Shown: piece after piece, positions 1 through 64,000 of the stretch | Numbering within the stretch: position 1 is the stretch's first letter | How the letters are laid out: every line of letters begins with the position of its first letter | Origin: a virus | Reading direction: 5' to 3' (one strand) | IMG/VR virus record: IMGVR_UViG_3300021085_000017 | Coordinates: 1 to 64,000 of that record | Length of the DNA: 64,000 nucleotides | Translations under genes and position numbers: made by a program | The notes under the pieces: model-generated | Seen by the model: only the letters and a program-made list of their open reading frames with translations | What the model was told of the DNA's origin: nothing | Databases searched by the model: none

Positions 1-395
1 TATGTTAAGTCTCTGCGTTTAGCATCCTCTTCCCAACTCTTAACAAACTCAACTTCAGCATGTCTGCCGTCTGTTTCTTTGTCTGCTCTTAGTGTTGTGA
101 TTTCAAATGGTTCATTATCTAAGATTGCAGTAATAGTACCATGTTCTAAACCTGAAGGTATGTGTCTAATGCCTGATTTATCAAGTATCTCCATCATTTC
201 ATCTGGTGTTGCATCTGTTGCCAAATCAATATCTTTTGGTGTTTTATCTAATGCAAGGTCACGTACTGCACCACCAACTATTCTCAATTCATAGTTGTTA
301 CTCTTAAAAACTTTATCTAGTTTTTTAATAGACGAAGTTATCACAGACTTTACGTCTAGTGCCTCTTCATGTAATATGACCTGATTTATTCTCAT
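1..395 (-). CDS. cca: class II CCA-adding tRNA nucleotidyltransferase, N-terminal part (runs off window edge; not in ORF track)
   Basis: Manual translation from ATG at 395: MRINQVILHEE...LRIVGGAVRDLALDKTPKDIDLATDATP...FEITTLRADKETDGRHAEV...EEDAKRRDLT. It has the GGxVRD, DxD and RRD motifs of class II nucleotidyltransferases. Poly(A) polymerase cannot be fully excluded without the C-terminus. Confidence 0.85.
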   Translation of the reverse strand, partial: MRINQVILHEEALDVKSVITSSIKKLDKVFKSNNYELRIVGGAVRDLALDKTPKDIDLATDATPDEMMEILDKSGIRHIPSGLEHGTITAILDNEPFEITTLRADKETDGRHAEVEFVKSWEEDAKRRDLT

Positions 396-429
396 ATCAG
401 TATTTATCAGATACGTTAAGGGCGCCCAT

Positions 430-457
430 AAAAAACCCCTCACTGATGAGGGGTTTT
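430..457 (-). terminator. intrinsic terminator after tail sheath gene
   Basis: AAAACCCCTCA-ctga-TGAGGGGTTTT inverted repeat flanked by A/T runs. Confidence 0.85.
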
Positions 458-480
458 AAACTAAACTCTCTAGTCGTTTA

Positions 481-3168
481 TTATGCTAATGATTCGCCTG
501 TGTTGCGAATTCTTAATGGAATGTAGATAAATTCAACAGTTTTTGCTGGCTGAATTGCAACATCTACCCATAATTCATTTCTATCAATTCTTGCTGGTGT
601 GTTGTTTGATTCGTCACACACTACTAAGAAGTCAAATAAACCTCTTTCAGTAACAAGGTTACCACAGAAACGTTCTACTGCATCTCTCATGTTGTCTCTT
701 GTAATCTTATCGTTTTGTTCGAATAAGAATGAACGAGATAACTGGTCTAAGTTGTAACGCATGTGGTTAACTAGACGTGCAACATTGATTCTATCCAATG
801 CACTTGAAGTTGCTTGTGTTGTCTTCTGACCGAACACTGCCATTCCTTGTGCTGGGAAGTCTGCGATTGGGTTCATACGTCCGTTGTATAATGTATCACG
901 CTGACCTTCACTCAATTGAACTTTAACAAACTCATCTTCTGCGTTTACATAACCAACTTGCGTTGCGTTAGAAACTACACCACGTGTCAAGCCTGCTGGT
1001 GCGAACCATGGGAATGATACTTGGTCTGAGAATGCGATAGTTCTTAATGCGATTGCCGATGATGGAACAACTACGTTGTTACCTGACAAGTCACTTGAGT
1101 AACCATGTGGATAATAGATTGCCGCATAAGTCTCTGCTGGAACATATGTATCAGCCCATGCTTTCAATGAAGTTGAATCTGATTTCAATGTCATTGGGCA
1201 ATCACCGATTACGAATGCGATTTCTTTTTTATCTTTGTTTAATGTAATCATTTCGTCCATCAACTCATAGTATCCTGGAGCGGCGATTAGATTGAAGTAT
1301 ACTGATTCTGAACGAATTCCAGTATTGCTTGATAGTGAAGCCTGCATTGCTTCTACAACAATTGCTCTTTGAGCCTCTGGTCCGAACTTGCCTGAACCAT
1401 CTGTGTTTGTACCTGATGCCCAAACCCACTTACCGCCAGTGTATTTCTTAACGTTATAAGTAGAATAGTCCATGTTAATCATCAGAATTCCTTCTGGATG
1501 TAAATCTGGATTGGCTGTATCTGCATGTGCTGTTCTGGAAGCCGCGGCACCTGCCGCTGTGTATGGAGCGTCATATGAGTAATGACTGAATACCATTCCT
1601 GCTGTAGATGATTGGTCTGCATTGTCTAATTTGACCCATGCTGTACCTGACCAACGATATACTGTTGCGTATGGAACTGCGTCACCGTCTACCCAGATAT
1701 CACCTGCTACTAGAGCCGATGTTCCGTCTTTACGTTTTGTTGGAGCGCCTGAAACTAATTGTAATTCGCTTGGTGCTAAACCATCTGTGTCTTCTGACCA
1801 TGCGTATTTCTGCCATTCCATTGTACCGCCATTGTTGACGTTCTTCATAATTTCCATCTTAAGGTCTGCACTATACCAATGTGTACCTTCTGCAATTGTG
1901 CCTGTAATTTGTGTAGCACTTGATTGGTAAGATAATGGTTCCCAAACTGATGCAACTTGAGGAGTACTTGCAAAGCCCATTGCAACATGACCTACTGAAA
2001 ATACTATTGGTAATATTTGACCATCTGTCTTAGTGAAACGAATTTTATCTGTTCCGATTTTCTCAACTTTAACGTTTGCTGTGTTTAAGGCAGATTTTGA
2101 TTGTAAGTTTGTTACAATTGCGTCTAATGAGGAATTAGTATATGGTCCACATGTAACACCGTCTACTGTAAAAGTTGCAGTGATGGATGATGTGCTAGGT
2201 ACTGCGCCTGATGTAACAACTGATGTTGTAGCACCTGTATGGCGTCTTAGTTGAAAGTAACCAAAACCATCTGCTCTAGTATTATACTGTGTGTAAATAC
2301 TACCAGCATTTGTTGACACTGCTGATGCTAAATCGTCATTAGCATAAACTGGTGCCGATAGTGCTGAGAATAAACCAGAAGTAGTGTTATAAACATTTAA
2401 GTCTACATCTAAACCAGAACCGGCTGTCGCTAAACGAACATAAGCATCGCCTGATGCTAATGCACCGCCACCTGATTTTGTTGATGGAGCAAACATTGAG
2501 AATTGAAAATCTGCTGAACCAGTGTCACCTGCTAAAACCCATGATGAGCCAACTTTTTCAAAGTATGAAACTTTAGCAGTAGATGTTACAACTGCGAAGT
2601 CGCCTGCTTGACCGAATGTGTTTAATGGTTGAGCGTGTTCACCTGAAAGTGCATCTACGTTTCCTGTTCCTGGAGCATCGTCTAAAACAGCAATTGATTT
2701 TGCTTTCCAATCTGTACCATCATGTACAAATAATCCGAATTTTGTTTTTGATGTGTTATGCCAGTGTGTACCGTTAGTGATAACGCCGGCTGGTGCTGTA
2801 CTTGATGCTTCTAATTCTGCTAAGTCAACGTCTGCACGAATAACGTATGCATTGTTTGAAACGCCTAGATATTGGTATGCCGCTAATAAGCCGTATTCAC
2901 TTGTTTCTGAACCTTGTACAACTGAACCGCCAACTTCGTAAAATTTTGGTTCGCCGAATGTTTCAACTAATTCTCTCTGTGATGATACTAAGTAGGCAAT
3001 TCCTGCGTTTGCTGGCTTTGTACCAGTCGCTGTTGCACTACCCGAGGCATCTGCTTTGTTACTTGCCGTAGCAATAACTAATAATGGAAGTGTACCTTGT
3101 GTAGCCGCCGCATATTGCGATTCATCTGTTACGGTTACTGCAACTCCTGGTGATACTAATGTAGCCAT
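481..3168 (-). CDS. gp18: contractile tail sheath protein (T4 gp18-like)
   Basis: N-terminal LVSPGV; C-terminal PWFAPAGLTRG, SALDRINVARL, FEQND, CDESNNTPARIDRNEL, PAKTVEFIYI are typical sheath motifs. Confidence 0.95.
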   Translation of the reverse strand: MATLVSPGVAVTVTDESQYAAATQGTLPLLVIATASNKADASGSATATGTKPANAGIAYLVSSQRELVETFGEPKFYEVGGSVVQGSETSEYGLLAAYQYLGVSNNAYVIRADVDLAELEASSTAPAGVITNGTHWHNTSKTKFGLFVHDGTDWKAKSIAVLDDAPGTGNVDALSGEHAQPLNTFGQAGDFAVVTSTAKVSYFEKVGSSWVLAGDTGSADFQFSMFAPSTKSGGGALASGDAYVRLATAGSGLDVDLNVYNTTSGLFSALSAPVYANDDLASAVSTNAGSIYTQYNTRADGFGYFQLRRHTGATTSVVTSGAVPSTSSITATFTVDGVTCGPYTNSSLDAIVTNLQSKSALNTANVKVEKIGTDKIRFTKTDGQILPIVFSVGHVAMGFASTPQVASVWEPLSYQSSATQITGTIAEGTHWYSADLKMEIMKNVNNGGTMEWQKYAWSEDTDGLAPSELQLVSGAPTKRKDGTSALVAGDIWVDGDAVPYATVYRWSGTAWVKLDNADQSSTAGMVFSHYSYDAPYTAAGAAASRTAHADTANPDLHPEGILMINMDYSTYNVKKYTGGKWVWASGTNTDGSGKFGPEAQRAIVVEAMQASLSSNTGIRSESVYFNLIAAPGYYELMDEMITLNKDKKEIAFVIGDCPMTLKSDSTSLKAWADTYVPAETYAAIYYPHGYSSDLSGNNVVVPSSAIALRTIAFSDQVSFPWFAPAGLTRGVVSNATQVGYVNAEDEFVKVQLSEGQRDTLYNGRMNPIADFPAQGMAVFGQKTTQATSSALDRINVARLVNHMRYNLDQLSRSFLFEQNDKITRDNMRDAVERFCGNLVTERGLFDFLVVCDESNNTPARIDRNELWVDVAIQPAKTVEFIYIPLRIRNTGESLA

Positions 3169-3258
3169 AGTATTTTCTCCTGTTTGGTTTGACTGTTAAA
3201 TATATTTCGCTACATGTATTTAGTCAAAAACATGAAAAAACACTGCTTTTGGGGTTAA

Positions 3259-3882
3259 CTACGTAGACAACACACTCGAAACTTTACTATATAATGTGTC
3301 TATTGTGTCGCCATCGTTATAGATGATGTGATTGAATGTGTCGTTAGTTCCTATCCATCTCCATTCACTTTGATGAACATCAGGATATGAAGTTCTCATT
3401 AAGTTTGAATTTGTTTTATTGTCTAATATTGCAACTCCCCACCAATCTGGTAGTTCGCCTCGTCTAACATTCCAAACTTCGCCACCCAAATCTTTAATGA
3501 TTTTTATCTCATTAGCAAATCGTACATCAGGTATGATATAATTATTTTCAGGATTATTAATTATTTCTTGCTTAACTAGACTAACCCAGATACCATCGTA
3601 GAAACCATTACGCATACAGTCAGTGCCGAACTCTTGCAGTACAAGTCTAGGAGTAATCTCTCTACCTGTTTCATTAGTCCAAAACTCATCAACAGTTTCA
3701 CGCCACTCTCTACTTTCTACAGTGTCGCCTTCTAACATAGCACGGTCCCAACCGTATACAGTTGCAACACCATCTTTGAGTTTATCTGCGAATGAAAGTT
3801 TTATGAAGTTATGTTCTTCAACTAGAATGTCTGCTACAGTGCCTTTGCCTGAGCCTATTAGTCCTGTGATACCTATTATCAT
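3259..3882 (-). CDS. deoxynucleoside monophosphate kinase (T4 gp1-like)
   Basis: IIGITGLIGSGKGTVA P-loop, SFADKLK, PRLVLQEFGT, DVRFANE, HQSE. Start moved to 3882 because the ORF-track start at 3921 lies inside the promoter. Confidence 0.9.
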   Translation of the reverse strand: MIIGITGLIGSGKGTVADILVEEHNFIKLSFADKLKDGVATVYGWDRAMLEGDTVESREWRETVDEFWTNETGREITPRLVLQEFGTDCMRNGFYDGIWVSLVKQEIINNPENNYIIPDVRFANEIKIIKDLGGEVWNVRRGELPDWWGVAILDNKTNSNLMRTSYPDVHQSEWRWIGTNDTFNHIIYNDGDTIDTLYSKVSSVLST

Positions 3883-3912
3883 TTGATTTCTTTTTTCAGT
3901 TTCGATAATATT

Positions 3913-3941
3913 ATTATACAACCAAAGATACTGAATGTCAA
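3913..3941 (-). promoter_or_regulatory. sigma70-type early promoter (dNMP kinase)
   Basis: TTGACA-17 nt-TATAAT, perfect consensus on minus strand. Confidence 0.85.
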
Positions 3942-4126
3942 CCGTTTTCTGAATTTATATCTCTGGTTTTTATATCTTCTAAGATAGAATCTTTCATTTC
4001 ATCAGAATAATCCAACCAATCAAAGATTTCGTTCATATGGCGTTTACAGCCAACACAAAAGTTTTTATCATTGTATTTGCAAATACTTACACAAGGACTT
4101 TTATTGTTCTTTGGATGAAAAGCCAC
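3938..4126 (-). CDS. DUF1289-like small Cys-rich (predicted Fe-S) protein
   Basis: SPCVSIC...FCVGCKR...EIFDW pattern. Confidence 0.75.
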   Translation of the reverse strand: MAFHPKNNKSPCVSICKYNDKNFCVGCKRHMNEIFDWLDYSDEMKDSILEDIKTRDINSENG

Positions 4127-4128
4127 AA

Positions 4129-4881
4129 TTAGCCAATCATAACACCTAGCGGTGCTGAACCATCAATGTAAAGTTTCAACTCTGTTTCTAACTTTTCTAT
4201 TTCTGCCGTAGCATCTTGTTTTAGAACGTCACCGTTTAGTGTAACTCCACCCTGTGCGCCTGGAAGTGAAGAGAATTTAGAACGAGCCTCGCCAATCATT
4301 TTCTTACAATATGCCAATGAGTAATCTCTCATCCATGATTTTAAGTATGGGTCTTTTAGTAGTTGGTCGTCAGAACGCTCTAAGTAAACATGAAGTAATA
4401 CCATTTCGTCCGCTCTCATTTTTCTTAAAAGTTTTAACTTATGAGTAGTTGCATTCCAAATAAATTGAATATCAGTAGCCGCAACTCTGCCTAATGTTTC
4501 ACGGTACTGAGAGAATAGTTCGTATGTTGATATACCACCAACATGATTATTCATAAAGAAATATGAATTTGCATATGCTAATTCAAATGGATCCATGTCT
4601 ACGCCAGCAGATATGCCATGACCGAAAGAACGATGATGTATCTTTTTAACTTCTGTTATCTCTGCTGGAAGTCTGTATTCATCGACATCTTTCTTTAGTT
4701 CAATAGTGTAAAAATCTTCTTCTACTGCCGCTTCTGAACGTTGTCTAATCTTATCTACTGCAATATCGATAGCAAGGTCATAATGTTCTGGATCCAATTC
4801 GATATCGACCATACCGTCACCGAGTAATAGTCTAATCTGTCTAATTACATCATTTTTTATTTTATTACGTTGTTTTGCCAT
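4129..4881 (-). CDS. gp13: neck protein (T4 gp13-like)
   Basis: LLLGDGMVDIELDPEH, WMRDYSLAYCKKMIGEARSKFSSLPGAQGGVTLNG; late box TAAATA at 4924-4929. Confidence 0.85.
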   Translation of the reverse strand: MAKQRNKIKNDVIRQIRLLLGDGMVDIELDPEHYDLAIDIAVDKIRQRSEAAVEEDFYTIELKKDVDEYRLPAEITEVKKIHHRSFGHGISAGVDMDPFELAYANSYFFMNNHVGGISTYELFSQYRETLGRVAATDIQFIWNATTHKLKLLRKMRADEMVLLHVYLERSDDQLLKDPYLKSWMRDYSLAYCKKMIGEARSKFSSLPGAQGGVTLNGDVLKQDATAEIEKLETELKLYIDGSAPLGVMIG

Positions 4882-4929
4882 TTCTTGACCTCAAATATCA
4901 TTAACATGTATCACTGTTAACAGTATTTA

Positions 4930-6207
4930 TCAAAAAACTTTTATAATCAAACTGTGGTCGTTAAATCTGCCGTTCATTTTGATTTCAACACTGTTTATTT
5001 CATCAAACTGTTTCTGAAATGAACGTTTTGCTATCTTTTTGAACTTTGCTAGTTGTTCGATTGGCTTACGTAGTGTCTTCTGGACGCTCGTGGTTGGGTT
5101 AAAACCTTGAATAGTCGTTCCTTTTACACTTAGACCAGATCCGTCTCTCTTTAGTCCCGTAGGGTCAACATTTTGAGCATGGTATACTCCAAGTTTTCTT
5201 GTCTTAGAATTGTATACTATGATACTATTGGCTCCAACTATTTCTGCTGGGTTCACACTAATTGACTTAGTTTCTGGATGATGGTCTAAATATTTAAACT
5301 TACTGACTTGTTTTTCAGCACTGACTGGCTTCTTCTTACGAGGCTTCCTTGTCACTTTGCCCTTTAATACAATGTTGTCACAAGCATCCATAATAGATTT
5401 GTACATCTTAAACTGATTCTTTATTACACTTTTAGATAGATGTGAATAACCTTCTTTAAGTTGCTCATGCATATCTTTATCAAACTCTGACATACCTTTA
5501 GTACTAGGAGGATTTACAAGTTCTGAGAAATCGTCAAAGGTTGGCTGATATAATGATGCTATTATTTTAGCATGATTTGGTTTTGCGCCAACAATTAAAA
5601 GCATTCGTTGTGGGTCAAAGGTAGTCAACATCGATGAAGAACCATCAAACTCTTCAATATATTCATCTATCTCTTCTGACATTTCTAAAGACTTATTGAA
5701 TAGAAGTTGTTGAATGGATGGTTTATACGTATTAACTTTTTCTTGTTCTTCTTCTTTCTTTTCTTCTTTGATTATCTTGCCAAAAGAAATAACCTCTTCT
5801 ATTTGTCCTTTGACAGAATCAGTAATATCACACAAAGATGTTGCTGTAATACCTTCTAATGTATCTAAGTATTCAGGAATACCAGCATGATTCTCTGGCA
5901 TACCCTTTGATAATGCTCTCACATATCCTGCAAGAGTACTTTTAGTTCTCCAGTCTTCGGCTGCCTTATATGATTTGATATCTTCTTTAGAGTAGCCATT
6001 GTCTTTCATGTATTGGACTACCCAAGGAACAAAATCTTTAGATTTGTAATAGTAACTATAATAATATGGAGTTCTTGCACGTTCTCTATAATATTTTTCT
6101 GCGGTCCAAGTGTCTGAGCCTTTCCAATCAGGCTCTAGTCCTGTAATAGACTCATCTGAAAGAATATTTGCTTTTTTGTTCTTCTTTTTCATTGTTTTTA
6201 TAGCCAC
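4930..6207 (-). CDS. hypothetical phage protein, Lys-rich, early promoter
   Basis: 425-aa ORF with GAGGG RBS and sigma70 promoter at 6250-6278; no family recognised. Confidence 0.7.
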   Translation of the reverse strand: MAIKTMKKKNKKANILSDESITGLEPDWKGSDTWTAEKYYRERARTPYYYSYYYKSKDFVPWVVQYMKDNGYSKEDIKSYKAAEDWRTKSTLAGYVRALSKGMPENHAGIPEYLDTLEGITATSLCDITDSVKGQIEEVISFGKIIKEEKKEEEQEKVNTYKPSIQQLLFNKSLEMSEEIDEYIEEFDGSSSMLTTFDPQRMLLIVGAKPNHAKIIASLYQPTFDDFSELVNPPSTKGMSEFDKDMHEQLKEGYSHLSKSVIKNQFKMYKSIMDACDNIVLKGKVTRKPRKKKPVSAEKQVSKFKYLDHHPETKSISVNPAEIVGANSIIVYNSKTRKLGVYHAQNVDPTGLKRDGSGLSVKGTTIQGFNPTTSVQKTLRKPIEQLAKFKKIAKRSFQKQFDEINSVEIKMNGRFNDHSLIIKVF

Positions 6208-6249
6208 ATTGCCCTCTTCATTTACTTTTATATATCAACATTTAAGAAT

Positions 6250-6278
6250 ACTATACACCGAATGCAGTAGTTTGTCAA
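6250..6278 (-). promoter_or_regulatory. sigma70-type early promoter
   Basis: TTGACA-17-TATAGT. Confidence 0.75.
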
Positions 6279-6286
6279 GTTTTCCG

Positions 6287-6997
6287 TCATTTTTTCTTTT
6301 TTCTTGCAGTTTTTGTATTGTAATCTATTTCTCTGATTCGTTCAATTATGTTGACATCTAGTGCATTCATTAGCAATGCACTTCTAAAATGGTCACTATT
6401 ATTTGGCATAGTACTGTGTAATGTCCTCGAATTATAAATCAAGGCATCGCCCGCTTTTGACACAAATTGAAAACCTTTAGATGTAAGTAAGTCATTATAT
6501 TCTTCTTGGTTGTCTTGTATATCTTGGTAATAAAATCTATCTTTATGTGAACCAGGAAGAATACATGTTGCACCGTTCTCTATTGTGAAGTTGTCTAACG
6601 GAACAATAATTTGTACACCAAATAACTCATCATTTGTTGACCTAGCAAAATCTTCAAATCTATAAGGAGTATCAACATGTGCCCTAATCTTAGACTGTCC
6701 TGGTCTTGTTGTGATTGTATCAACGATATGCATATCCCATTGTTTGCCTTTAAACATTGCGTTTAGAGGACTAGTTAATTTGTCTACTATGGGGTCCCAC
6801 ATTTCTCTTGGTGGCTGTTTACTCCAGCAGATGTTATATTCTCTACCTTTACGATGTTTCCCGTAGTATTCCCCATTTACAGCGTTTCCACGATGTATAT
6901 TCTCTGGGTTCATTGCCCACAATTTGAATTGTCTCACTGCAAATGGTGATAGCAATTCTTTTATTGACAAGTATCCTTGATTTTCATCTATTAACAT
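6287..6997 (-). CDS. phytanoyl-CoA dioxygenase family 2OG-Fe(II) oxygenase
   Basis: HVD facial motif, PLDNFTIENGATCILPGSHK, GDALIY...LHSTMPN...R. Confidence 0.85.
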   Translation of the reverse strand: MLIDENQGYLSIKELLSPFAVRQFKLWAMNPENIHRGNAVNGEYYGKHRKGREYNICWSKQPPREMWDPIVDKLTSPLNAMFKGKQWDMHIVDTITTRPGQSKIRAHVDTPYRFEDFARSTNDELFGVQIIVPLDNFTIENGATCILPGSHKDRFYYQDIQDNQEEYNDLLTSKGFQFVSKAGDALIYNSRTLHSTMPNNSDHFRSALLMNALDVNIIERIREIDYNTKTARKKKK

Positions 6998-7049
6998 ATT
7001 ATTGTACCTTCTTAAAACTTTATTTATAATTTTGAAATTATATTACTAT

Positions 7050-7078
7050 ATTATATGATAAATACAGTAAGAAGTCAA
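7050..7078. promoter_or_regulatory. nested divergent promoters: sigma70 (minus) enclosing late box (plus)
   Basis: minus TTGACT-17-TATAAT (7078..7050); plus GATAAATAC at 7057-7065 lies inside its spacer. Confidence 0.7.
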
Positions 7079-7097
7079 ATTATGGAGAAAAATAGTT

Positions 7098-8105
7098 ATG
7101 GCAAGACTTAGCCTATGGAATCCTAAAAAGGGTAACGATTACAAATTTATTGATAAAACTGTCAAAGCACATTTTGACCATGGCGGTACGTCACTTTTAA
7201 TTCATAAGTATATCGGCTCACAAGATAAGACTGATGCTGATTTTGACCCTGCCAAACCGGCAATACAAGATTTACTATTTTTAGAGAACAGAGATAGAAA
7301 GTACGACACAGATGTGTATGACCTTAGAGGCGTATATACAGTATCTGACCAAGACTTTGAATTATCACAGTTCGGTATGTTCTTAGGTAATGACCAACAA
7401 GTGTTCACTCTCCATTTGAACGAGATGGTCAATCAACTAGGTCGCAAAATTATGACTGGCGATGTAATCGAATTGCCTCACATGAGAGAAGACATGATGT
7501 TAGAAGGCAACGATGGCGAAGACCCAGATGCAGTAAATCAATATTGGGTAGTACAAGAAGCATCGAAAGATTCGAGTGGCTTTGACCCAGGTTGGTGGCC
7601 ACATATTTGGCGTGTTCGTTGCAAACAATTACAAGATACACAAGAGTACAAAGATATTCTTGGTACTGGTGAAGAAGCATCCGACTTGAAGAATATTCTA
7701 TCTACGTACAACAAAGAACTACAAATTACTGATGCTGTTGTACAAGAAGCACAAGATAATGTTCCTGGAAAATACTGGGACTATAGAACTAATAACTTAA
7801 TGTATGCAACACAATCAAATCATCCAGATGATGTAGATTACGCCACAGTGGCTTTCGGTAAAGAATTTCCTGATAGTCCAAGTACTGATTCTTATTTCTT
7901 AAGAACAGATTATTCACCGTCAAGGTTATTTCAATACAGAGATAGCAAATGGTTTAGAATCAATGACGATGATGGTGCTTGGGAAGTTGGACATGCGTTA
8001 CACAATCAATTTATTAATAACTCAGGTACAGTAACACTAGATGACGGCACAACACTTGCTGGCAAAGTAAATCTGTCGAAGGCAGTTAAACCAAAGGTAG
8101 ACTAA
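7098..8105 (+). CDS. gp14: neck / head completion protein (T4 gp14-like)
   Basis: IQDLLFLENRDRKYD, LSQFGMFL, GDVIELPH; directly precedes gp15-like gene. Confidence 0.75.
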   Translation: MARLSLWNPKKGNDYKFIDKTVKAHFDHGGTSLLIHKYIGSQDKTDADFDPAKPAIQDLLFLENRDRKYDTDVYDLRGVYTVSDQDFELSQFGMFLGNDQQVFTLHLNEMVNQLGRKIMTGDVIELPHMREDMMLEGNDGEDPDAVNQYWVVQEASKDSSGFDPGWWPHIWRVRCKQLQDTQEYKDILGTGEEASDLKNILSTYNKELQITDAVVQEAQDNVPGKYWDYRTNNLMYATQSNHPDDVDYATVAFGKEFPDSPSTDSYFLRTDYSPSRLFQYRDSKWFRINDDDGAWEVGHALHNQFINNSGTVTLDDGTTLAGKVNLSKAVKPKVD

Positions 8106-8106
8106 T

Positions 8107-9489
8107 ATGGCACAAAAACATTTCTATGACAATCAGATTCGAAGATATATCTTACAATTTGTAAGAATGTTCAGTGGCTTCACAGTTAAAACAGGCTCAA
8201 AGAAAAACGATGGAGTAACTGATTATTATATCAGAGTACCAGCAAGATACGGAGATGTATCTCGTATGGCGGCAACTATTCTTAAGGGTAACTCAGAGAA
8301 TGTAGTACAATCTGCTCCATTTATTGCTTGTTGGGTACAAAGTTTGCAACCTGATAGACAGAGATTACAAGAGCCATTCTTCAATGATGCTGTGAGTATT
8401 AATGAAAGAGCATTCGACTCAAATACAAACTCTTACACCGCAGAACAGGGACAAAAGTATAGTGTAAAAAGATTAATGCCAGTTCCTTACTTACTGAATA
8501 TGCAAGTTGATATTTGGACTTCAAACACTGACCAAAAACTTCAACTACTTGAGCAAATCTTAGTGCTATTTAATCCAGCATTAGAAATACAACACAATGA
8601 TAATCCAATTGATTGGACGACAATCACTACTGTAGAGATGACTGACTTACAATGGACAAGCAGAGGAATTCCGGCAGGTATTGAAGACCAAATTGATATT
8701 GCAACAATGATATTTCAGATACCAGTTTGGATTAATCCACCAGCACAAGTCACAAGACAAAATGTTATCAGAAATATTATCAATAACATATACACTTATA
8801 CAGACTTAGACACACTTGATTATGACCCAGATGCATTTGAGTTCTTTGCAGACTTGAACGCACAGTCAAGTGTAATTGTAACTCCAGGCAATTACGCATT
8901 AAGAGTTTATGAAAATGGTGGTAATGTTTTAGCAACTCCGTTTGCAAACGGAAATTACGATGCTAGTATTCCTTGGTCAACAGTACTTAAAGAATATGGC
9001 ACATTAGATAGTGGTGTTTCAAGGCTTCGATTAAAATACCATGGCGAGTTAGATGACTTGAATGCTGACGTAATCGGCACACTATCAACTACTGGTGATA
9101 ATAATACTTTAGAATTCGCAATCGACACTGCTACGTTACCGACAAATACAATAACATCGGTAGATAGAATTATCAATGCCTCAACAGCAAGACCAGGATT
9201 TAACAGTATTCCAAATGTTGCACTAGGTCAAAGATACTTGACATTAGATTCTGCAACAGAAAGCAGTGTGTGGGGAATTGCAGTTGACACTAATGACATT
9301 ATAGAGTATAATGGTACTGATTGGGTGAAGAGTTTTGACGCAAGTGCTAATGACACTAGAGAATACGTAACAAACACAACGACTTCACAACAGTTTAAAT
9401 TTGATGCCAAAGATAAATCATGGACAGATACATACCAAGGAATTTATGAGGCTGGATATTGGAGAATGGAACTAGTAGTAACGCCATAA
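8107..9489 (+). CDS. gp15: tail sheath stabiliser / tail terminator (T4 gp15-like)
   Basis: HFYDNQIRRYILQFVRMFS, MPVPYLL, QLLEQILVLFNP. Confidence 0.85.
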   Translation: MAQKHFYDNQIRRYILQFVRMFSGFTVKTGSKKNDGVTDYYIRVPARYGDVSRMAATILKGNSENVVQSAPFIACWVQSLQPDRQRLQEPFFNDAVSINERAFDSNTNSYTAEQGQKYSVKRLMPVPYLLNMQVDIWTSNTDQKLQLLEQILVLFNPALEIQHNDNPIDWTTITTVEMTDLQWTSRGIPAGIEDQIDIATMIFQIPVWINPPAQVTRQNVIRNIINNIYTYTDLDTLDYDPDAFEFFADLNAQSSVIVTPGNYALRVYENGGNVLATPFANGNYDASIPWSTVLKEYGTLDSGVSRLRLKYHGELDDLNADVIGTLSTTGDNNTLEFAIDTATLPTNTITSVDRIINASTARPGFNSIPNVALGQRYLTLDSATESSVWGIAVDTNDIIEYNGTDWVKSFDASANDTREYVTNTTTSQQFKFDAKDKSWTDTYQGIYEAGYWRMELVVTP

Positions 9490-9932
9490 TGAAAGAATCG
9501 AAACTCAAGGCGGCTGGCGGATGCATAGTCGCAAAAGACACACATAGAATACTTCTACAACAAAGAGCAATAGATGGGTCATTTCCTAGAAATTGGGGTT
9601 TCTTTGGTGGAAAAGTAGAAGACAATGAAAATGTAGCACAAGCATTATTACGAGAGTTACAAGAAGAAATATCATTAGATATTGAAAATGATATTGTAAA
9701 GATATATCCACTAGACCAATATCATGCAAGAAATGGTGACTTTAGTTACTACTCTTTTGTTATTCTTGTCAAAGAAGAATTCATTCCAAAAATGAACGAT
9801 GAGTCTGGCGGATATGCTTGGGTAGACACAAACTGCGTGCCAAAACCTTTACATCCTGGTACAAGACGTACACTTTTTAGAAAGAAAAAACTAAAAATTA
9901 TTAACGATATCATATCAACATTGAAAGTTTAA
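9489..9932 (+). CDS. NUDIX hydrolase
   Basis: Nudix box GGKVEDNENVAQALLRELQEEIS; ATG overlaps the gp15 stop (TAATG). Confidence 0.9.
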   Translation: MKESKLKAAGGCIVAKDTHRILLQQRAIDGSFPRNWGFFGGKVEDNENVAQALLRELQEEISLDIENDIVKIYPLDQYHARNGDFSYYSFVILVKEEFIPKMNDESGGYAWVDTNCVPKPLHPGTRRTLFRKKKLKIINDIISTLKV

Positions 9933-9933
9933 A

Positions 9934-11151
9934 ATGATAAACTACAAAGATATAAAAAGATTAGATTTAGAAACTAGTAGTTTATGTAATGCTGAATGTC
10001 CGAGTTGTAATCGAAGACTAGAAGGTGGCATAAAGAGCAAAACATTCACAGAAACATATATGACCACTGAGCAAGTTAAAGAATGGTTTTCTGAAGACTT
10101 TATTGAAAACTTAAACATGATTACGATGTGTGGTAATTATGGAGATTCCATGACTAACCCAGATTTAATTCCTATTTTGAAACACTTTAGGTCTATAAAT
10201 CCAAATATAAGATTTCATATGAACACAAACGCAAGTGGCAGAGATGAAGCATTCTGGCGTGAGTTAGGAGAGATATTCTCTGTCAATAATTCTACTGTTG
10301 TATTCAGTGTTGATGGTCTTGAAGACACAAACTGGATATACAGAAAAGGCACATATTGGGATAAAATTATGTTAGCAATGGAAACATATATCTCAACAGG
10401 TGCTGATTCTCATTGGGAATTTCTTGTGTTTAGACATAATGAACATCAAGTAGAAGAAGCAAGACAACTTGCAAAAGATATGGGAGTCACCAAGTTCTTT
10501 GCCAAGAGAGCGATGGGCTTTTCTACTAATAGAGACAAAGACAATAATATTATTCAATCAATGAAAGTATACGGTAGACAAGGCGAGTATCAATATACAA
10601 TCAAGCCACCAGCAGAAGTTGAAAGTAAGAATGTTGAAAAACAATTTGACAAAAGAAATCTAGGCAATGATGACCAACAGAAAATGTTCTTAGATTCAGA
10701 AAAAGTTGGATATATCACAGATATAAAATCAGATTTAGAAAAATCTTATATTAATATTGAACCTGTTAAACGTAAAGACAGAACAAATCACATAAACAAC
10801 ATAGACAGAGAGTTGACTGGACACGAAGTAGAATTAGGCAAATGTGATATAGATTGTGTAGCAATAAAAAGTTCACATATTTTTGTAAACAGTTATGGGT
10901 TAGTTTTTCCGTGTTGTTGGCATGCCGCAATGTATGATGATGAGTTTGGCACTGAAGACATGGTTGGTCCGTTAGTGAATTTTATAAAATCTTTTGGAGA
11001 AAATAATATTTCATTACAACACAAATCTATAAAACAAATAATAGATGGAGAAATATATACAACTGGTTACTTAGATACATTCAAAGATAGAGATATAAGA
11101 AACAAAAGACTTAAGTCCTGTGCCGCCTTGTGTGGTGTAGTTGCAGGCTAA
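9934..11151 (+). CDS. radical SAM protein with C-terminal SPASM/twitch-like Cys cluster
   Basis: CNAECPSC (CxxxCxxC), GNYGD, FSVDGL, C-terminal C...GLVFPCC...CAALC. Confidence 0.88.
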   Translation: MINYKDIKRLDLETSSLCNAECPSCNRRLEGGIKSKTFTETYMTTEQVKEWFSEDFIENLNMITMCGNYGDSMTNPDLIPILKHFRSINPNIRFHMNTNASGRDEAFWRELGEIFSVNNSTVVFSVDGLEDTNWIYRKGTYWDKIMLAMETYISTGADSHWEFLVFRHNEHQVEEARQLAKDMGVTKFFAKRAMGFSTNRDKDNNIIQSMKVYGRQGEYQYTIKPPAEVESKNVEKQFDKRNLGNDDQQKMFLDSEKVGYITDIKSDLEKSYINIEPVKRKDRTNHINNIDRELTGHEVELGKCDIDCVAIKSSHIFVNSYGLVFPCCWHAAMYDDEFGTEDMVGPLVNFIKSFGENNISLQHKSIKQIIDGEIYTTGYLDTFKDRDIRNKRLKSCAALCGVVAG

Positions 11152-11231
11152 TACAAAATGTATTAAATCGTCACTTTGAGACACACTAAATCATCCTAAA
11201 TACTACTGTAGAGAAGTTTGGAGGAGATATA

Positions 11232-11939
11232 GTGAATCAACATATCATAAACTTAGAGAAACAGAGATTCATAAGAGATTGTAAGGCAGTTCTTAAAGGG
11301 GAAAGAACTACGGACAGTCTAAGAAGAACCATTGTACACTCTAGTCCTGGACACATAGAATATCTAAAGAGAGATTTAGATACAGCCGAAGCACGTCTAA
11401 TTGATGTTGTAATTGCTAAAGTCAAAGAAGAATCTAAAAAGGCATTATCAGCAAGTAGCCAACGTATTAACATACTGGCTATAAGTGTGCTTGAAAACTT
11501 ATCTACTGAAAGTTCAGAATTTGCTATCGAAGAAATAACAAAAAGATACCGAGAAAGTATCAATCCTGTGAAAGCATTATATTATGATTTACAAGAGATT
11601 ATGTTTCTATATGATGGCAAGCCAAAGAACAAACATCACACATTTCTAATCAATAAGTTTAGAAAGATAGAGGCATTTGAAAAAGTGCTAACTGCAATAG
11701 ATAGAGATATCAGAGACTTAGCAGAATGTAAACAACGAGTTAATAAGTTGAAGAATGAATACGGCTATCCAAACACAAGCGAACATTTAAAAAGAATTGT
11801 AGATTATCACAATGAGATGCTTCAATGGAAGACACTGTTTGAAAAGTTTCCTGAATGGATTCAGGAGAACTCATTGCCTGTAGGGTCTAAAGATGGTAAG
11901 AAAACATTCTGCACAACTATCAAAAAATTATTCAAATAA
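11232..11939 (+). CDS. hypothetical helical protein
   Basis: GGAGGAG RBS, GTG start, late box TAAATA at 11197-11202. Confidence 0.7.
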   Translation: MNQHIINLEKQRFIRDCKAVLKGERTTDSLRRTIVHSSPGHIEYLKRDLDTAEARLIDVVIAKVKEESKKALSASSQRINILAISVLENLSTESSEFAIEEITKRYRESINPVKALYYDLQEIMFLYDGKPKNKHHTFLINKFRKIEAFEKVLTAIDRDIRDLAECKQRVNKLKNEYGYPNTSEHLKRIVDYHNEMLQWKTLFEKFPEWIQENSLPVGSKDGKKTFCTTIKKLFK

Positions 11940-11956
11940 TCAAAAAAACTATGTAT

Positions 11957-11985
11957 AAAAAAAGGGAGCATAATTGCTCCCTTTT
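11957..11985. terminator. bidirectional intrinsic terminator
   Basis: AAAAGGGAGCA-taat-TGCTCCCTTTT between convergent genes. Confidence 0.85.
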
Positions 11986-12010
11986 AGTTGTTTCTTTAAA
12001 GTTTAAGTAA

Positions 12011-13210
12011 TTACTTACCTACTTTAACTTCAACGTAGCCTTCGCCACCTGTAGTTTTGTCTTCAATAGCGATACCAACATATGCTGTCATACGAGGGTC
12101 TACAGTTGTTTCTGTCCATACTGTTGCAACGCCTGAAATATCAGATGCTACTAGAATGTCGCCTTTAGAAACTGTTCCAACAACTTTACATGGTACACGA
12201 CCTTGTAGAGCGATGAAAGGGTGAGTTTCTGAATTACCAGCCGCATCGTTCATTGCGAATGCTGGTTTAGTAGAAACTACACCTGCAATCTTAGTTGAAC
12301 CATAACCTTGTGCTGAAGTAACTTCTGCTTCGCCACCAAACATAACTAATGTACCTTCTTCATATGGAGCGTCTGCCGCATATCTTTCAGCAAGGTCGGC
12401 ATATTTTGCATATGTCGCCGTACCGTTAAAGTCAGTTGCTGTAACTGCCGTGAATGTAGGTGAAGAAGTTGTTGTTAAGCCTTGGTTAAGTGATTTAACA
12501 TGAGCAATACCAGCCAATTCAGAGTCCATTAAGGCACCTGCCGCTGTCACGTTTGTCGCATCAGTTACGTTTGCACCTGATTCGATACCGTCTAACTTAG
12601 CACCGTCTGTAGCAACATCTCTTCCATCAAATGTAGAGTTAGTAGTTACTGCACCAGTAAATGCACCACCTGCCAATGGCATTTTAGTAGCAATTGAGTT
12701 AGTAACTGTTGTGCTAAAGTTAGCATCATCACCTAAAGCAGCCGCTAGTTCATTTAGTGTATCTAATGTCGCTGGAGCAGAATCCGCTAACGCCGATACT
12801 TTAGTATCAACATATGATTTGTTTGCCGCATCTGCTGAAGCAGTTGGAGTACCCAAATCAGTGATTTTGTTAGTGTTCATGTCGATTGTTGAACGCATGT
12901 CTAAAACGTCATCCATACGAATGTCATCTTTGAAACGAATTTTCTTAGTTTCGATACGACCGAAGTTGCTATCGTCACTATCACCTGAGCCACCATCGTT
13001 TGTTAATAGTTTAGCCGCAAGAATAGATACGTTACGTTCAACGTCTGCCATACGTCTAAGAGACGATTTTGAACCTGACATTGTGATATCATCTGCGCCT
13101 GCATCACCTGTAAATTCAACTAGTGAACCAGATGAATTATACTTATATTTTTTTGTTTTATCGAAGGAAAACTTATTAGTGTTACCTCCACTTCTCATTT
13201 TACGTGCCAT
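12011..13210 (-). CDS. fibre/appendage protein with C-terminal auto-cleaving chaperone-like (peptidase G2/IMC-type) domain
   Basis: DAANKSYVD, LDTLNELAAALGDDANFSTT fibre motif; C-terminal ADLAERY...GVVSTKPA...ALQGRVPCKV...KGDILV. Confidence 0.75.
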   Translation of the reverse strand: MARKMRSGGNTNKFSFDKTKKYKYNSSGSLVEFTGDAGADDITMSGSKSSLRRMADVERNVSILAAKLLTNDGGSGDSDDSNFGRIETKKIRFKDDIRMDDVLDMRSTIDMNTNKITDLGTPTASADAANKSYVDTKVSALADSAPATLDTLNELAAALGDDANFSTTVTNSIATKMPLAGGAFTGAVTTNSTFDGRDVATDGAKLDGIESGANVTDATNVTAAGALMDSELAGIAHVKSLNQGLTTTSSPTFTAVTATDFNGTATYAKYADLAERYAADAPYEEGTLVMFGGEAEVTSAQGYGSTKIAGVVSTKPAFAMNDAAGNSETHPFIALQGRVPCKVVGTVSKGDILVASDISGVATVWTETTVDPRMTAYVGIAIEDKTTGGEGYVEVKVGK

Positions 13211-13358
13211 TTTTATTCTCCTTTATGAGTTGATTAGCCCGAGACACCCTTTTTAATTCTGTATCAATCTATCGCCTCTCCGTGCGGTAGAACGTGGGAG
13301 GTGGTGCCTCCCACGTCTTGTCTAATCTCTATTTTTGTTTACTCAATCAATTATTTGA

Positions 13359-15371
13359 TTAAGTGTTTGTAAAGCCTGTTACTTCTAATTCATCGTCTTC
13401 AGCAATAACGCCTGTAGCGATAACAACTGATGTACCAGAAACAGAATATTCAGCAGGACGTAACAACTGTCTGTTTAAGAAAACAGCATAGTGTTGTGCG
13501 TTTGATAATTCACTGAATGTAAATGATACTGTTGATGAAGCATTTGTTGTTTCTTGTGATGAAGTTACTGTTTGTACTGAACTATGGAAATGAGTAGTGT
13601 TAACTACTAAATCAATAGTACCGTCACCATCTTGGTATGATACTGTAATACCAGTCTCAGTGTTAGATGATAACATAGCACCAACTAAGTCTTGTAGTTC
13701 TTCGTCAGTTCTTTCAGTATATGACATAGCGCCAGTTGTACTGTTGTAACTTAGAGAACCAGAAGCAGAAATTGCCGCTCTTGCTCTTGCATCTGTATAG
13801 TACTGGTTCGTACCTTCAGTCAAATCACTTGTAGTTGCATTTGCGATTCTGGCGTCTGCTCTTGCATCTGTGTAGTACAAGTTAGTACCTTCAGATAAGT
13901 CAGTCGTAGAAGCCGCCGCTATTCTGGCGTCTGCTCTTGCATCTGTGTAGTAAAGATTTGCTGAACCTTCTGATAAATCATCTGTGTCTGAACTTGCTAG
14001 ACCTGTTGTTGAAATAACACCAGTTGATGAGTTATAAGAGATATCTCCAGAAACACTGATTGCGCCACGGGCACGAGCGTTTGTGAAGTATAGGTTAGTT
14101 GAACCTTCAGTCATCTCATCAGTATTGTCTTTAGTTGCGATTTGTGAAGCAACATAAGCCTTAACTGATTGTTGTGAAGGAACATGTGTTGCACTGTCTG
14201 AAGACATGTCGTCTTCATCTTTAAGATGAGCCGATATGCTTGTTACAGTACCAGCAGAACCTGATATATCACCAGTTACGTCACCAACCAAGTCACCTTG
14301 GAATGATGTTGAAGCAGTAATAGTTGTACCACCAATTGATGTAAATGAACCAGCCGCTGGAGTGTTACCACCAACTACACCGTCAAGGTTACCAGTTACG
14401 TTACCAGTTACAGCACCTGTAAACGTGTTGGCGACTAATGCACCAGCATGTAAAGTGTTTGAACCAGTTGACCATCTGTCATCTGATTCGTTCCATAGGA
14501 ACTGAACGTTTAATGAATCGCCACGTTCTACTTCGAAACCTGAGTTTTCAGTAGGTGTGCCGGTTGTGTTTGAGTTAAGAACAAACATGTTGTCTTCAAA
14601 CAATACGTCTGTTGTGTTAACTGTAGTTGTTGTACCAGAAACTGTTAAGTTACCAGCAACTGTTACGTTACTAGAGAATGCACCAGTTGTACCAGAAACG
14701 GCATTAGAGCCACCTGTTACTGCTGAAGCCGCCGCTGTGTCAACGTATGTTTTGTTTGCCGCATCAGTACCAGATACTGGTGTTGCTACTTCTTTAATTA
14801 AGTTTGAGTTCATGTCCATGTGGTCGCCGATTTGTAAATCGCCTGATACTGCACCTAATTCACCAGTAAAGTTAATACCATTACCTGAGATTAGTTTTAA
14901 TGTACCTGTTCCACTTGTAGTAAACTTAAGGTCTTCGTTTGCGTCTGTTGTAACGCTGATTGTACCAGAATCATCTTCAATAACTTTCTTACCGTTAATG
15001 TATAATGAACCAGGACCAACGTAGACATCACGCCACATCTTCGTGGTTGAGCCTAAGTCGTAAGTAATATTTGCACTTGGTAGTACGTGACCTGTCATTG
15101 TTAGGTCACCTGTTACTGCCGCGGCGCCTGACATAGTTGTCAAACCTGTGACACCAAGTGTGCCACCAACTGTTACGTTACTTGTAAACGTACCCGTTGA
15201 TGATGATACTGCCGCACCTTCTAGTGCTAAGGGCTGACCACCCGCTGTAGAACCGTCGTGTACAACTATTGTTTTTTTAGTTGTATCAACTGTAACTTCA
15301 CCCAATAAACCGGTAAAAGATGAATGTTCAGTCGTTGTACCACGTCGGAATTGAATTGCATATGCTGCCAT
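13359..15371 (-). CDS. fibre protein with Mtd_N-like N-terminus and (T/D)xDLxEGxxNLYYTDARA repeats
   Basis: IQFRRGTTTEHSSFTGLLGEVTVDT...HDGSTAGG N-terminus; several NLYYTDARA repeats. Confidence 0.75.
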   Translation of the reverse strand: MAAYAIQFRRGTTTEHSSFTGLLGEVTVDTTKKTIVVHDGSTAGGQPLALEGAAVSSSTGTFTSNVTVGGTLGVTGLTTMSGAAAVTGDLTMTGHVLPSANITYDLGSTTKMWRDVYVGPGSLYINGKKVIEDDSGTISVTTDANEDLKFTTSGTGTLKLISGNGINFTGELGAVSGDLQIGDHMDMNSNLIKEVATPVSGTDAANKTYVDTAAASAVTGGSNAVSGTTGAFSSNVTVAGNLTVSGTTTTVNTTDVLFEDNMFVLNSNTTGTPTENSGFEVERGDSLNVQFLWNESDDRWSTGSNTLHAGALVANTFTGAVTGNVTGNLDGVVGGNTPAAGSFTSIGGTTITASTSFQGDLVGDVTGDISGSAGTVTSISAHLKDEDDMSSDSATHVPSQQSVKAYVASQIATKDNTDEMTEGSTNLYFTNARARGAISVSGDISYNSSTGVISTTGLASSDTDDLSEGSANLYYTDARADARIAAASTTDLSEGTNLYYTDARADARIANATTSDLTEGTNQYYTDARARAAISASGSLSYNSTTGAMSYTERTDEELQDLVGAMLSSNTETGITVSYQDGDGTIDLVVNTTHFHSSVQTVTSSQETTNASSTVSFTFSELSNAQHYAVFLNRQLLRPAEYSVSGTSVVIATGVIAEDDELEVTGFTNT

Positions 15372-15600
15372 TTAATTTTCTCCCGTCTTGTGTTATTTTA
15401 TAAAATATTATCAGAATGTTTCCATCCCTTGTTGCTTCTTTAAGGTTGAATGTTTCCATCCTTTCGACTAAGACAAAGGTTAGCCTAGGATAAGACAGGT
15501 AAGTCCTCTCCATAATGTAACGAGACCCTTTATCTTCTCGTTACAATACTATTTATCGAAATGTTTGGAAAAGCAATAGTTACAGTTAATAATTAAGTAC

Positions 15601-18600
15601 TTATAAAATCACAACTTCTATAACTTTTTTGCCCTCTGTGAGGTCTGTCTCAAGTGACTTAGCAAAGACTGAACGACCAGCATCAAACTTGCCATTACTC
15701 TTAGCATATCCTGGCTCATCATGTGCTGTAATAATCAAATCACCCTTAGACACTGGACCAACCATGTTACATGGCACTCTACCTCTTAGTGCGACATATG
15801 GATGCGTCACTGAATTACCAGCATCAGCATTTAGTTTAATCGCTGGATTAGTAGAAATTACACCTGCCACTGATACATCACCAGCAATACTCGTTGTTGT
15901 GATTTCTGCTTCACCACCAAATACTACAACTGTTCCAGGTTCATACGGAACGTCTGTTGCATATCTTTCTGCTAAGTCGGCATAGGTTGCGTGAACTGAG
16001 TGACCGTAAATATTGGCATACTTTTTAGTAGGACTACCTAAGTTGTAAGTATTGTCTGTCGCTGGTTCAATAGTTCCTGAAATATTAGTTGAACTATCAG
16101 TACTTGTAATAGTAAAGTTAGGATATGTTCCTGAGATACTAGTAGCACCTGCGCCAGTTAATGTAACTGTTTGGTCTGGAGAAGTATTTGTAAATGTTGT
16201 TCCTGATAAACTTAAACCTGTACCTGCTGTGTATGTTGTGTCTCCGGTATTAGTATAGTTACTAGGGTCAATTGTTCCTGCTGATGCTGAAGTCCAATCG
16301 ATGTGTTCGTTTGCTACAAAGCCAGATAGTGTATCATGGTTAAGTCCTGAAATTGCTGAAGACAATTCAGTATCAGTAGCCATCGCATTTTCAATCTCTA
16401 ATAAAGTATCGAAGGCTGAAGATGCACCACCGATTAAGGCATCAATCTTTAACTGTGCCCTTGCATCTGCTCTTGCATCTGTATAATATAAGTTAGAACC
16501 CTCTGTAACATAATCAGTATTTTGTGTTGCCCAAGATATATCACCAGAACCATCTGTCTTCATTACTTGATTTGCTGAACCGTCTGCGGCTGGGAATTTA
16601 AATGTCGTTATGCCTGAAGTACCAAGTTGATGTATTCTTCCATCTGTGCCAGTACCAACTGCTAATCCGACTTCATTTGATGTTCCAGAATTACCAGACA
16701 AAATGAGAGGCGCATCAGACACTGTTAATGCAGACTGATAATCAGTACCATCTATAGAAACAGTTGTTAAGCCAGAAATAACACTCTTAGTAGATGGTCT
16801 ATCATAAACTAATGTACCAACTACTTCACCAGTTGTATTACCAACTGTGAAATCTAAATCACCAATTGCAATTAAATCATTTGAAGATGATGAGATTGAG
16901 AAACTTTCTGAACTAGCAACTAGACCTGTTTCATTATAATCTTCAGCACCCCATGTAAATATCGCAGTAGATGATGATGGATTAACTACTTCAATTGTAT
17001 CACCAACACTAACGCTATGTGTCCAGAAGACAATCTTATAATTATTGCCTGATGTATTTGTGACATCGACATGTGTTTTATCAATATAAAATCCGTCTTC
17101 ATCTCTCAATTGAATATTGGAATTAGAAAGTGCTGTCGATGACGATACTGTCATTTCTCCATAAGCATATTGCTTGAATTTTATATCCGTATCTGCCGCA
17201 GAAATATTTAATTGGTTTTGATTTCCAGGAGTACCAGAATCGTTATCTGCATGTTGTGATGCTAATGTAAATGTATATGTATCTGTTGGCGGTGAATAAA
17301 CAACAACCATACTATTCTGTTCAATACTATCTCCAGTATCTCTGAAAACAAAATTACTTGAGGAAGCGGCTGAACCGAAATATGTTAAGGATGAATCACC
17401 TTTGAAGCCTAGAGTATCTATCTGTGTACTTGTAAGTGTTACAAAACTACTTACAGAGTTTGCATAATCACCATCATCATTTATTGTAACTGTTGTGTTT
17501 GACAATAGTGTTTCTGTTGATGCGCCGACTGTTCCTGTGACAATTGATGGAGTTGCATTTGTTGTCAATGTAACTGTGTCATCAAGTGTAGTTAAGTCAA
17601 ATGTGTTTAGGTCTAAAGTGCCACCCAATTGTGGTGAGGTATCTTCTACAATATTGTTTATAGATACTGCTTGTGCCCTTGCATCTGTAAAGTAAAGATT
17701 TGATGAACCCTCTGCTACTGTATCAGTATTGCCTTGTGTAAATGATATAACACCCGAAGTACTGTTGTAACTTAAAGAACCAGTTGCACTAATAGAGGCT
17801 CTTGCTCTAGCATCTGTGTAATATAAATTTGTACCTTCTGTCAAATCGGATGTTGTTTTTGTACCAAGTCTTGTGTCAAATGTAGAATTAAAATCTGCTA
17901 TTGCCAGTTTAGTAGCAATAGAGTTTGTTATCGTTGTACTAAAGTTAGCATCATCTCCAAGTGCCGCGGCTAATTCATTTAATGTATCTAATGTTCCAGG
18001 TGCTGAATCTACTAATGCATCAATCTTTAATTGTGCCCGTGCATCTGCTCTAGCATCTGTGTAATATAAATTTGATGAGCCTTCTGCAACTGTATCTGTA
18101 TTACCTTGTGTGAAAGATATGACACCAGTTGATGAGTTATAACTTAAACTACCTGTCGCACTAATAGCCGCTCTTGCTCTTGTATCTGTATAATATAGAT
18201 TTGTATTTTCTGCAACTGCAAGTGTGTCTAATGTTTGAAATGATTTATCACCTCTATAATATTGAGATGTTGTACCAGCAGTTATAGTTGGTTCTTTGCC
18301 TGCTAATGAAGTTGTCATCGTAGTGGCAAAATTTGCGTCATCGCCTAAAGCGGCCGCTAATTCATTTAATGTATCTAATGTTCCTGGCGAAGAGTCAACT
18401 AAAGCATCAATCTTTAACTGTGCCCTTGCATCCGCTCTTGCATCTGTGTAGTAAAGATTAGTTGAACCTTCTGCTACAGTATCTGTATTGCCCTGTGTAT
18501 ATGAAACAACACCTGTGCCACTATCATAACTTAAACTACCCGTAGCACTAATAGATGCTCTTGCTCTTGCTGTCGTATGATATAAATTTGTTGTACCTTC

Positions 18601-19473
18601 ACTTAGGTCATCTGTGTCTTTGGCAGTGAATGCTGAATCAAAATCTGATTGACTAAAATTATTACCAGGAACAAAGTTAGTACCATTCCATATGATAGTT
18701 TGTCCAGTTGTAGGCGCATTTGTTGTTGTATCAACATCACTTAAATCATCAATACTGCCAATAACTGTTGGCACGTTTGTTAAGTTATTATAATCTAAGT
18801 AATACGCACCGTTTTGTCCATCTAATGTTTCTATGAAATTACTATCTGCTTGTAATGTGGCATATCTTGCATCAACTCTTGCATCAGTATAATATAAGTT
18901 TGTTCCTTCAGTCAAATCACTTGTAGTATGATTAGCAATACTAGAAACTGTACCTGTTACATTGCCTACTAACGCACCAGTTATAGTTGTCGCATTTACA
19001 GTTGAGAATGTGCCAGCCGCTGGTGTGTTTGCGCCAATAATTGTTCCATCAATTGCGCCACCATTAATATCTATATTTGAGAATGTAGAACCAGATGATG
19101 TTATATCACCCGTTACGTTACCTGTTAAATTGCCTTCGAATATTCCTGCAACAAATGTCTCAGCACCAACTGACCATTTGTCTGTCGTTTCGTTCCATAA
19201 TAAGAATTTGTTGTCTGAAGTACCACGTTCAATTTCTATACCAACATCTTCAGATGGAGCACCAGTCAAGTCGCCATTAATTAAAAGTTTCGGGTCAGCA
19301 AAACTAGTTTGAATTGAGTTAACTGTAGTAGTGTCTCCAGTTACTACTAGATTACCCTTAATTTCAACAGTGCCACTAGTGGCTTTAATAACTCCAGAAC
19401 CAGAACCGTTATCTAAAACTAATTCTTCACCTTTTAGATAAAGTCTATCGCCGAATTTAATTTGTTCTGCCAT
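15601..19473 (-). CDS. long fibre protein with NLYYTDARA repeats and C-terminal ADLAERY chaperone-like domain
   Basis: 1290 aa Thr/Ser-rich; about 8 EGxxNLYYTDARA-type repeats, two LDTLNELAAALGDD motifs, ADLAERY domain. Confidence 0.8.
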   Translation of the reverse strand: MAEQIKFGDRLYLKGEELVLDNGSGSGVIKATSGTVEIKGNLVVTGDTTTVNSIQTSFADPKLLINGDLTGAPSEDVGIEIERGTSDNKFLLWNETTDKWSVGAETFVAGIFEGNLTGNVTGDITSSGSTFSNIDINGGAIDGTIIGANTPAAGTFSTVNATTITGALVGNVTGTVSSIANHTTSDLTEGTNLYYTDARVDARYATLQADSNFIETLDGQNGAYYLDYNNLTNVPTVIGSIDDLSDVDTTTNAPTTGQTIIWNGTNFVPGNNFSQSDFDSAFTAKDTDDLSEGTTNLYHTTARARASISATGSLSYDSGTGVVSYTQGNTDTVAEGSTNLYYTDARADARAQLKIDALVDSSPGTLDTLNELAAALGDDANFATTMTTSLAGKEPTITAGTTSQYYRGDKSFQTLDTLAVAENTNLYYTDTRARAAISATGSLSYNSSTGVISFTQGNTDTVAEGSSNLYYTDARADARAQLKIDALVDSAPGTLDTLNELAAALGDDANFSTTITNSIATKLAIADFNSTFDTRLGTKTTSDLTEGTNLYYTDARARASISATGSLSYNSTSGVISFTQGNTDTVAEGSSNLYFTDARAQAVSINNIVEDTSPQLGGTLDLNTFDLTTLDDTVTLTTNATPSIVTGTVGASTETLLSNTTVTINDDGDYANSVSSFVTLTSTQIDTLGFKGDSSLTYFGSAASSSNFVFRDTGDSIEQNSMVVVYSPPTDTYTFTLASQHADNDSGTPGNQNQLNISAADTDIKFKQYAYGEMTVSSSTALSNSNIQLRDEDGFYIDKTHVDVTNTSGNNYKIVFWTHSVSVGDTIEVVNPSSSTAIFTWGAEDYNETGLVASSESFSISSSSNDLIAIGDLDFTVGNTTGEVVGTLVYDRPSTKSVISGLTTVSIDGTDYQSALTVSDAPLILSGNSGTSNEVGLAVGTGTDGRIHQLGTSGITTFKFPAADGSANQVMKTDGSGDISWATQNTDYVTEGSNLYYTDARADARAQLKIDALIGGASSAFDTLLEIENAMATDTELSSAISGLNHDTLSGFVANEHIDWTSASAGTIDPSNYTNTGDTTYTAGTGLSLSGTTFTNTSPDQTVTLTGAGATSISGTYPNFTITSTDSSTNISGTIEPATDNTYNLGSPTKKYANIYGHSVHATYADLAERYATDVPYEPGTVVVFGGEAEITTTSIAGDVSVAGVISTNPAIKLNADAGNSVTHPYVALRGRVPCNMVGPVSKGDLIITAHDEPGYAKSNGKFDAGRSVFAKSLETDLTEGKKVIEVVIL

Positions 19474-19482
19474 TTTTATTCC

Positions 19483-20394
19483 TTATAATGCCGCTATACG
19501 TGATTTAAAGTCTGCAAAGTCTGTGCTAGCCGCAACTTCAGCCTTTAGTGTTGCTAAACTAATAGTTTCACTTTGTAAGGCGCTATCTGCTAATGCACCC
19601 TGTGTCGATGTAGCCGCATCTGTAATTCCATATCCCGCCAATGTAGTGGGTGTATTAAGTAGTGAACTAAATTGTTTATCAAAATTTATACTAGGTGGAG
19701 CCCAAACATAATCTGTGCCGTTCCATGATAGAACGTAACCACTATTTGGATTGCTTTGGTTTAAGTGTGTGTCAATTCTTGCATCTGTAAAATATAGATT
19801 AGAAGAACCTTCAGTTAATGTATCTGTTGTATAATTTGTAAGAACGTTAGTAATGTTAGCGCCATCGCCAGCAATTACAGAAAATGTTCCTGGTCCAGGA
19901 TCCGTATCACCAATTACAACAGTATCTAAAAAACCACCATTAACATCAATTTGTGCAAATGTAGAAATACCGGTCGAAGTCATATCGCCAGTTACGTTAC
20001 CTGTTACATTACCAGTTACGTTACCTGTTAGATTGCCTTCAAAGCCATTCACAGATTTAACTTTTTCACTAAAATCCCAAGTGTCTGTTGAGTCTACAAA
20101 CAAAATTGTTTTATCAGTAGCGCCTTTAAGAGTAATACCACCACCATTTGCGGTTGCATCTGTGGGAGTAGTTACCGAACCAAGTTCTATATTCTTATCA
20201 TCAACAGTTAGAGTTGTAGAATTAACAGTAGTTGCTGTTCCATTGACTGTTAAGTCACCAGTTACAACAAGATTATCGTCAACCTTTAAAGTTCCATCAA
20301 TTGATTTTATAACGGCATTATTAGAACCATTATCCAAAATCAATTCTTGTCCTTTTAGATATAGTCTATCACCAAATTTGATTTGTTCTGCCAT
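19483..20394 (-). CDS. fibre-related structural protein, N-terminal paralogue of 15601..19473
   Basis: Shared start MAEQIKFGDRLYLKGxELxLDNGS; PTTLAGYGITDA fibre motif. Confidence 0.75.
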   Translation of the reverse strand: MAEQIKFGDRLYLKGQELILDNGSNNAVIKSIDGTLKVDDNLVVTGDLTVNGTATTVNSTTLTVDDKNIELGSVTTPTDATANGGGITLKGATDKTILFVDSTDTWDFSEKVKSVNGFEGNLTGNVTGNVTGNVTGDMTSTGISTFAQIDVNGGFLDTVVIGDTDPGPGTFSVIAGDGANITNVLTNYTTDTLTEGSSNLYFTDARIDTHLNQSNPNSGYVLSWNGTDYVWAPPSINFDKQFSSLLNTPTTLAGYGITDAATSTQGALADSALQSETISLATLKAEVAASTDFADFKSRIAAL

Positions 20395-20465
20395 GCTTTA
20401 TTCCAAAAAAATACTAGTACATCATTATTATATGTATTTATCTTATAGGTTTGGAATCAGGCATT

Positions 20466-20492
20466 AAAAAAGCCACCCGAAGGTGGCTTTTT
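20466..20492 (-). terminator. intrinsic terminator with C(UUCG)G tetraloop after major capsid gene
   Basis: minus strand AAAAAGCCACC-TTCG-GGTGGCTTTTTT. Confidence 0.92.
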
Positions 20493-20518
20493 CTATTCAT
20501 TATTAATATAATAAAATA

Positions 20519-21679
20519 TTATGTGAATGAAACGTTGCTCATTGCAATTTTTGAAACGTAGTCAGCCGCATTACCAAGTGATGATGCAGTGTTGTTCAAT
20601 TCAACATACCCGTAACGAGTCATGAATGATACTACTGGTTCGAATGAACTTGGGTCAACCACAACGCCTGATGACATTAATGGAACGTATGGGCAATAGA
20701 ACGCAGCCGCGTCAATTTCGCCTTGACCTTTATAACCTAAAAGAACTGTGTCGTCTGTAGCGTATGTGTTTACATAGATACGCATTGAGCCGTTCAAAGT
20801 ACCTACAAACTTAGTGTTTGTTGGTGCTTCAAAAGTACCTTCAGTAGTTCTAGCAAATGCTGATGTAGTTGCAGACTGTAGCAATGTTAATGCTGTTGGA
20901 GAAACTACTGCCCAGTTTGCCGCGCCTCTACGAGTACGTTGTGCAATTAGGTTTGCTTCTCTGTTCATTAATGTTGCAAGTGCCGCATGTTCGTCACCAA
21001 CAAAAGTTGTAGTGTGACGGGCGCCAATAGCAGTTTGGTCGAAGTCTGTAGCCGCTGATGTAGCCAATGATTTTAGTGAACCTAAAATTTCTTGGTCGAT
21101 TTCAGCAGTGATTTCCATAGCAAGTGCTGCCATGATTTCTGCTTCAACGTCTAAGCCGTGCATTGAATTAGCATCTTGTGCCGCTTCGAATGTCCAACGT
21201 GCTGATAACTTACGTGTTTTCGCTTCAACTGTTTGTTTCAACACTTGAATTGACATTTTGTTACCTGCTTCACCTTCCATAGACGCAGTTGGTGCCGGAG
21301 CACTTGAACCGTCGCCAGAGTAGTTGTTAGCAATATCAAATGGTGAAAGTGCTTCAGCACCTGCTGTTGCGCCACCGGCTGATTCTGCATAACGTACTCT
21401 TAGTGAGTGAATTTGTCCAACTGGACCAGTCATTGGCTGTACGCCGATGATTTCGTTTGCAATAACAGTTGGCATAACACGTCTAATGATTGGTAAAATA
21501 ACTTTGTTCAAAGTAGCAATATTACCAGCCTGTGTTGCACCCGCTGCCGCACTTTCTGTAAGTGCTTGTTTTGTGTTTTCTAAAACTGAGGACATTACGT
21601 CACGTTTGTTACCTTCTAGACCATCTAAAAGTGTTTCACGTGTAGTATCCCAGTTATTTCCTTCGAAAAGATTTTCCAT
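20519..21679 (-). CDS. gp23: major capsid protein (T4 gp23-like)
   Basis: IIGVQPMTGPVGQI, VEAKTRKLSARWTFEAAQD, AFYCPYVPL, FMTRYG. Confidence 0.97.
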   Translation of the reverse strand: MENLFEGNNWDTTRETLLDGLEGNKRDVMSSVLENTKQALTESAAAGATQAGNIATLNKVILPIIRRVMPTVIANEIIGVQPMTGPVGQIHSLRVRYAESAGGATAGAEALSPFDIANNYSGDGSSAPAPTASMEGEAGNKMSIQVLKQTVEAKTRKLSARWTFEAAQDANSMHGLDVEAEIMAALAMEITAEIDQEILGSLKSLATSAATDFDQTAIGARHTTTFVGDEHAALATLMNREANLIAQRTRRGAANWAVVSPTALTLLQSATTSAFARTTEGTFEAPTNTKFVGTLNGSMRIYVNTYATDDTVLLGYKGQGEIDAAAFYCPYVPLMSSGVVVDPSSFEPVVSFMTRYGYVELNNTASSLGNAADYVSKIAMSNVSFT

Positions 21680-21701
21680 CTTTCTCTCCTGTTTCTGGTT
21701 A

Positions 21702-22820
21702 TTATTTAAGTCCAGCCAATTTCTTTAACTGGATTATATTGGCATCGCTACCCTGTGATGTTGCTTCTGAAGTTACTACTTCTTCAACTCTATCGCCAGT
21801 GTGTTCTGTTACTTTGCCTTCATTTAACGATTGTTTTGCCTCTGTTGAGACGTTCTCATTCAAAACTGCAGGCAAGTATTTCTTAAATGCAGATTTTAAA
21901 TTAGTTGTTTTTACTGTTTCAAGTAAATCAACCATAACTGTACGCTTTTCTTTGCCTAGAGGCGATAAAAGACTTTCCATGACCTTGTTTCGGTCCATTC
22001 TGTCTTCTAGCACTTTCTTTGCAGTTTCGGCGCTTGAGATGGCTTCTTCTTTTTCAGTAATTGTTGCTTCTAACTTAGCAATCTCGGAAGCAGATTCTTC
22101 TAATTTTTTAGTAATCTTAGCAACTTCAGTACCTTCACTTAGTTGTGAGGTCATAAATTCGCCAGCGAATGTTTCAAAAATCTTACGGCCAAACTCGTTT
22201 TCTTTAGCCGCTTGGATGTCCTCTTTAAGAACAGCCAATTCAGAACGTAAAGCAGTATCAATTGTCTTTTCGACCAATTCTGCTGAACGCTTGATAAATG
22301 AATTCTTAGTCTTATTAAGAATCTCTTTACCTTCTGCTACCATACGTACTTTAGTTTCCACTAAATCACGCTTATCATCGTGGAATTCCGCAAGTTCACG
22401 TGAAAGTTGTTTAACAACGAAATCTTTAGTTCTATCTAAATGTTCGTTAACTTTAGCACGGTCGTCACGTAATTCTTTAACTTCATTTGCTAATTGAGAA
22501 GTAATGAATTTTTCAAGGAGAGATGCATGTTCAGAAATTGCTTTCTTATATGCAACACGTTCTGCGATTAGGGCTTCACGGTCAGTTTTGAACTCATCCA
22601 TTTCAGTTTTGATTGCTGATGAAAGCATGTTATCCATGGCTTCTACAATCACTGATTTGTCATGTTCGAACTTCTGTGCAAACTCTTCACGCAACTCGGC
22701 TGTTATCTCCTCTCTTGCTTCATTTATTTGTGCTTCCCAAGCCTCTGATATTTGATGTGAAACTTCTTCACTTAAAACATCAGACTCAAGAAGACCAGCA
22801 AGGATTTCATTTGTTGCCAT
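21702..22820 (-). CDS. gp22: prohead core scaffold protein (T4 gp22-like)
   Basis: Acidic coiled coil between protease and capsid genes; start MATNEI at 22820 follows an AAGGAG RBS. Confidence 0.85.
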   Translation of the reverse strand: MATNEILAGLLESDVLSEEVSHQISEAWEAQINEAREEITAELREEFAQKFEHDKSVIVEAMDNMLSSAIKTEMDEFKTDREALIAERVAYKKAISEHASLLEKFITSQLANEVKELRDDRAKVNEHLDRTKDFVVKQLSRELAEFHDDKRDLVETKVRMVAEGKEILNKTKNSFIKRSAELVEKTIDTALRSELAVLKEDIQAAKENEFGRKIFETFAGEFMTSQLSEGTEVAKITKKLEESASEIAKLEATITEKEEAISSAETAKKVLEDRMDRNKVMESLLSPLGKEKRTVMVDLLETVKTTNLKSAFKKYLPAVLNENVSTEAKQSLNEGKVTEHTGDRVEEVVTSEATSQGSDANIIQLKKLAGLK

Positions 22821-22841
22821 TGTTGGTTCTCCTTCTTTCAA

Positions 22842-23471
22842 TTAAAGTTTAAGTTCTCTAATGAACTTAACTATTTCTTTTGACAAGTACTTCTGTGCAG
22901 TCTTGTCCTGTTGAACACCTTGTGCTAGTTGCCAAGTTTGGTAACCGCCACGCATGTTCATTAATCCTTCGTATATTGCTTTTGGATATGCATCCGGGGC
23001 ACTTGGCTGTGCCACAATATCGACAGTGATAATTTCATAATTGCTAACTTTACCAGCGTGGTCAACTTCACCAGAACCACGAGACGAGACGCCTAAAGTG
23101 GCACCTGATTCGATTAGTGTTCTGATAATGTTGCCCATTGGTGTAGGAACAATCTTTAGTTTACCAAATCCATCAGCGCCATCCATCCACATATTTTCAA
23201 TAATATGTGAAACACGGTCAACGTTGACTGTTAATTCAGGTGGATGGTCGCATTCACCTAACACTGGAAAGCCCTCTTTAATTCTTTTTTGGACTGATTC
23301 CACTGCTTTAGATATTTCGCTCACAGGATACATTCTTTGGTTAGCATTCTTAACGTTACCTTGAACGAAAATGCCTTCCATAAACATATTCTTTTCACCT
23401 GACTCGTTCTCAACAATACGTGACTTAACGTTTGCTTGATTATGTGTATATTTTTCAATAAGAACTGTCAT
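22842..23471 (-). CDS. gp21: prohead core protease (T4 gp21-like)
   Basis: EGIFVQGNVKNANQRMY, GECDHP, VSH, LGVSSRGSG, DIVAQPSAPDA. Confidence 0.95.
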   Translation of the reverse strand: MTVLIEKYTHNQANVKSRIVENESGEKNMFMEGIFVQGNVKNANQRMYPVSEISKAVESVQKRIKEGFPVLGECDHPPELTVNVDRVSHIIENMWMDGADGFGKLKIVPTPMGNIIRTLIESGATLGVSSRGSGEVDHAGKVSNYEIITVDIVAQPSAPDAYPKAIYEGLMNMRGGYQTWQLAQGVQQDKTAQKYLSKEIVKFIRELKL

Positions 23472-23497
23472 TGGTTTCTCCTAAAAGAGTTTATTAC

Positions 23498-24286
23498 TTA
23501 GGCTTTTTTCGGTGCTGGCGCTTTCTTGTTGCCAACTGTGTTTACATTACCTGTTTTCATATCTTCTGCTGATGCTGAACCGCCAGATGTGTTACCATCG
23601 TTTTGTCCAACTGGTGCCGCGTCACTTTCGTCTGCGCCGCCATCTTTAGCAACTGGTGAAGAACCTTCGCCATTGTCGCCTTCTTTAGCAGATGCTGGAA
23701 TTGTATATTCTTCCAACTTTTCTTCTTCTTCAGATGCATCTTCATCTAAATCTTCTGATGCGGCTTCTTCGATTGCTTCGTCAGTTTCTTCTGTTTCAAC
23801 AACTTCTTCAACTGATTCTTCCATCTCTGGCTCTTCAATATCTAAATCGATATCGTCCATATCCATTTCTTCGCCTTCATCTTCTGCATCGTCTTCGCCA
23901 GCCATAATTTTTTCAAATTCTGCTTCTAGGTCAGATAACGCTGATTCTAAATCTTCAACTCTGTCTTCAATCTCTTCCGCTGGCTCTTCATCACCCATTT
24001 CTAGGTCTTCTTCAGCATCATCGTCAGACATATCTTCATCGTCAAACATTTCTTCTGTTTCAATTTCATCAGAATCTTCTTCGATATCATCGTTTAAAGA
24101 TTCGATTTCTTCTGATTCTTCAATTTCCTCAAGTTCTTCTTCTACAACTGTGTCGCTTTCGTTTAAAGAATCCTCATGGATTTGTCGTGCTTGTTCAACA
24201 ACGAAGTCATGTAAAAGCGATTCTGCTTTTGCATTCTCTTCATTGATTAACAATTCTAGCACTTGTTCTAGTGTACTTCTGGACAT
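23498..24286 (-). CDS. highly acidic prohead core / internal protein
   Basis: Long Asp/Glu tracts; position between portal and protease; AAGGAG RBS before ATG 24286; late box at 24389-24394. Confidence 0.7.
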   Translation of the reverse strand: MSRSTLEQVLELLINEENAKAESLLHDFVVEQARQIHEDSLNESDTVVEEELEEIEESEEIESLNDDIEEDSDEIETEEMFDDEDMSDDDAEEDLEMGDEEPAEEIEDRVEDLESALSDLEAEFEKIMAGEDDAEDEGEEMDMDDIDLDIEEPEMEESVEEVVETEETDEAIEEAASEDLDEDASEEEEKLEEYTIPASAKEGDNGEGSSPVAKDGGADESDAAPVGQNDGNTSGGSASAEDMKTGNVNTVGNKKAPAPKKA

Positions 24287-24525
24287 GTTAAGTCTCCTTA
24301 ATAATCTTTTAATAGCCACTACAATTGCGGCAGGGTTATAGAAACAAGCAATGCGCCAATTTGTTGCAAAGTGAGTTTCATACACAAGTATTTATGGGGA
24401 TTATGTAAGTATATTGGGAAAATGCTCGGAAATGAGCATTTTTTTCGGTTTTCTCACCGAACTTAAGATATTTAGTAAGTTTTACTAATTTATAAAACCG
24501 TACTTAATAATGAAATATAAGTTTT

Positions 24526-24756
24526 TTATAAGTCTAATGCGCCGCCACCAGCAGGTGCTTCATCAGAAGAACCGCCGTATTGCTTCTGGATTTGCTCATT
24601 ATCAGCCGCTTTTTGAAACTTTCTATACTCTCTTATCTTTCTAAGTTTAGAAAGGTGTACAAGAGTCAGTCGAGTTTTACGTGTATCTTCTAAATCGATA
24701 GCGTTAAACTCGTCTTCTTCTGGCGAATAGTTCTCATTTATTTCAATATATTTCAT
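24526..24756 (-). CDS. small head-cluster protein
   Basis: 76-aa ORF right after portal; DTRKTRLTLVHLSKLRK; own late box 5 nt upstream of ATG. Confidence 0.7.
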   Translation of the reverse strand: MKYIEINENYSPEEDEFNAIDLEDTRKTRLTLVHLSKLRKIREYRKFQKAADNEQIQKQYGGSSDEAPAGGGALDL

Positions 24757-24764
24757 ACTAGTAT

Positions 24765-26462
24765 TTATGCATCTTCGTCAGTTTCTGTGTTTTCTTCTCC
24801 AGAAATCACAGACGCATCATCAGTTGCATCACCTTCTAAATCATCAAAGTCTTCCATGTCGCCACCACCATCAAAGTCGCCGCCTGCTGGACCCGGAGAT
24901 GCTCCTACACCTTTAAGTCCATCATCACTGCCTTGAAGTGGGTCAGTAACATCACGTTCTTCTTTCCACATCATTGAGTTTTCTAAGATTTCCTCTTCAG
25001 ATAATCCTAAGAAACGTTTCATTGCAAATCGCTTACTAATGTAATCTGCACTTTCAATGCTTGTAAATACGTTCATTGCTACTTGGTCTACTTCTGCTTG
25101 ACGATACTTACCGAAGTTCTGGACAGTGTTGAATGACAAATCAAAAGAACTGCTTTCAATCACAACACCGCGGTGCTTTAAGAACATCTTAAATTCTTTA
25201 TCTAGTTCTTCAACAATAAGTTGTTGTAGTCTTTCACAATACTTTGTAAATCTGAACTCTTGTATCATCGCAGTACCAGTTCTACCATCGTTAAACGCAG
25301 AACCATTTGCATCCATACCACCCAAGTAACTTGGTGGAACACGTAGACCTCTTAGTAGTTTATCATTGAAGAATTTCAAATCATCAATTTCACCTAAGTT
25401 CTCACCACCTGGAAGTGTCTCAACTTTAGAACCACGACCTTCAGCCGTTTGAGCAAAGAAGTAATCTTCCATGATTGATAGTGGATTATACGCACTATCA
25501 ACAACGTTAGCACCACCACCAGTTTTAGATGGGATTCTACGTTGATGAATTTCGTTCTTAATACGCTCTAAGTGTTGACGTGCTTTGTGAGTTGGCATAT
25601 CACCAACATCGATATAGAATACTCTACGTTCTGGCGCACGTTGTACACGATAGATAATAATAGAGTCTTCTAGTAATTCTTTTTGTTTGTATACTTTAAA
25701 TACAGGCTCAAGCATACTTGTACCAAACGGCCAGTATTGGTCTATACCTTCACTTAAAGATACATGAATAACATGCTTGGCATCAATTGCTGTAGTTGTT
25801 ACATCGTTTGCAAACCTTGAACCTTGACCATCCGCACCTGAACCATAACTTTGTTGCATACCAGATGTAGATGTAGGAATACCCATCTTCTGACTGCCAG
25901 TTTGTGATAGTTTAACTGTGTCTGCGGTAATATTAAGACTTTGCATATTAATATCTAAATCTTTAATGTAATATGCTTCAATCTTTTTGCCTTTGCCTTC
26001 GTTTACGACAACTTTTTCAACCTTTGATGGGTTTACCCAATATAGTTTGTATGTCTGTGGGTCTCTAACGAATAATTGGTCACCGTACTTAACTGTATTT
26101 CTAAAAATTCTAAAGATACGTTTGTTCATCTTATTCATTGAACACCATTGACGTAATGACTTTTGAAGAATTTCGTTTTCAGTAAACGATGGGTCATCAT
26201 TGTATTGAATGTTAAATGGCAATTTAGTAGTTTCACTAAACAATGTAGAGAACTCTGCAATTGTATCTAATGCCGCATTGACTTCTGAATCCATGTCCAT
26301 TTGGTCATATTGACCATAACGTTGGGCACGATTCGGTTGACCCATATAGACCTCTGGTAACCAACTGCTATATTTAGAACTCGAAGCATTATTTTGTGCT
26401 GGTCCTGTTTCTGCCGGGCGTGGAACACCGTCATATGTTTTAAAGTACTTTTTCCAAGTCAT
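24765..26462 (-). CDS. gp20: portal protein (T4 gp20-like)
   Basis: LLEDSIIIYRVQRAPERRVFYIDVG, EDYFF...GRGSKVETLPGGENLGEIDD, LRVPPSYL. Confidence 0.97.
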   Translation of the reverse strand: MTWKKYFKTYDGVPRPAETGPAQNNASSSKYSSWLPEVYMGQPNRAQRYGQYDQMDMDSEVNAALDTIAEFSTLFSETTKLPFNIQYNDDPSFTENEILQKSLRQWCSMNKMNKRIFRIFRNTVKYGDQLFVRDPQTYKLYWVNPSKVEKVVVNEGKGKKIEAYYIKDLDINMQSLNITADTVKLSQTGSQKMGIPTSTSGMQQSYGSGADGQGSRFANDVTTTAIDAKHVIHVSLSEGIDQYWPFGTSMLEPVFKVYKQKELLEDSIIIYRVQRAPERRVFYIDVGDMPTHKARQHLERIKNEIHQRRIPSKTGGGANVVDSAYNPLSIMEDYFFAQTAEGRGSKVETLPGGENLGEIDDLKFFNDKLLRGLRVPPSYLGGMDANGSAFNDGRTGTAMIQEFRFTKYCERLQQLIVEELDKEFKMFLKHRGVVIESSSFDLSFNTVQNFGKYRQAEVDQVAMNVFTSIESADYISKRFAMKRFLGLSEEEILENSMMWKEERDVTDPLQGSDDGLKGVGASPGPAGGDFDGGGDMEDFDDLEGDATDDASVISGEENTETDEDA

Positions 26463-26483
26463 AATTTATTCCTAATTTTATCT

Positions 26484-26512
26484 ATATTAACATATTTTGT
26501 ATACATTGTCAA
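26484..26512 (-). promoter_or_regulatory. sigma70-type promoter upstream of portal gene
   Basis: TTGACA-17-TAATAT. Confidence 0.6.
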
Positions 26513-26521
26513 CCTCATCCC

Positions 26522-28537
26522 TTAATTCTTCAACTGATTGATTAAAGTAGTTAGACTGGCTAATATCTTCTGTTGTGTTTGATTTATACTATTAGCATTT
26601 GAGCCCTCTGCCGTTTGAGTAATCATAATGGTTGATAGTGACTGTAATAGTCTTTCATAATCTGCTCTTCTATCTTCGGCAGTTGCATTTTTATCTTTAC
26701 CAATCTTTTCAATCATATCATTAGTATATTTTTCAAAATCTTGCATTTGAGAATTACTGATTGTACGACCTTGTTTACCTGCTTTTGTGAAGTCTTGGGC
26801 AGACCTACCATCATTACTTAGTACATTTGTTCCAAACACACTACCAACTCCGTCGAATACAAATGCTGGAAACTGAAGCATTTTAGTAACAAGTGAGGCT
26901 GTTTCTACTACTACTTGTTTTACACCAGTAGTAGCATTACTAAATCCATCAATTAAATTTGCGTTTTCTGTAATTGTATCTCTGGCAGTTTCTGCAAATC
27001 TTCTATTTGTTTCTGTTAGATTTTCAACGTTATCAATAAAACCTGGCATAAGGGCATTAAATGCATCTTCATATCCAACTGAGGCTTGACGTTTTGCTTC
27101 TCTGTTTCTCATTTCTACTGAGTCTGCTCTATCACCACCAGATATGCCTTGTCCAGCCTCACTTAATGTTTGTTGAAAAGCCGCTAACTGACCAATGAGA
27201 GCCATAGTTCCATCAGTAAATGCAACACCTCTGTTTTGAGAAGACGAGAATGTCTCTATCAAATCGTCAATAAATCCAGAACCTTGGCCAGCCATGAATT
27301 CTTGGAATGCCGCATCACCTTGTGTTTCTAAAACATTAGCCGCTTGATTAGTGAACTTAATCAATTCTAAACCTGCTTGAGAGCCAGACATTTCTTGGAA
27401 TTGTTCAGTTTGCATAAACTGATTTGCTCCTGCGCCTAATCTTGTAGTTATTAATTCAGCAAGTGGATTATTCATTCCACCCATAAACTCCATTCCAGCC
27501 TTTAATGACGTTTGCATTTGGTCTGGAAGAGTTAAAAGCATGCCTCGTTGTTCATCAGTCAAAGCATTCTTCATTATAGATGCCGCTTCTTCCATTGAAA
27601 CTTTTAGTACATTCGATGTTGCTTGAACATTAGACATAAAACTGTCCATGCCAAGTCTCTGTTGTTGGTCACTCATTCTATTAAGTTGACCTGAAAGTCT
27701 TAAAGATTCTAAGTATTCACCAGATAAGTGAGCAACTTGTCCAAACTCTAAACTAAACTGTTCCATTAATCCAGTAGGACCTTGTGCCATATTGTTTACA
27801 AAATCTAATGTAGCCTTTACGCCTTTTACGCCAACTGCTTCAGAAAATGCTTTAGTAAATTCTGCGGCTTGACCGAAAGTAAAGCCAGTTTCAGATATCG
27901 TTCTAGCAATATCAATCATTCCTTCGTTCATACCACTTAAGCCATTCATCAAACCAGATTGACGAAGTTCAGATGCCATATCAAATCTTTCTTCAAATCC
28001 TGCTCTAGTAGCCTCTTCTGCCATCAATGAGACTGAAGCGATACTTACTACTGCCTTTTTCAAAAAGTTCATCTGCTCTTTTGCTTTGTTGTCTGCCTCA
28101 ACTGTTGCTCTCGCATCACCCTCAGACATTCCTGACGCTTTCATAAGACGCTCAACTGCTTTTGTAGTTTTCTTTTCTTGGACTAACTGTTTACCCATTG
28201 TGGTATTAAGACCATCGAATAGTGAACCAAAGCCACCAAACTTTTTATCAATGTCTCTTAATACTCTTTGGCTCGTGTTTGCGTTTGTAGTATCTTTTGC
28301 TGTTTGTTTATCAATACTTCTTTGAAGTTTTGCACCTTCACCAATTGCTTTACCTGCCTGTTTAACAGTAACAGATTGACCACTCATCATTTTAGTTAAG
28401 AGTTCAATTATCTTTGTATTTTGGCTACCAATTTTTTTTAATGCACCTGCCATTTGAGAGGCAGTTGCTTCAGTACTCCACTGGGCAACGTTACCGCCTA
28501 CACCTGTAATAAAAACGTCTTGTGAATCATCTGCCAT
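26522..28537 (-). CDS. probable tail tape measure protein
   Basis: 671 aa, Ala/Met/Gln-rich and helical-looking; divergent from a frameshifting chaperone-like gene. Confidence 0.6.
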   Translation of the reverse strand: MADDSQDVFITGVGGNVAQWSTEATASQMAGALKKIGSQNTKIIELLTKMMSGQSVTVKQAGKAIGEGAKLQRSIDKQTAKDTTNANTSQRVLRDIDKKFGGFGSLFDGLNTTMGKQLVQEKKTTKAVERLMKASGMSEGDARATVEADNKAKEQMNFLKKAVVSIASVSLMAEEATRAGFEERFDMASELRQSGLMNGLSGMNEGMIDIARTISETGFTFGQAAEFTKAFSEAVGVKGVKATLDFVNNMAQGPTGLMEQFSLEFGQVAHLSGEYLESLRLSGQLNRMSDQQQRLGMDSFMSNVQATSNVLKVSMEEAASIMKNALTDEQRGMLLTLPDQMQTSLKAGMEFMGGMNNPLAELITTRLGAGANQFMQTEQFQEMSGSQAGLELIKFTNQAANVLETQGDAAFQEFMAGQGSGFIDDLIETFSSSQNRGVAFTDGTMALIGQLAAFQQTLSEAGQGISGGDRADSVEMRNREAKRQASVGYEDAFNALMPGFIDNVENLTETNRRFAETARDTITENANLIDGFSNATTGVKQVVVETASLVTKMLQFPAFVFDGVGSVFGTNVLSNDGRSAQDFTKAGKQGRTISNSQMQDFEKYTNDMIEKIGKDKNATAEDRRADYERLLQSLSTIMITQTAEGSNANSINQTQQKILASLTTLINQLKN

Positions 28538-28649
28538 GATAAACCTTTAATTTAGTTATAAAAACTTCGTAGTTATTGTTGAAGATAAATAATTATGTAT
28601 ATACTTAATTACTAACCTTATTATACTGTATTTATCAAAGGACAAACAA

Positions 28650-29498
28650 ATGAACACCAATGAGAACCCATTATCCAAATATTTTCGTAAACCGGGAATA
28701 TATGTACAAATTCCGACTGGTGGCAGATTTAATCCAGAAATAGAAAAAACTGTATTGGACGAGTTACCTATACTTCCGATGACTGCTATTGATGAAATAT
28801 CAATGCAAAATCCTGACGAACTATTAAACGGAGAGGCATTAATAAATCTTATCCGTAGTTGTGTACCATCAATACCTAATCCAAGAAATCTATGTAATAT
28901 CGATGCAGAGATGATATTCTTGGCAATCAAATACGCAACGTATGGTAACGAAGTAGAACATACACACACTTGTTCTGAATGTAGTGAACAAGCAGATTAC
29001 AATATTGACATCAATAGCATATTAGGTAAATTCCCAGAAATTTCTGACATTGAGCCAATAAAATACGAAGACCTTAAAATCTTTGTAACTCCGCCAAAAA
29101 TAGAAAGTCTAACAAGACTTGCACTTATGGAAGTAGAACAGGCTAGAATTCTAAGTAATATGAGTTCTAATAAGATTGAAGGCGAAGAAGACGAGTTGGC
29201 AATGGCAAAAGCATTTGCTACTAGTTTCAGAAAAGTGTCTAAACAAAACGTAGACTTATTAGTAAGTTCTATAGACAGGATTGAAACTCCAGAAAATGTT
29301 ATTTTTGAAAAAGAGATGATTACAGAATTCATGGATAATATACCAGCAGATGTTGTTAAGAAAATAAATGAAACTGTAAACAATGTTTCACCAAATATAA
29401 GTGATATAGCAACATTTGAGTTTACTTGTGAGGCATGTAAACACACAGAGGAAGTCACATTTGACATGAACCCTGTAAATTTTTCCTCCGCTGGTTGA
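28650..29498 (+). CDS. baseplate hub / tail assembly chaperone (T4 gp26-like)
   Basis: NPLSKYFRKP, PMTAIDE, two CxxC pairs (CSEC, CEAC), ends NPVNF. Confidence 0.75.
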   Translation: MNTNENPLSKYFRKPGIYVQIPTGGRFNPEIEKTVLDELPILPMTAIDEISMQNPDELLNGEALINLIRSCVPSIPNPRNLCNIDAEMIFLAIKYATYGNEVEHTHTCSECSEQADYNIDINSILGKFPEISDIEPIKYEDLKIFVTPPKIESLTRLALMEVEQARILSNMSSNKIEGEEDELAMAKAFATSFRKVSKQNVDLLVSSIDRIETPENVIFEKEMITEFMDNIPADVVKKINETVNNVSPNISDIATFEFTCEACKHTEEVTFDMNPVNFSSAG

Positions 29499-29510
29499 AG
29501 ACTGCCAGCG
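29477..29510 (+). other. programmed -1 ribosomal frameshift signal
   Basis: In-frame slippery heptamer A_AAT_TTT (29477-29483), 5-nt spacer, hairpin CGCTGGT/GCCAGCG (29489-29510); the -1 frame is open into the next ORF. Confidence 0.75.
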
Positions 29511-29716
29511 ATACTGACGTAAGAGCGAAACAAGAGTCCTACGAAAAATCACTTGACGCTCTGCACAAATCTTTGTATAAACTTACGTGGTATATGCGTG
29601 GTGGCGTTAGTATATCCGAGTTACATGACATGCCAGCGGGTCACATCCAACACTTAAATGAGATAGTTTCTGAGAACTTTGAGTTAAGTAAACAGGCTGG
29701 AACACCTATTTTATAA
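29495..29716 (+). CDS. small chaperone-like ORF, probably made as a frameshift extension of the upstream gene
   Basis: LTWYMRGGVS motif; TTG start without an RBS; lies in the -1 frame of the upstream gene. Confidence 0.7.
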   Translation: MKTASDTDVRAKQESYEKSLDALHKSLYKLTWYMRGGVSISELHDMPAGHIQHLNEIVSENFELSKQAGTPIL

Positions 29717-29742
29717 AAAATATAAAAAAAGTTACAAAAAAG

Positions 29743-29771
29743 GTTGACATCCCTTTTCCACTATGTTAGTA
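29743..29771 (+). promoter_or_regulatory. sigma70-type promoter driving the long non-coding region
   Basis: TTGACA-17-TAGTAT. Confidence 0.75.
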
Positions 29772-29877
29772 TGGTCACCATAACTAATATAAATCGATAC
29801 AAATCTAATACAAATCCCAAAACCTGATACAAAATCTAAAGATATTAAGGCTAATAATGATTCTAATAAGGCAATAC

Positions 29878-30278
29878 ATAGTGGAACTGTTAGTCGGGCT
29901 GCCGACTCGGGATTGAGGGCGTATATTATACATACGTTCGGACAAGTTGGGTGAACTCCGACACTGCTTCTCGTTAACCACAAGAACTGTTTGTATCGAA
30001 ACATTCGTTACTCTAAAGGTAATTGAATGACTAGTATTTACCGTACAGAAATGTACAAACCGCAGGTAGGTTTCTAAAACACTACCAACTTTGATGATAT
30101 TTTATTCTATGTGGATTATTCAAAGTGCCGTTGGGTCGAAAGACGCAATACTAAGTTACGAGGGAATCGCCAACCGACCTCGCCATTGCTAGTGGCTAAC
30201 TTAGACATAGAATCTGATGAACTTATCAAGTATCTCAGCAGTTGCCCTGTGGATGGGCAATTGTGTCTTCCAAACTAT
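29878..30278 (+). ncRNA. large structured non-coding RNA of unknown class
   Basis: More than 10 hand-found helices, G-U pairs favouring the plus strand, two GAAA tetraloops, a three-way junction, a 9-bp long-range pairing and a terminal closing stem. Confidence 0.7.
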
Positions 30279-30425
30279 CAAGCAGTTATAATCATGGATA
30301 TAATATTGATATATAATTATATGGAAGAAATAAATATCGATGAAATCTTCTTTGAGTGAAACGAAAAGAAATTTCTGAAGATATTAGGTCTTTAGACCTA
30401 TTAAGATATAAACAATGAGATAGCA

Positions 30426-30863
30426 ATGAGTGATTGGACATACAATAATAAAGTTGTAAATGATTTACCTGATAATGTTGAGGGATTTGTATATTTGATT
30501 ACGAATCTTACAAATGACCGAAAATACATAGGTAAGAAGTTAGCAAGATTTAAAACCACTAAACCACCTCTTAAGGGACGTAAGAACAAAAGACGTGGTT
30601 ATAAAGAAAGTGATTGGAGAACCTATTGGGGTTCGTCTGACCATTTGAATGCGGACGTAAAAAAATTAGGTCCCGATAAATTTTCACGTGAAATTCTACA
30701 CTATTGCCCGAGTCGTGGTGCATTAAGTTATGTAGAAGCCAAAGAACAGTTTGACCGTAGAGTGCTTGAAACGGATGAGTACTATAATGGTATTATCAAT
30801 GTACGAGTAGGAAGTTCAAAGATTCTTACTGAGTATCTAAACAGCGTTAAAGAAAAAATATAG
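30426..30863 (+). CDS. GIY-YIG family endonuclease
   Basis: GFVYLITNLTNDRKYIGKK, YWGSS, REIL, YYNG. Confidence 0.85.
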   Translation: MSDWTYNNKVVNDLPDNVEGFVYLITNLTNDRKYIGKKLARFKTTKPPLKGRKNKRRGYKESDWRTYWGSSDHLNADVKKLGPDKFSREILHYCPSRGALSYVEAKEQFDRRVLETDEYYNGIINVRVGSSKILTEYLNSVKEKI

Positions 30864-31098
30864 GCGCTAATATCCACTGATATATTCCTATTACATCAAT
30901 ACATAAGAAAAATATATTTTGTACTATTAAAGGTTTATCTTTTAATATCGCAAAAACGTATATTGCAATCAGATGTCCCGAAGCAAATAATGGAAATGCA
31001 TATTTAGATTGTGGTAGATTCAAAGATATGAGTGTTCCAGCACATACAAACATAAGTGTAGCGAGCCACTTTGTGCGTTCTATTGATTTCGGTGACAT
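30847..31098 (-). CDS. small membrane protein (about 3 TM helices)
   Basis: Three hydrophobic stretches; AGAGGAG RBS; late box at 31122-31127. Confidence 0.75.
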   Translation of the reverse strand: MSPKSIERTKWLATLMFVCAGTLISLNLPQSKYAFPLFASGHLIAIYVFAILKDKPLIVQNIFFLCIDVIGIYQWILAPIFFL

Positions 31099-31130
31099 GA
31101 TGGGCTCCTCTAAGATACAAGTATTTAGGT

Positions 31131-31167
31131 AAAAGAAAAACCCAACATCATTTCTGACATTGGGTTT
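31131..31167 (-). terminator. intrinsic terminator of the sRNA
   Basis: AAACCCAATGTCA-GAAA-TGATGTTGGGTTT followed by TTCTTTT. Confidence 0.8.
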
Positions 31168-31301
31168 CCCGCCTTACATTTCCTTTTTGTGCTTTTTAGA
31201 GTGGTACGTTAAGGTCTAACCCACCCAACCCCTTTGGGCTGAAGCAACAAGTAGTCTATGTCGATGAGAGAGGTTTAGAGGAGACATAGGCACCTGTTGA
31301 T
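31131..31301 (-). ncRNA. stand-alone small RNA (about 170 nt) with CU-rich anti-SD loop
   Basis: Own sigma70 promoter (TTGACA 31336-31331, 17 nt, TACTAT 31313-31308); 5' hairpin with loop UCCUCUAAACCUCUCUCAUC; GAAA-capped terminator; no credible ORF. Confidence 0.75.
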
Positions 31302-31332
31302 TAATATATAGTAACACAAGCACGAATCAATG

Positions 31333-31872
31333 TCAAGCGTTTTTTGATGTTTTTTTAATATTTTTTTTATATTGAATAGGTCCTTGCTCTGGAGAGATAT
31401 AATCTTTAAACTCTTCTAATGCCTGGTTGTATGTTCGGTCAAATATGCTAAATTTTAATACATGTCTTTCTTCTTGCCAAGAGATAATGCTATGTCTTTG
31501 TGTTACATCCAATAACGCACAATGGTAAGTAAAATCGCCCCAATCTTCGAAATTTACTGGTGCATTATCTTCTGATATTAAAATATTTATACAACAAAGT
31601 GTATCTATATCTGCATGTGGAGGCACACTATGATACGCATGTTGTTTATAAAATTTAGCCTTTCCTTTTATTAATTCGTTAATTTTAGACACAAATGGCA
31701 TTTCGTAAGTATCATCAACTTTCGCTTGTTCCCAGTGTGGCGCATGTTTAAAGAACCCCTCCTTTATCGAAGAGTCTGAAAATGGAATAAACGTTGCGTT
31801 ATTCATATCTTCTTTTAACCCATCTCTATCAATAAGATGCTCTAAATTAAGAAATGTTATTGGACGTATCAT
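31333..31872 (-). CDS. putative 2OG-Fe(II)/cupin-fold oxygenase-like protein
   Basis: VPPHAD (HxD), distal H (QRHSI) and ER; weak. Confidence 0.5.
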   Translation of the reverse strand: MIRPITFLNLEHLIDRDGLKEDMNNATFIPFSDSSIKEGFFKHAPHWEQAKVDDTYEMPFVSKINELIKGKAKFYKQHAYHSVPPHADIDTLCCINILISEDNAPVNFEDWGDFTYHCALLDVTQRHSIISWQEERHVLKFSIFDRTYNQALEEFKDYISPEQGPIQYKKNIKKTSKNA

Positions 31873-32486
31873 ATGTGTACATATGCTCTATAAAGACTTC
31901 TTGTTCCTGACACATTCTTGTTTGGAGTTCGTCTATGTAACGTTGCAATGTTGTTTGATATCACAACTCTACCAGATATCCACTCTATTTCTTGTATTTC
32001 GTTTTTAAAGACTGCTTCTTCTAATGATTCGTTTCTATATGATGACATTGGACACCATCTAGTGTAATAACCTATATCATCTTGTAGAATGATTGGTCTT
32101 TTACCTTTGTAAATCTTTTTTAAATAATACCTTTTATGTGATTCTTTTTCAAATCTATAAAACAATCCATCATCTATTGCTTCTTTGAATTCATAACCCT
32201 CTACGACATCAATGTGCTTTAGAGCCTCTTCTTCTGATATTCTTGTAGAAACATACTGTGTAGATGGACATTCTTCTTCAGCATGTGAACACCATAATGC
32301 TTGATACTGTGGTTGGTGTTCTATTTGTAAACCATCTTGGTGCCAAATTTGTTCAGTGACTTCTTTAGTCTCTTTACTTGTAATGACTGGCAAGTCTATA
32401 TCTCTGTTAACTGTTCCATACTTTTCTAATTCTTTTATAAAATCTTCTTTTGTATGAATGTTATCTATGATTTCAATATCTCGCAT
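31869..32486 (-). CDS. TauD/TfdA-family dioxygenase-like protein
   Basis: WHQDG, IEW..G.VVISNNIATLHRR, R.LYR. Confidence 0.7.
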   Translation of the reverse strand: MRDIEIIDNIHTKEDFIKELEKYGTVNRDIDLPVITSKETKEVTEQIWHQDGLQIEHQPQYQALWCSHAEEECPSTQYVSTRISEEEALKHIDVVEGYEFKEAIDDGLFYRFEKESHKRYYLKKIYKGKRPIILQDDIGYYTRWCPMSSYRNESLEEAVFKNEIQEIEWISGRVVISNNIATLHRRTPNKNVSGTRSLYRAYVHI

Positions 32487-32983
32487 ACTTCTTGTTCAAC
32501 TCCATTTATATCTCTATAACCCTCTAATCTGTTATAGTGCCAATTCTCTGGCAAATATTTCTTTGCATATTCAATAGTTAAGTCCATGGTTTTTCCTGGA
32601 CGTTTGTATAATTCTGTTGACCAAAATAACTTATTATACCCCATTTTATCTGCCATTTCAATCTGATAAGGTGCTAGATACTTCCACGGATAGCGAATTC
32701 TATCACCTCTTATTTTATATTGTCTAAACTTTGGTGCTATATAACAACGTGAATTGACCCTTGGTGTATTGTCTTCCCAATCGCCAAAAGGCTCGGGCCA
32801 CAATGGTTTACGTTGTAATCCACTGAACCCAACTATATCATCATTATACATCAACATACAGAAACATATCATTTCTTGTAACTTTATATTTTCTAATGTA
32901 TAATTGTCTTTTAGTTTATCGTTACCACCTGCTATGTCATCAAGTAACCATTGAGGTGGTGCTTCTTCTATTATCTTAAACAC
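32465..32983 (-). CDS. putative GNAT-fold acyltransferase-like protein
   Basis: DDIVGFSG, RCYIAPKFR, ADKMGYNKLFW resemble GNAT motif spacing; weak. Confidence 0.45.
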   Translation of the reverse strand: MFKIIEEAPPQWLLDDIAGGNDKLKDNYTLENIKLQEMICFCMLMYNDDIVGFSGLQRKPLWPEPFGDWEDNTPRVNSRCYIAPKFRQYKIRGDRIRYPWKYLAPYQIEMADKMGYNKLFWSTELYKRPGKTMDLTIEYAKKYLPENWHYNRLEGYRDINGVEQEVCEILKS

Positions 32984-33609
32984 TTTTCAATTATAATTCC
33001 TGATATATCATACTTACTTAATTTTATCTGTTTACTATTACTATGATGAACATCGTGTGGTCCTTCTCCGCCAGATAAAAGATTTATAAATCTATTAGTG
33101 ACTGGCTTTCCATCTTTGTGACCTAGTGAGTTGAATATTCCATAACTCAACCATCCAAATATGAAAGGAGAAACTACAAATATAAGAAAGAATTCTGATG
33201 ATATCAGTAGAGAAATTATTCCTGTAATTCCCCATATCTTTTTCCAATGCTTATGAAAAAACATAACTCTTTTGTTTGTGTACAAATCTCTAACGTATGT
33301 TATAGGAATTTCTTTCACTTTCCAAGTACTGAATAGTACATTAAAAAATCCTATATGTAATGGACTATGTGGGTCTTTTTTAGTGTCAGAATATCTATGG
33401 TGAATTCTATGTGCGCCAATCCATCCTAGTGGACTACGTGAACCTGCTAACAACGATAAAAATAAAACCAATGTCTCCCAAAACGAAGAAAGATATTTAA
33501 ATTTAAACTGGTTGTGTGCAAAATATCTATGCAATCCAATAGATAGACCAATTACGCTGATGAATTGGTACCAAATAAATCCTAGCAATATAATAACAAA
33601 TATACTCAT
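32971..33609 (-). CDS. membrane fatty-acid (acyl-CoA delta-9 type) desaturase
   Basis: Three His boxes HRYFAH, HRIHH, HDVHH; DPHSP; TM segments. Confidence 0.9.
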   Translation of the reverse strand: MSIFVIILLGFIWYQFISVIGLSIGLHRYFAHNQFKFKYLSSFWETLVLFLSLLAGSRSPLGWIGAHRIHHRYSDTKKDPHSPLHIGFFNVLFSTWKVKEIPITYVRDLYTNKRVMFFHKHWKKIWGITGIISLLISSEFFLIFVVSPFIFGWLSYGIFNSLGHKDGKPVTNRFINLLSGGEGPHDVHHSNSKQIKLSKYDISGIIIEKCLR

Positions 33610-33627
33610 ATCTGTATTTATGACTGA

Positions 33628-34212
33628 CTATTTTACGCCAGATAATGCAAATCTGTTAAAGACGTTAAGTTCTAATGTGTTTTCGTATGATATTTTGCTG
33701 AGAGGATATTTACTTTTAAAGTCATCTAGTGACTTGCAATTGTTTATATGGTCTTCGATTACCAGATTGTTGCTTTGTATAACAAGTTGAGTTCCTGGTT
33801 TAATTCTCTTGTACCAATCGGTAGTCATGTGTTCACAACTTAGATTGATAATAGTATCAAACTCGTTGATTGCTTCGAATTCATCGATGTTTATAGATTC
33901 GTGACCTAGATAGTTTTTGAATGTGTAATTGAAGCGACCACTAACTTCTTTACATCTTGTGTCCATATCAACTTCATAGAAGTTTATAGATGGATATTTT
34001 TCAACTAATGCTCTAGTAAGAAAGCCTAGCCATGACCCAATGTATAACACTTTTTCAGCATTACTACTTATTGAATCAAAGGCTAGGCTTGCTTGTTTTT
34101 TGCTTTGAATTTGATTTGTATGGAATGCATCCCGCACTTCTTCGATAGTTAGATGTTTCGCAATCTCACTGTCGTACATCATATCTAAGAATTTTGGAAT
34201 ATATTCTTCCAT
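33628..34212 (-). CDS. class I SAM-dependent methyltransferase-like protein
   Basis: VLYIGSWLG, EVDMD, DTIINLSCEHM. Confidence 0.7.
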   Translation of the reverse strand: MEEYIPKFLDMMYDSEIAKHLTIEEVRDAFHTNQIQSKKQASLAFDSISSNAEKVLYIGSWLGFLTRALVEKYPSINFYEVDMDTRCKEVSGRFNYTFKNYLGHESINIDEFEAINEFDTIINLSCEHMTTDWYKRIKPGTQLVIQSNNLVIEDHINNCKSLDDFKSKYPLSKISYENTLELNVFNRFALSGVK

Positions 34213-34220
34213 ACAATTAA

Positions 34221-34397
34221 TTACATATTGTTCTTTTTGTCTTGGATTTCTGCTCTACGAACTTTCGTAAGTTTGCCAATATCGCCTAGTGCTTTTCTGG
34301 CACGAGCCGCAGATGCTTTCACACCCTTTTCTTCAAACTTGGCATTTTCTGCTAAGTATTCTTCCATTAATCTTTGTATTTCTGCATTAGTACTCAT
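34221..34397 (-). CDS. Hc1/histone-H1-like small basic protein (58 aa, below ORF-track cutoff)
   Basis: MSTNAEIQRLMEEYLAENAKFEEKGVKASAARARKALGDIGKLTKVRRAEIQDKKNNM; AGGAG RBS; KGxKxxAxRARK motif. Confidence 0.75.
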   Translation of the reverse strand: MSTNAEIQRLMEEYLAENAKFEEKGVKASAARARKALGDIGKLTKVRRAEIQDKKNNM

Positions 34398-34406
34398 ATG
34401 TTACTC

Positions 34407-36191
34407 CTATTTGTTGTACATGGCGCTTTCTTCTTCATGTGAAAAACTTGTAAAGCCATTTTCTTTTATTACATTAAGGACACTTTCTACTCTTCCTTGT
34501 AATTCGTCTTTGTGTGAAATCAGATACACACTTCTATTTCCATCTCTTGCCATTTTCTTAAGAATACCAAGTGATGATTCTACTCCGTTTGTATCCATGC
34601 CACTATCTATCAATTCGTCTACAAATAAGACGTTTATTGTGCTGTATAATGACTCGAATATGTCACGGAAACTCCAACTTAGACCTAAAATAAGTCTATT
34701 TCTTTCACCTCTACTTAAGTTATCAAAGTCTAAGTCACGACCTAATTCAGTAATTTCTACTGTTAAATCACTCTGGAATACAACATCATGTGGTAATCCT
34801 AACTTATCTAAGTAGTATGCTAACCTAGAATTTAAGTAACTTAAGTTCTGGTCTATAATCTTTTTACGAATAAAACTATCTTTGTTAGTTAGCAATTTCA
34901 ACAAGAAGTCTTGGTGTTCTAGCAAAGAAACTAAAGAATTCATATGACCATAGTCTACATCTTCTAATGCACTATCACGCATATCTGCAATCTGGTCAGC
35001 ATATGGGTCTTCAGTATTTTTATTCAATTCAATTTGTTCTGCCAATTTTTCCACAGAATTTTGATGTTCATATGCATCAGATAATGTAGAGTAAAATGTT
35101 TTAGGTTTCTCACCAATACTACCAATACTCTCAACTAAACTGTTATGTTCTTTGAGTGATGCTTCATTTGTTTTAATCTGTTCTACTGCTTCGTTCTTTA
35201 GTGAAGTCTTACTTGAAAGAATTTCGCCTTGTTTTTCATCGTGGATATCTTGACCACAAGAATGGCATTTATGCTCTTCAATAAGTTTTATTTCACCATC
35301 TAAGCGTTCAATAAGTTTAGACTGCTTAGTGTTATCTGCTTCGATACTAGTAATCCAAGATGTTGCTTGGTTCTTAGCAGTTAAGTTTTCATTGTAAGTT
35401 ACAAGTAAAGCATGTTGTTCTAATTCGTTCTTAATGTCTACATGAGATAATGAATCAAGTGCGGTCTCTAATGCTTCTAAGTCTGTAGATAGTTTGCTAC
35501 TCCAAACTTTCTGTCTACGTTCAATATCTTTGATACTCTTTAGAATACGAGCATTGGTGTCTTCTTTACCTTTAAGTGAATATTCTTCTTCTTTAATTTG
35601 CTCTTTTGTATTCTTTGAAATCTCTTTAAGTTTATCTGCTTTACGAGAGAGTTCTGTGATACCTAATAGTTCTTCAATCAACTCTCTTTGGTCACCTGCT
35701 TTTAGTGACAAGAAAGGTTCAGTGTATGTGTTTAGTGCAACAATGTGTTTGAACATTGAATGAGAAAGACCAATAACATTTTCTACTTCTACTTGAGTCA
35801 TTCGCATTTCGCCTTGACCAGCGTTTTCAATATCGTTGTCGCCAAGTTCCATGCCATCTCTTAAGAAATGAAATACATTCGGTGAACGACCACGTTCAAT
35901 ACGATAATCATTTCCGTTGTATGCGAAATCAACTGTGACCATCATGCCTTTGCCGTTAGTCTTGTTGATTAGGTTGTTCTGCTTAATGTTTGTAAGTGCT
36001 TTACCATATAGTCCATATGATAGTGCATTGATTAAAGTGGTCTTACCAGTTCCGTTACGAGAACCATCACCACCTAAATCGACATTATTGCCCAAGACTA
36101 AAGTTAGTTCATCTTGGTTCAGATTAACAGCCTGTGTGACATTACCCACACTCATAAAATTTCTTATTGTTATGTTCTTAATTGTTAACAA
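34407..36191 (-). CDS. gp46: recombination endonuclease ATPase subunit (gp46/SbcC/Rad50-like)
   Basis: Walker A NGTGKT, zinc hook CHSC, signature LSRGE, Walker B LFVDE, ISH. Confidence 0.95.
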   Translation of the reverse strand: MLTIKNITIRNFMSVGNVTQAVNLNQDELTLVLGNNVDLGGDGSRNGTGKTTLINALSYGLYGKALTNIKQNNLINKTNGKGMMVTVDFAYNGNDYRIERGRSPNVFHFLRDGMELGDNDIENAGQGEMRMTQVEVENVIGLSHSMFKHIVALNTYTEPFLSLKAGDQRELIEELLGITELSRKADKLKEISKNTKEQIKEEEYSLKGKEDTNARILKSIKDIERRQKVWSSKLSTDLEALETALDSLSHVDIKNELEQHALLVTYNENLTAKNQATSWITSIEADNTKQSKLIERLDGEIKLIEEHKCHSCGQDIHDEKQGEILSSKTSLKNEAVEQIKTNEASLKEHNSLVESIGSIGEKPKTFYSTLSDAYEHQNSVEKLAEQIELNKNTEDPYADQIADMRDSALEDVDYGHMNSLVSLLEHQDFLLKLLTNKDSFIRKKIIDQNLSYLNSRLAYYLDKLGLPHDVVFQSDLTVEITELGRDLDFDNLSRGERNRLILGLSWSFRDIFESLYSTINVLFVDELIDSGMDTNGVESSLGILKKMARDGNRSVYLISHKDELQGRVESVLNVIKENGFTSFSHEEESAMYNK

Positions 36192-36193
36192 AC

Positions 36194-36790
36194 TTATACC
36201 TCTCTTGCGTAAGTTCCTAATTGTATTGGGTCAATCGATAATTCGTTGACATTAATATATTCTGGTTGATTGATTGTCCAAACGACTAACTCTGCGATGT
36301 ACTCAACATCAATCAATTTTCTGTCAGGATGTTTTTTCATTACACTTGTTGTTGTTAAACTTCCTGGTGAAATTAGTGTTGTTTTAATATTACTGCCACC
36401 CATTGCTTTATAAGTTAAGTCTCTATTGTAAGCCTTGAGTGCTTTCTTTTCTGTTGGATATCTCCAAGTTCTTCCTTTTACTCCCGTATCAGCAGTAGAA
36501 CCTATGTTTATAATATGTCCTTTTCTATCTGCTTCTTCCATAGCATTGAATACACATTCAACAATCATAACTTGTTGAAACTTCCAAATGGCAGAGTTGT
36601 TAATAAAGATATCAAAGTTGCCTTCAATATAATATTCTGCAAGTTTTCTCTGGCCTTCAGAAGTATCTAAGTGATAACCATTACTTCTACTGGCTGTTTC
36701 ATATTCGATATCGGGCATTGTGTCAAATAGATTGCACATAGCCTCGCATAAGCCGTACTTACGACTTCCTGTGATTAGTATCTTTCTCAT
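36194..36790 (-). CDS. short-chain dehydrogenase/reductase
   Basis: ILITGSRKYG, INNSA, IINIGS, YPTEK (YxxxK), ISPG. Confidence 0.85.
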   Translation of the reverse strand: MRKILITGSRKYGLCEAMCNLFDTMPDIEYETASRSNGYHLDTSEGQRKLAEYYIEGNFDIFINNSAIWKFQQVMIVECVFNAMEEADRKGHIINIGSTADTGVKGRTWRYPTEKKALKAYNRDLTYKAMGGSNIKTTLISPGSLTTTSVMKKHPDRKLIDVEYIAELVVWTINQPEYINVNELSIDPIQLGTYAREV

Positions 36791-37806
36791 AAGTTGTTGT
36801 ATATTTCTATAAGTATGTTCTTGTCAAAACTGCCGCTACTATCTAATGATGCTAATTGTGATACTACAATTTCATCTATTGTCTCAAAGTGAATTTCAGC
36901 ACCAGTGTCATTTTCATGTTCATTGCTTTTAACTGGCACTAATGTTACGTCTCGTAACTTGTATGTTTCTACAAATGTATCCTTAATAAAGTTTGCTTCT
37001 TCATAAGAAATATCGATATCTAGTGTTATCTTTACTGATGTTTTAGGTAATAGATATTTGTCTGGACCATCTAATAGTTTTGATAACGCAATTGTTCTGT
37101 ATTTTGGTGCGTCTTTCCAAGTGAAGAACTCTGGTTCTTTATCCCACTCTAAGTACATCCAACCTCTATCATCATCCCAATTATCTGAGAAGTTATGAGG
37201 GAATGCATTACCAATATAAATTACATTGTCTTTTACTTGACGTTGATGAAAGTGTCCAGTGAACACATAATCTTGGTTCTTAAACATACTGCCTTTAAGA
37301 CCACCGTGGTCAGGCATTTCAATCATTGCATTGAGTTTGAATGTAGGTAACTCTAAATGACTAAAGATGTACTTTGTCTTTATCTTAGGAATTTTCTTCC
37401 ATTCATCACCGACTAACCATGGCACAATAGCGACATCACCTTCAATAAGTGTGTCACGTACTAATACAATGTTAGGCAAATCATCAATGAATTCCATTGA
37501 GTTTACGTCACGTGTTTCACGGTAGAATAAATCGTGGTTGCCTAGAATAACATAAACTTTTTCAAATGCCGCACTAAGTCTACGAAGACCAGCAAGACTG
37601 TATTTCATTGTTGATATGTTTAGACTTGACCGATTATGATGCCAGTCGCCTAAGAATATACAAGTTTCGCAATCTCTTTTCTTTGCGTCCTCGATAAACC
37701 AATCAACGAAATCTAAACAATCTTCGTTGTGTTGTTTCGCATTGTTCTTCATACCCCAATGGATATCTGTAAAACATGCGGCTTTTTTGAATAGATTATT
37801 AGTCAT
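36787..37806 (-). CDS. gp47: recombination endonuclease nuclease subunit (gp47/SbcD/Mre11-like)
   Basis: FTDIHWG, FLGDWHH, LGNHD, FTGHFH metallophosphoesterase motifs. Confidence 0.95.
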   Translation of the reverse strand: MTNNLFKKAACFTDIHWGMKNNAKQHNEDCLDFVDWFIEDAKKRDCETCIFLGDWHHNRSSLNISTMKYSLAGLRRLSAAFEKVYVILGNHDLFYRETRDVNSMEFIDDLPNIVLVRDTLIEGDVAIVPWLVGDEWKKIPKIKTKYIFSHLELPTFKLNAMIEMPDHGGLKGSMFKNQDYVFTGHFHQRQVKDNVIYIGNAFPHNFSDNWDDDRGWMYLEWDKEPEFFTWKDAPKYRTIALSKLLDGPDKYLLPKTSVKITLDIDISYEEANFIKDTFVETYKLRDVTLVPVKSNEHENDTGAEIHFETIDEIVVSQLASLDSSGSFDKNILIEIYNNL

Positions 37807-38668
37807 TGTCGGCATAAATCTCTTTAATGGTTTCTGTTGGAATAGCATCGTCTGTAATTTTTGTTTTTACGACTTTCTGCCAACGCTCCTGAGATTTCAT
37901 TTCGTGTGCCAATTGTCTTGTCCAACTTGGCGCCTGTCCTGCTTTTTCGAGCAAGTCATCACGTATGCCTTGATTTTTCTTTTCTATGTTAAGAACACGA
38001 GTGAATGAATTGTTCACTACTGTTGTGTAGTAAGCAAATGGATTATCACTCTTGTCTTCGTTAAATTGTAATCCAATTTGTGCTAATTGTAGCAACGCTT
38101 GACCACGCATCTCATCGATGTATGTGTATCCACGCCAATTAGAACGCTGAGAGTATCTTTCTACTAGTTTGATATACATTGTCGCCAAAATAGCAGTAAT
38201 CTTACCAGCACCTAAATCAAATTCTTTATCTTTGTTATAGTGTGAGATACCCACTTCGTTGATTTTTCCATCTACAAATGTATAGTGCTTGAACGCTGGA
38301 AATGGCAATTTTACTTTACGGTCAGCAACAGTTTTAGGATTGGCTTTGCGTCCAGGTTCATCTGGTATATGCTCAAATGTCATTACACGAAATACAATTT
38401 CATCTTCGGTAAAAGAAGTAGGGTCAACTTCAAAGTCAACTTGTTTCTTTTTCTTGTCTTCGTTTGCATCCCAAGCCAATTTTTGTAATCGTTTTGCTTT
38501 GTTTTGTCTTGCCTGTTCTACAGAATCAGCGATTTCTTTAGTTGAATACAGAATAATATCATGCTGATGGTGTTTGTCCCTATCTTCAAACCAAGAATAG
38601 TTTGACTTAGAAATATGTATTTGTTTCAACATATCCTTGTTATTTAAATAGTTTTGTCTTCTTGCCAT
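37799..38668 (-). CDS. gp55: late-transcription sigma factor (T4 gp55-like)
   Basis: NYLNNKDML, SNWRGYTYIDEM, NPFAYYT; adjacent to gp47 as in T4-like phages. Confidence 0.88.
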   Translation of the reverse strand: MARRQNYLNNKDMLKQIHISKSNYSWFEDRDKHHQHDIILYSTKEIADSVEQARQNKAKRLQKLAWDANEDKKKKQVDFEVDPTSFTEDEIVFRVMTFEHIPDEPGRKANPKTVADRKVKLPFPAFKHYTFVDGKINEVGISHYNKDKEFDLGAGKITAILATMYIKLVERYSQRSNWRGYTYIDEMRGQALLQLAQIGLQFNEDKSDNPFAYYTTVVNNSFTRVLNIEKKNQGIRDDLLEKAGQAPSWTRQLAHEMKSQERWQKVVKTKITDDAIPTETIKEIYADND

Positions 38669-38694
38669 AGTGTATTTCTCCTAATTTAATACCA

Positions 38695-38724
38695 ATTATA
38701 ACACATATAGTTGACCTATGTCAA
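38695..38724 (-). promoter_or_regulatory. sigma70-type promoter for the gp55-gp47-gp46 operon
   Basis: TTGACA-18-TATAAT. Confidence 0.75.
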
Positions 38725-38820
38725 GTGTTAATACATTATATATAGAAAAAATGCACAAATACCAAAAGTTCGTAGATAATACAACGATAAATACTGTTAT
38801 AATGATTTAGGAGTAAAGTT

Positions 38821-39441
38821 ATGGCAACCCCATATTATACAAAACAACCAGTATATCTGAAAGACCCGAGTGGTAGATTCTCTAATATTTTGAGAAGCAG
38901 TGAACCATTAGTGGGTGATGCCGCTAAAAGGGCAATGAGGACTAACAAAGACACAATATTGAATTTTCCTTTTACTCCTACAATATCAGTAATTCAAAGT
39001 GCAAACTATAATCAATATGATTTTGACCATTCAAACTTTCAACAACGAACATTTGTTAGTCATTCGAACATGGATTTAAACGTCACTGCACCAATGCTTG
39101 TCAGAAGTGAAGAAGAGGCAGAATATGTTTATAATGCCGCAGTGTGGCTTAGAAGTACAATGAAAATGTCATGGAAAAATGATGACAATCCTGGTTTGCC
39201 ACCGCCTATTTTGCGTTTCTATTCTCATGGAATATATGAGAATGTTCCGTGTGTCGTTAGAGACTTTACTTGGAACTTAGATGCTGACATAGATTATGTT
39301 GAAACCGCAGGTGGTATGAGAGTACCAGTTATGAACACATTTGTTCTATCATTATCTGTTACACATTCTCCTAAAAGTATAAGAGAATTTAGTGTTAAAG
39401 ACTATCTTGCAGGAAATTTAAAGGACCAAGGTTATGTATAA
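38821..39441 (+). CDS. baseplate tail-tube initiator-like protein
   Basis: FPFTPTI, PGLPPPILRF, NVPCVVRDF, DIDYV; first gene of baseplate operon. Confidence 0.65.
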   Translation: MATPYYTKQPVYLKDPSGRFSNILRSSEPLVGDAAKRAMRTNKDTILNFPFTPTISVIQSANYNQYDFDHSNFQQRTFVSHSNMDLNVTAPMLVRSEEEAEYVYNAAVWLRSTMKMSWKNDDNPGLPPPILRFYSHGIYENVPCVVRDFTWNLDADIDYVETAGGMRVPVMNTFVLSLSVTHSPKSIREFSVKDYLAGNLKDQGYV

Positions 39442-39724
39442 AGAAAACTCGCCATGGAATAAAACTTCAATAATCGATAATACTGTATTAGACATTATGA
39501 ACAAGAGAATTTTATTTCCTGACCCAAACGATGAGGTATATGTCATACCACAAGAGTTTGATGAAAGACCTGATTTGTGTAGTTATGAAATGTATGGAAC
39601 TGCAAAGTACTGGTGGATTTTTGCCGTAAGAAACTCTAATGATATCGAAGACCCGATTAGAGACTTCTCAGCAGGAAAAACTATTAGACTACCAACAATA
39701 GAAAATATTGAGAATATGGTGTAA
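39434..39724 (+). CDS. gp53: baseplate wedge subunit (gp53/LysM-like)
   Basis: ERPDLCSYEMYGTAKYWWIFAVRN...DP. Confidence 0.85.
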   Translation: MYKENSPWNKTSIIDNTVLDIMNKRILFPDPNDEVYVIPQEFDERPDLCSYEMYGTAKYWWIFAVRNSNDIEDPIRDFSAGKTIRLPTIENIENMV

Positions 39725-39729
39725 TTAAC

Positions 39730-42700
39730 ATGAGTGGTTTAAAAAAGTTAGCAGAACAATACAACTATCTTTATAATGAATTAGATGAATTTGATTCTTA
39801 CACTTATTCATTAGAATGGTTTGTTGCTGACAAGAAAAGTACTAGAGAGTTTCAATTACAAGAGGCAGCATTAGCAAAGACTATTGCTAATAATGGTTGG
39901 CCGACGACCACAGATAACGTAATCACAATAGCAAAAACTGGATATACAACAGAATTCAATGTAACTGATTTAACAGTTGAGGCTGTTGGTGTTGGAAATT
40001 CTAATTATAGTAAAATAGCAGGTACAGCCACTAAACTAGAATTCACTTGTACACAAGTTGGAAATACTAGTCTAGCAGAAACCCTACAGACTGCGGTAGC
40101 ATTATGTGGATATGTTTCTATATCAGATGCTTCTTACTTTATGAAGATTAATTTTATAGGTTACGCAAACGGTGTACCAAAAACTTTAAATCAGACAAAA
40201 GTTATTCCATTCAAAATCAGAGACTACCAAAATATAAACACATCCACAGATGTTAGAGGAACTACTACTGTTCTAAATGGTACAGTTCTTGCTGATACTG
40301 TTGTAATGAATTCAGATGTTTCATTGTCCGAATTTAAGTTTACCTACAATAGAGATAAAACACTAGAGAAATGTTTGAACAACTTTTTTAAGATGCTAAA
40401 CACCGAAATACATGAAAATAATAACACACAATTAGGTTCTAATCTTAAACATTCTTACAAGTACACATTTTCAGAAAAGTTCAAACGTGAATTTGGCTCA
40501 GGAAGTATGGAAGGTATTGACGATAACGTACAAAAAGACATGACACCAAAGGGCACAAATGATGCAGTTGAAATAGGTACAGTTAAGTCAGGTCAGGCTA
40601 TTTACTCTACGATAGAAGAAATATGTCACGTTTCTGAAAAACTTAGAAATGAAATGATAACAGATAACGCAGGATATACTAAAGTTCTGAATATTACTCC
40701 TTATATTGTATTAAAAGAAAATGGATTTAATCCAATAAAAGGTACACAATCATATGAGGTAGAATATTTTATTGACTATACCCTTAGACTAGTTGAACAA
40801 AATATGCCAGATTATTTTACAAAGACAAAAAATAATGAGAAAAATACTAGAAAGATATTTGATGACGGACATGTTAACAAATATTATAATTTCTTATTCA
40901 CTGGTAAAAATGACCAAATCATAGATTTTAATATCTCATTAGATGCAGAATTGATAAAAGTCTTTACATCTCCAAATGATGTATGGTCATATGAAGATTA
41001 TAAGAAAAATAATGACACTAGTGTTTTTATAACAAAAGAACAAGAGGCTTTAATAGAGAAAGCACAAGCAGACTTTGAAGAATCAAGTAGAGTGTTCAGT
41101 GAAAAAGAAGTTAGTTTTAATGCAATCAATACTCGAAATAAGGATTTTGTAGATGACTCTAAAACAAAAATCTTATCAGAGATAGCGAATTCGACAGACG
41201 AAATGTCAGCACAAGATGTTGAAGATAAATTCGGTGAGTATACATTAGAAGAAATTTTTAGAGAGTTTGGAATTAAAGAACCGCCTGCAGTAGAGGTTCA
41301 GCAATCTGGTAGAAAAGGTCCAAATCCTAAGAGACTTAGAATGATTGGAGATTTAGACGTACAAAAAATATGGGCTAACAAAAAATCACTTGACTTTGCA
41401 ATTAAAAAAGCACGTGAGGCATATGAAGCGGCTAAGACAAATAAAACTACATTAAACAATGCATTTATTGGACTTCAGGAAGATGTCTATGCTAATCAAC
41501 TTACTCAATTTTCACCAGATACTCAAATAAATGAGAGTGACAATGTTTTCAGAGATATTAGAAGATTTCGCGGCCCACAAATCATATTAGCAGAAGAATT
41601 GGGCGATAATTATATCACCACTACGACTGGCGAAGAATTTAAAAATATTCTTAAAGCACAGATGCAGAACCCTATAACATTTCAAAGGCTGATACAAAAG
41701 AAATCAAAAGGCGGAATAACAACTCATAGTGAGGCAGAACCAACTGACTTGGCCCTTGCTAAAGAAAAGTACTATGAAACAAAAGCAGGCAGACTAAGTA
41801 TGATTTACGCCCAGATGACTATTAAGGGTGACCCTTATTGGTTAGAAGGACATATGCCACCAAAAACAAAAGATAAGATATACAACAGCACCGGAAAAGA
41901 TGAAGGCGCAATCGGATGGGCAGCCACAACATTTAATGGTTATCCTCATCTAGTTTTAGAATCTAATAAATCAAGTGGAGTAGACGAAAACGAAAATGTT
42001 AAAATAACTGGATTGGTAATGAGCCTTTATGCAGTTAGGTCTATAACAAGTTCTTTCAGCCAAGGAGTCTTTACTCAAGTATTAGATATGGTTAAAAACT
42101 CATCAGCAGAGTTTTTTCCAAAAACTGACGTTGAAGTTGTTGAAGAATTAGGTGATGGAGATGGAGCAATACGAGTAGTAGCAGGCACAGGCGCTGAAGG
42201 ACCAGCCGGTGGTGCTGGTAACGGTAATGGTAATCTGTCTGGAACTGGTACAACAAAAGTGCCTCTTACCGCTGACCAACAACTTGCAGTAGATATGGCT
42301 TTATCAAATCATATGGAGAGAAATGATGGGTTCCCATTAGGTGGTGCTTATGGACTAGGAGTCAATAAAACTCCAAGTGATAATACATTTAAAAAGTTCG
42401 TGGGTGACGCATTCACTACTATTGGCGAAACTGTTAGTGGTATATTCACTGAAGACCCAGAAGAAGTTGCGGAAGATATGATTGAAAATTCCGATGAACA
42501 GATGGAAATACTTGATGAAGTTAATAATCCAACAGTAGAAGTGAATCCAACACAAAAACTAGGACAAATAAATCCAGACCTGCAACTCTTAGATAATACG
42601 AATCGTCAAAATCAAGCATTATTTTATTTAGAAAATGTTAAAGATATGAGAGCCGAATGTGCAGGTGGCAACCAGGCTGTATGTACACAACTACATAAAA

Positions 42701-44310
42701 CTAAAGCAGATTTACTAGCAACGCTTCCTCTAAATTTAACAGAAGCCGATGTTGGAAATCCAGCAACTATTACAGCAGTAGAAGATTATTTTAATGGAGT
42801 TATCGCTGATGGTGATACAAACGCAGACTTTAATCTTGGTTTACATGAGATAGCGGCATACGAGTATGCTCTTGGTGGAAAAATGTCCATAACTGGAAAA
42901 GATGACCAAGAGTTTCAGATTGACAGAATCGCAAAGAGTTTCTATGGAGAAAGAAACGCAGAAATAATAGTAGAAGAATTACAAAATGAAGAAATTGGCG
43001 AGTTGTGGTCATCAGTAGGACACAATGCTTTAATAAATGGCAAATCATCATTTGTTAACAGTGAGATGCCAGCAGTTGATATTGGTAATGTATCTGATAA
43101 TAGTGATATAATAAACGAATCTGTAAATGAAGCAAGGGTTTTTAATCCAGAGACAAGAAGACTTGAAATAGAAAAGATACAAACTGGAACTCTAACAGCG
43201 ACAGAAACACAAGATGTTAAGACGTTGAATGAAGAGATTAATAGTGTAATCAATGAGGCTATTGAAACATATCCAACAACGTGGCCGAGAGACTTCACGG
43301 GACAAGTTTTAGAAAAGAAACAAGAAGAGTGGTTTGAAAACAGTGCGACAGTCTTAGATGAAAAGATAAAAGAAGCAGGAATAACAGTATCTGAGGCCGA
43401 AAGAACAGAGATGCTTCAAAAGATTGCTGAAAAGATTAGCAATGAAGGCAGAATAAGTGTACTGTCAGACACAGAATTTAAAAAAGTTGAGGGGTATGCA
43501 ACAGCAATTAATACTATTAATAATAACTCTAAATTGGGTAACAGAGGAGTAGTAGCCGAAACAGTTATAGCAAACGAAACAGTCACTGAAATAGCAACAT
43601 TAAAAAGTGAGCATGAAAATCTTGTGGCAAACATGTATCCCAATTTGGATCCTGTCACACTTAAAGCAGACATGGACAGAAAAAGAGAAATAGAATTACA
43701 AATTGCTGAAAAAGAATTAGCATTATCGGTTGAAAGTGCATCATATATAAGAACTATACCAGGAGAAGCAGGCACATATACGCATGTTCCAATAATGGAA
43801 CCTGTTAATAGTGGAGTTACTTCGGCAGAACGTTCATTTTTGAAACAAGAATCTACTGGTGAATTTGTTCTTATTCCACCATCCGATGCCACAAGTGACC
43901 AGTTAGCAATGTATAATGCAACTACAAATCAAGCAGAGCAAATAAATCAAGCAAATGCGATATACGATGCTATGACTCAAAATGTACCACGATTTACGGG
44001 TACAGATGACTTTGGTCCATATGAAGTAAATGATTACAATAATTTAGCAGATATATCATATGTAGATGCAAATGGTGATACTCAGACAATTAAAAATCCT
44101 AGTAACGAATTTGGACTATATACAAATAGTTATGATGAAATGTATCCTGGTGTTATTGCAGACCACGAGACATTGATGCAAGATATTGCAAAATTGTTTC
44201 CTGATGTTTATGCCGAAACGCCATCACCACCATCAACTTCAGATGGCGGACCGCTAAAGGTTATAATGACTGTACCAAAGTTTTATATAAAAGATAAAGA
44301 GAATAATTGA
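39730..44310 (+). CDS. large baseplate hub-type protein
   Basis: Position between gp53 and gp5-like; YNFLFTGKN, IKGDPYWL, YAVRSITSSFSQGVFTQ.L; long C-terminal extension. Confidence 0.6.
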   Translation: MSGLKKLAEQYNYLYNELDEFDSYTYSLEWFVADKKSTREFQLQEAALAKTIANNGWPTTTDNVITIAKTGYTTEFNVTDLTVEAVGVGNSNYSKIAGTATKLEFTCTQVGNTSLAETLQTAVALCGYVSISDASYFMKINFIGYANGVPKTLNQTKVIPFKIRDYQNINTSTDVRGTTTVLNGTVLADTVVMNSDVSLSEFKFTYNRDKTLEKCLNNFFKMLNTEIHENNNTQLGSNLKHSYKYTFSEKFKREFGSGSMEGIDDNVQKDMTPKGTNDAVEIGTVKSGQAIYSTIEEICHVSEKLRNEMITDNAGYTKVLNITPYIVLKENGFNPIKGTQSYEVEYFIDYTLRLVEQNMPDYFTKTKNNEKNTRKIFDDGHVNKYYNFLFTGKNDQIIDFNISLDAELIKVFTSPNDVWSYEDYKKNNDTSVFITKEQEALIEKAQADFEESSRVFSEKEVSFNAINTRNKDFVDDSKTKILSEIANSTDEMSAQDVEDKFGEYTLEEIFREFGIKEPPAVEVQQSGRKGPNPKRLRMIGDLDVQKIWANKKSLDFAIKKAREAYEAAKTNKTTLNNAFIGLQEDVYANQLTQFSPDTQINESDNVFRDIRRFRGPQIILAEELGDNYITTTTGEEFKNILKAQMQNPITFQRLIQKKSKGGITTHSEAEPTDLALAKEKYYETKAGRLSMIYAQMTIKGDPYWLEGHMPPKTKDKIYNSTGKDEGAIGWAATTFNGYPHLVLESNKSSGVDENENVKITGLVMSLYAVRSITSSFSQGVFTQVLDMVKNSSAEFFPKTDVEVVEELGDGDGAIRVVAGTGAEGPAGGAGNGNGNLSGTGTTKVPLTADQQLAVDMALSNHMERNDGFPLGGAYGLGVNKTPSDNTFKKFVGDAFTTIGETVSGIFTEDPEEVAEDMIENSDEQMEILDEVNNPTVEVNPTQKLGQINPDLQLLDNTNRQNQALFYLENVKDMRAECAGGNQAVCTQLHKTKADLLATLPLNLTEADVGNPATITAVEDYFNGVIADGDTNADFNLGLHEIAAYEYALGGKMSITGKDDQEFQIDRIAKSFYGERNAEIIVEELQNEEIGELWSSVGHNALINGKSSFVNSEMPAVDIGNVSDNSDIINESVNEARVFNPETRRLEIEKIQTGTLTATETQDVKTLNEEINSVINEAIETYPTTWPRDFTGQVLEKKQEEWFENSATVLDEKIKEAGITVSEAERTEMLQKIAEKISNEGRISVLSDTEFKKVEGYATAINTINNNSKLGNRGVVAETVIANETVTEIATLKSEHENLVANMYPNLDPVTLKADMDRKREIELQIAEKELALSVESASYIRTIPGEAGTYTHVPIMEPVNSGVTSAERSFLKQESTGEFVLIPPSDATSDQLAMYNATTNQAEQINQANAIYDAMTQNVPRFTGTDDFGPYEVNDYNNLADISYVDANGDTQTIKNPSNEFGLYTNSYDEMYPGVIADHETLMQDIAKLFPDVYAETPSPPSTSDGGPLKVIMTVPKFYIKDKENN

Positions 44311-44311
44311 C

Positions 44312-45565
44312 ATGGCAGATAATACATTAAAACAATCACAAGATGAACAACATGCTAAAATGGCAAACCCAATGGTTCCTAAGTTGGGCAATATATACAA
44401 AGCAATTACAGTCACAGAAACACCTTCTGGCGAATCACTAATTGACCCTATGGGACAAGGAAGAATTGCGGCATATATTCCAGCATTAGGAGAAAGTCCT
44501 GATAATCCAACGATATTCAAACTTGCAAGAAGTTCATCTATATTTAATGTTCCAGATAAAACGGGAATAACTGTGCTTGTCTTTTTTGCAGATATTGATT
44601 CTACTAAAGACGCATATTGGTTTGCTATCGATAACCCAGTAGTAGATATAGTTGCTGGTGGTCCTTTAGGAAATCCACAAGTTGATGGCAGTGGTATAGG
44701 CGAAGGTGCTTATGCGGATGTTTCTGTTATGAAAGATTTTACAAAAGTAACAGATACAGAAGTAGACGGTGCTGAACTTCCCAACTCAGCGTTCAATAAA
44801 ATACTTGCTGACCAAGGCACGTTGTCCGATGAACATAGAGGACCAACAACGACAAGTTCTTACAGAGATGCGGCATATGAGACAGTGCAACATGCAAAAG
44901 TTATGGGTTTCAAAACATCTGGTGGTTCATCTGTTTCTATAGATGACGGAAGTATTGCAGATGACGGTACAATTCATGCAGAACAAATAAAGATAACAAC
45001 ATCTTCTGGTGCGGCAATCACATGTGATGGCGGCAACGACTTTATTTACATAGTGAATAGTACTGGTTCTGGATGGGTAGAAATCGGTGCTGGTGGTGAA
45101 GTCATGGTGTATGCTGAAGGCTCTTTAAACATGAGAACTCAAAAAGATTTTAACTTACGAGCGGACAAAAATATAAACATGGAAGCCGGAGAAGATATAA
45201 ACATTCGTAGTTTCCGTAATACTAAAATTAACACAGATAAAGAACTACATTTAAGAAGTACAGGAACACAGTTCTTACAAAGTGAAGCAGGAATGAATAT
45301 TAATGTTGGTGTTAATTGTGTTGTATCAACTTATGGAGTATTGCATCTAAACGGACCATTAGCACCAGAATCAGAACTTATCTTAACTAGTGATATGCCA
45401 GATATAGAAGACTTAGAAGCAACAGAACTTAAAAAAACAATTGTATCTGAACTGCCAACACATGAACCTTTTATTAGACCACATGCTAAAGACCCAGACA
45501 CAAGTAATTTTGCAAAATTAATGGCTAGTGATGATGGCTTAGATAAATCAGGATTAACAAAATGA
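44312..45565 (+). CDS. central spike protein (gp5/VgrG-like)
   Basis: DPMGQGRI OB-fold start, beta-helix-like repeats, LNGP, PTHEP. Confidence 0.7.
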   Translation: MADNTLKQSQDEQHAKMANPMVPKLGNIYKAITVTETPSGESLIDPMGQGRIAAYIPALGESPDNPTIFKLARSSSIFNVPDKTGITVLVFFADIDSTKDAYWFAIDNPVVDIVAGGPLGNPQVDGSGIGEGAYADVSVMKDFTKVTDTEVDGAELPNSAFNKILADQGTLSDEHRGPTTTSSYRDAAYETVQHAKVMGFKTSGGSSVSIDDGSIADDGTIHAEQIKITTSSGAAITCDGGNDFIYIVNSTGSGWVEIGAGGEVMVYAEGSLNMRTQKDFNLRADKNINMEAGEDINIRSFRNTKINTDKELHLRSTGTQFLQSEAGMNINVGVNCVVSTYGVLHLNGPLAPESELILTSDMPDIEDLEATELKKTIVSELPTHEPFIRPHAKDPDTSNFAKLMASDDGLDKSGLTK

Positions 45566-46194
45566 TATACGATAAACGTCCCGGCTCATTACTAAATTAC
45601 ATACAAATGCCATTAAATGTCATAACGGACAATGGTACTTTCTTAGGAACGGGATACCACGAGAATGGTAATCCAACTTATATACTATCGCATATAAGAG
45701 TACAAGTTAGTAATATTAATGATTTGACTTTTTCGCCTGTGAGTAAAAATGCTATTATACTTGATAACAAACCATCACTCACTGTTAAAGATAATATAGT
45801 TGGATATAATTATAAAATTTCAGATACTGAAGTTGATTATGGATATATCACTGTTGCTTCTACTCGTGTAGATATTTCTGTTGGTAAAATAACAAAAGGC
45901 ATGGCAGAGTTTATCTTAGAAAAACAATTAAGAAACATAGGTAATGTATTAGAGAAATTCATTACTGTAAAGATTTCACAGCCACAATATGATGCGTTAT
46001 TGTATCACTTTTACTATGAAGGTGTTAGCACTATAGAAACTAGTCCAATTATAAAACTTATAAATGAAAAAGATTGGTACTCAATCACAGATGAAATTCA
46101 AAGCAATATAAAGAAGAATGGCAAAGTAGATACTAAACTAGCACAAAGAAAAATGAAAACTTCAAAAATGTTTAGTAACGTTCCTGGATTCTAA
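45562..46194 (+). CDS. baseplate-associated protein with degenerate lysozyme (GH24)-like C-terminus
   Basis: [21 protein letters not shown] resembles the GH24 L(T/N)QNQFDALVSF.YN.G segment. Confidence 0.5.
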
Positions 46195-46781
46195 CGCTTA
46201 TCTATAACTTTATCTGCTAGTCCAAAAGCAACAGTTTCTTCAGCAGACATAAAGTTGTCTCGCTCCATCGCTTCAGTCAACTCTTCGAATGTTTTTCCAG
46301 CAGTATTATGTGAAACATATATTCCAGTTAGTCTTTCTTTCATCTTAAGAATTTCTTTTACTTGAATTTCCATATCAGTTGCTTGTCCACCAGCACCACC
46401 GCTTGGTTGATGAATCATTGTGCGACTATTCGGTAATACATATCTTTTGTCTTTAGCACCTGCTTGAGCAAGTAGTGAACCCATAGAACACGCTTGACCC
46501 ATCACAGTAGTTGATACTGGAGATGAAATAAACTGCATAGTATCATATATTGCCATGCCAGAAGTCACTGCACCACCGGGTGAATTGATATAGAAATGAA
46601 TATCTTTTTCTGAATTTTCTGCTTCTAAGAACAACAACTGGGCACAAATCAAGTCTGCCTGATAGTCATTTACTTCACTTGTCAGAAATATAACTCTTTC
46701 TTTCAGCAAACGAGAGAAAATATCATAACTACGCTCTCCACTTGTTGACTGGTCAACGACCATTGGTACTAAATTTGGCAT
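46191..46781 (-). CDS. clpP: ATP-dependent Clp protease proteolytic subunit
   Basis: [22 protein letters not shown], catalytic S (ACSMG), H (MIHQP), D (ERDNFM). Confidence 0.97.
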
Positions 46782-46822
46782 TATTTTATCCTTAGTTGTG
46801 TTTAATAATATTATTTAGTACT

Positions 46823-46851
46823 ATAATAACAGAATTGAGTCTATTTGTCAA
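46823..46851 (-). promoter_or_regulatory. sigma70-type promoter for clpP (late box also at 46812-46817)
   Basis: TTGACA-17-TATTAT. Confidence 0.7.
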
Positions 46852-46917
46852 TCTAAAACTACGAATATTATGTGGAGATAAATACATGTAACATAAACTA
46901 CAGAGAAAAAAAGAGTT

Positions 46918-47274
46918 ATGGCGTTATACAGCGGTTTCAGTACCAAAAACAAAAAGGCGATAAACCACGAGTTACAAGATAAAGACTTAGTGATTGAAGA
47001 CCTGATGAACCAAATAATGACCCGAAAGGGAGAACGTGTCATGTTGCCTAATTATGGGTCGATTATACATGAGATGACGTTTGAGCCATTGACTGAATTG
47101 ACAACTGAATTAATTAAAGAAGACCTAACCAATATTATAAATGATGACCCGAGATGCAAATTTGTTAGTATACAAGTAGCAGACTCTGACCACACAATAA
47201 ATGCTATTTTGAAAATTGAAATTCTACCGTTCAACGAGCCAGTAGAATTAAATATAGATTTAGACAGAGAATAA
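46918..47274 (+). CDS. gp25: baseplate wedge subunit (gp25-like)
   Basis: TRKGERVMLPNYGS, FEPL, DPR. Confidence 0.92.
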   Translation: MALYSGFSTKNKKAINHELQDKDLVIEDLMNQIMTRKGERVMLPNYGSIIHEMTFEPLTELTTELIKEDLTNIINDDPRCKFVSIQVADSDHTINAILKIEILPFNEPVELNIDLDRE

Positions 47275-47287
47275 CAGAGAGAACGAT

Positions 47288-50200
47288 ATGAGCCAAGAAC
47301 GTACAGACAATCTATTCGCAAGTGAAAGTTGGACAGCGGTATATACTGCCTATTCAAACATCAGTCTTAAAGCATATGACTTCGATACCATTAGAACTGC
47401 ATTACTAGATTACACAGCACAAACTTATCCTGAGAAATTTAATGACTTCGTAGCGAGTTCTGAGTTTATCGCAATCTTAGACTTGGTTGCATATTTAGGA
47501 CACAGTCTATCATTCAGATTAGACATGAACACTAGAGAAAACTTCATGGACACAGCAGAACGTAGAGCAAGTGTTCTTCAGATGGCTAAATCTCTAGGTT
47601 ATAATAAAACTAGACCAATCAACGCAAAAGGTTTTATGAAAATCTCCAGCGTTTCAACTACTGAAGCAGTTAAAGATAATGAAGGTGTCTCTCTCGCCGG
47701 CAAAACTATTAACTGGAATGACAGTAACAATGCAGATTGGTATGAAAACTTTATTAGTATTCTAAATTCTTCATTCGCTGGTAATACAAAAATTCAAAAC
47801 CCATCTTCAGAATTAACAATCGCAGATGTAGAACATGCATTGTATGAAATAAATGAAGACACATTATCAAAGAATATAAATTATTCTTTCGGAGCAAACA
47901 TCTCAGGTGCAAATAGAAACTTTGAGGCAGTTCGTGTTGTTGCAGACAAACTTACATCAACAATTTATGAAGATGAGCCAAATGCTAATAAAAACTTTAC
48001 AATCATAAACAGAAATGACAACCTAGGTTCTTCAAGTGACAGAACTGGTTTCTTTGTTTACGCTAGTGCAGGAACATTACAGTTACAAGATAACAATTAT
48101 AGTACTGTAATTTCTAACAGAATAGCGAAAGTTGAAGACATTGATATATCACACACAGACGTTTGGGTACAAAAAATAAATTCTCAAAAACAGTATGTCT
48201 CTAGTGTTACTAAAGTAGACAATAACACACGTGAAACTGCAATTTACAATGCATTAAGAAGTGGCTCAGGCGATATAGTAAGTGTCACTACATTAGACAA
48301 TAACTCAATTCAACTTACTTATCCTGATGGTATATTTGGAAACGCCGCATCAGGTGGATACAGAACTTGGTATAGAAAAGTAGATAATGATGATTTCTCT
48401 GTAAATGCAAGTGATATTACAAATTCAATAATAACAATTCCATACGTTGCTACTGATAATAGAGTTTATAGATTAACATTTACACTAACAAGTACTAGAG
48501 ACTTTACTGAAAACTACTCTGGTGAAACATACGCAAGTGTACGTAGAATTGCACCAAGAAGTTATTACTCACAAGATAGAATGGTAAACGCACAAGATTA
48601 TAATGTTTACCCATTAACACTTGGTACTAATGTTGTCAGAAAATTAAAATCAGTTAATACATCATTCGCAGGAAACTCTCGTTTCTTTGAGATGGATGAC
48701 GTATTAGGTCATCACTCTAATCTAAGTGTAACAGGTTCAGACGGTACATTGTTTGTAGAAGATGAAACAATAAAAATGCCATTGAGATATAATAAGACAC
48801 AAGGTAATAGTGACAACTTCATTAGAAATGAACTTACAAAAGCAATCAAACATCCAAGTCTTTTAAATTATTTCTTCTATCAGAACAAAGATAATGTAGC
48901 AGTAAACGTTGCGATTGCATTATCATACTCAGTTTCTACCAGTGATACAATGGTGATTAACACTAACATACCTTCATCTACAGCGACAATATATGAAGGA
49001 GATATGTTTGAATTGCAAGTTGGCACAAATATGACTTGGGCAAAAGTTATCACTTGTTCTGCCGCTTTATCTGACGGTTCAAAGAACTACACATTAAACA
49101 AAGCAATACCAGATAATGGTACAGTAGTACGTGCAGTTAGAGGTCTAAGAACAAGATTTACAGATTCTGAAATCACCGATATAAAAACAAAAATTGACAG
49201 TGCAACAGAATCTACCTTTACTATAAAATATAGTTTAATCACAAGTACAGCAAGTCAATGGCAATGGCAAGTACATGAAGGCGCCACGCCATCTGACGCA
49301 CATGTTGTATTCAACTATGCTTCTGGTATTAGAGATAACGAATCAGAATACGTAGCAGAAATTATAGGTAAAAAAGTTGCATTTGAAAGTAGAGACCAAG
49401 TTAAGTTTTTCTACGGGAATACAACAAACGTTGTTGACAACGAAACGAAACTAGCAACAAGAGACAAAATACTTCTTAACTACAAAACTTCTAGTAGTGA
49501 TACAAACTTTAATGCATCACAAGATAGTCCTAGTGTTACTATTGGACAAGGTAAAGTAAAAAATGCAGTTGCATACAATACAGTTGGAGCAGAGTTTGAT
49601 GCAGACTTCTTACATACTGGCGCAAGAGAAACGTATACATTCGTAGATACACAAGATGCGATATCAGGAGTAACTTATGAACATTTTCTTATCTCAGAAG
49701 ATGGATTAGATTATAAATTAGATTCTTCAGACATAGTTGCACCTACTAGTGCTTCTGGTAATAAAATTGGTGATGCTACTGATTTGGGAGATGGAATAGA
49801 TAAACTTAAAATACAAATTGATAATCTGGCTACTGTAGTTTCACTTGGTGTATTAGTTGGTGCAAACAACACTACAACAGCCACTTCAGAAGAAAACTTA
49901 TCAAATGCTAATCTTGTTATAAACTATGATGGCACTGAAGACGATTCAAATGCAGAAAGTAGTTTTACTACTATATCTACTAATGACTTGACCACTAAAG
50001 GGTTTAAAGGCGACACATCACAATCTACTCTATTAACTTATTTTGCTACGGCTACTTCTACTAGCAACTTCGTTTTCAGAGATGTAGGTGATGGAATAGA
50101 ACAAAACGAAATAGTTACAACTTACGATTCTAATACTGATACATATAAATTTGTATTACCATTCCAACATGCAGACACAGATGCGTCTACCGCTGGAAAT

Positions 50201-51562
50201 CAAAACGTATTAAACATTACACCAGCAGATGCCGATATTAAATTTAAACAGAAAGCATATGGTGAATTCACTATCGCAAGTTCAACACCACTTACATCTA
50301 GTAATGTTGTTCTAAGAACAGACAGTGGCACATACATTGATACTGACCACGTAACTATTACAAACACATCGGGACTTAATTATAAGATTGTATTCTGGAC
50401 ATATCCAGTTTCAGTAAATGATTTGATTGATGTGAATATAGGTACAGGAGCAACATTGTCAGACCTTACGAATTCATCGGTCAGAGTTAAAGCATCTTTT
50501 GCCTTGGCAAGAGTTGGTGTAACAACTACATCGGTATATCAATCAGTTGCATCGTATGTGTATGATGACTATTTGACAAATGCTGGATATAAAGATAGTA
50601 CAAAAGTTAAATTGAATGCCGGAAGTGTAGATGACCATCCGTTTGCTTTACTTGATGTTACGTCAGGTTCAACAGTAGTAATGGAAAACTATACAAAAGA
50701 TAATATCGAATATCAGAGAACATCAAAATATGCAGTGGCAGCCGCACAGATAAGTGCTGGTATTCCAGATAATTCAATGCCTTCAACTGCTACATTATGG
50801 TTCAACACTACTACAAGTACTTGGTACAAACGTATTGCAGGTTCATGGAATACTAACTTTGCAAAAGTACCAGGGACAAACAATGTAATAACACACGGAA
50901 CAGTAACATATACACCAACAGAAGGTGTAACATTTGTTGAAGATGAGTTTACAAGTTTCAGATGGGACCATTACGCAGACCTAGATAAGAGAATTGACCC
51001 TAGTACAAGTAATATTATTGACATGTATGTATTGGGTTCAGACTATGTAAGAAACGTAGAGAAGTGGTCAGCAAATGGATTTAAAACAGCGACACCAATC
51101 GCACCAAATAATTATGAGTTATCAAAATTAATGAAAACTATTGAGCCTAAGGCAGCCATAGGTGACCATATTGCTTATATTCCGGTAGAGTTTAAATATC
51201 TATTCGGCTCTTATGCAAAAAATGAAAACCAAGCAACGTTTAAGGTCATTAAGAAGTTGGGAGTAGGATATACTGATAGTGAAATTAAAACAGCAGTGTC
51301 TAACAAAGTAAACGAATACTTCTCAATTGATAACTGGGACTTTGGTGCTACATTCTATTTCTCAGAACTAGCGGCGTATCTACACAAAGAATTAGCAGAT
51401 TATATTTCGAGTGTAGTAATTACTCCTAAATATTCTACAAATGAATTTACAAAGTTACTTAGTATCTCATCTTCATTAAATGAAATATTTATGGCAGTCA
51501 CTACATCTAATGATGTAAAAATAATAAAACAATTATCACAATCTGAATTAGTGGGCGAATAA
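47288..51562 (+). CDS. gp6: baseplate wedge subunit (gp6-like) with large insertions
   Basis: YDFDTIR, FNDF, ENFMDTAERRASV...LGY, QDRMVNAQDY, WDFGATFYFSEL. Confidence 0.88.
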   Translation: MSQERTDNLFASESWTAVYTAYSNISLKAYDFDTIRTALLDYTAQTYPEKFNDFVASSEFIAILDLVAYLGHSLSFRLDMNTRENFMDTAERRASVLQMAKSLGYNKTRPINAKGFMKISSVSTTEAVKDNEGVSLAGKTINWNDSNNADWYENFISILNSSFAGNTKIQNPSSELTIADVEHALYEINEDTLSKNINYSFGANISGANRNFEAVRVVADKLTSTIYEDEPNANKNFTIINRNDNLGSSSDRTGFFVYASAGTLQLQDNNYSTVISNRIAKVEDIDISHTDVWVQKINSQKQYVSSVTKVDNNTRETAIYNALRSGSGDIVSVTTLDNNSIQLTYPDGIFGNAASGGYRTWYRKVDNDDFSVNASDITNSIITIPYVATDNRVYRLTFTLTSTRDFTENYSGETYASVRRIAPRSYYSQDRMVNAQDYNVYPLTLGTNVVRKLKSVNTSFAGNSRFFEMDDVLGHHSNLSVTGSDGTLFVEDETIKMPLRYNKTQGNSDNFIRNELTKAIKHPSLLNYFFYQNKDNVAVNVAIALSYSVSTSDTMVINTNIPSSTATIYEGDMFELQVGTNMTWAKVITCSAALSDGSKNYTLNKAIPDNGTVVRAVRGLRTRFTDSEITDIKTKIDSATESTFTIKYSLITSTASQWQWQVHEGATPSDAHVVFNYASGIRDNESEYVAEIIGKKVAFESRDQVKFFYGNTTNVVDNETKLATRDKILLNYKTSSSDTNFNASQDSPSVTIGQGKVKNAVAYNTVGAEFDADFLHTGARETYTFVDTQDAISGVTYEHFLISEDGLDYKLDSSDIVAPTSASGNKIGDATDLGDGIDKLKIQIDNLATVVSLGVLVGANNTTTATSEENLSNANLVINYDGTEDDSNAESSFTTISTNDLTTKGFKGDTSQSTLLTYFATATSTSNFVFRDVGDGIEQNEIVTTYDSNTDTYKFVLPFQHADTDASTAGNQNVLNITPADADIKFKQKAYGEFTIASSTPLTSSNVVLRTDSGTYIDTDHVTITNTSGLNYKIVFWTYPVSVNDLIDVNIGTGATLSDLTNSSVRVKASFALARVGVTTTSVYQSVASYVYDDYLTNAGYKDSTKVKLNAGSVDDHPFALLDVTSGSTVVMENYTKDNIEYQRTSKYAVAAAQISAGIPDNSMPSTATLWFNTTTSTWYKRIAGSWNTNFAKVPGTNNVITHGTVTYTPTEGVTFVEDEFTSFRWDHYADLDKRIDPSTSNIIDMYVLGSDYVRNVEKWSANGFKTATPIAPNNYELSKLMKTIEPKAAIGDHIAYIPVEFKYLFGSYAKNENQATFKVIKKLGVGYTDSEIKTAVSNKVNEYFSIDNWDFGATFYFSELAAYLHKELADYISSVVITPKYSTNEFTKLLSISSSLNEIFMAVTTSNDVKIIKQLSQSELVGE

Positions 51563-51563
51563 C

Positions 51564-54500
51564 ATGGCAAAGAAGATTTATGACTTTTTACCAGGACATC
51601 TAAAAAACCGTGAGTTAGAATCGATTTTCGAAACGACACTTAACCGTGCTTTCTCTGTCGGTGAGATGGAGAAAACAAAAGCATTTGTAGGTAGAAAGGA
51701 AAAGGGAATATTTAAGAATGATGACATTTATCTATCTTTCCCACCAACATCATATGCAAGAGATAATTACGGATTAGAACCAACATTTACAAATACAACG
51801 ACAACTGATAACGTTTTCTACGATGACTTGTTAAATGCATTGTATAATAAAGGTGCGTTAACAAACGACCACAGAAGATTATTCAATAGTAAATCCACAT
51901 TAAGCACAGTTGCACTACCTATAGATTTAGATAAGTTTATAAACTATAGTATGTATTATTGGGTTTCGCCAAACTTTCACGCCCACATTACGGGTTCAGT
52001 AAACAAGCATTATGTCACAATCAATAGAACTACCACACCAACAAACTGGTGGTCAAAAAATAACTATTGGTATCACTACGATGACATTAAGGACTTTATA
52101 TTTGATAGTAACTCTGGTGAAATAACACAAGCAACAAGACCAATTATTGAATTTGATGAAGACATAGAATTAAGTAATGAAAGTGCCGCAGTATCATTGA
52201 CACAAACAGTATCTGCAATTGCTGGTGCTTTTGTAGTAGGTTCTACATATACCATCGCTTCTGTAGGAACGACAGACTTCACATTAATAGGTGCATCAGA
52301 TAATGAGGTTGGCACAACATTCACTGCAACAGACGTAGGTTCTGGTACAGGTTCAGCATCTTGGCAATACATACCAACTTTCAAAGCATATAATTCTTCT
52401 AATGTATATACAAATGATATAAACATATTTCACTATGTAGTTAGTGAAAATTACACATTAGACAGACAGTTGGGATTTAAGCCAAAATTAAAAGCCGGCG
52501 ATTTTCAAAGTGAGTATGTGTTCAATATTGATTTGACAAATGACTTGACATACAAGTTGAAAAATGACTACAAGTCTCTGACACTTAAAACTGATTTTGA
52601 TTACAGAAACTTAAGACAAGAAATCGGCGACAAAGTAGATGCTACTAGTATTGAATTACTTCAGGCTCCTAAAAGTATTAACGCAATAGACATATATGTA
52701 AACGGACAAAAACAAATAGGAAACTATTCATACTCTAGTTCTGATAAGAAAATTACATTAAATTCATCAGTTACTGGAAACATATATGTTGATTATTGTA
52801 CAAATACTCCAGTTGTATTCGACGGTGACGGTGTATTCCAAAGAATTAATCCTGCATTAGAATATAACGTTGATAATAAATCGTATTCAAATTCAGAGAT
52901 GACATTCTCTTTAGTTTATGAACACTTTGTTCGTATAATTGAGACAGCACCTGGATTGACTGGTAGCCCAGACGCAGGAAATAACTATAGAAAAATAGGT
53001 GATAATTCAGATAAACTAAGACATGCAAGTCAAGGTAGTGTTCTAGTTACGAACAGTGTAGATATTAAAGAGGCATACTTTGCATTGACTAGAGAAGACT
53101 ATAACCCTATCAAAGCAACAGAGTTCTTATCTAACTCTTATAACGGTTACAAAAACAAGTTTCTAACTACAATTATTGAAACCTTATCTGATAGTGCAAG
53201 TGATACAAAAAGTGATTTACTTATCTTAGAAGAAGCAATTAACACAATATCTATGGGCAAACAAACAAGCGTAAGTATCTTTAGAGATAGCACTATGCTA
53301 AACTTTGGTGAAATTCATGCTCACTATGAAGAACTTGACGTAACTGTGATTGATGGTGCATCAGAACAAGTTATGCCTACGTTCAGAGATTCTATATTAT
53401 ATGATAAAAATATAGTTGTAATATTAGATGGTGTTGTACAAAGATTGAATGTAGATTACACATTGTCTTCTGGTGCTACAGAAATTCTTTTCACATCAAC
53501 AAGAGCATCAAGTGATATAATCAAAGTAAGACACTACACTAACATTAAAGAAACATATATTCCACCTAGTGCAACATCACTTGCTATAACACCGGCACAT
53601 ATTCCAGAGATTATTACAGATAATGGATATGAAACGCCTACTAAATTTATTAAGGGACATGATGGCTCATTAGTACCAGCATACCCGTTAGTTAATGGTC
53701 AAGTAAACAGAATAGATACAATCTTACTTGCGTTTGAAACTTTAATCTTTAATAACCTAACAGACAATACGAGTTCTGATATTGTAAGCATGGAATATGC
53801 GATATATGGAACAACAGGCTCAGATTATTCAAACTCTGAAAAGAAATACATCATGTATCCATTCTTTAAGAAATGGATGATGAGAAATAGCATTGATGAT
53901 TTAAATAACGAATCATTTGATTCATCACCATCTGAATACAAGACATGGAACTATAGAGCGAAAAATGATAGTGCGGCAGGTTATTGGAGAGGTCAATTAT
54001 TATATTCTTATGGCACAGATAGACCACTACAAGAGCCTTGGAAAGCAATAAAGAAATCACAAAAGCCAGCAAACTTTGATACAACTTACGGTTCAGATTA
54101 TACTACGATTGCATTTTGGAATGCACTCATTTCAAAAAATTCTTTGAATTGTCCAGTGCCAGTTGATGGTTCTGGTAATCTGAAAACTCCAGCAGTGTTA
54201 TTCTTTGGTGATGATATATCATCTAGTGATGTATTGGAAATGGACCAAGCATGGGAATTTGGCGATAACTCACCAGTTGAATTAGCATGGACACGTAGTA
54301 GTGAGTTTGCTTTTGCCGAATTTATGTTAATGTTATTATCAAAACCATTTGAGATTATGGACTCATATAGTTCACAAATAGCAAACATTATTTCTTACTC
54401 AAACAAGAGTGAAGGCATAAACAATGATAATGTAATTGCTGACAAACAAAACTATACATTCAAATTGGGTTCTAAGTTAGGTGGATTTGTAAACAACTTT

Positions 54501-57500
54501 AAATTACAAACAGAAAACAACTCGCTATCAAATAGTAGATACACTGAGTTACCAGAAGATAACTTTAATCTATTCGTACATCCTGGTGTACCGAATAGAA
54601 GTGAATTCTTCAGTGCAATAGTATTAGAAAAAGTATCGATAGAAGACAAATATCCCGTATATGCATATACAGACTTGTCAAGTTATGTTGAGGGTGATAT
54701 TGTTTTAAATTCAAATGATAACAAGTACTATAAAAGAAAAGTAACTGGACTATCATCAAAAGAATCGACAACTCCAGCAGGCTCATTTATAGTTGGAACG
54801 ACATATAAAATTAATCATGTTGGTACAACTGACTTTACATTAGTTGGTTCTACAGATAATAATATTGGCACTTCATTCGTAGCGACTGGTATAGGTTCAG
54901 GCGATGGTAATGTTAGCCTAATAAACTTTGATTATGGTCAATGGACATTAATATCACAGCCTAAAATTAACAAGTTTGGTTTTAGAATACATGGATATGA
55001 TGAAATTAATCCTACATTTTACGCAATGGGTTGGGACAAAGCAAGTGGAGAAAAAGCATTTCAAACAGAAGGCGACAAACTTCAGTTAAAAACTTGGAAT
55101 GCTGGTGAATATTACAGAGTAGATTCTTATATATTAAGAAACAATGTTCCTTATGTTTGTCTTAACAGCCACACTGCTCCATCAGATTTTGATGAAAGTA
55201 TTAAAAATTGGAAACCAGTTTCTAAGTGGCCGACAACAAATAAAGTTCAAGCAATGGGCTACAATAAGTTAGTAGATGACACGGTAAAGAATTATAATTA
55301 CGGTGACGTGCTACAAACACTAGACGAAGTTGCACATCTAATAATGGGATATGAAGAGTATCTAAAATTAGTAGGATGGGAATTCACAGATTCAACTGAC
55401 TTTGGTGACCCAGTAGATTGGGAAAATCTATTATTAAAATTCTTAGAATGGCAGTCTGAAAACAATTCAGTAGGTGATTTTATTACTCTTACTCCGTTGT
55501 TAACTGGTGGTATATTCAACACAGATTATGGTGTTGCTAGTGTTTCAACAGAAACTTTTAAAAACTATTATCGTATCTTAGATGCATCGGGTAGACGCAT
55601 ACCAACATCTGAAGTTGACTTCCACACAGATGGTTCAAAACTCACATTTGCAAGTAATGTTCCTATCTATGGAATGAAAATGGACATAAGAGATGTAGAA
55701 CATGCATTTGTTGTAGATAGAGTTGACAGTTATGGTGACATTATATATGACCCACATTCACATACTAGAAATCTTAGAATGCAAATCGATTGTAACAGAA
55801 CTATTGATTGGGATGGTACATTAACTGTTGATGGATATATTGTCCACAATGACAAACTGATACCAAACTTTGACACAATGATTGCTGAGACTAAGTTCTA
55901 TAGAGACACATTAGTTGACCAAGGTCTATCTATATTAAACAATTTGAAATCAAACCAATATGGATATACTACAAGAGCATATCTAACAAATCACGGTATT
56001 GAAAGAGAATCACAATTAGAATTCTATAAAGGTTTCTTATCTCATAAAGCAACTGTTTCTAGTATCAATAAGATTGTCAATAAAAATGGCGACTTTGAAA
56101 ACATCACACACTCGGATATATGGGCAGTAAGATTAAGTGACTACGGTTACCAATCATCAAAATATACAATGTCAAAAGACATTACAGTATCTGATATGGT
56201 ACAAAATCCATTCTTAGTGCAATTCTTAGACAACACTAAAGAACTTTTACCAGTTACTAAGAAAAATAATATAGCAATTAAAACTACTGGTTACGTGAAC
56301 GAATCAGATGTGACATACATTACTGGCACTTATGATTCCTTAACATCACTGACTGGTGTTACATTATATGAAGGCGATACTGCTTGGTTACAAACAGATG
56401 AAGATAGAGATTGGGACGTTGTCCGTCTTAGTGAAGTTGCTGAAATAAGTTATGTAGGTGAAACATCAGACAACCAACTATATATTGGTACTGCATCTGC
56501 AATTAATTCTACATCTATTACTAAACCAATTTATCTAAAAATTGATGCCGATGAGATAAGTCCAACAATTGCAGGATATTATTTGTTATCTGCAAATGGA
56601 ACAAAAACAGTAAACGGCACAGTCATACATGAATATCTAATATTCGAAGAAGACTTCGAACCATTAACTATTGAAATTGACTCAGCAACAACTAATAGTA
56701 TATTTGTTCCTACAAGTACAAATTCTGGTGTTGAAGCGATTGGTTCTATTAGTAATCCAGTTTTCGAAAGTGGAGATATTATAACAATAGATGGCACACA
56801 ACACACTTATGCCCCATCTGGTGCAACTAGTTCTGGTATAACAATACTAGGCACAGTTGCAAACTCGGTAGTTACAGAAGGAGAACAAGCAAGTTTTGTA
56901 GTATACAATAATGATGGATTAGTTGAAAATGGAACGAACACAACAGTAACATTCTCAGGAACTGTAGCAACTACAACTGGCTCATTTAGTTCAACACAAG
57001 GTGACCAGGTAACAATAGATGGCACAACATTGACCATTGATTATAGTCAGTCTAGTACTATATCAGAAACTACAACTGCTACAAGAAGTTCTTCACTAAC
57101 TACAGGCAACACAGTTATTATCGATGCAACGACAAAGACAGTTGCAGATTTAACAGTCACAGGCACAGTTACTTCGCCAACAATGACATCTACGAAGCCG
57201 TTGACAATTAATGGTGACACTATTTCACTAACAAGTGGAGATGATTTAACAGCAATCGTAACTGCAATTAATACAGGAACAAGTCAAGTTGTTGCATCAA
57301 CATCTTCAAATCAATTAGTTTTGACCACTTCATTGCCACAATTGACTATGACTGGTGGGTCGTTGATTGACTTAGGACTATCAACAACAAACTCATATAC
57401 AGATTCTAAATTGGATAATTTAGCATCAGACTTAACTACAATATCTGATATAACTGCTACAATAGATTCTAATAACCGTATGACAATAGTAAGTTCTGGA

Positions 57501-60500
57501 AGTTCAATGGTAATTTCTGGCACAGCATTAAGTGAATTGGGCATAACTGCTGGAACATATGAGACTAATCAAAATCCAACGATAGATAGTGTTGCTACAC
57601 AGATTAATGCAAGGTCTATTTCGGGTGTCACAGCGACAGTAGTAACAGGAACACTTAAGATATCAAGTACAAATCATAACTTAGATATCGTTGAAGTGAC
57701 TTCTGGTGCTATGAGTAGATTGGGCTTCGCAACAACTACAGTTGCGATAGATGCCACAGACACAATAGTATCTGACCTAAACGCACAAGTATTCACTATA
57801 TCAACTGCATTTGCAGTTAAATCTGATAGACAGGTAAAAATAACAAGTTCAGAAAAGACAATAATTGTTTCTAATATTCTTGGAAACCCACTTTCTGATA
57901 TGGGAATAACAGCAGGCACATATACTAACACAGTATCAACAAGTCCTACTGCATTAGAATTCGCTAGTCAGATAACATCAGCATCTGATGTTGTCGTTGG
58001 TGTATCAAGTGATGGTAGAATGATATTCACAAATGATAGTGTATCAATGTCATTCTCAGGAACTCCTGATGCAATACTGACTAAGGTAGGACTATCATTA
58101 ACATATTCTAACGTAACATCAAATGCAAACTTCAAAGCAATGCTTTGGAAGTCAGTAAGATATACTCCAGATTATAACGGCACAACAAGACTTGAATTCG
58201 AACAAGAATTAGGGTTGAATAGTGCAAGTAAGTTGTGGATAGATGATTATGATACTGTCGGATGGGCAGTACTAAGTTATAGTCCAATTGCTGGTAAAAC
58301 AGTACACGCAAAACAGGCATCAGTTATAGATACTAATCTAACAAAACGTTTGATTGTCAAAGATGGTGAAGACTTTACAGTTCATAACATTTATGACCCA
58401 CTAAATCTTAAGATGGCAGGGTCAACTATTTCTAAACTAGATTATGTTATGTGGACTGACCCAGCAAAATATGATACAGCATCAAGTAATGATGCTTGGT
58501 TAGATGAAAGATTAAACAAAATGTGGTGGGATACAGACTTAGCACGTTTCTATCGCTATAATGATTATGGTGATTCTGCTGGTAACTTGAATATTGATTT
58601 CGTAAGAAGATATTGGGGTAAGACTGTAGATAATTCTAAACTGATAGTAAAGAAATGGACAAAATCTAGGACTCTACCAGTTGGCGTTGAAGCATATAAT
58701 TCGAAGAAGTTCTTTGACGAAGATGCAGGAAGAGAAGTCATTGAATACTTCTTCTGGTCATCAACAGACAAAGATGCAAAAGATTTGTCATTACTGTTGG
58801 CATCAAACGGACCTAGAAACAAATTCTTACCAGTCGGTAAGCGAAGTGTTATTATGAGTAATGATTCTAAATCATATAATAGTCAAACACTTACAGCATC
58901 ATTAGAGTATCAAGTAGAAGAAGGAATTGTTAAAGAACATTCAGATTGGCAATTATTACCAGAGAATGACCATACACCAGTTCCTGATTTATTCTTAGAT
59001 GACCTGATTAACTCGGTATCTGGTACTACAATTATGCAGTCATATGCAACTAAACTTATTGCATCTCAACTAACAGATGTTAACTTTGCAGTTGTTACGC
59101 CAGTTGATAGTATGGGTGTACAATTCATGTCTGGTCTAACAATAGATGATATCGCAGTGACAACTGATGGTAGAACTGTAAATGCTGAATACTTAACGAT
59201 TGATGGTTCTAACTTAAAGATATCTCAAACACATACTATGACTGTCGGAGATGTTCTAAGAGTTTATAGAGTAGAAGACACAGAGAATAATTGGTTTACA
59301 AACAAATATGCAATGAGAGATAACTTCTCAACAGTTGTAAACGATGCAATGAGTAGAAAACTATTACAGACAGAATATTATAATTATGAACAGTATATAG
59401 ACACTGATGATTATATCTTTAGTCTAGGTGATTGGTATATTGATGATTCGTTTAAAAAGATTGATAACTTTGCGTATCTATCAACTACCAGAGAATTTGA
59501 TATGCTTGAAAGATACGAGAATGGTATATCATCATTTAAGTTAAAACTACCTACACATAATGAATTCTATTTTGAATATAATGGTGAATTAAGATTAGTC
59601 AATAGAAGCAATAGTGTTCTGAACATTTCATTGGGCTTCAATGAATTTACATACCCAGAAACAGTTTCAGCAGGAGAATTTGTAATCGGAAACACTTATG
59701 AGATATTAGAAGTAGGAACAACAGACTTTGTATCACTGGGTGCTAATAGTAATTCAAGTGGTGGTAAATTTGTAGCAACTGGTATTGGTTCTGGAACAGG
59801 TACAGCATTTAGTCAATATTATAATAATGCAACTGGTATTCAGATACATGAATTGATGAACTTGATTAGAAATCGTTCTAAGACAGAGTTTATCAATAAT
59901 ATATTCTATAGAATGATTGATTATCTTTATACAGAAAAATCTTATCCTGATTGGCTATTTAAAACAAGTTACTTTGATTTAGATTTACACAGTAGACCAC
60001 TCAAGCAACACGCAGTATACCAAAGAGAGAGCGAAGAAGATATCTTAGAGTATATTAGAGAAACAAAACCATATCATGCTAAGATAAGAAATATTAAGAG
60101 ACTTAATCAATTATCAGACACAGCATCAGTCACAATGTCAGCAGAAGAAAAACTGAAGATGACTTTAGACTTCGGTGAAGCAAGTAGATATGGCGAGGCA
60201 GTATATGATGGTATCGCTACAGATGATATTGCTGATGGCGAATATGAACAAGGTGGTTTAATAAGATATAGACCATTAGCAACTACAGAAAGTGGTGGAT
60301 TTGATACAGGCGAAGTAAATGCTAGAGCCGTCGAATCATCAGTTGTGGTAATTCAAAATTACTTAGATGCTCCGGGTGGTGCAGATGCAGATGTTTCTGG
60401 TATACAGAATTTAGGAAATTTACACCTTGACAAGACAGACTTTTTCGTGTATGATGTATATGGTAGAGGGTATAATATACCAGTTAAGGCATCATGTGCC

Positions 60501-61088
60501 GTGGCAGAAGATGTAGTAATCACTGCTGGTTCGTTTGTTGTAGGCAGAACATATACTATTGTGAAACCTGGAACAACAGATTTTGTCAGTGAACAGGGTG
60601 CTAGTGCAAACACAGTGGGTACAGAATTCGTAGCAACAGTAGTGGGTTCAGGAACAGGTACTGCTAGTGGTCCATTTATGATAACATCATCTGGACTTAC
60701 AAATGCACAGTTGGTTGCCTCTAAGAAGAACAAGAGATTGATAGCAGTTATGAAAGCATCATCGCATACTCATAACGCTGGAAAGTTTAAGATTGGAGAA
60801 CAATACAAAATTGATACAATAGGCACAACAGACTTTACATTAGTTGGTGGTGTTTCTAATACAGTTGGTGGTATATTTACAGCATCAGGAGTAGGTGAAG
60901 GCACCGGTACTGCTACATGTAAAGAAGGCAACGATATTGAGTTTATGATGTATGATAAACACACATCTGGAACACTTAATATCGATGATAGAGGTCTATA
61001 TACTACAATGACATACGACTTTAAGCAAGGCGATAGAGTGTTTTTACTTGATACTCCACTTGCATTAGTATTACAAGACCCCAAATAG
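51564..61088 (+). CDS. giant baseplate wedge / virion structural protein (gp7-position)
   Basis: 3174 aa directly after gp6; YIRETKPYHAKIR; Thr/Ser-rich central repeats; five copies of a 46-aa module. Confidence 0.7.
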   Translation: MAKKIYDFLPGHLKNRELESIFETTLNRAFSVGEMEKTKAFVGRKEKGIFKNDDIYLSFPPTSYARDNYGLEPTFTNTTTTDNVFYDDLLNALYNKGALTNDHRRLFNSKSTLSTVALPIDLDKFINYSMYYWVSPNFHAHITGSVNKHYVTINRTTTPTNWWSKNNYWYHYDDIKDFIFDSNSGEITQATRPIIEFDEDIELSNESAAVSLTQTVSAIAGAFVVGSTYTIASVGTTDFTLIGASDNEVGTTFTATDVGSGTGSASWQYIPTFKAYNSSNVYTNDINIFHYVVSENYTLDRQLGFKPKLKAGDFQSEYVFNIDLTNDLTYKLKNDYKSLTLKTDFDYRNLRQEIGDKVDATSIELLQAPKSINAIDIYVNGQKQIGNYSYSSSDKKITLNSSVTGNIYVDYCTNTPVVFDGDGVFQRINPALEYNVDNKSYSNSEMTFSLVYEHFVRIIETAPGLTGSPDAGNNYRKIGDNSDKLRHASQGSVLVTNSVDIKEAYFALTREDYNPIKATEFLSNSYNGYKNKFLTTIIETLSDSASDTKSDLLILEEAINTISMGKQTSVSIFRDSTMLNFGEIHAHYEELDVTVIDGASEQVMPTFRDSILYDKNIVVILDGVVQRLNVDYTLSSGATEILFTSTRASSDIIKVRHYTNIKETYIPPSATSLAITPAHIPEIITDNGYETPTKFIKGHDGSLVPAYPLVNGQVNRIDTILLAFETLIFNNLTDNTSSDIVSMEYAIYGTTGSDYSNSEKKYIMYPFFKKWMMRNSIDDLNNESFDSSPSEYKTWNYRAKNDSAAGYWRGQLLYSYGTDRPLQEPWKAIKKSQKPANFDTTYGSDYTTIAFWNALISKNSLNCPVPVDGSGNLKTPAVLFFGDDISSSDVLEMDQAWEFGDNSPVELAWTRSSEFAFAEFMLMLLSKPFEIMDSYSSQIANIISYSNKSEGINNDNVIADKQNYTFKLGSKLGGFVNNFKLQTENNSLSNSRYTELPEDNFNLFVHPGVPNRSEFFSAIVLEKVSIEDKYPVYAYTDLSSYVEGDIVLNSNDNKYYKRKVTGLSSKESTTPAGSFIVGTTYKINHVGTTDFTLVGSTDNNIGTSFVATGIGSGDGNVSLINFDYGQWTLISQPKINKFGFRIHGYDEINPTFYAMGWDKASGEKAFQTEGDKLQLKTWNAGEYYRVDSYILRNNVPYVCLNSHTAPSDFDESIKNWKPVSKWPTTNKVQAMGYNKLVDDTVKNYNYGDVLQTLDEVAHLIMGYEEYLKLVGWEFTDSTDFGDPVDWENLLLKFLEWQSENNSVGDFITLTPLLTGGIFNTDYGVASVSTETFKNYYRILDASGRRIPTSEVDFHTDGSKLTFASNVPIYGMKMDIRDVEHAFVVDRVDSYGDIIYDPHSHTRNLRMQIDCNRTIDWDGTLTVDGYIVHNDKLIPNFDTMIAETKFYRDTLVDQGLSILNNLKSNQYGYTTRAYLTNHGIERESQLEFYKGFLSHKATVSSINKIVNKNGDFENITHSDIWAVRLSDYGYQSSKYTMSKDITVSDMVQNPFLVQFLDNTKELLPVTKKNNIAIKTTGYVNESDVTYITGTYDSLTSLTGVTLYEGDTAWLQTDEDRDWDVVRLSEVAEISYVGETSDNQLYIGTASAINSTSITKPIYLKIDADEISPTIAGYYLLSANGTKTVNGTVIHEYLIFEEDFEPLTIEIDSATTNSIFVPTSTNSGVEAIGSISNPVFESGDIITIDGTQHTYAPSGATSSGITILGTVANSVVTEGEQASFVVYNNDGLVENGTNTTVTFSGTVATTTGSFSSTQGDQVTIDGTTLTIDYSQSSTISETTTATRSSSLTTGNTVIIDATTKTVADLTVTGTVTSPTMTSTKPLTINGDTISLTSGDDLTAIVTAINTGTSQVVASTSSNQLVLTTSLPQLTMTGGSLIDLGLSTTNSYTDSKLDNLASDLTTISDITATIDSNNRMTIVSSGSSMVISGTALSELGITAGTYETNQNPTIDSVATQINARSISGVTATVVTGTLKISSTNHNLDIVEVTSGAMSRLGFATTTVAIDATDTIVSDLNAQVFTISTAFAVKSDRQVKITSSEKTIIVSNILGNPLSDMGITAGTYTNTVSTSPTALEFASQITSASDVVVGVSSDGRMIFTNDSVSMSFSGTPDAILTKVGLSLTYSNVTSNANFKAMLWKSVRYTPDYNGTTRLEFEQELGLNSASKLWIDDYDTVGWAVLSYSPIAGKTVHAKQASVIDTNLTKRLIVKDGEDFTVHNIYDPLNLKMAGSTISKLDYVMWTDPAKYDTASSNDAWLDERLNKMWWDTDLARFYRYNDYGDSAGNLNIDFVRRYWGKTVDNSKLIVKKWTKSRTLPVGVEAYNSKKFFDEDAGREVIEYFFWSSTDKDAKDLSLLLASNGPRNKFLPVGKRSVIMSNDSKSYNSQTLTASLEYQVEEGIVKEHSDWQLLPENDHTPVPDLFLDDLINSVSGTTIMQSYATKLIASQLTDVNFAVVTPVDSMGVQFMSGLTIDDIAVTTDGRTVNAEYLTIDGSNLKISQTHTMTVGDVLRVYRVEDTENNWFTNKYAMRDNFSTVVNDAMSRKLLQTEYYNYEQYIDTDDYIFSLGDWYIDDSFKKIDNFAYLSTTREFDMLERYENGISSFKLKLPTHNEFYFEYNGELRLVNRSNSVLNISLGFNEFTYPETVSAGEFVIGNTYEILEVGTTDFVSLGANSNSSGGKFVATGIGSGTGTAFSQYYNNATGIQIHELMNLIRNRSKTEFINNIFYRMIDYLYTEKSYPDWLFKTSYFDLDLHSRPLKQHAVYQRESEEDILEYIRETKPYHAKIRNIKRLNQLSDTASVTMSAEEKLKMTLDFGEASRYGEAVYDGIATDDIADGEYEQGGLIRYRPLATTESGGFDTGEVNARAVESSVVVIQNYLDAPGGADADVSGIQNLGNLHLDKTDFFVYDVYGRGYNIPVKASCAVAEDVVITAGSFVVGRTYTIVKPGTTDFVSEQGASANTVGTEFVATVVGSGTGTASGPFMITSSGLTNAQLVASKKNKRLIAVMKASSHTHNAGKFKIGEQYKIDTIGTTDFTLVGGVSNTVGGIFTASGVGEGTGTATCKEGNDIEFMMYDKHTSGTLNIDDRGLYTTMTYDFKQGDRVFLLDTPLALVLQDPK

Positions 61089-61173
61089 ATGTATTAGAAT
61101 AGAAGTATTGAGAGAAACGTATAAATACAATAGTAGATAAATATAAGATATAATCTAAGAGACGGATATAAAC

Positions 61174-61833
61174 ATGTTTAAAGATGTAATAAAATCACAA
61201 GTAGTAGGCACACTCAAAATCTACGATAAAGAGAGTGGCGAAGTACTTGTACAAAAGAAGAATGCAATTCATCCAGGAAATATGGCATATGTATTGGCTT
61301 CAGCCATGGGCGGCAAAGCAACGAGTGTAAACTCATCAGGTTCTGCCCCATATATCAATTGGATGCAATTCGGCAAGGGTGGTAGTACCTCAACTACAAC
61401 TCTTTCTTATCGTTCTCCTAGAGTCTACCCAACGTATGACCAACTATCAATATCGGCGAGTAACGCTTCATTGTATGTTCCAACTTACGAACAAGAGACA
61501 ATTAATACAGTGTACTATCCAGGAGAGGACATGGGTGCTGGATCCATAGTACCAAACAATACAGCAAAAGTAAAATTCAGTGTAGATGTAAGTCACACTG
61601 ATTATGCAACCGCTGTCAGTGGAACAATTCCAACAAGTGACAGTTCTGCAACGTCTACACAAGCAGAACAATTCACTTTTGATGAAATTGGACTACTATC
61701 GGGAGTAACCAATAGTGGTTCACTTGATAAGACAAAAACATTAATGATGACGCACGTGACTTTTCATCCCGTGTTACTTGCGGCAAACCGAACGATTGTA
61801 ATTGATTATACAGTTACAATACAAATTAGTTAA
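61174..61833 (+). CDS. putative baseplate structural protein
   Basis: KKNAIH, FTFDEIGL, THVTFHPV, IDYTVTI; late boxes at 61122 and 61138. Confidence 0.6.
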   Translation: MFKDVIKSQVVGTLKIYDKESGEVLVQKKNAIHPGNMAYVLASAMGGKATSVNSSGSAPYINWMQFGKGGSTSTTTLSYRSPRVYPTYDQLSISASNASLYVPTYEQETINTVYYPGEDMGAGSIVPNNTAKVKFSVDVSHTDYATAVSGTIPTSDSSATSTQAEQFTFDEIGLLSGVTNSGSLDKTKTLMMTHVTFHPVLLAANRTIVIDYTVTIQIS

Positions 61834-61850
61834 AATTTAGGAGTATAACA

Positions 61851-62768
61851 ATGGCTTCAGGCTCAATTATAAACTACGCGGACTTAGCAAGTCTTCGCAA
61901 CAAATTAAATGAAATTCTAAATGGAACGGGCGTTCATGGTGGATATAACCAATCACACACCATCGCGGCAAATCCATCGACTGGCGATGTAATTGATGAT
62001 GCATATCACGATTCAATTCATAGTGCGGCAGCAAAACTTTCAAATTACTACAATATTTCAAATCCATTCACAGCAGTAAATGCCGGTACAGTAATCGACT
62101 GGGACCATTATGGTGCCGAGGCGTCTGCCTTTGTTACAGCAATCGATACACGCTTTGACTCACCTTGGTCTTATTCAGATTGGGACACAAGTGTTCAAAA
62201 CGAATCTTCAGAATCAGCATCAAACTGGAATGGTACTAGAACTCAAATCGTTAAATTTGCATTCGGTTCACAAGCAAATTTAAATGCTTGGTTCGCCGCA
62301 GGTGGTGAACTTAGAGTTTCAGCATCACATAGTGACACATCTGGCAACCAACAGGGTACTTCTTGGGAACAACTTACGTCTGAATTAGGTACATTCACTT
62401 ACTCAGTAAGACCTGAAGATTCATCAGATGTAGGAACACGTACAAGATATAAGCATAGTGACGTTGGAACATCTTATACTGTTCATAAGAAAGAATTAGC
62501 AGATGATTCAGATTACAGTGCAAACTATCTACAAGTTTCAGCACAAACTGCCAACAGCGGTGCAGACTTGTACATTAAAACAGAATTAGTAGACGCACAC
62601 GTTGCCCGTTCAGGCAGTGGTTCTGGTTATGCTGGAGCATGGTCATGGACTGGTGCTGACAGTGTACCAGGTGATTCTACTGTTACTATTGCATCGAAGA
62701 GATTAACAAACGCAAGTGGCTCAGTTACTTTAACTAATCCAACTGTTACTGTTACTGATTCTTTATAA
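61851..62768 (+). CDS. virion structural protein (paralogue of next gene)
   Basis: GTG..GYNQ, WFAAGGELR, DYSANYL shared with next ORF. Confidence 0.6.
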   Translation: MASGSIINYADLASLRNKLNEILNGTGVHGGYNQSHTIAANPSTGDVIDDAYHDSIHSAAAKLSNYYNISNPFTAVNAGTVIDWDHYGAEASAFVTAIDTRFDSPWSYSDWDTSVQNESSESASNWNGTRTQIVKFAFGSQANLNAWFAAGGELRVSASHSDTSGNQQGTSWEQLTSELGTFTYSVRPEDSSDVGTRTRYKHSDVGTSYTVHKKELADDSDYSANYLQVSAQTANSGADLYIKTELVDAHVARSGSGSGYAGAWSWTGADSVPGDSTVTIASKRLTNASGSVTLTNPTVTVTDSL

Positions 62769-62792
62769 TCTAAAAGTTGTGGGAAGATGTAA

Positions 62793-63764
62793 ATGGCACC
62801 ACAGAGTTATTATTTAACAGGACTATCGCAAAAACAGGATTTAGTTAAATTATTTAACTCTTTTGCAGATGATATCAACAACATTGTTGGTATAGGAACA
62901 GGAGATTCGGGATATGGTCAAAATCATCTCGTAGTCAACTATGCAGTAGACGAAGTTACTACACCATTGTGGGATGAACTTTTGACCTCAATGTTCTATG
63001 CAGGCCGACATCAAGGCACACCTTTATTTTCGCCAGTTAGCACCTCAAGTGCTGACTGGCCAATAGATGACGTTTACAGTGTCATCTCATCTATTAAAAC
63101 AGACATTGCAAATATAGTAGGTAATAAACTTAACAGTGCTATAGTGTATATGACTGCAAACGCTAATAGAATATCTTCAGCAAAAACATATGTAGACCCT
63201 AGTTTAGGTACTCCTATATGGACTAATGCTAATCAAATATATTATGAAACAAGAGTGCGTTACTCAGATGCTAATGCTCGTAGACACTTCTTTAACTCTG
63301 GCGGTGAAATAAGAATCGATTCGGTTCTTTCTGCCATTGACAATTCTCATGCTCAAAGTAATGACTGGAAAACAATGCTAGATGCTATTGCTGTTGTTAA
63401 AATAAAGCATTCTATCACTGAAGCATCTACGGGTGCAGGCACAGAAGGCTATGGATTTAGTATGCTCACATCATCTTATCAAGTAGTATACACAAAAGGT
63501 GGAACAGGTGATTATTCCGGTAACCAACTAAATGTTTCAGCAAGACTTGGCGGAACTTCAGATGTAGAAATAAAAATAGGATTTGACGATTCTCATGTTG
63601 CTGATTCTGGCAACTGGTCTACTCCACCTTATTCTGGAACATGGATAGGAAGCGATTATGTTGCTGGTAATCTACAAGTAACAGTTGATGAATTCGTTGC
63701 ATCTGACACACCAGATGGCGTAAATATTACTAGCCCTACATATTTTCCACTTTCTCAACTTTAA
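62793..63764 (+). CDS. virion structural protein (paralogue of previous gene)
   Basis: GTGDSGYGQ, FFNSGGEIR, DYSGNQL. Confidence 0.6.
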   Translation: MAPQSYYLTGLSQKQDLVKLFNSFADDINNIVGIGTGDSGYGQNHLVVNYAVDEVTTPLWDELLTSMFYAGRHQGTPLFSPVSTSSADWPIDDVYSVISSIKTDIANIVGNKLNSAIVYMTANANRISSAKTYVDPSLGTPIWTNANQIYYETRVRYSDANARRHFFNSGGEIRIDSVLSAIDNSHAQSNDWKTMLDAIAVVKIKHSITEASTGAGTEGYGFSMLTSSYQVVYTKGGTGDYSGNQLNVSARLGGTSDVEIKIGFDDSHVADSGNWSTPPYSGTWIGSDYVAGNLQVTVDEFVASDTPDGVNITSPTYFPLSQL

Positions 63765-63767
63765 CTA

Positions 63768-63796
63768 TTGACTTTTACCCCAAATTACTGTATTAT
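63768..63796 (+). promoter_or_regulatory. sigma70-type promoter
   Basis: TTGACT-17-TATTAT. Confidence 0.65.
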
Positions 63797-63821
63797 TAGT
63801 ACTAATACAGGAGAATAATTT

Positions 63822-64000
63822 ATGGTAGATAATACAACAACAGAAGAAGCAGTTCAGAGACTAGAAAAAGCACTAGACTTTTCTAATACAATGAAGACCT
63901 TCAATATTAACAAAAACAATCTTAAAGTAAAAACACAAAACTTATTAAGTTATAGTACGTCTGGTGGTTCTTTTACAGTAGACCAGTCACTTATATCTTT
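63822..64000 (+). CDS. hypothetical protein, truncated at window end
   Basis: AGGAG RBS; MVDNTTTEEAVQRLEKALDFSN... open to the edge. Confidence 0.7.
   Translation, partial: MVDNTTTEEAVQRLEKALDFSNTMKTFNINKNNLKVKTQNLLSYSTSGGSFTVDQSLIS

What the first reader, a model, noticed from the sequence alone, without database searches (positions are those of the whole stretch)
29743..30863. Large multi-domain structured RNA transcribed directly into a GIY-YIG nuclease gene
Seen: a 700-nt gap in a gene-dense genome starts with a sigma70 promoter (29743-29771) and holds a core that folds by eye into a closed domain. The closing stem is AUAGUGGAA(29878-86)/UUCCAAACUAU(30268-78). Internal hairpins include AGUCGG/CCGACU, GGGCGUAU/AUACGUUC, GUUGG/CCGAC, CAUUCGUUAC/GUAAUUGAAUG, GUACA-GAAA-UGUAC (30043-56), GGUAG/CUACC, ACUUUGA/UCAAAGU (30088-126), GUC-GAAA-GAC (30135-44) and CAGUUGCCC/GGGCAAUUG. 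There is a three-way junction closed by CUAAGUUA/UAACUUAG (30151-204). A perfect 9-bp pairing of the loop AUUCUAUGU (30104-12) with ACAUAGAAU (30205-13) would form a pseudoknot. G-U wobbles and GNRA loops point to a plus-strand RNA. I do not recognise it as tRNA, tmRNA, RNase P, a group I/II intron or a hammerhead. No U-tailed terminator separates it from a compact 145-aa GIY-YIG nuclease. Inference: a possibly undescribed large phage ncRNA, perhaps forming an RNP with the nuclease (by analogy with HEARO/omega RNA and IscB) or acting as a ribozyme or replication primer.
Basis: partly seen in the sequence, partly recalled or inferred. Interest (0 to 1): 0.9.

Follow-up and report, generated by a model that had tools for sequence, protein, structure and literature searches.

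The report
New large knotted RNA, marine phages
The gene-free stretch encodes a real, intricately folded non-coding RNA of about 390 nucleotides that matches no catalogued family and is kept at one spot by a whole group of uncultured marine giant phages. The nuclease gene beside it is a swappable neighbour, not a demonstrated partner, and what the RNA does is still unknown.

Summary
Observation confirmed; interpretation partly supported.

**The RNA.** Window 29877-30265 (+) encodes a pseudoknotted RNA. On 70 distinct homologues, 98.3% of cells in 105 proposed pairs are paired, against 33-40% in slid controls. 33 pairs change on both sides, against 2-9 in controls. The loop-to-3' pseudoknot covaries in four versions. 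G-U pairs fix the plus strand. There is no coding signal, and no Rfam 15, tRNA or tmRNA match.

**Flanks.** Upstream lies a leader with four CUAAUA repeats (spaced 11 nt in relatives). Downstream lies a two-hairpin module.

**Distribution.** The element is single-copy. It follows gp26-orf73 in every phage relative whose gp26 is at least 50% identical. One of these is a complete 342.6-kb genome.

**The nuclease.** The RNP-with-GIY-YIG idea is not supported:
- One clade, including the complete genome, has a PD-(D/E)XK resolvase in that slot and no GIY-YIG.
- A 79%-identical GIY-YIG sits in phage Melnitz with no RNA.
- On the gp26 tree the nuclease type needs only 1-2 switches.

**Corrections.** The upstream promoter exists in one clade only.

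**Best reading.** A stand-alone folded phage RNA of a new family, with a separate leader for the nuclease gene. Function is inferred, not shown. This scan has already reported the same family on other genomes.

The parts
28650..29498 (+). gp26-like baseplate hub gene (context; the upstream anchor of the RNA in every relative)
   Evidence: PF12322 E 3e-19 and phrog_150. Present upstream of the RNA in all loci.
29495..29716 (+). orf73, a conserved 73-aa ORF that abuts gp26 (context)
   Evidence: tblastn shows 59-78% identity in all loci, always contiguous with the gp26 end.
29744..29772 (+). sigma-70-type promoter TTGACA-17-(TGT)TAGTAT, preceded by an A-tract. Present only in the window's own clade.
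   Evidence: 10 of 12 matches with TGn. Conserved in near relatives and absent from L086, L274, L283, L278, L288 and L033-type loci.
29784..29868 (+). A/U-rich leader with four CUAAUA repeats (29784, 29805, 29851, 29863). Relatives have 2-6 copies, some spaced 11 nt.
29877..30265 (+). Core structured RNA, closed by CAUA/UGUG (29877-80/30262-65)
   Evidence: A2 alignment of 70 distinct sequences. 105 pairs are 98.3% paired, and 33 pairs change on both sides.
29881..29981 (+). 5' domain: GUGG/CCAC closes a junction holding hairpin 29892-29907 and helix 29908-12/29969-73, which in turn holds hairpins 29917-39 and 29946-62
   Evidence: Helices 2-6. Helices 3, 5 and 6 change on both sides. This domain is not alignable in the most divergent member, L288.
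30002..30086 (+). Three central hairpins: 30002-29, the GAAA-capped 30043-56 (missing in the PD-(D/E)XK clade) and 30065-86
   Evidence: Helices 8-10, all with compensatory changes.
30088..30213 (+). 3' domain, the most conserved part. It holds hairpin 30088-30126, GAAA hairpin 30130-49 and the three-way junction 30151-30204. The pseudoknot pairs 30104-12 with 30205-13.
   Evidence: Helices 11-17. Covariance model R1 finds it once per genome and in divergent clades.
30214..30261 (+). Variable hairpin region (30214-38, weakly supported) and hairpin AGUUGCC/GGCAAUU (30241-61)
   Evidence: Helices 18-19. Helix 18 is 85.8% paired with no covariation. Helix 19 is 100% paired with one-sided changes only.
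30266..30341 (+). A+T-rich spacer. In the PD-(D/E)XK clade this position carries a perfect TTGACA-17-TATAAT promoter.
   Evidence: GC is 24-27%. L033 5231-5259 matches 12 of 12. Alignments.
30342..30375 (+). Hairpin A of the 3' module: outer stem GAAAU.UUCUUU/AAAGAAAUUUC around a small capped tip
   Evidence: The same hairpin is predicted in 37 of 38 distinct versions with unrelated outer-stem sequences.
30385..30400 (+). Hairpin B: UAGGUC-UUUA-GACCUA, 25 nt before the start codon. It is nearly invariant and scores as terminator-like where a U-tail follows.
   Evidence: L288 has UUGGUC/GACCAA, a compensatory change. L033 5319-5332 scores as terminator-like.
30426..30863 (+). 145-aa SegE-type GIY-YIG nuclease gene. 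It occupies a slot that holds a PD-(D/E)XK resolvase in another clade.
   Evidence: PF19835 E 1.5e-35 over residues 4-124. 79-97% identical in GIY-type loci. Slot comparison.

Best explanation
**What it is.** The gap holds a gene for a new family of large, pseudoknotted non-coding RNA. The core is about 390 nt, 29877-30265, plus strand. It is a single-copy, vertically inherited part of the genome of a clade of uncultured marine T4-like phages, at least some of them jumbo. It always lies right after the baseplate-hub gene gp26 and orf73.

**How it is made.** Host RNA polymerase transcribes it. In the window's clade it uses its own strong promoter. In other clades it most likely reads through from gp26-orf73.

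**How it most likely works (inferred).** The core folds into a closed, multi-junction body and acts on its own as a folded RNA. It could be a protein-binding scaffold or an RNA-only assembly of the GOLLD/ROOL kind. The phased single-stranded CUAAUA repeats in its leader would serve as a landing pad for a protein or as processing sites.

**The 3' module (inferred).** The two hairpins (30342-30400) are a separable leader of whatever gene follows. They probably throttle expression of a potentially toxic nuclease.

**The nuclease.** The GIY-YIG gene is not a partner of the RNA. It is a non-orthologous replacement of an ancestral PD-(D/E)XK junction resolvase in that slot.

**Shown versus inferred.**
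- Shown: the RNA fold, its strand, its conservation, its synteny and the swap of nucleases.
- Inferred: trans action, the role of the repeats and the attenuator role of the 3' module.
For: **Fold.**
- RNAalifold on 30 sequences gives 85 pairs, 26 with double compensatory change.
- On 70 distinct sequences, 98.3% of cells are paired against 33-40% when the partner is slid. 33 pairs change on both sides against 2-9 in controls. 0 of 500 shuffles reach the observed values on four of five measures, and 2 of 500 on the fifth.
- The pseudoknot covaries in four sequence versions.

**Strand.** Many conserved G-U pairs exist only on the plus strand. MFE z is -2.96 (plus) against -1.21 (minus).

**Not coding.** Variable sites show no 3-periodicity (76/85/80), indels are mostly not multiples of 3, and no ORF is conserved.

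**Not a known family.** No Rfam match at gathering score or at E<=10 for the window. No match at E<=1 for five divergent members. No tRNA or tmRNA.

**Conservation and synteny.**
- 65 IMG/VR contigs and 82 true metagenome contigs carry it.
- It is present in every gp26 relative of at least 50% identity that had enough downstream sequence, and undetected in relatives at 30-35%.
- There is one copy per genome, including a complete 342,607-bp genome with terminal repeats.

**Independence from GIY-YIG.**
- The PD-(D/E)XK clade.
- Complete genome G001 has no GIY-YIG.
- Melnitz has a 79%-identical GIY-YIG with no upstream gap and no R1 match.
- The gp26 tree needs only 1-2 switches for 49 GIY and 16 PD-(D/E)XK loci.
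- The resolvase homologue lies near gp26 in Phosso (42% identity) and PA5oct (46% identity).

**Separability of the 3' module.**
- A perfect promoter lies between core and module in the PD-(D/E)XK clade.
- The module precedes GIY-YIG, PD-(D/E)XK, a radical SAM gene (L126) or a 219-aa ORF (L288).
- Hairpin A keeps its shape with unrelated stems.
Against: - I obtained no direct evidence of a discrete stable transcript.
- The RNA is followed on the same strand, without a strong terminator, by a nuclease gene in all 65 classifiable loci. Some functional coupling with that slot therefore cannot be excluded.
- Nothing measured bears on protein binding, oligomerisation or catalysis.
- 'Scaffold' is a generic reading.
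- The 5' domain is not conserved in the most divergent member, L288. The functional unit may therefore be only the 3' domain.
Confidence: 0.55

Rival explanations
1. **Long cis-acting leader.** The whole element (core plus 3' hairpins) is one regulatory 5' UTR. It senses a signal or a protein and gates transcription or translation of the downstream nuclease or resolvase gene.
For: - The element lies on the same strand as the following gene, with no plus-strand terminator in between.
- Hairpin B is terminator-like where a U-tail follows.
- The slot downstream holds a small nuclease in 65 of 65 classifiable loci, even after a non-orthologous swap. This fits a conserved control region for a dangerous gene.
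Against: - In the PD-(D/E)XK clade a 12-of-12 sigma-70 promoter lies between the core and the hairpin module. There the nuclease leader can be made without the core.
- In L288 and L126 other genes follow the module.
- A core of about 390 nt with 19 helices and a pseudoknot is far larger than known bacterial leaders.
- In most clades the core looks like the 3' end of the gp26-orf73 transcript.
Confidence: 0.15
2. **Replication-origin transcript.** The locus is an origin of the T4 oriE/oriF or ColE1 kind. An early transcript folds, forms an R-loop in the A+T-rich tract after the core and primes DNA synthesis. The phased CTAATA repeats act as iterons.
For: - An early-type promoter sits inside a late baseplate cluster.
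- CTAATA repeats are evenly spaced at 11 nt in relatives.
- A 24-27% GC tract follows the core.
- Neighbours are recombination and replication nucleases: resolvase, gp46 in relatives, and RNase HI beside the Phosso gap.
- In complete genome G001 the RNA lies 7 kb from a local minimum of cumulative G-C and from a switch in gene orientation.
- T4 oriE has evenly spaced 12-nt repeats and depends on an early promoter. T4 origins lie near transcription switches. oriF/oriG use promoter plus an A+T-rich unwinding element and RNase H (PMC3016281).
Against: - The promoter is not conserved in position.
- T4 R-loop formation needs no specific sequence (PMC3016281). Here unpaired nucleotides, a pseudoknot and a three-way junction are under strict selection.
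- GC skew follows gene orientation, and its minimum is not at the locus.
- No initiator gene was identified.
Confidence: 0.12
3. **RNA-nuclease particle.** The RNA binds the small nuclease encoded downstream and guides or activates it, as omega RNA does for IscB.
For: - The RNA is always next to a small nuclease gene that has little beyond a catalytic domain. The Pfam match covers residues 4-124 of 145.
- Adjacency holds in 65 of 65 loci.
Against: - Two unrelated nuclease folds occupy the slot.
- Complete genome G001 has the RNA but no GIY-YIG.
- Melnitz has the GIY-YIG at 79% identity but no RNA.
- Other genes are inserted between RNA and nuclease in L126 and L288.
- No hypervariable guide-like stretch exists.
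- No match to HEARO or any omega RNA model.
Confidence: 0.05
4. **Not an RNA gene.** The conservation reflects a small protein gene, DNA-level repeats, or gene conversion around a homing endonuclease.
For: - An 82-aa ORF (30111-30359) exists in the window.
- The intergenic DNA is 82-87% identical while gp26 is only 67-79% identical at protein level. Co-conversion next to a mobile nuclease could mimic this.
Against: - No conserved ORF, no codon periodicity, and indels out of frame.
- 33 pairs have compensatory double changes, and slid controls are far lower.
- The fold is kept in clades that lack the GIY-YIG.
Confidence: 0.01

Closest known systems
GOLLD (RF01998) and ROOL (RF03087), large ornate RNAs often carried by phages and prophages (PMC12286853)
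   Same: - A large (several hundred nt), multi-junction, pseudoknotted non-coding RNA.
- Carried by phages, with no known function.
- Strongly conserved unpaired nucleotides point to tertiary structure.
   Different: - No sequence or structure match to either Rfam model.
- Not next to tRNA genes.
- Fixed at one syntenic site in marine T4-like phages.
- Smaller than both.
- Homo-oligomer formation, their defining structural trait, was not tested.
HEARO / omega RNA with IscB
   Same: A structured RNA lies directly beside a small nuclease gene on the same strand.
   Different: - The nuclease is GIY-YIG or PD-(D/E)XK, not RuvC/HNH.
- RNA and nuclease occur without each other in relatives.
- No guide-like variable segment.
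- No Rfam match.
T4 Seg-type free-standing GIY-YIG endonucleases (SegE family, PF19835)
   Same: The 145-aa protein matches the SegE GIY-YIG domain (E 1.5e-35). A 79%-identical copy sits in a different context, beside nrd genes, in phage Melnitz.
   Different: - It is clade-fixed, not sporadic: 49 of 49 classifiable loci in two clades.
- It is 79-97% conserved.
- Only about 20 residues lie beyond the catalytic domain.
- It sits exactly where relatives carry a junction resolvase. This suggests a domesticated replacement and not a selfish homing gene.
T4 oriE / oriF origins and ColE1 RNA II primer
   Same: - An early promoter sits inside a late gene cluster.
- Repeats are evenly spaced.
- An A+T-rich tract lies downstream.
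- The locus is near a transcription-orientation switch.
- For ColE1, a primer transcript of about 550 nt whose fold matters (PMC3016281).
   Different: - T4 R-loops need no specific RNA structure.
- The promoter position is not conserved here.
- No origin activity or initiator is known.

Membership tests
HEARO / IscB omega RNA | Match to the Rfam HEARO covariance model | tested here: not met
   No hit at gathering score over the whole window. None at E<=10 in 29600-31000.
HEARO / IscB omega RNA | Obligate linkage of the RNA with its nuclease gene across relatives | tested here: not met
   - The PD-(D/E)XK clade lacks GIY-YIG, including complete genome G001.
- Melnitz has the GIY-YIG without the RNA.
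HEARO / IscB omega RNA | A hypervariable guide segment at one end of a conserved scaffold | tested here: not met
   In the 70-sequence alignment, variation lies in hairpin tips and covarying stems. The leader varies by indels between conserved CUAAUA repeats.
GOLLD / ROOL | Match to RF01998 or RF03087 | tested here: not met
GOLLD / ROOL | Frequent adjacency to tRNA genes in phages or prophages | tested here: not met
   No tRNA in the 64-kb window. In G001 the nearest tRNA is more than 50 kb from the RNA.
GOLLD / ROOL | RNA-only homo-oligomeric assembly | not testable with these tools
   Needs SEC-MALS or cryo-EM of the transcript.
Group I intron | Match to the Rfam model, and interruption of a host gene with flanking exons | tested here: not met
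   No Rfam hit. The upstream ORF ends at a stop codon, and a promoter or repeat leader follows.
tmRNA / RNase P RNA | Detection by ARAGORN or Rfam models | tested here: not met
   Relative G001 carries a separate permuted tmRNA elsewhere.
   No hit at E<=10 in the window region. None at E<=1 in five divergent members.
SegE-type GIY-YIG nuclease (for the downstream gene) | GIY-YIG catalytic domain of the SegE type | tested here: met
   PF19835 E 1.5e-35 over residues 4-124. phrog_447 E 4e-37.
SegE-type GIY-YIG nuclease (for the downstream gene) | Sporadic, mobile distribution typical of free-standing homing endonucleases | tested here: inconclusive
   A 79% copy lies in unrelated phage Melnitz in another context. 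Within this lineage it is clade-fixed, with only 1-2 switches on the gp26 tree.
R-loop / primer-RNA replication origin (T4 oriE/oriF, ColE1) | Promoter, repeats and A+T-rich unwinding element at a compositional-skew switch | tested here: inconclusive
   - Promoter in one clade only.
- 11-nt phased repeats.
- An A+T tract.
- The skew minimum lies 7 kb away in G001.
R-loop / primer-RNA replication origin (T4 oriE/oriF, ColE1) | Initiation of DNA synthesis from the transcript | not testable with these tools
   Needs an infected culture and nascent-strand or marker-frequency mapping.

The most novel reading that the evidence does not exclude
The RNA, or its invariant 3' domain with the pseudoknot and three-way junction, is a catalytic or assembly-forming RNA that works in phage DNA replication or recombination together with whichever small junction nuclease is encoded downstream. 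One version would be a structured primer or R-loop RNA whose hybrid or branch is processed by the GIY-YIG or PD-(D/E)XK enzyme. That would be a new RNA-dependent step in jumbo-phage DNA metabolism.
Probability: 0.1. Interest if true: 0.92.

Novelty: new variant of a known kind. Interest (0 to 1): 0.78.

Why it matters
Large, intricately folded non-coding RNAs are rare. Each new class (RNase P, group I/II introns, OLE, GOLLD, ROOL) has taught new RNA biology.

This one has several features that make it worth study:
- It is abundant in ocean metagenomes.
- It is a fixed, single-copy component of a whole lineage of uncultured marine giant phages.
- Its pseudoknotted core is well defined and has enough natural variation for structure work.
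- It sits at the border between the baseplate genes and the recombination genes.

Knowing what it does would open a new aspect of jumbo-phage biology.

The finding also gives a clean example of a nuclease gene being swapped for an unrelated one behind a conserved RNA leader. That is a caution against reading 'RNA next to nuclease' as an RNA-guided system.

Tried and rejected
- **Rfam.** Gathering and permissive searches on the window and on five divergent members found nothing relevant. The only near-threshold hit, the patAB leader (28 bits against a cut-off of 92), lies on the minus strand over the promoter A-tract and is chance.
- **ARAGORN.** No tRNA or tmRNA.
- **blastn against cultured phages.** No match.
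- **Covariance model R1 on cultured relatives.** Searches of the gp26 or resolvase regions of Phosso, Atu_ph07, PA5oct and Melnitz gave only chance-level hits.
- **PA5oct.** Its gene-poor 1.5 kb between gp26 and the resolvase is not significantly structured. It is not among the four ncRNAs reported from RNA-seq (PMC7318152).
- **Sequencing runs.** Earlier notes of this scan report RNA reads for the family on other genomes; I did not verify this.
- **Chance pattern matches.** Metagenome loci L197 and L238 were inspected and discarded.
- **Protein-coding reading.** Rejected.
The outer four pairs are rejected.
- **Origin test by GC skew.** Inconclusive on complete relative G001.
Not confirmed.
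- **Self-complementary loop for dimerisation.** I considered CUAG in the 30182-96 hairpin and dropped it, because divergent members have CUGG.
Full report
**1. What is in the window.**

The stretch 29717-30425 has no credible gene. It lies between a gp26-like baseplate hub gene (28650-29498, PF12322) with an abutting 73-aa ORF (29495-29716), and a 145-aa SegE-type GIY-YIG nuclease gene (30426-30863, PF19835 E 1.5e-35).

- A sigma-70-type promoter, TTGACA-17-TAGTAT with a TGn extension, lies at 29744-29772. No plus-strand terminator-like site lies between it and the nuclease gene.
- GC reaches 43-47% in parts of the core, against about 27% in the flanks.
- The plus strand folds better than shuffles (z -2.96). 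The minus strand does not (z -1.21).
- Rfam 15 gives no hit at gathering score in the whole window and nothing meaningful at E<=10 in the region. ARAGORN finds no tRNA or tmRNA.

**2. Relatives.**

The window is a 92-kb IMG/VR contig of an uncultured phage.

- Scanning viral contigs with gp26 gave 22 full loci. All carried the intergenic DNA at 82-87% nucleotide identity, although gp26 is only 67-79% identical as protein.
- Two invariant RNA segments used as a DNA pattern retrieved 65 viral contigs and 84 metagenome contigs. Two of the metagenome contigs were chance matches. The metagenome records include Tara Oceans scaffolds and ENA marine-metagenome assemblies.
- A gp26 profile scan added more distant phages. 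Covariance model R1, built on the 3' domain, found the RNA in every gp26 relative of at least 50% identity that had enough downstream sequence. It found none at 30-35% identity.
- R1 finds exactly one copy in the window's contig, in a 160-kb contig, and in a complete 342,607-bp genome with terminal repeats, G001.
- At least that clade is therefore jumbo. G001 also carries 10 tRNAs and its own permuted tmRNA.

**3. The fold.**

- RNAalifold on 30 sequences predicted 85 pairs, 26 of them with double compensatory changes.
- I added the GAAA-capped hairpin, two small helices and the pseudoknot, and counted 105 pairs in 19 helices on 70 distinct sequences.
- 98.3% of cells are paired, against 33-40% when the 3' partners are slid by 1-3 columns.
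- 33 pairs change on both sides, against 2-9 in slid controls.
- The covariation score is 0.193, against 0.02-0.04 in slid controls.
- 0 of 500 shuffles reach the observed values on four of five measures, and 2 of 500 on the fifth.
- Many positions are conserved G-U pairs. These would be C-A on the other strand, so the RNA is plus-strand.

The pseudoknot between the loop of hairpin 30088-30126 and 30205-30213 is nearly invariant among close relatives. It covaries in the divergent ones:
- UCUAUGU/ACAUAGA (window)
- CUGUGU/ACACAG (L086, L274)
- UCUGUUU/AAACAGA (L282, L283, L278, L279)
- UCUUGUC/GACGAGA (L288)

The three-way-junction helix CUAAGUUA/UAACUUAG is invariant among close relatives and shows an A-U to G-C change in the same divergent members.

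UGGAA/UUCCA mostly pairs but never covaries, and AUAG/CUAU pairs in only 12 of 70 sequences. The comparative fold instead closes the 5' domain with GUGG/CCAC and the core with CAUA/UGUG (29877-80/30262-65). These too are almost invariant, so the closure remains the least certain part.

There is no coding signal:
- Variable sites fall 76/85/80 over the three phases.
- Indels are mostly not multiples of three.
- No ORF is conserved.

**4. Flanking parts.**

*Leader.* It carries four CUAAUA repeats within 85 nt (29784, 29805, 29851, 29863). The background is about one per kb over both strands. Relatives have 2-6 copies, several at exact 11-nt spacing.

*Promoter.* It is a feature of the window's clade only. 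In all other clades the repeats begin right after the orf73 stop codon.

*3' module.* Downstream of the core come an A+T-rich spacer and a two-hairpin module.
- Hairpin A (30342-30375) keeps the same shape in 37 of 38 distinct versions, with unrelated outer stems.
- Hairpin B (30385-30400, UAGGUC-UUUA-GACCUA) is invariant except in L288, where one pair is swapped compensatorily.
- In the PD-(D/E)XK clade a perfect TTGACA-17-TATAAT promoter lies between the core and this module. Hairpin B there is followed by a U-tract and scores as terminator-like.

The module therefore behaves as the leader of the downstream gene and is separable from the core.

**5. The nuclease.**

The GIY-YIG gene follows the RNA in the window's clade and in two further clades (79-97% identity).

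In another clade the slot holds a protein of about 176-180 aa that matches PF24608 (phage PD-(D/E)XK endonuclease, E 4e-26). That protein is:
- 42% identical to the annotated Holliday junction resolvase of Sinorhizobium phage Phosso;
- 46% identical to gp342 of Pseudomonas phage PA5oct.

Both of those genes lie a few kb downstream of the gp26 homologue.

Further evidence on linkage:
- Complete genome G001 has the RNA and the PD-(D/E)XK gene but no GIY-YIG.
- The window's contig has no PD-(D/E)XK homologue.
- The closest cultured GIY-YIG homologue (79% identity, Methylophilales phage Melnitz) sits beside ribonucleotide reductase genes. It has no upstream gap and no RNA.
- In L126 a radical SAM gene lies between RNA and nuclease. 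In L288 two other ORFs do.
- On a quick maximum-likelihood gp26 tree, 49 GIY-type and 16 PD-(D/E)XK-type loci need only one or two switches.

The simplest reading is a non-orthologous replacement of an ancestral junction resolvase by a SegE-like nuclease behind a conserved leader. It is not an RNA-nuclease partnership.

**6. What it most likely does.**

*Shown:* a complex, closed, pseudoknotted fold with many invariant unpaired nucleotides; single copy; vertical inheritance with core genes.

*Inferred (confidence about 0.55):* it acts as a stand-alone folded RNA, a protein scaffold or an RNA-only assembly like GOLLD/ROOL (PMC12286853). The CUAAUA repeats would be a protein landing or processing site, and the 3' hairpins a leader that limits nuclease expression.

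*Rivals:*
- One long cis-regulatory leader (0.15). This is weakened by the promoter between core and module in one clade.
- An origin or primer transcript (0.12). T4 oriE has evenly spaced repeats and depends on an early promoter. T4 origins lie at orientation switches. oriF/oriG use promoter plus an A+T element and RNase H (PMC3016281). Here the repeats, the A+T tract and the replication and recombination neighbours fit. The G-C skew minimum in G001 is 7 kb away, and T4 R-loops need no specific fold.
- An RNA-nuclease particle (0.05).

**7. Known or new.**

Literature searches for large phage RNAs returned only GOLLD/ROOL work and nothing on this element.

Earlier notes of this same scan describe the same RNA family on other genomes and reached similar conclusions. 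Those are not publications.

I class it as a new RNA family of the known kind 'large ornate phage-borne RNA of unknown function'.

Noticed in passing
L254 6230-7243 (Sinorhizobium phage Phosso, PV764938.1): An unannotated gap of about 1 kb lies directly upstream of the Holliday junction resolvase gene, which is 42% identical to the PD-(D/E)XK protein that follows the RNA in marine relatives. It lies next to RNase HI and about 2.4 kb from the gp26 homologue. It is GC-rich with many hairpins. MFE z is -3.8 (plus) and -5.95 (minus). There is no Rfam or R1 match. It may be an analogous large RNA in a cultured jumbo phage.
   Followed up: partly
window 29477-29716; also every related locus: The tblastn matches of gp26 and orf73 meet at the same coordinate in all relatives. 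orf73 has only a TTG start. I did not test it.
   Followed up: no
window 31135-31336, minus strand: A TTGACA-17-TACTAT promoter with TGn (31336-31308) and a 16-pair terminator (31170-31135) bracket about 130-170 nt with no ORF.
   Followed up: no
G001 (L341-L358), 281184-281530: The complete 342,607-bp relative encodes 10 tRNAs and a permuted tmRNA with tag ANDNYQPEMAMAA. From my own knowledge, permuted tmRNAs and ANDN-type tags are typical of Alphaproteobacteria. This hints at the host.
   Followed up: no
L126 (reverse strand, 5209-6417): A 402-aa radical SAM protein gene (PF04055) is inserted between the RNA's 3' hairpin module and the GIY-YIG gene in one lineage.
   Followed up: partly
L257 2479-3991 (Pseudomonas phage PA5oct): The gp26 homologue and the PD-(D/E)XK 'RusA-like resolvase' are separated by about 1.5 kb holding only four annotated ORFs of 38-50 aa. 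The region is not significantly structured. It is not among the published PA5oct ncRNAs.
   Followed up: partly
L197 6040-6440 (406-kb metagenome contig Ga0213830_1000025): A chance pattern match revealed an array of repeats of the form GATC...TTTTACTAACTTA, spaced about 50-60 nt apart. It is unrelated to the RNA and unexplained.
   Followed up: no
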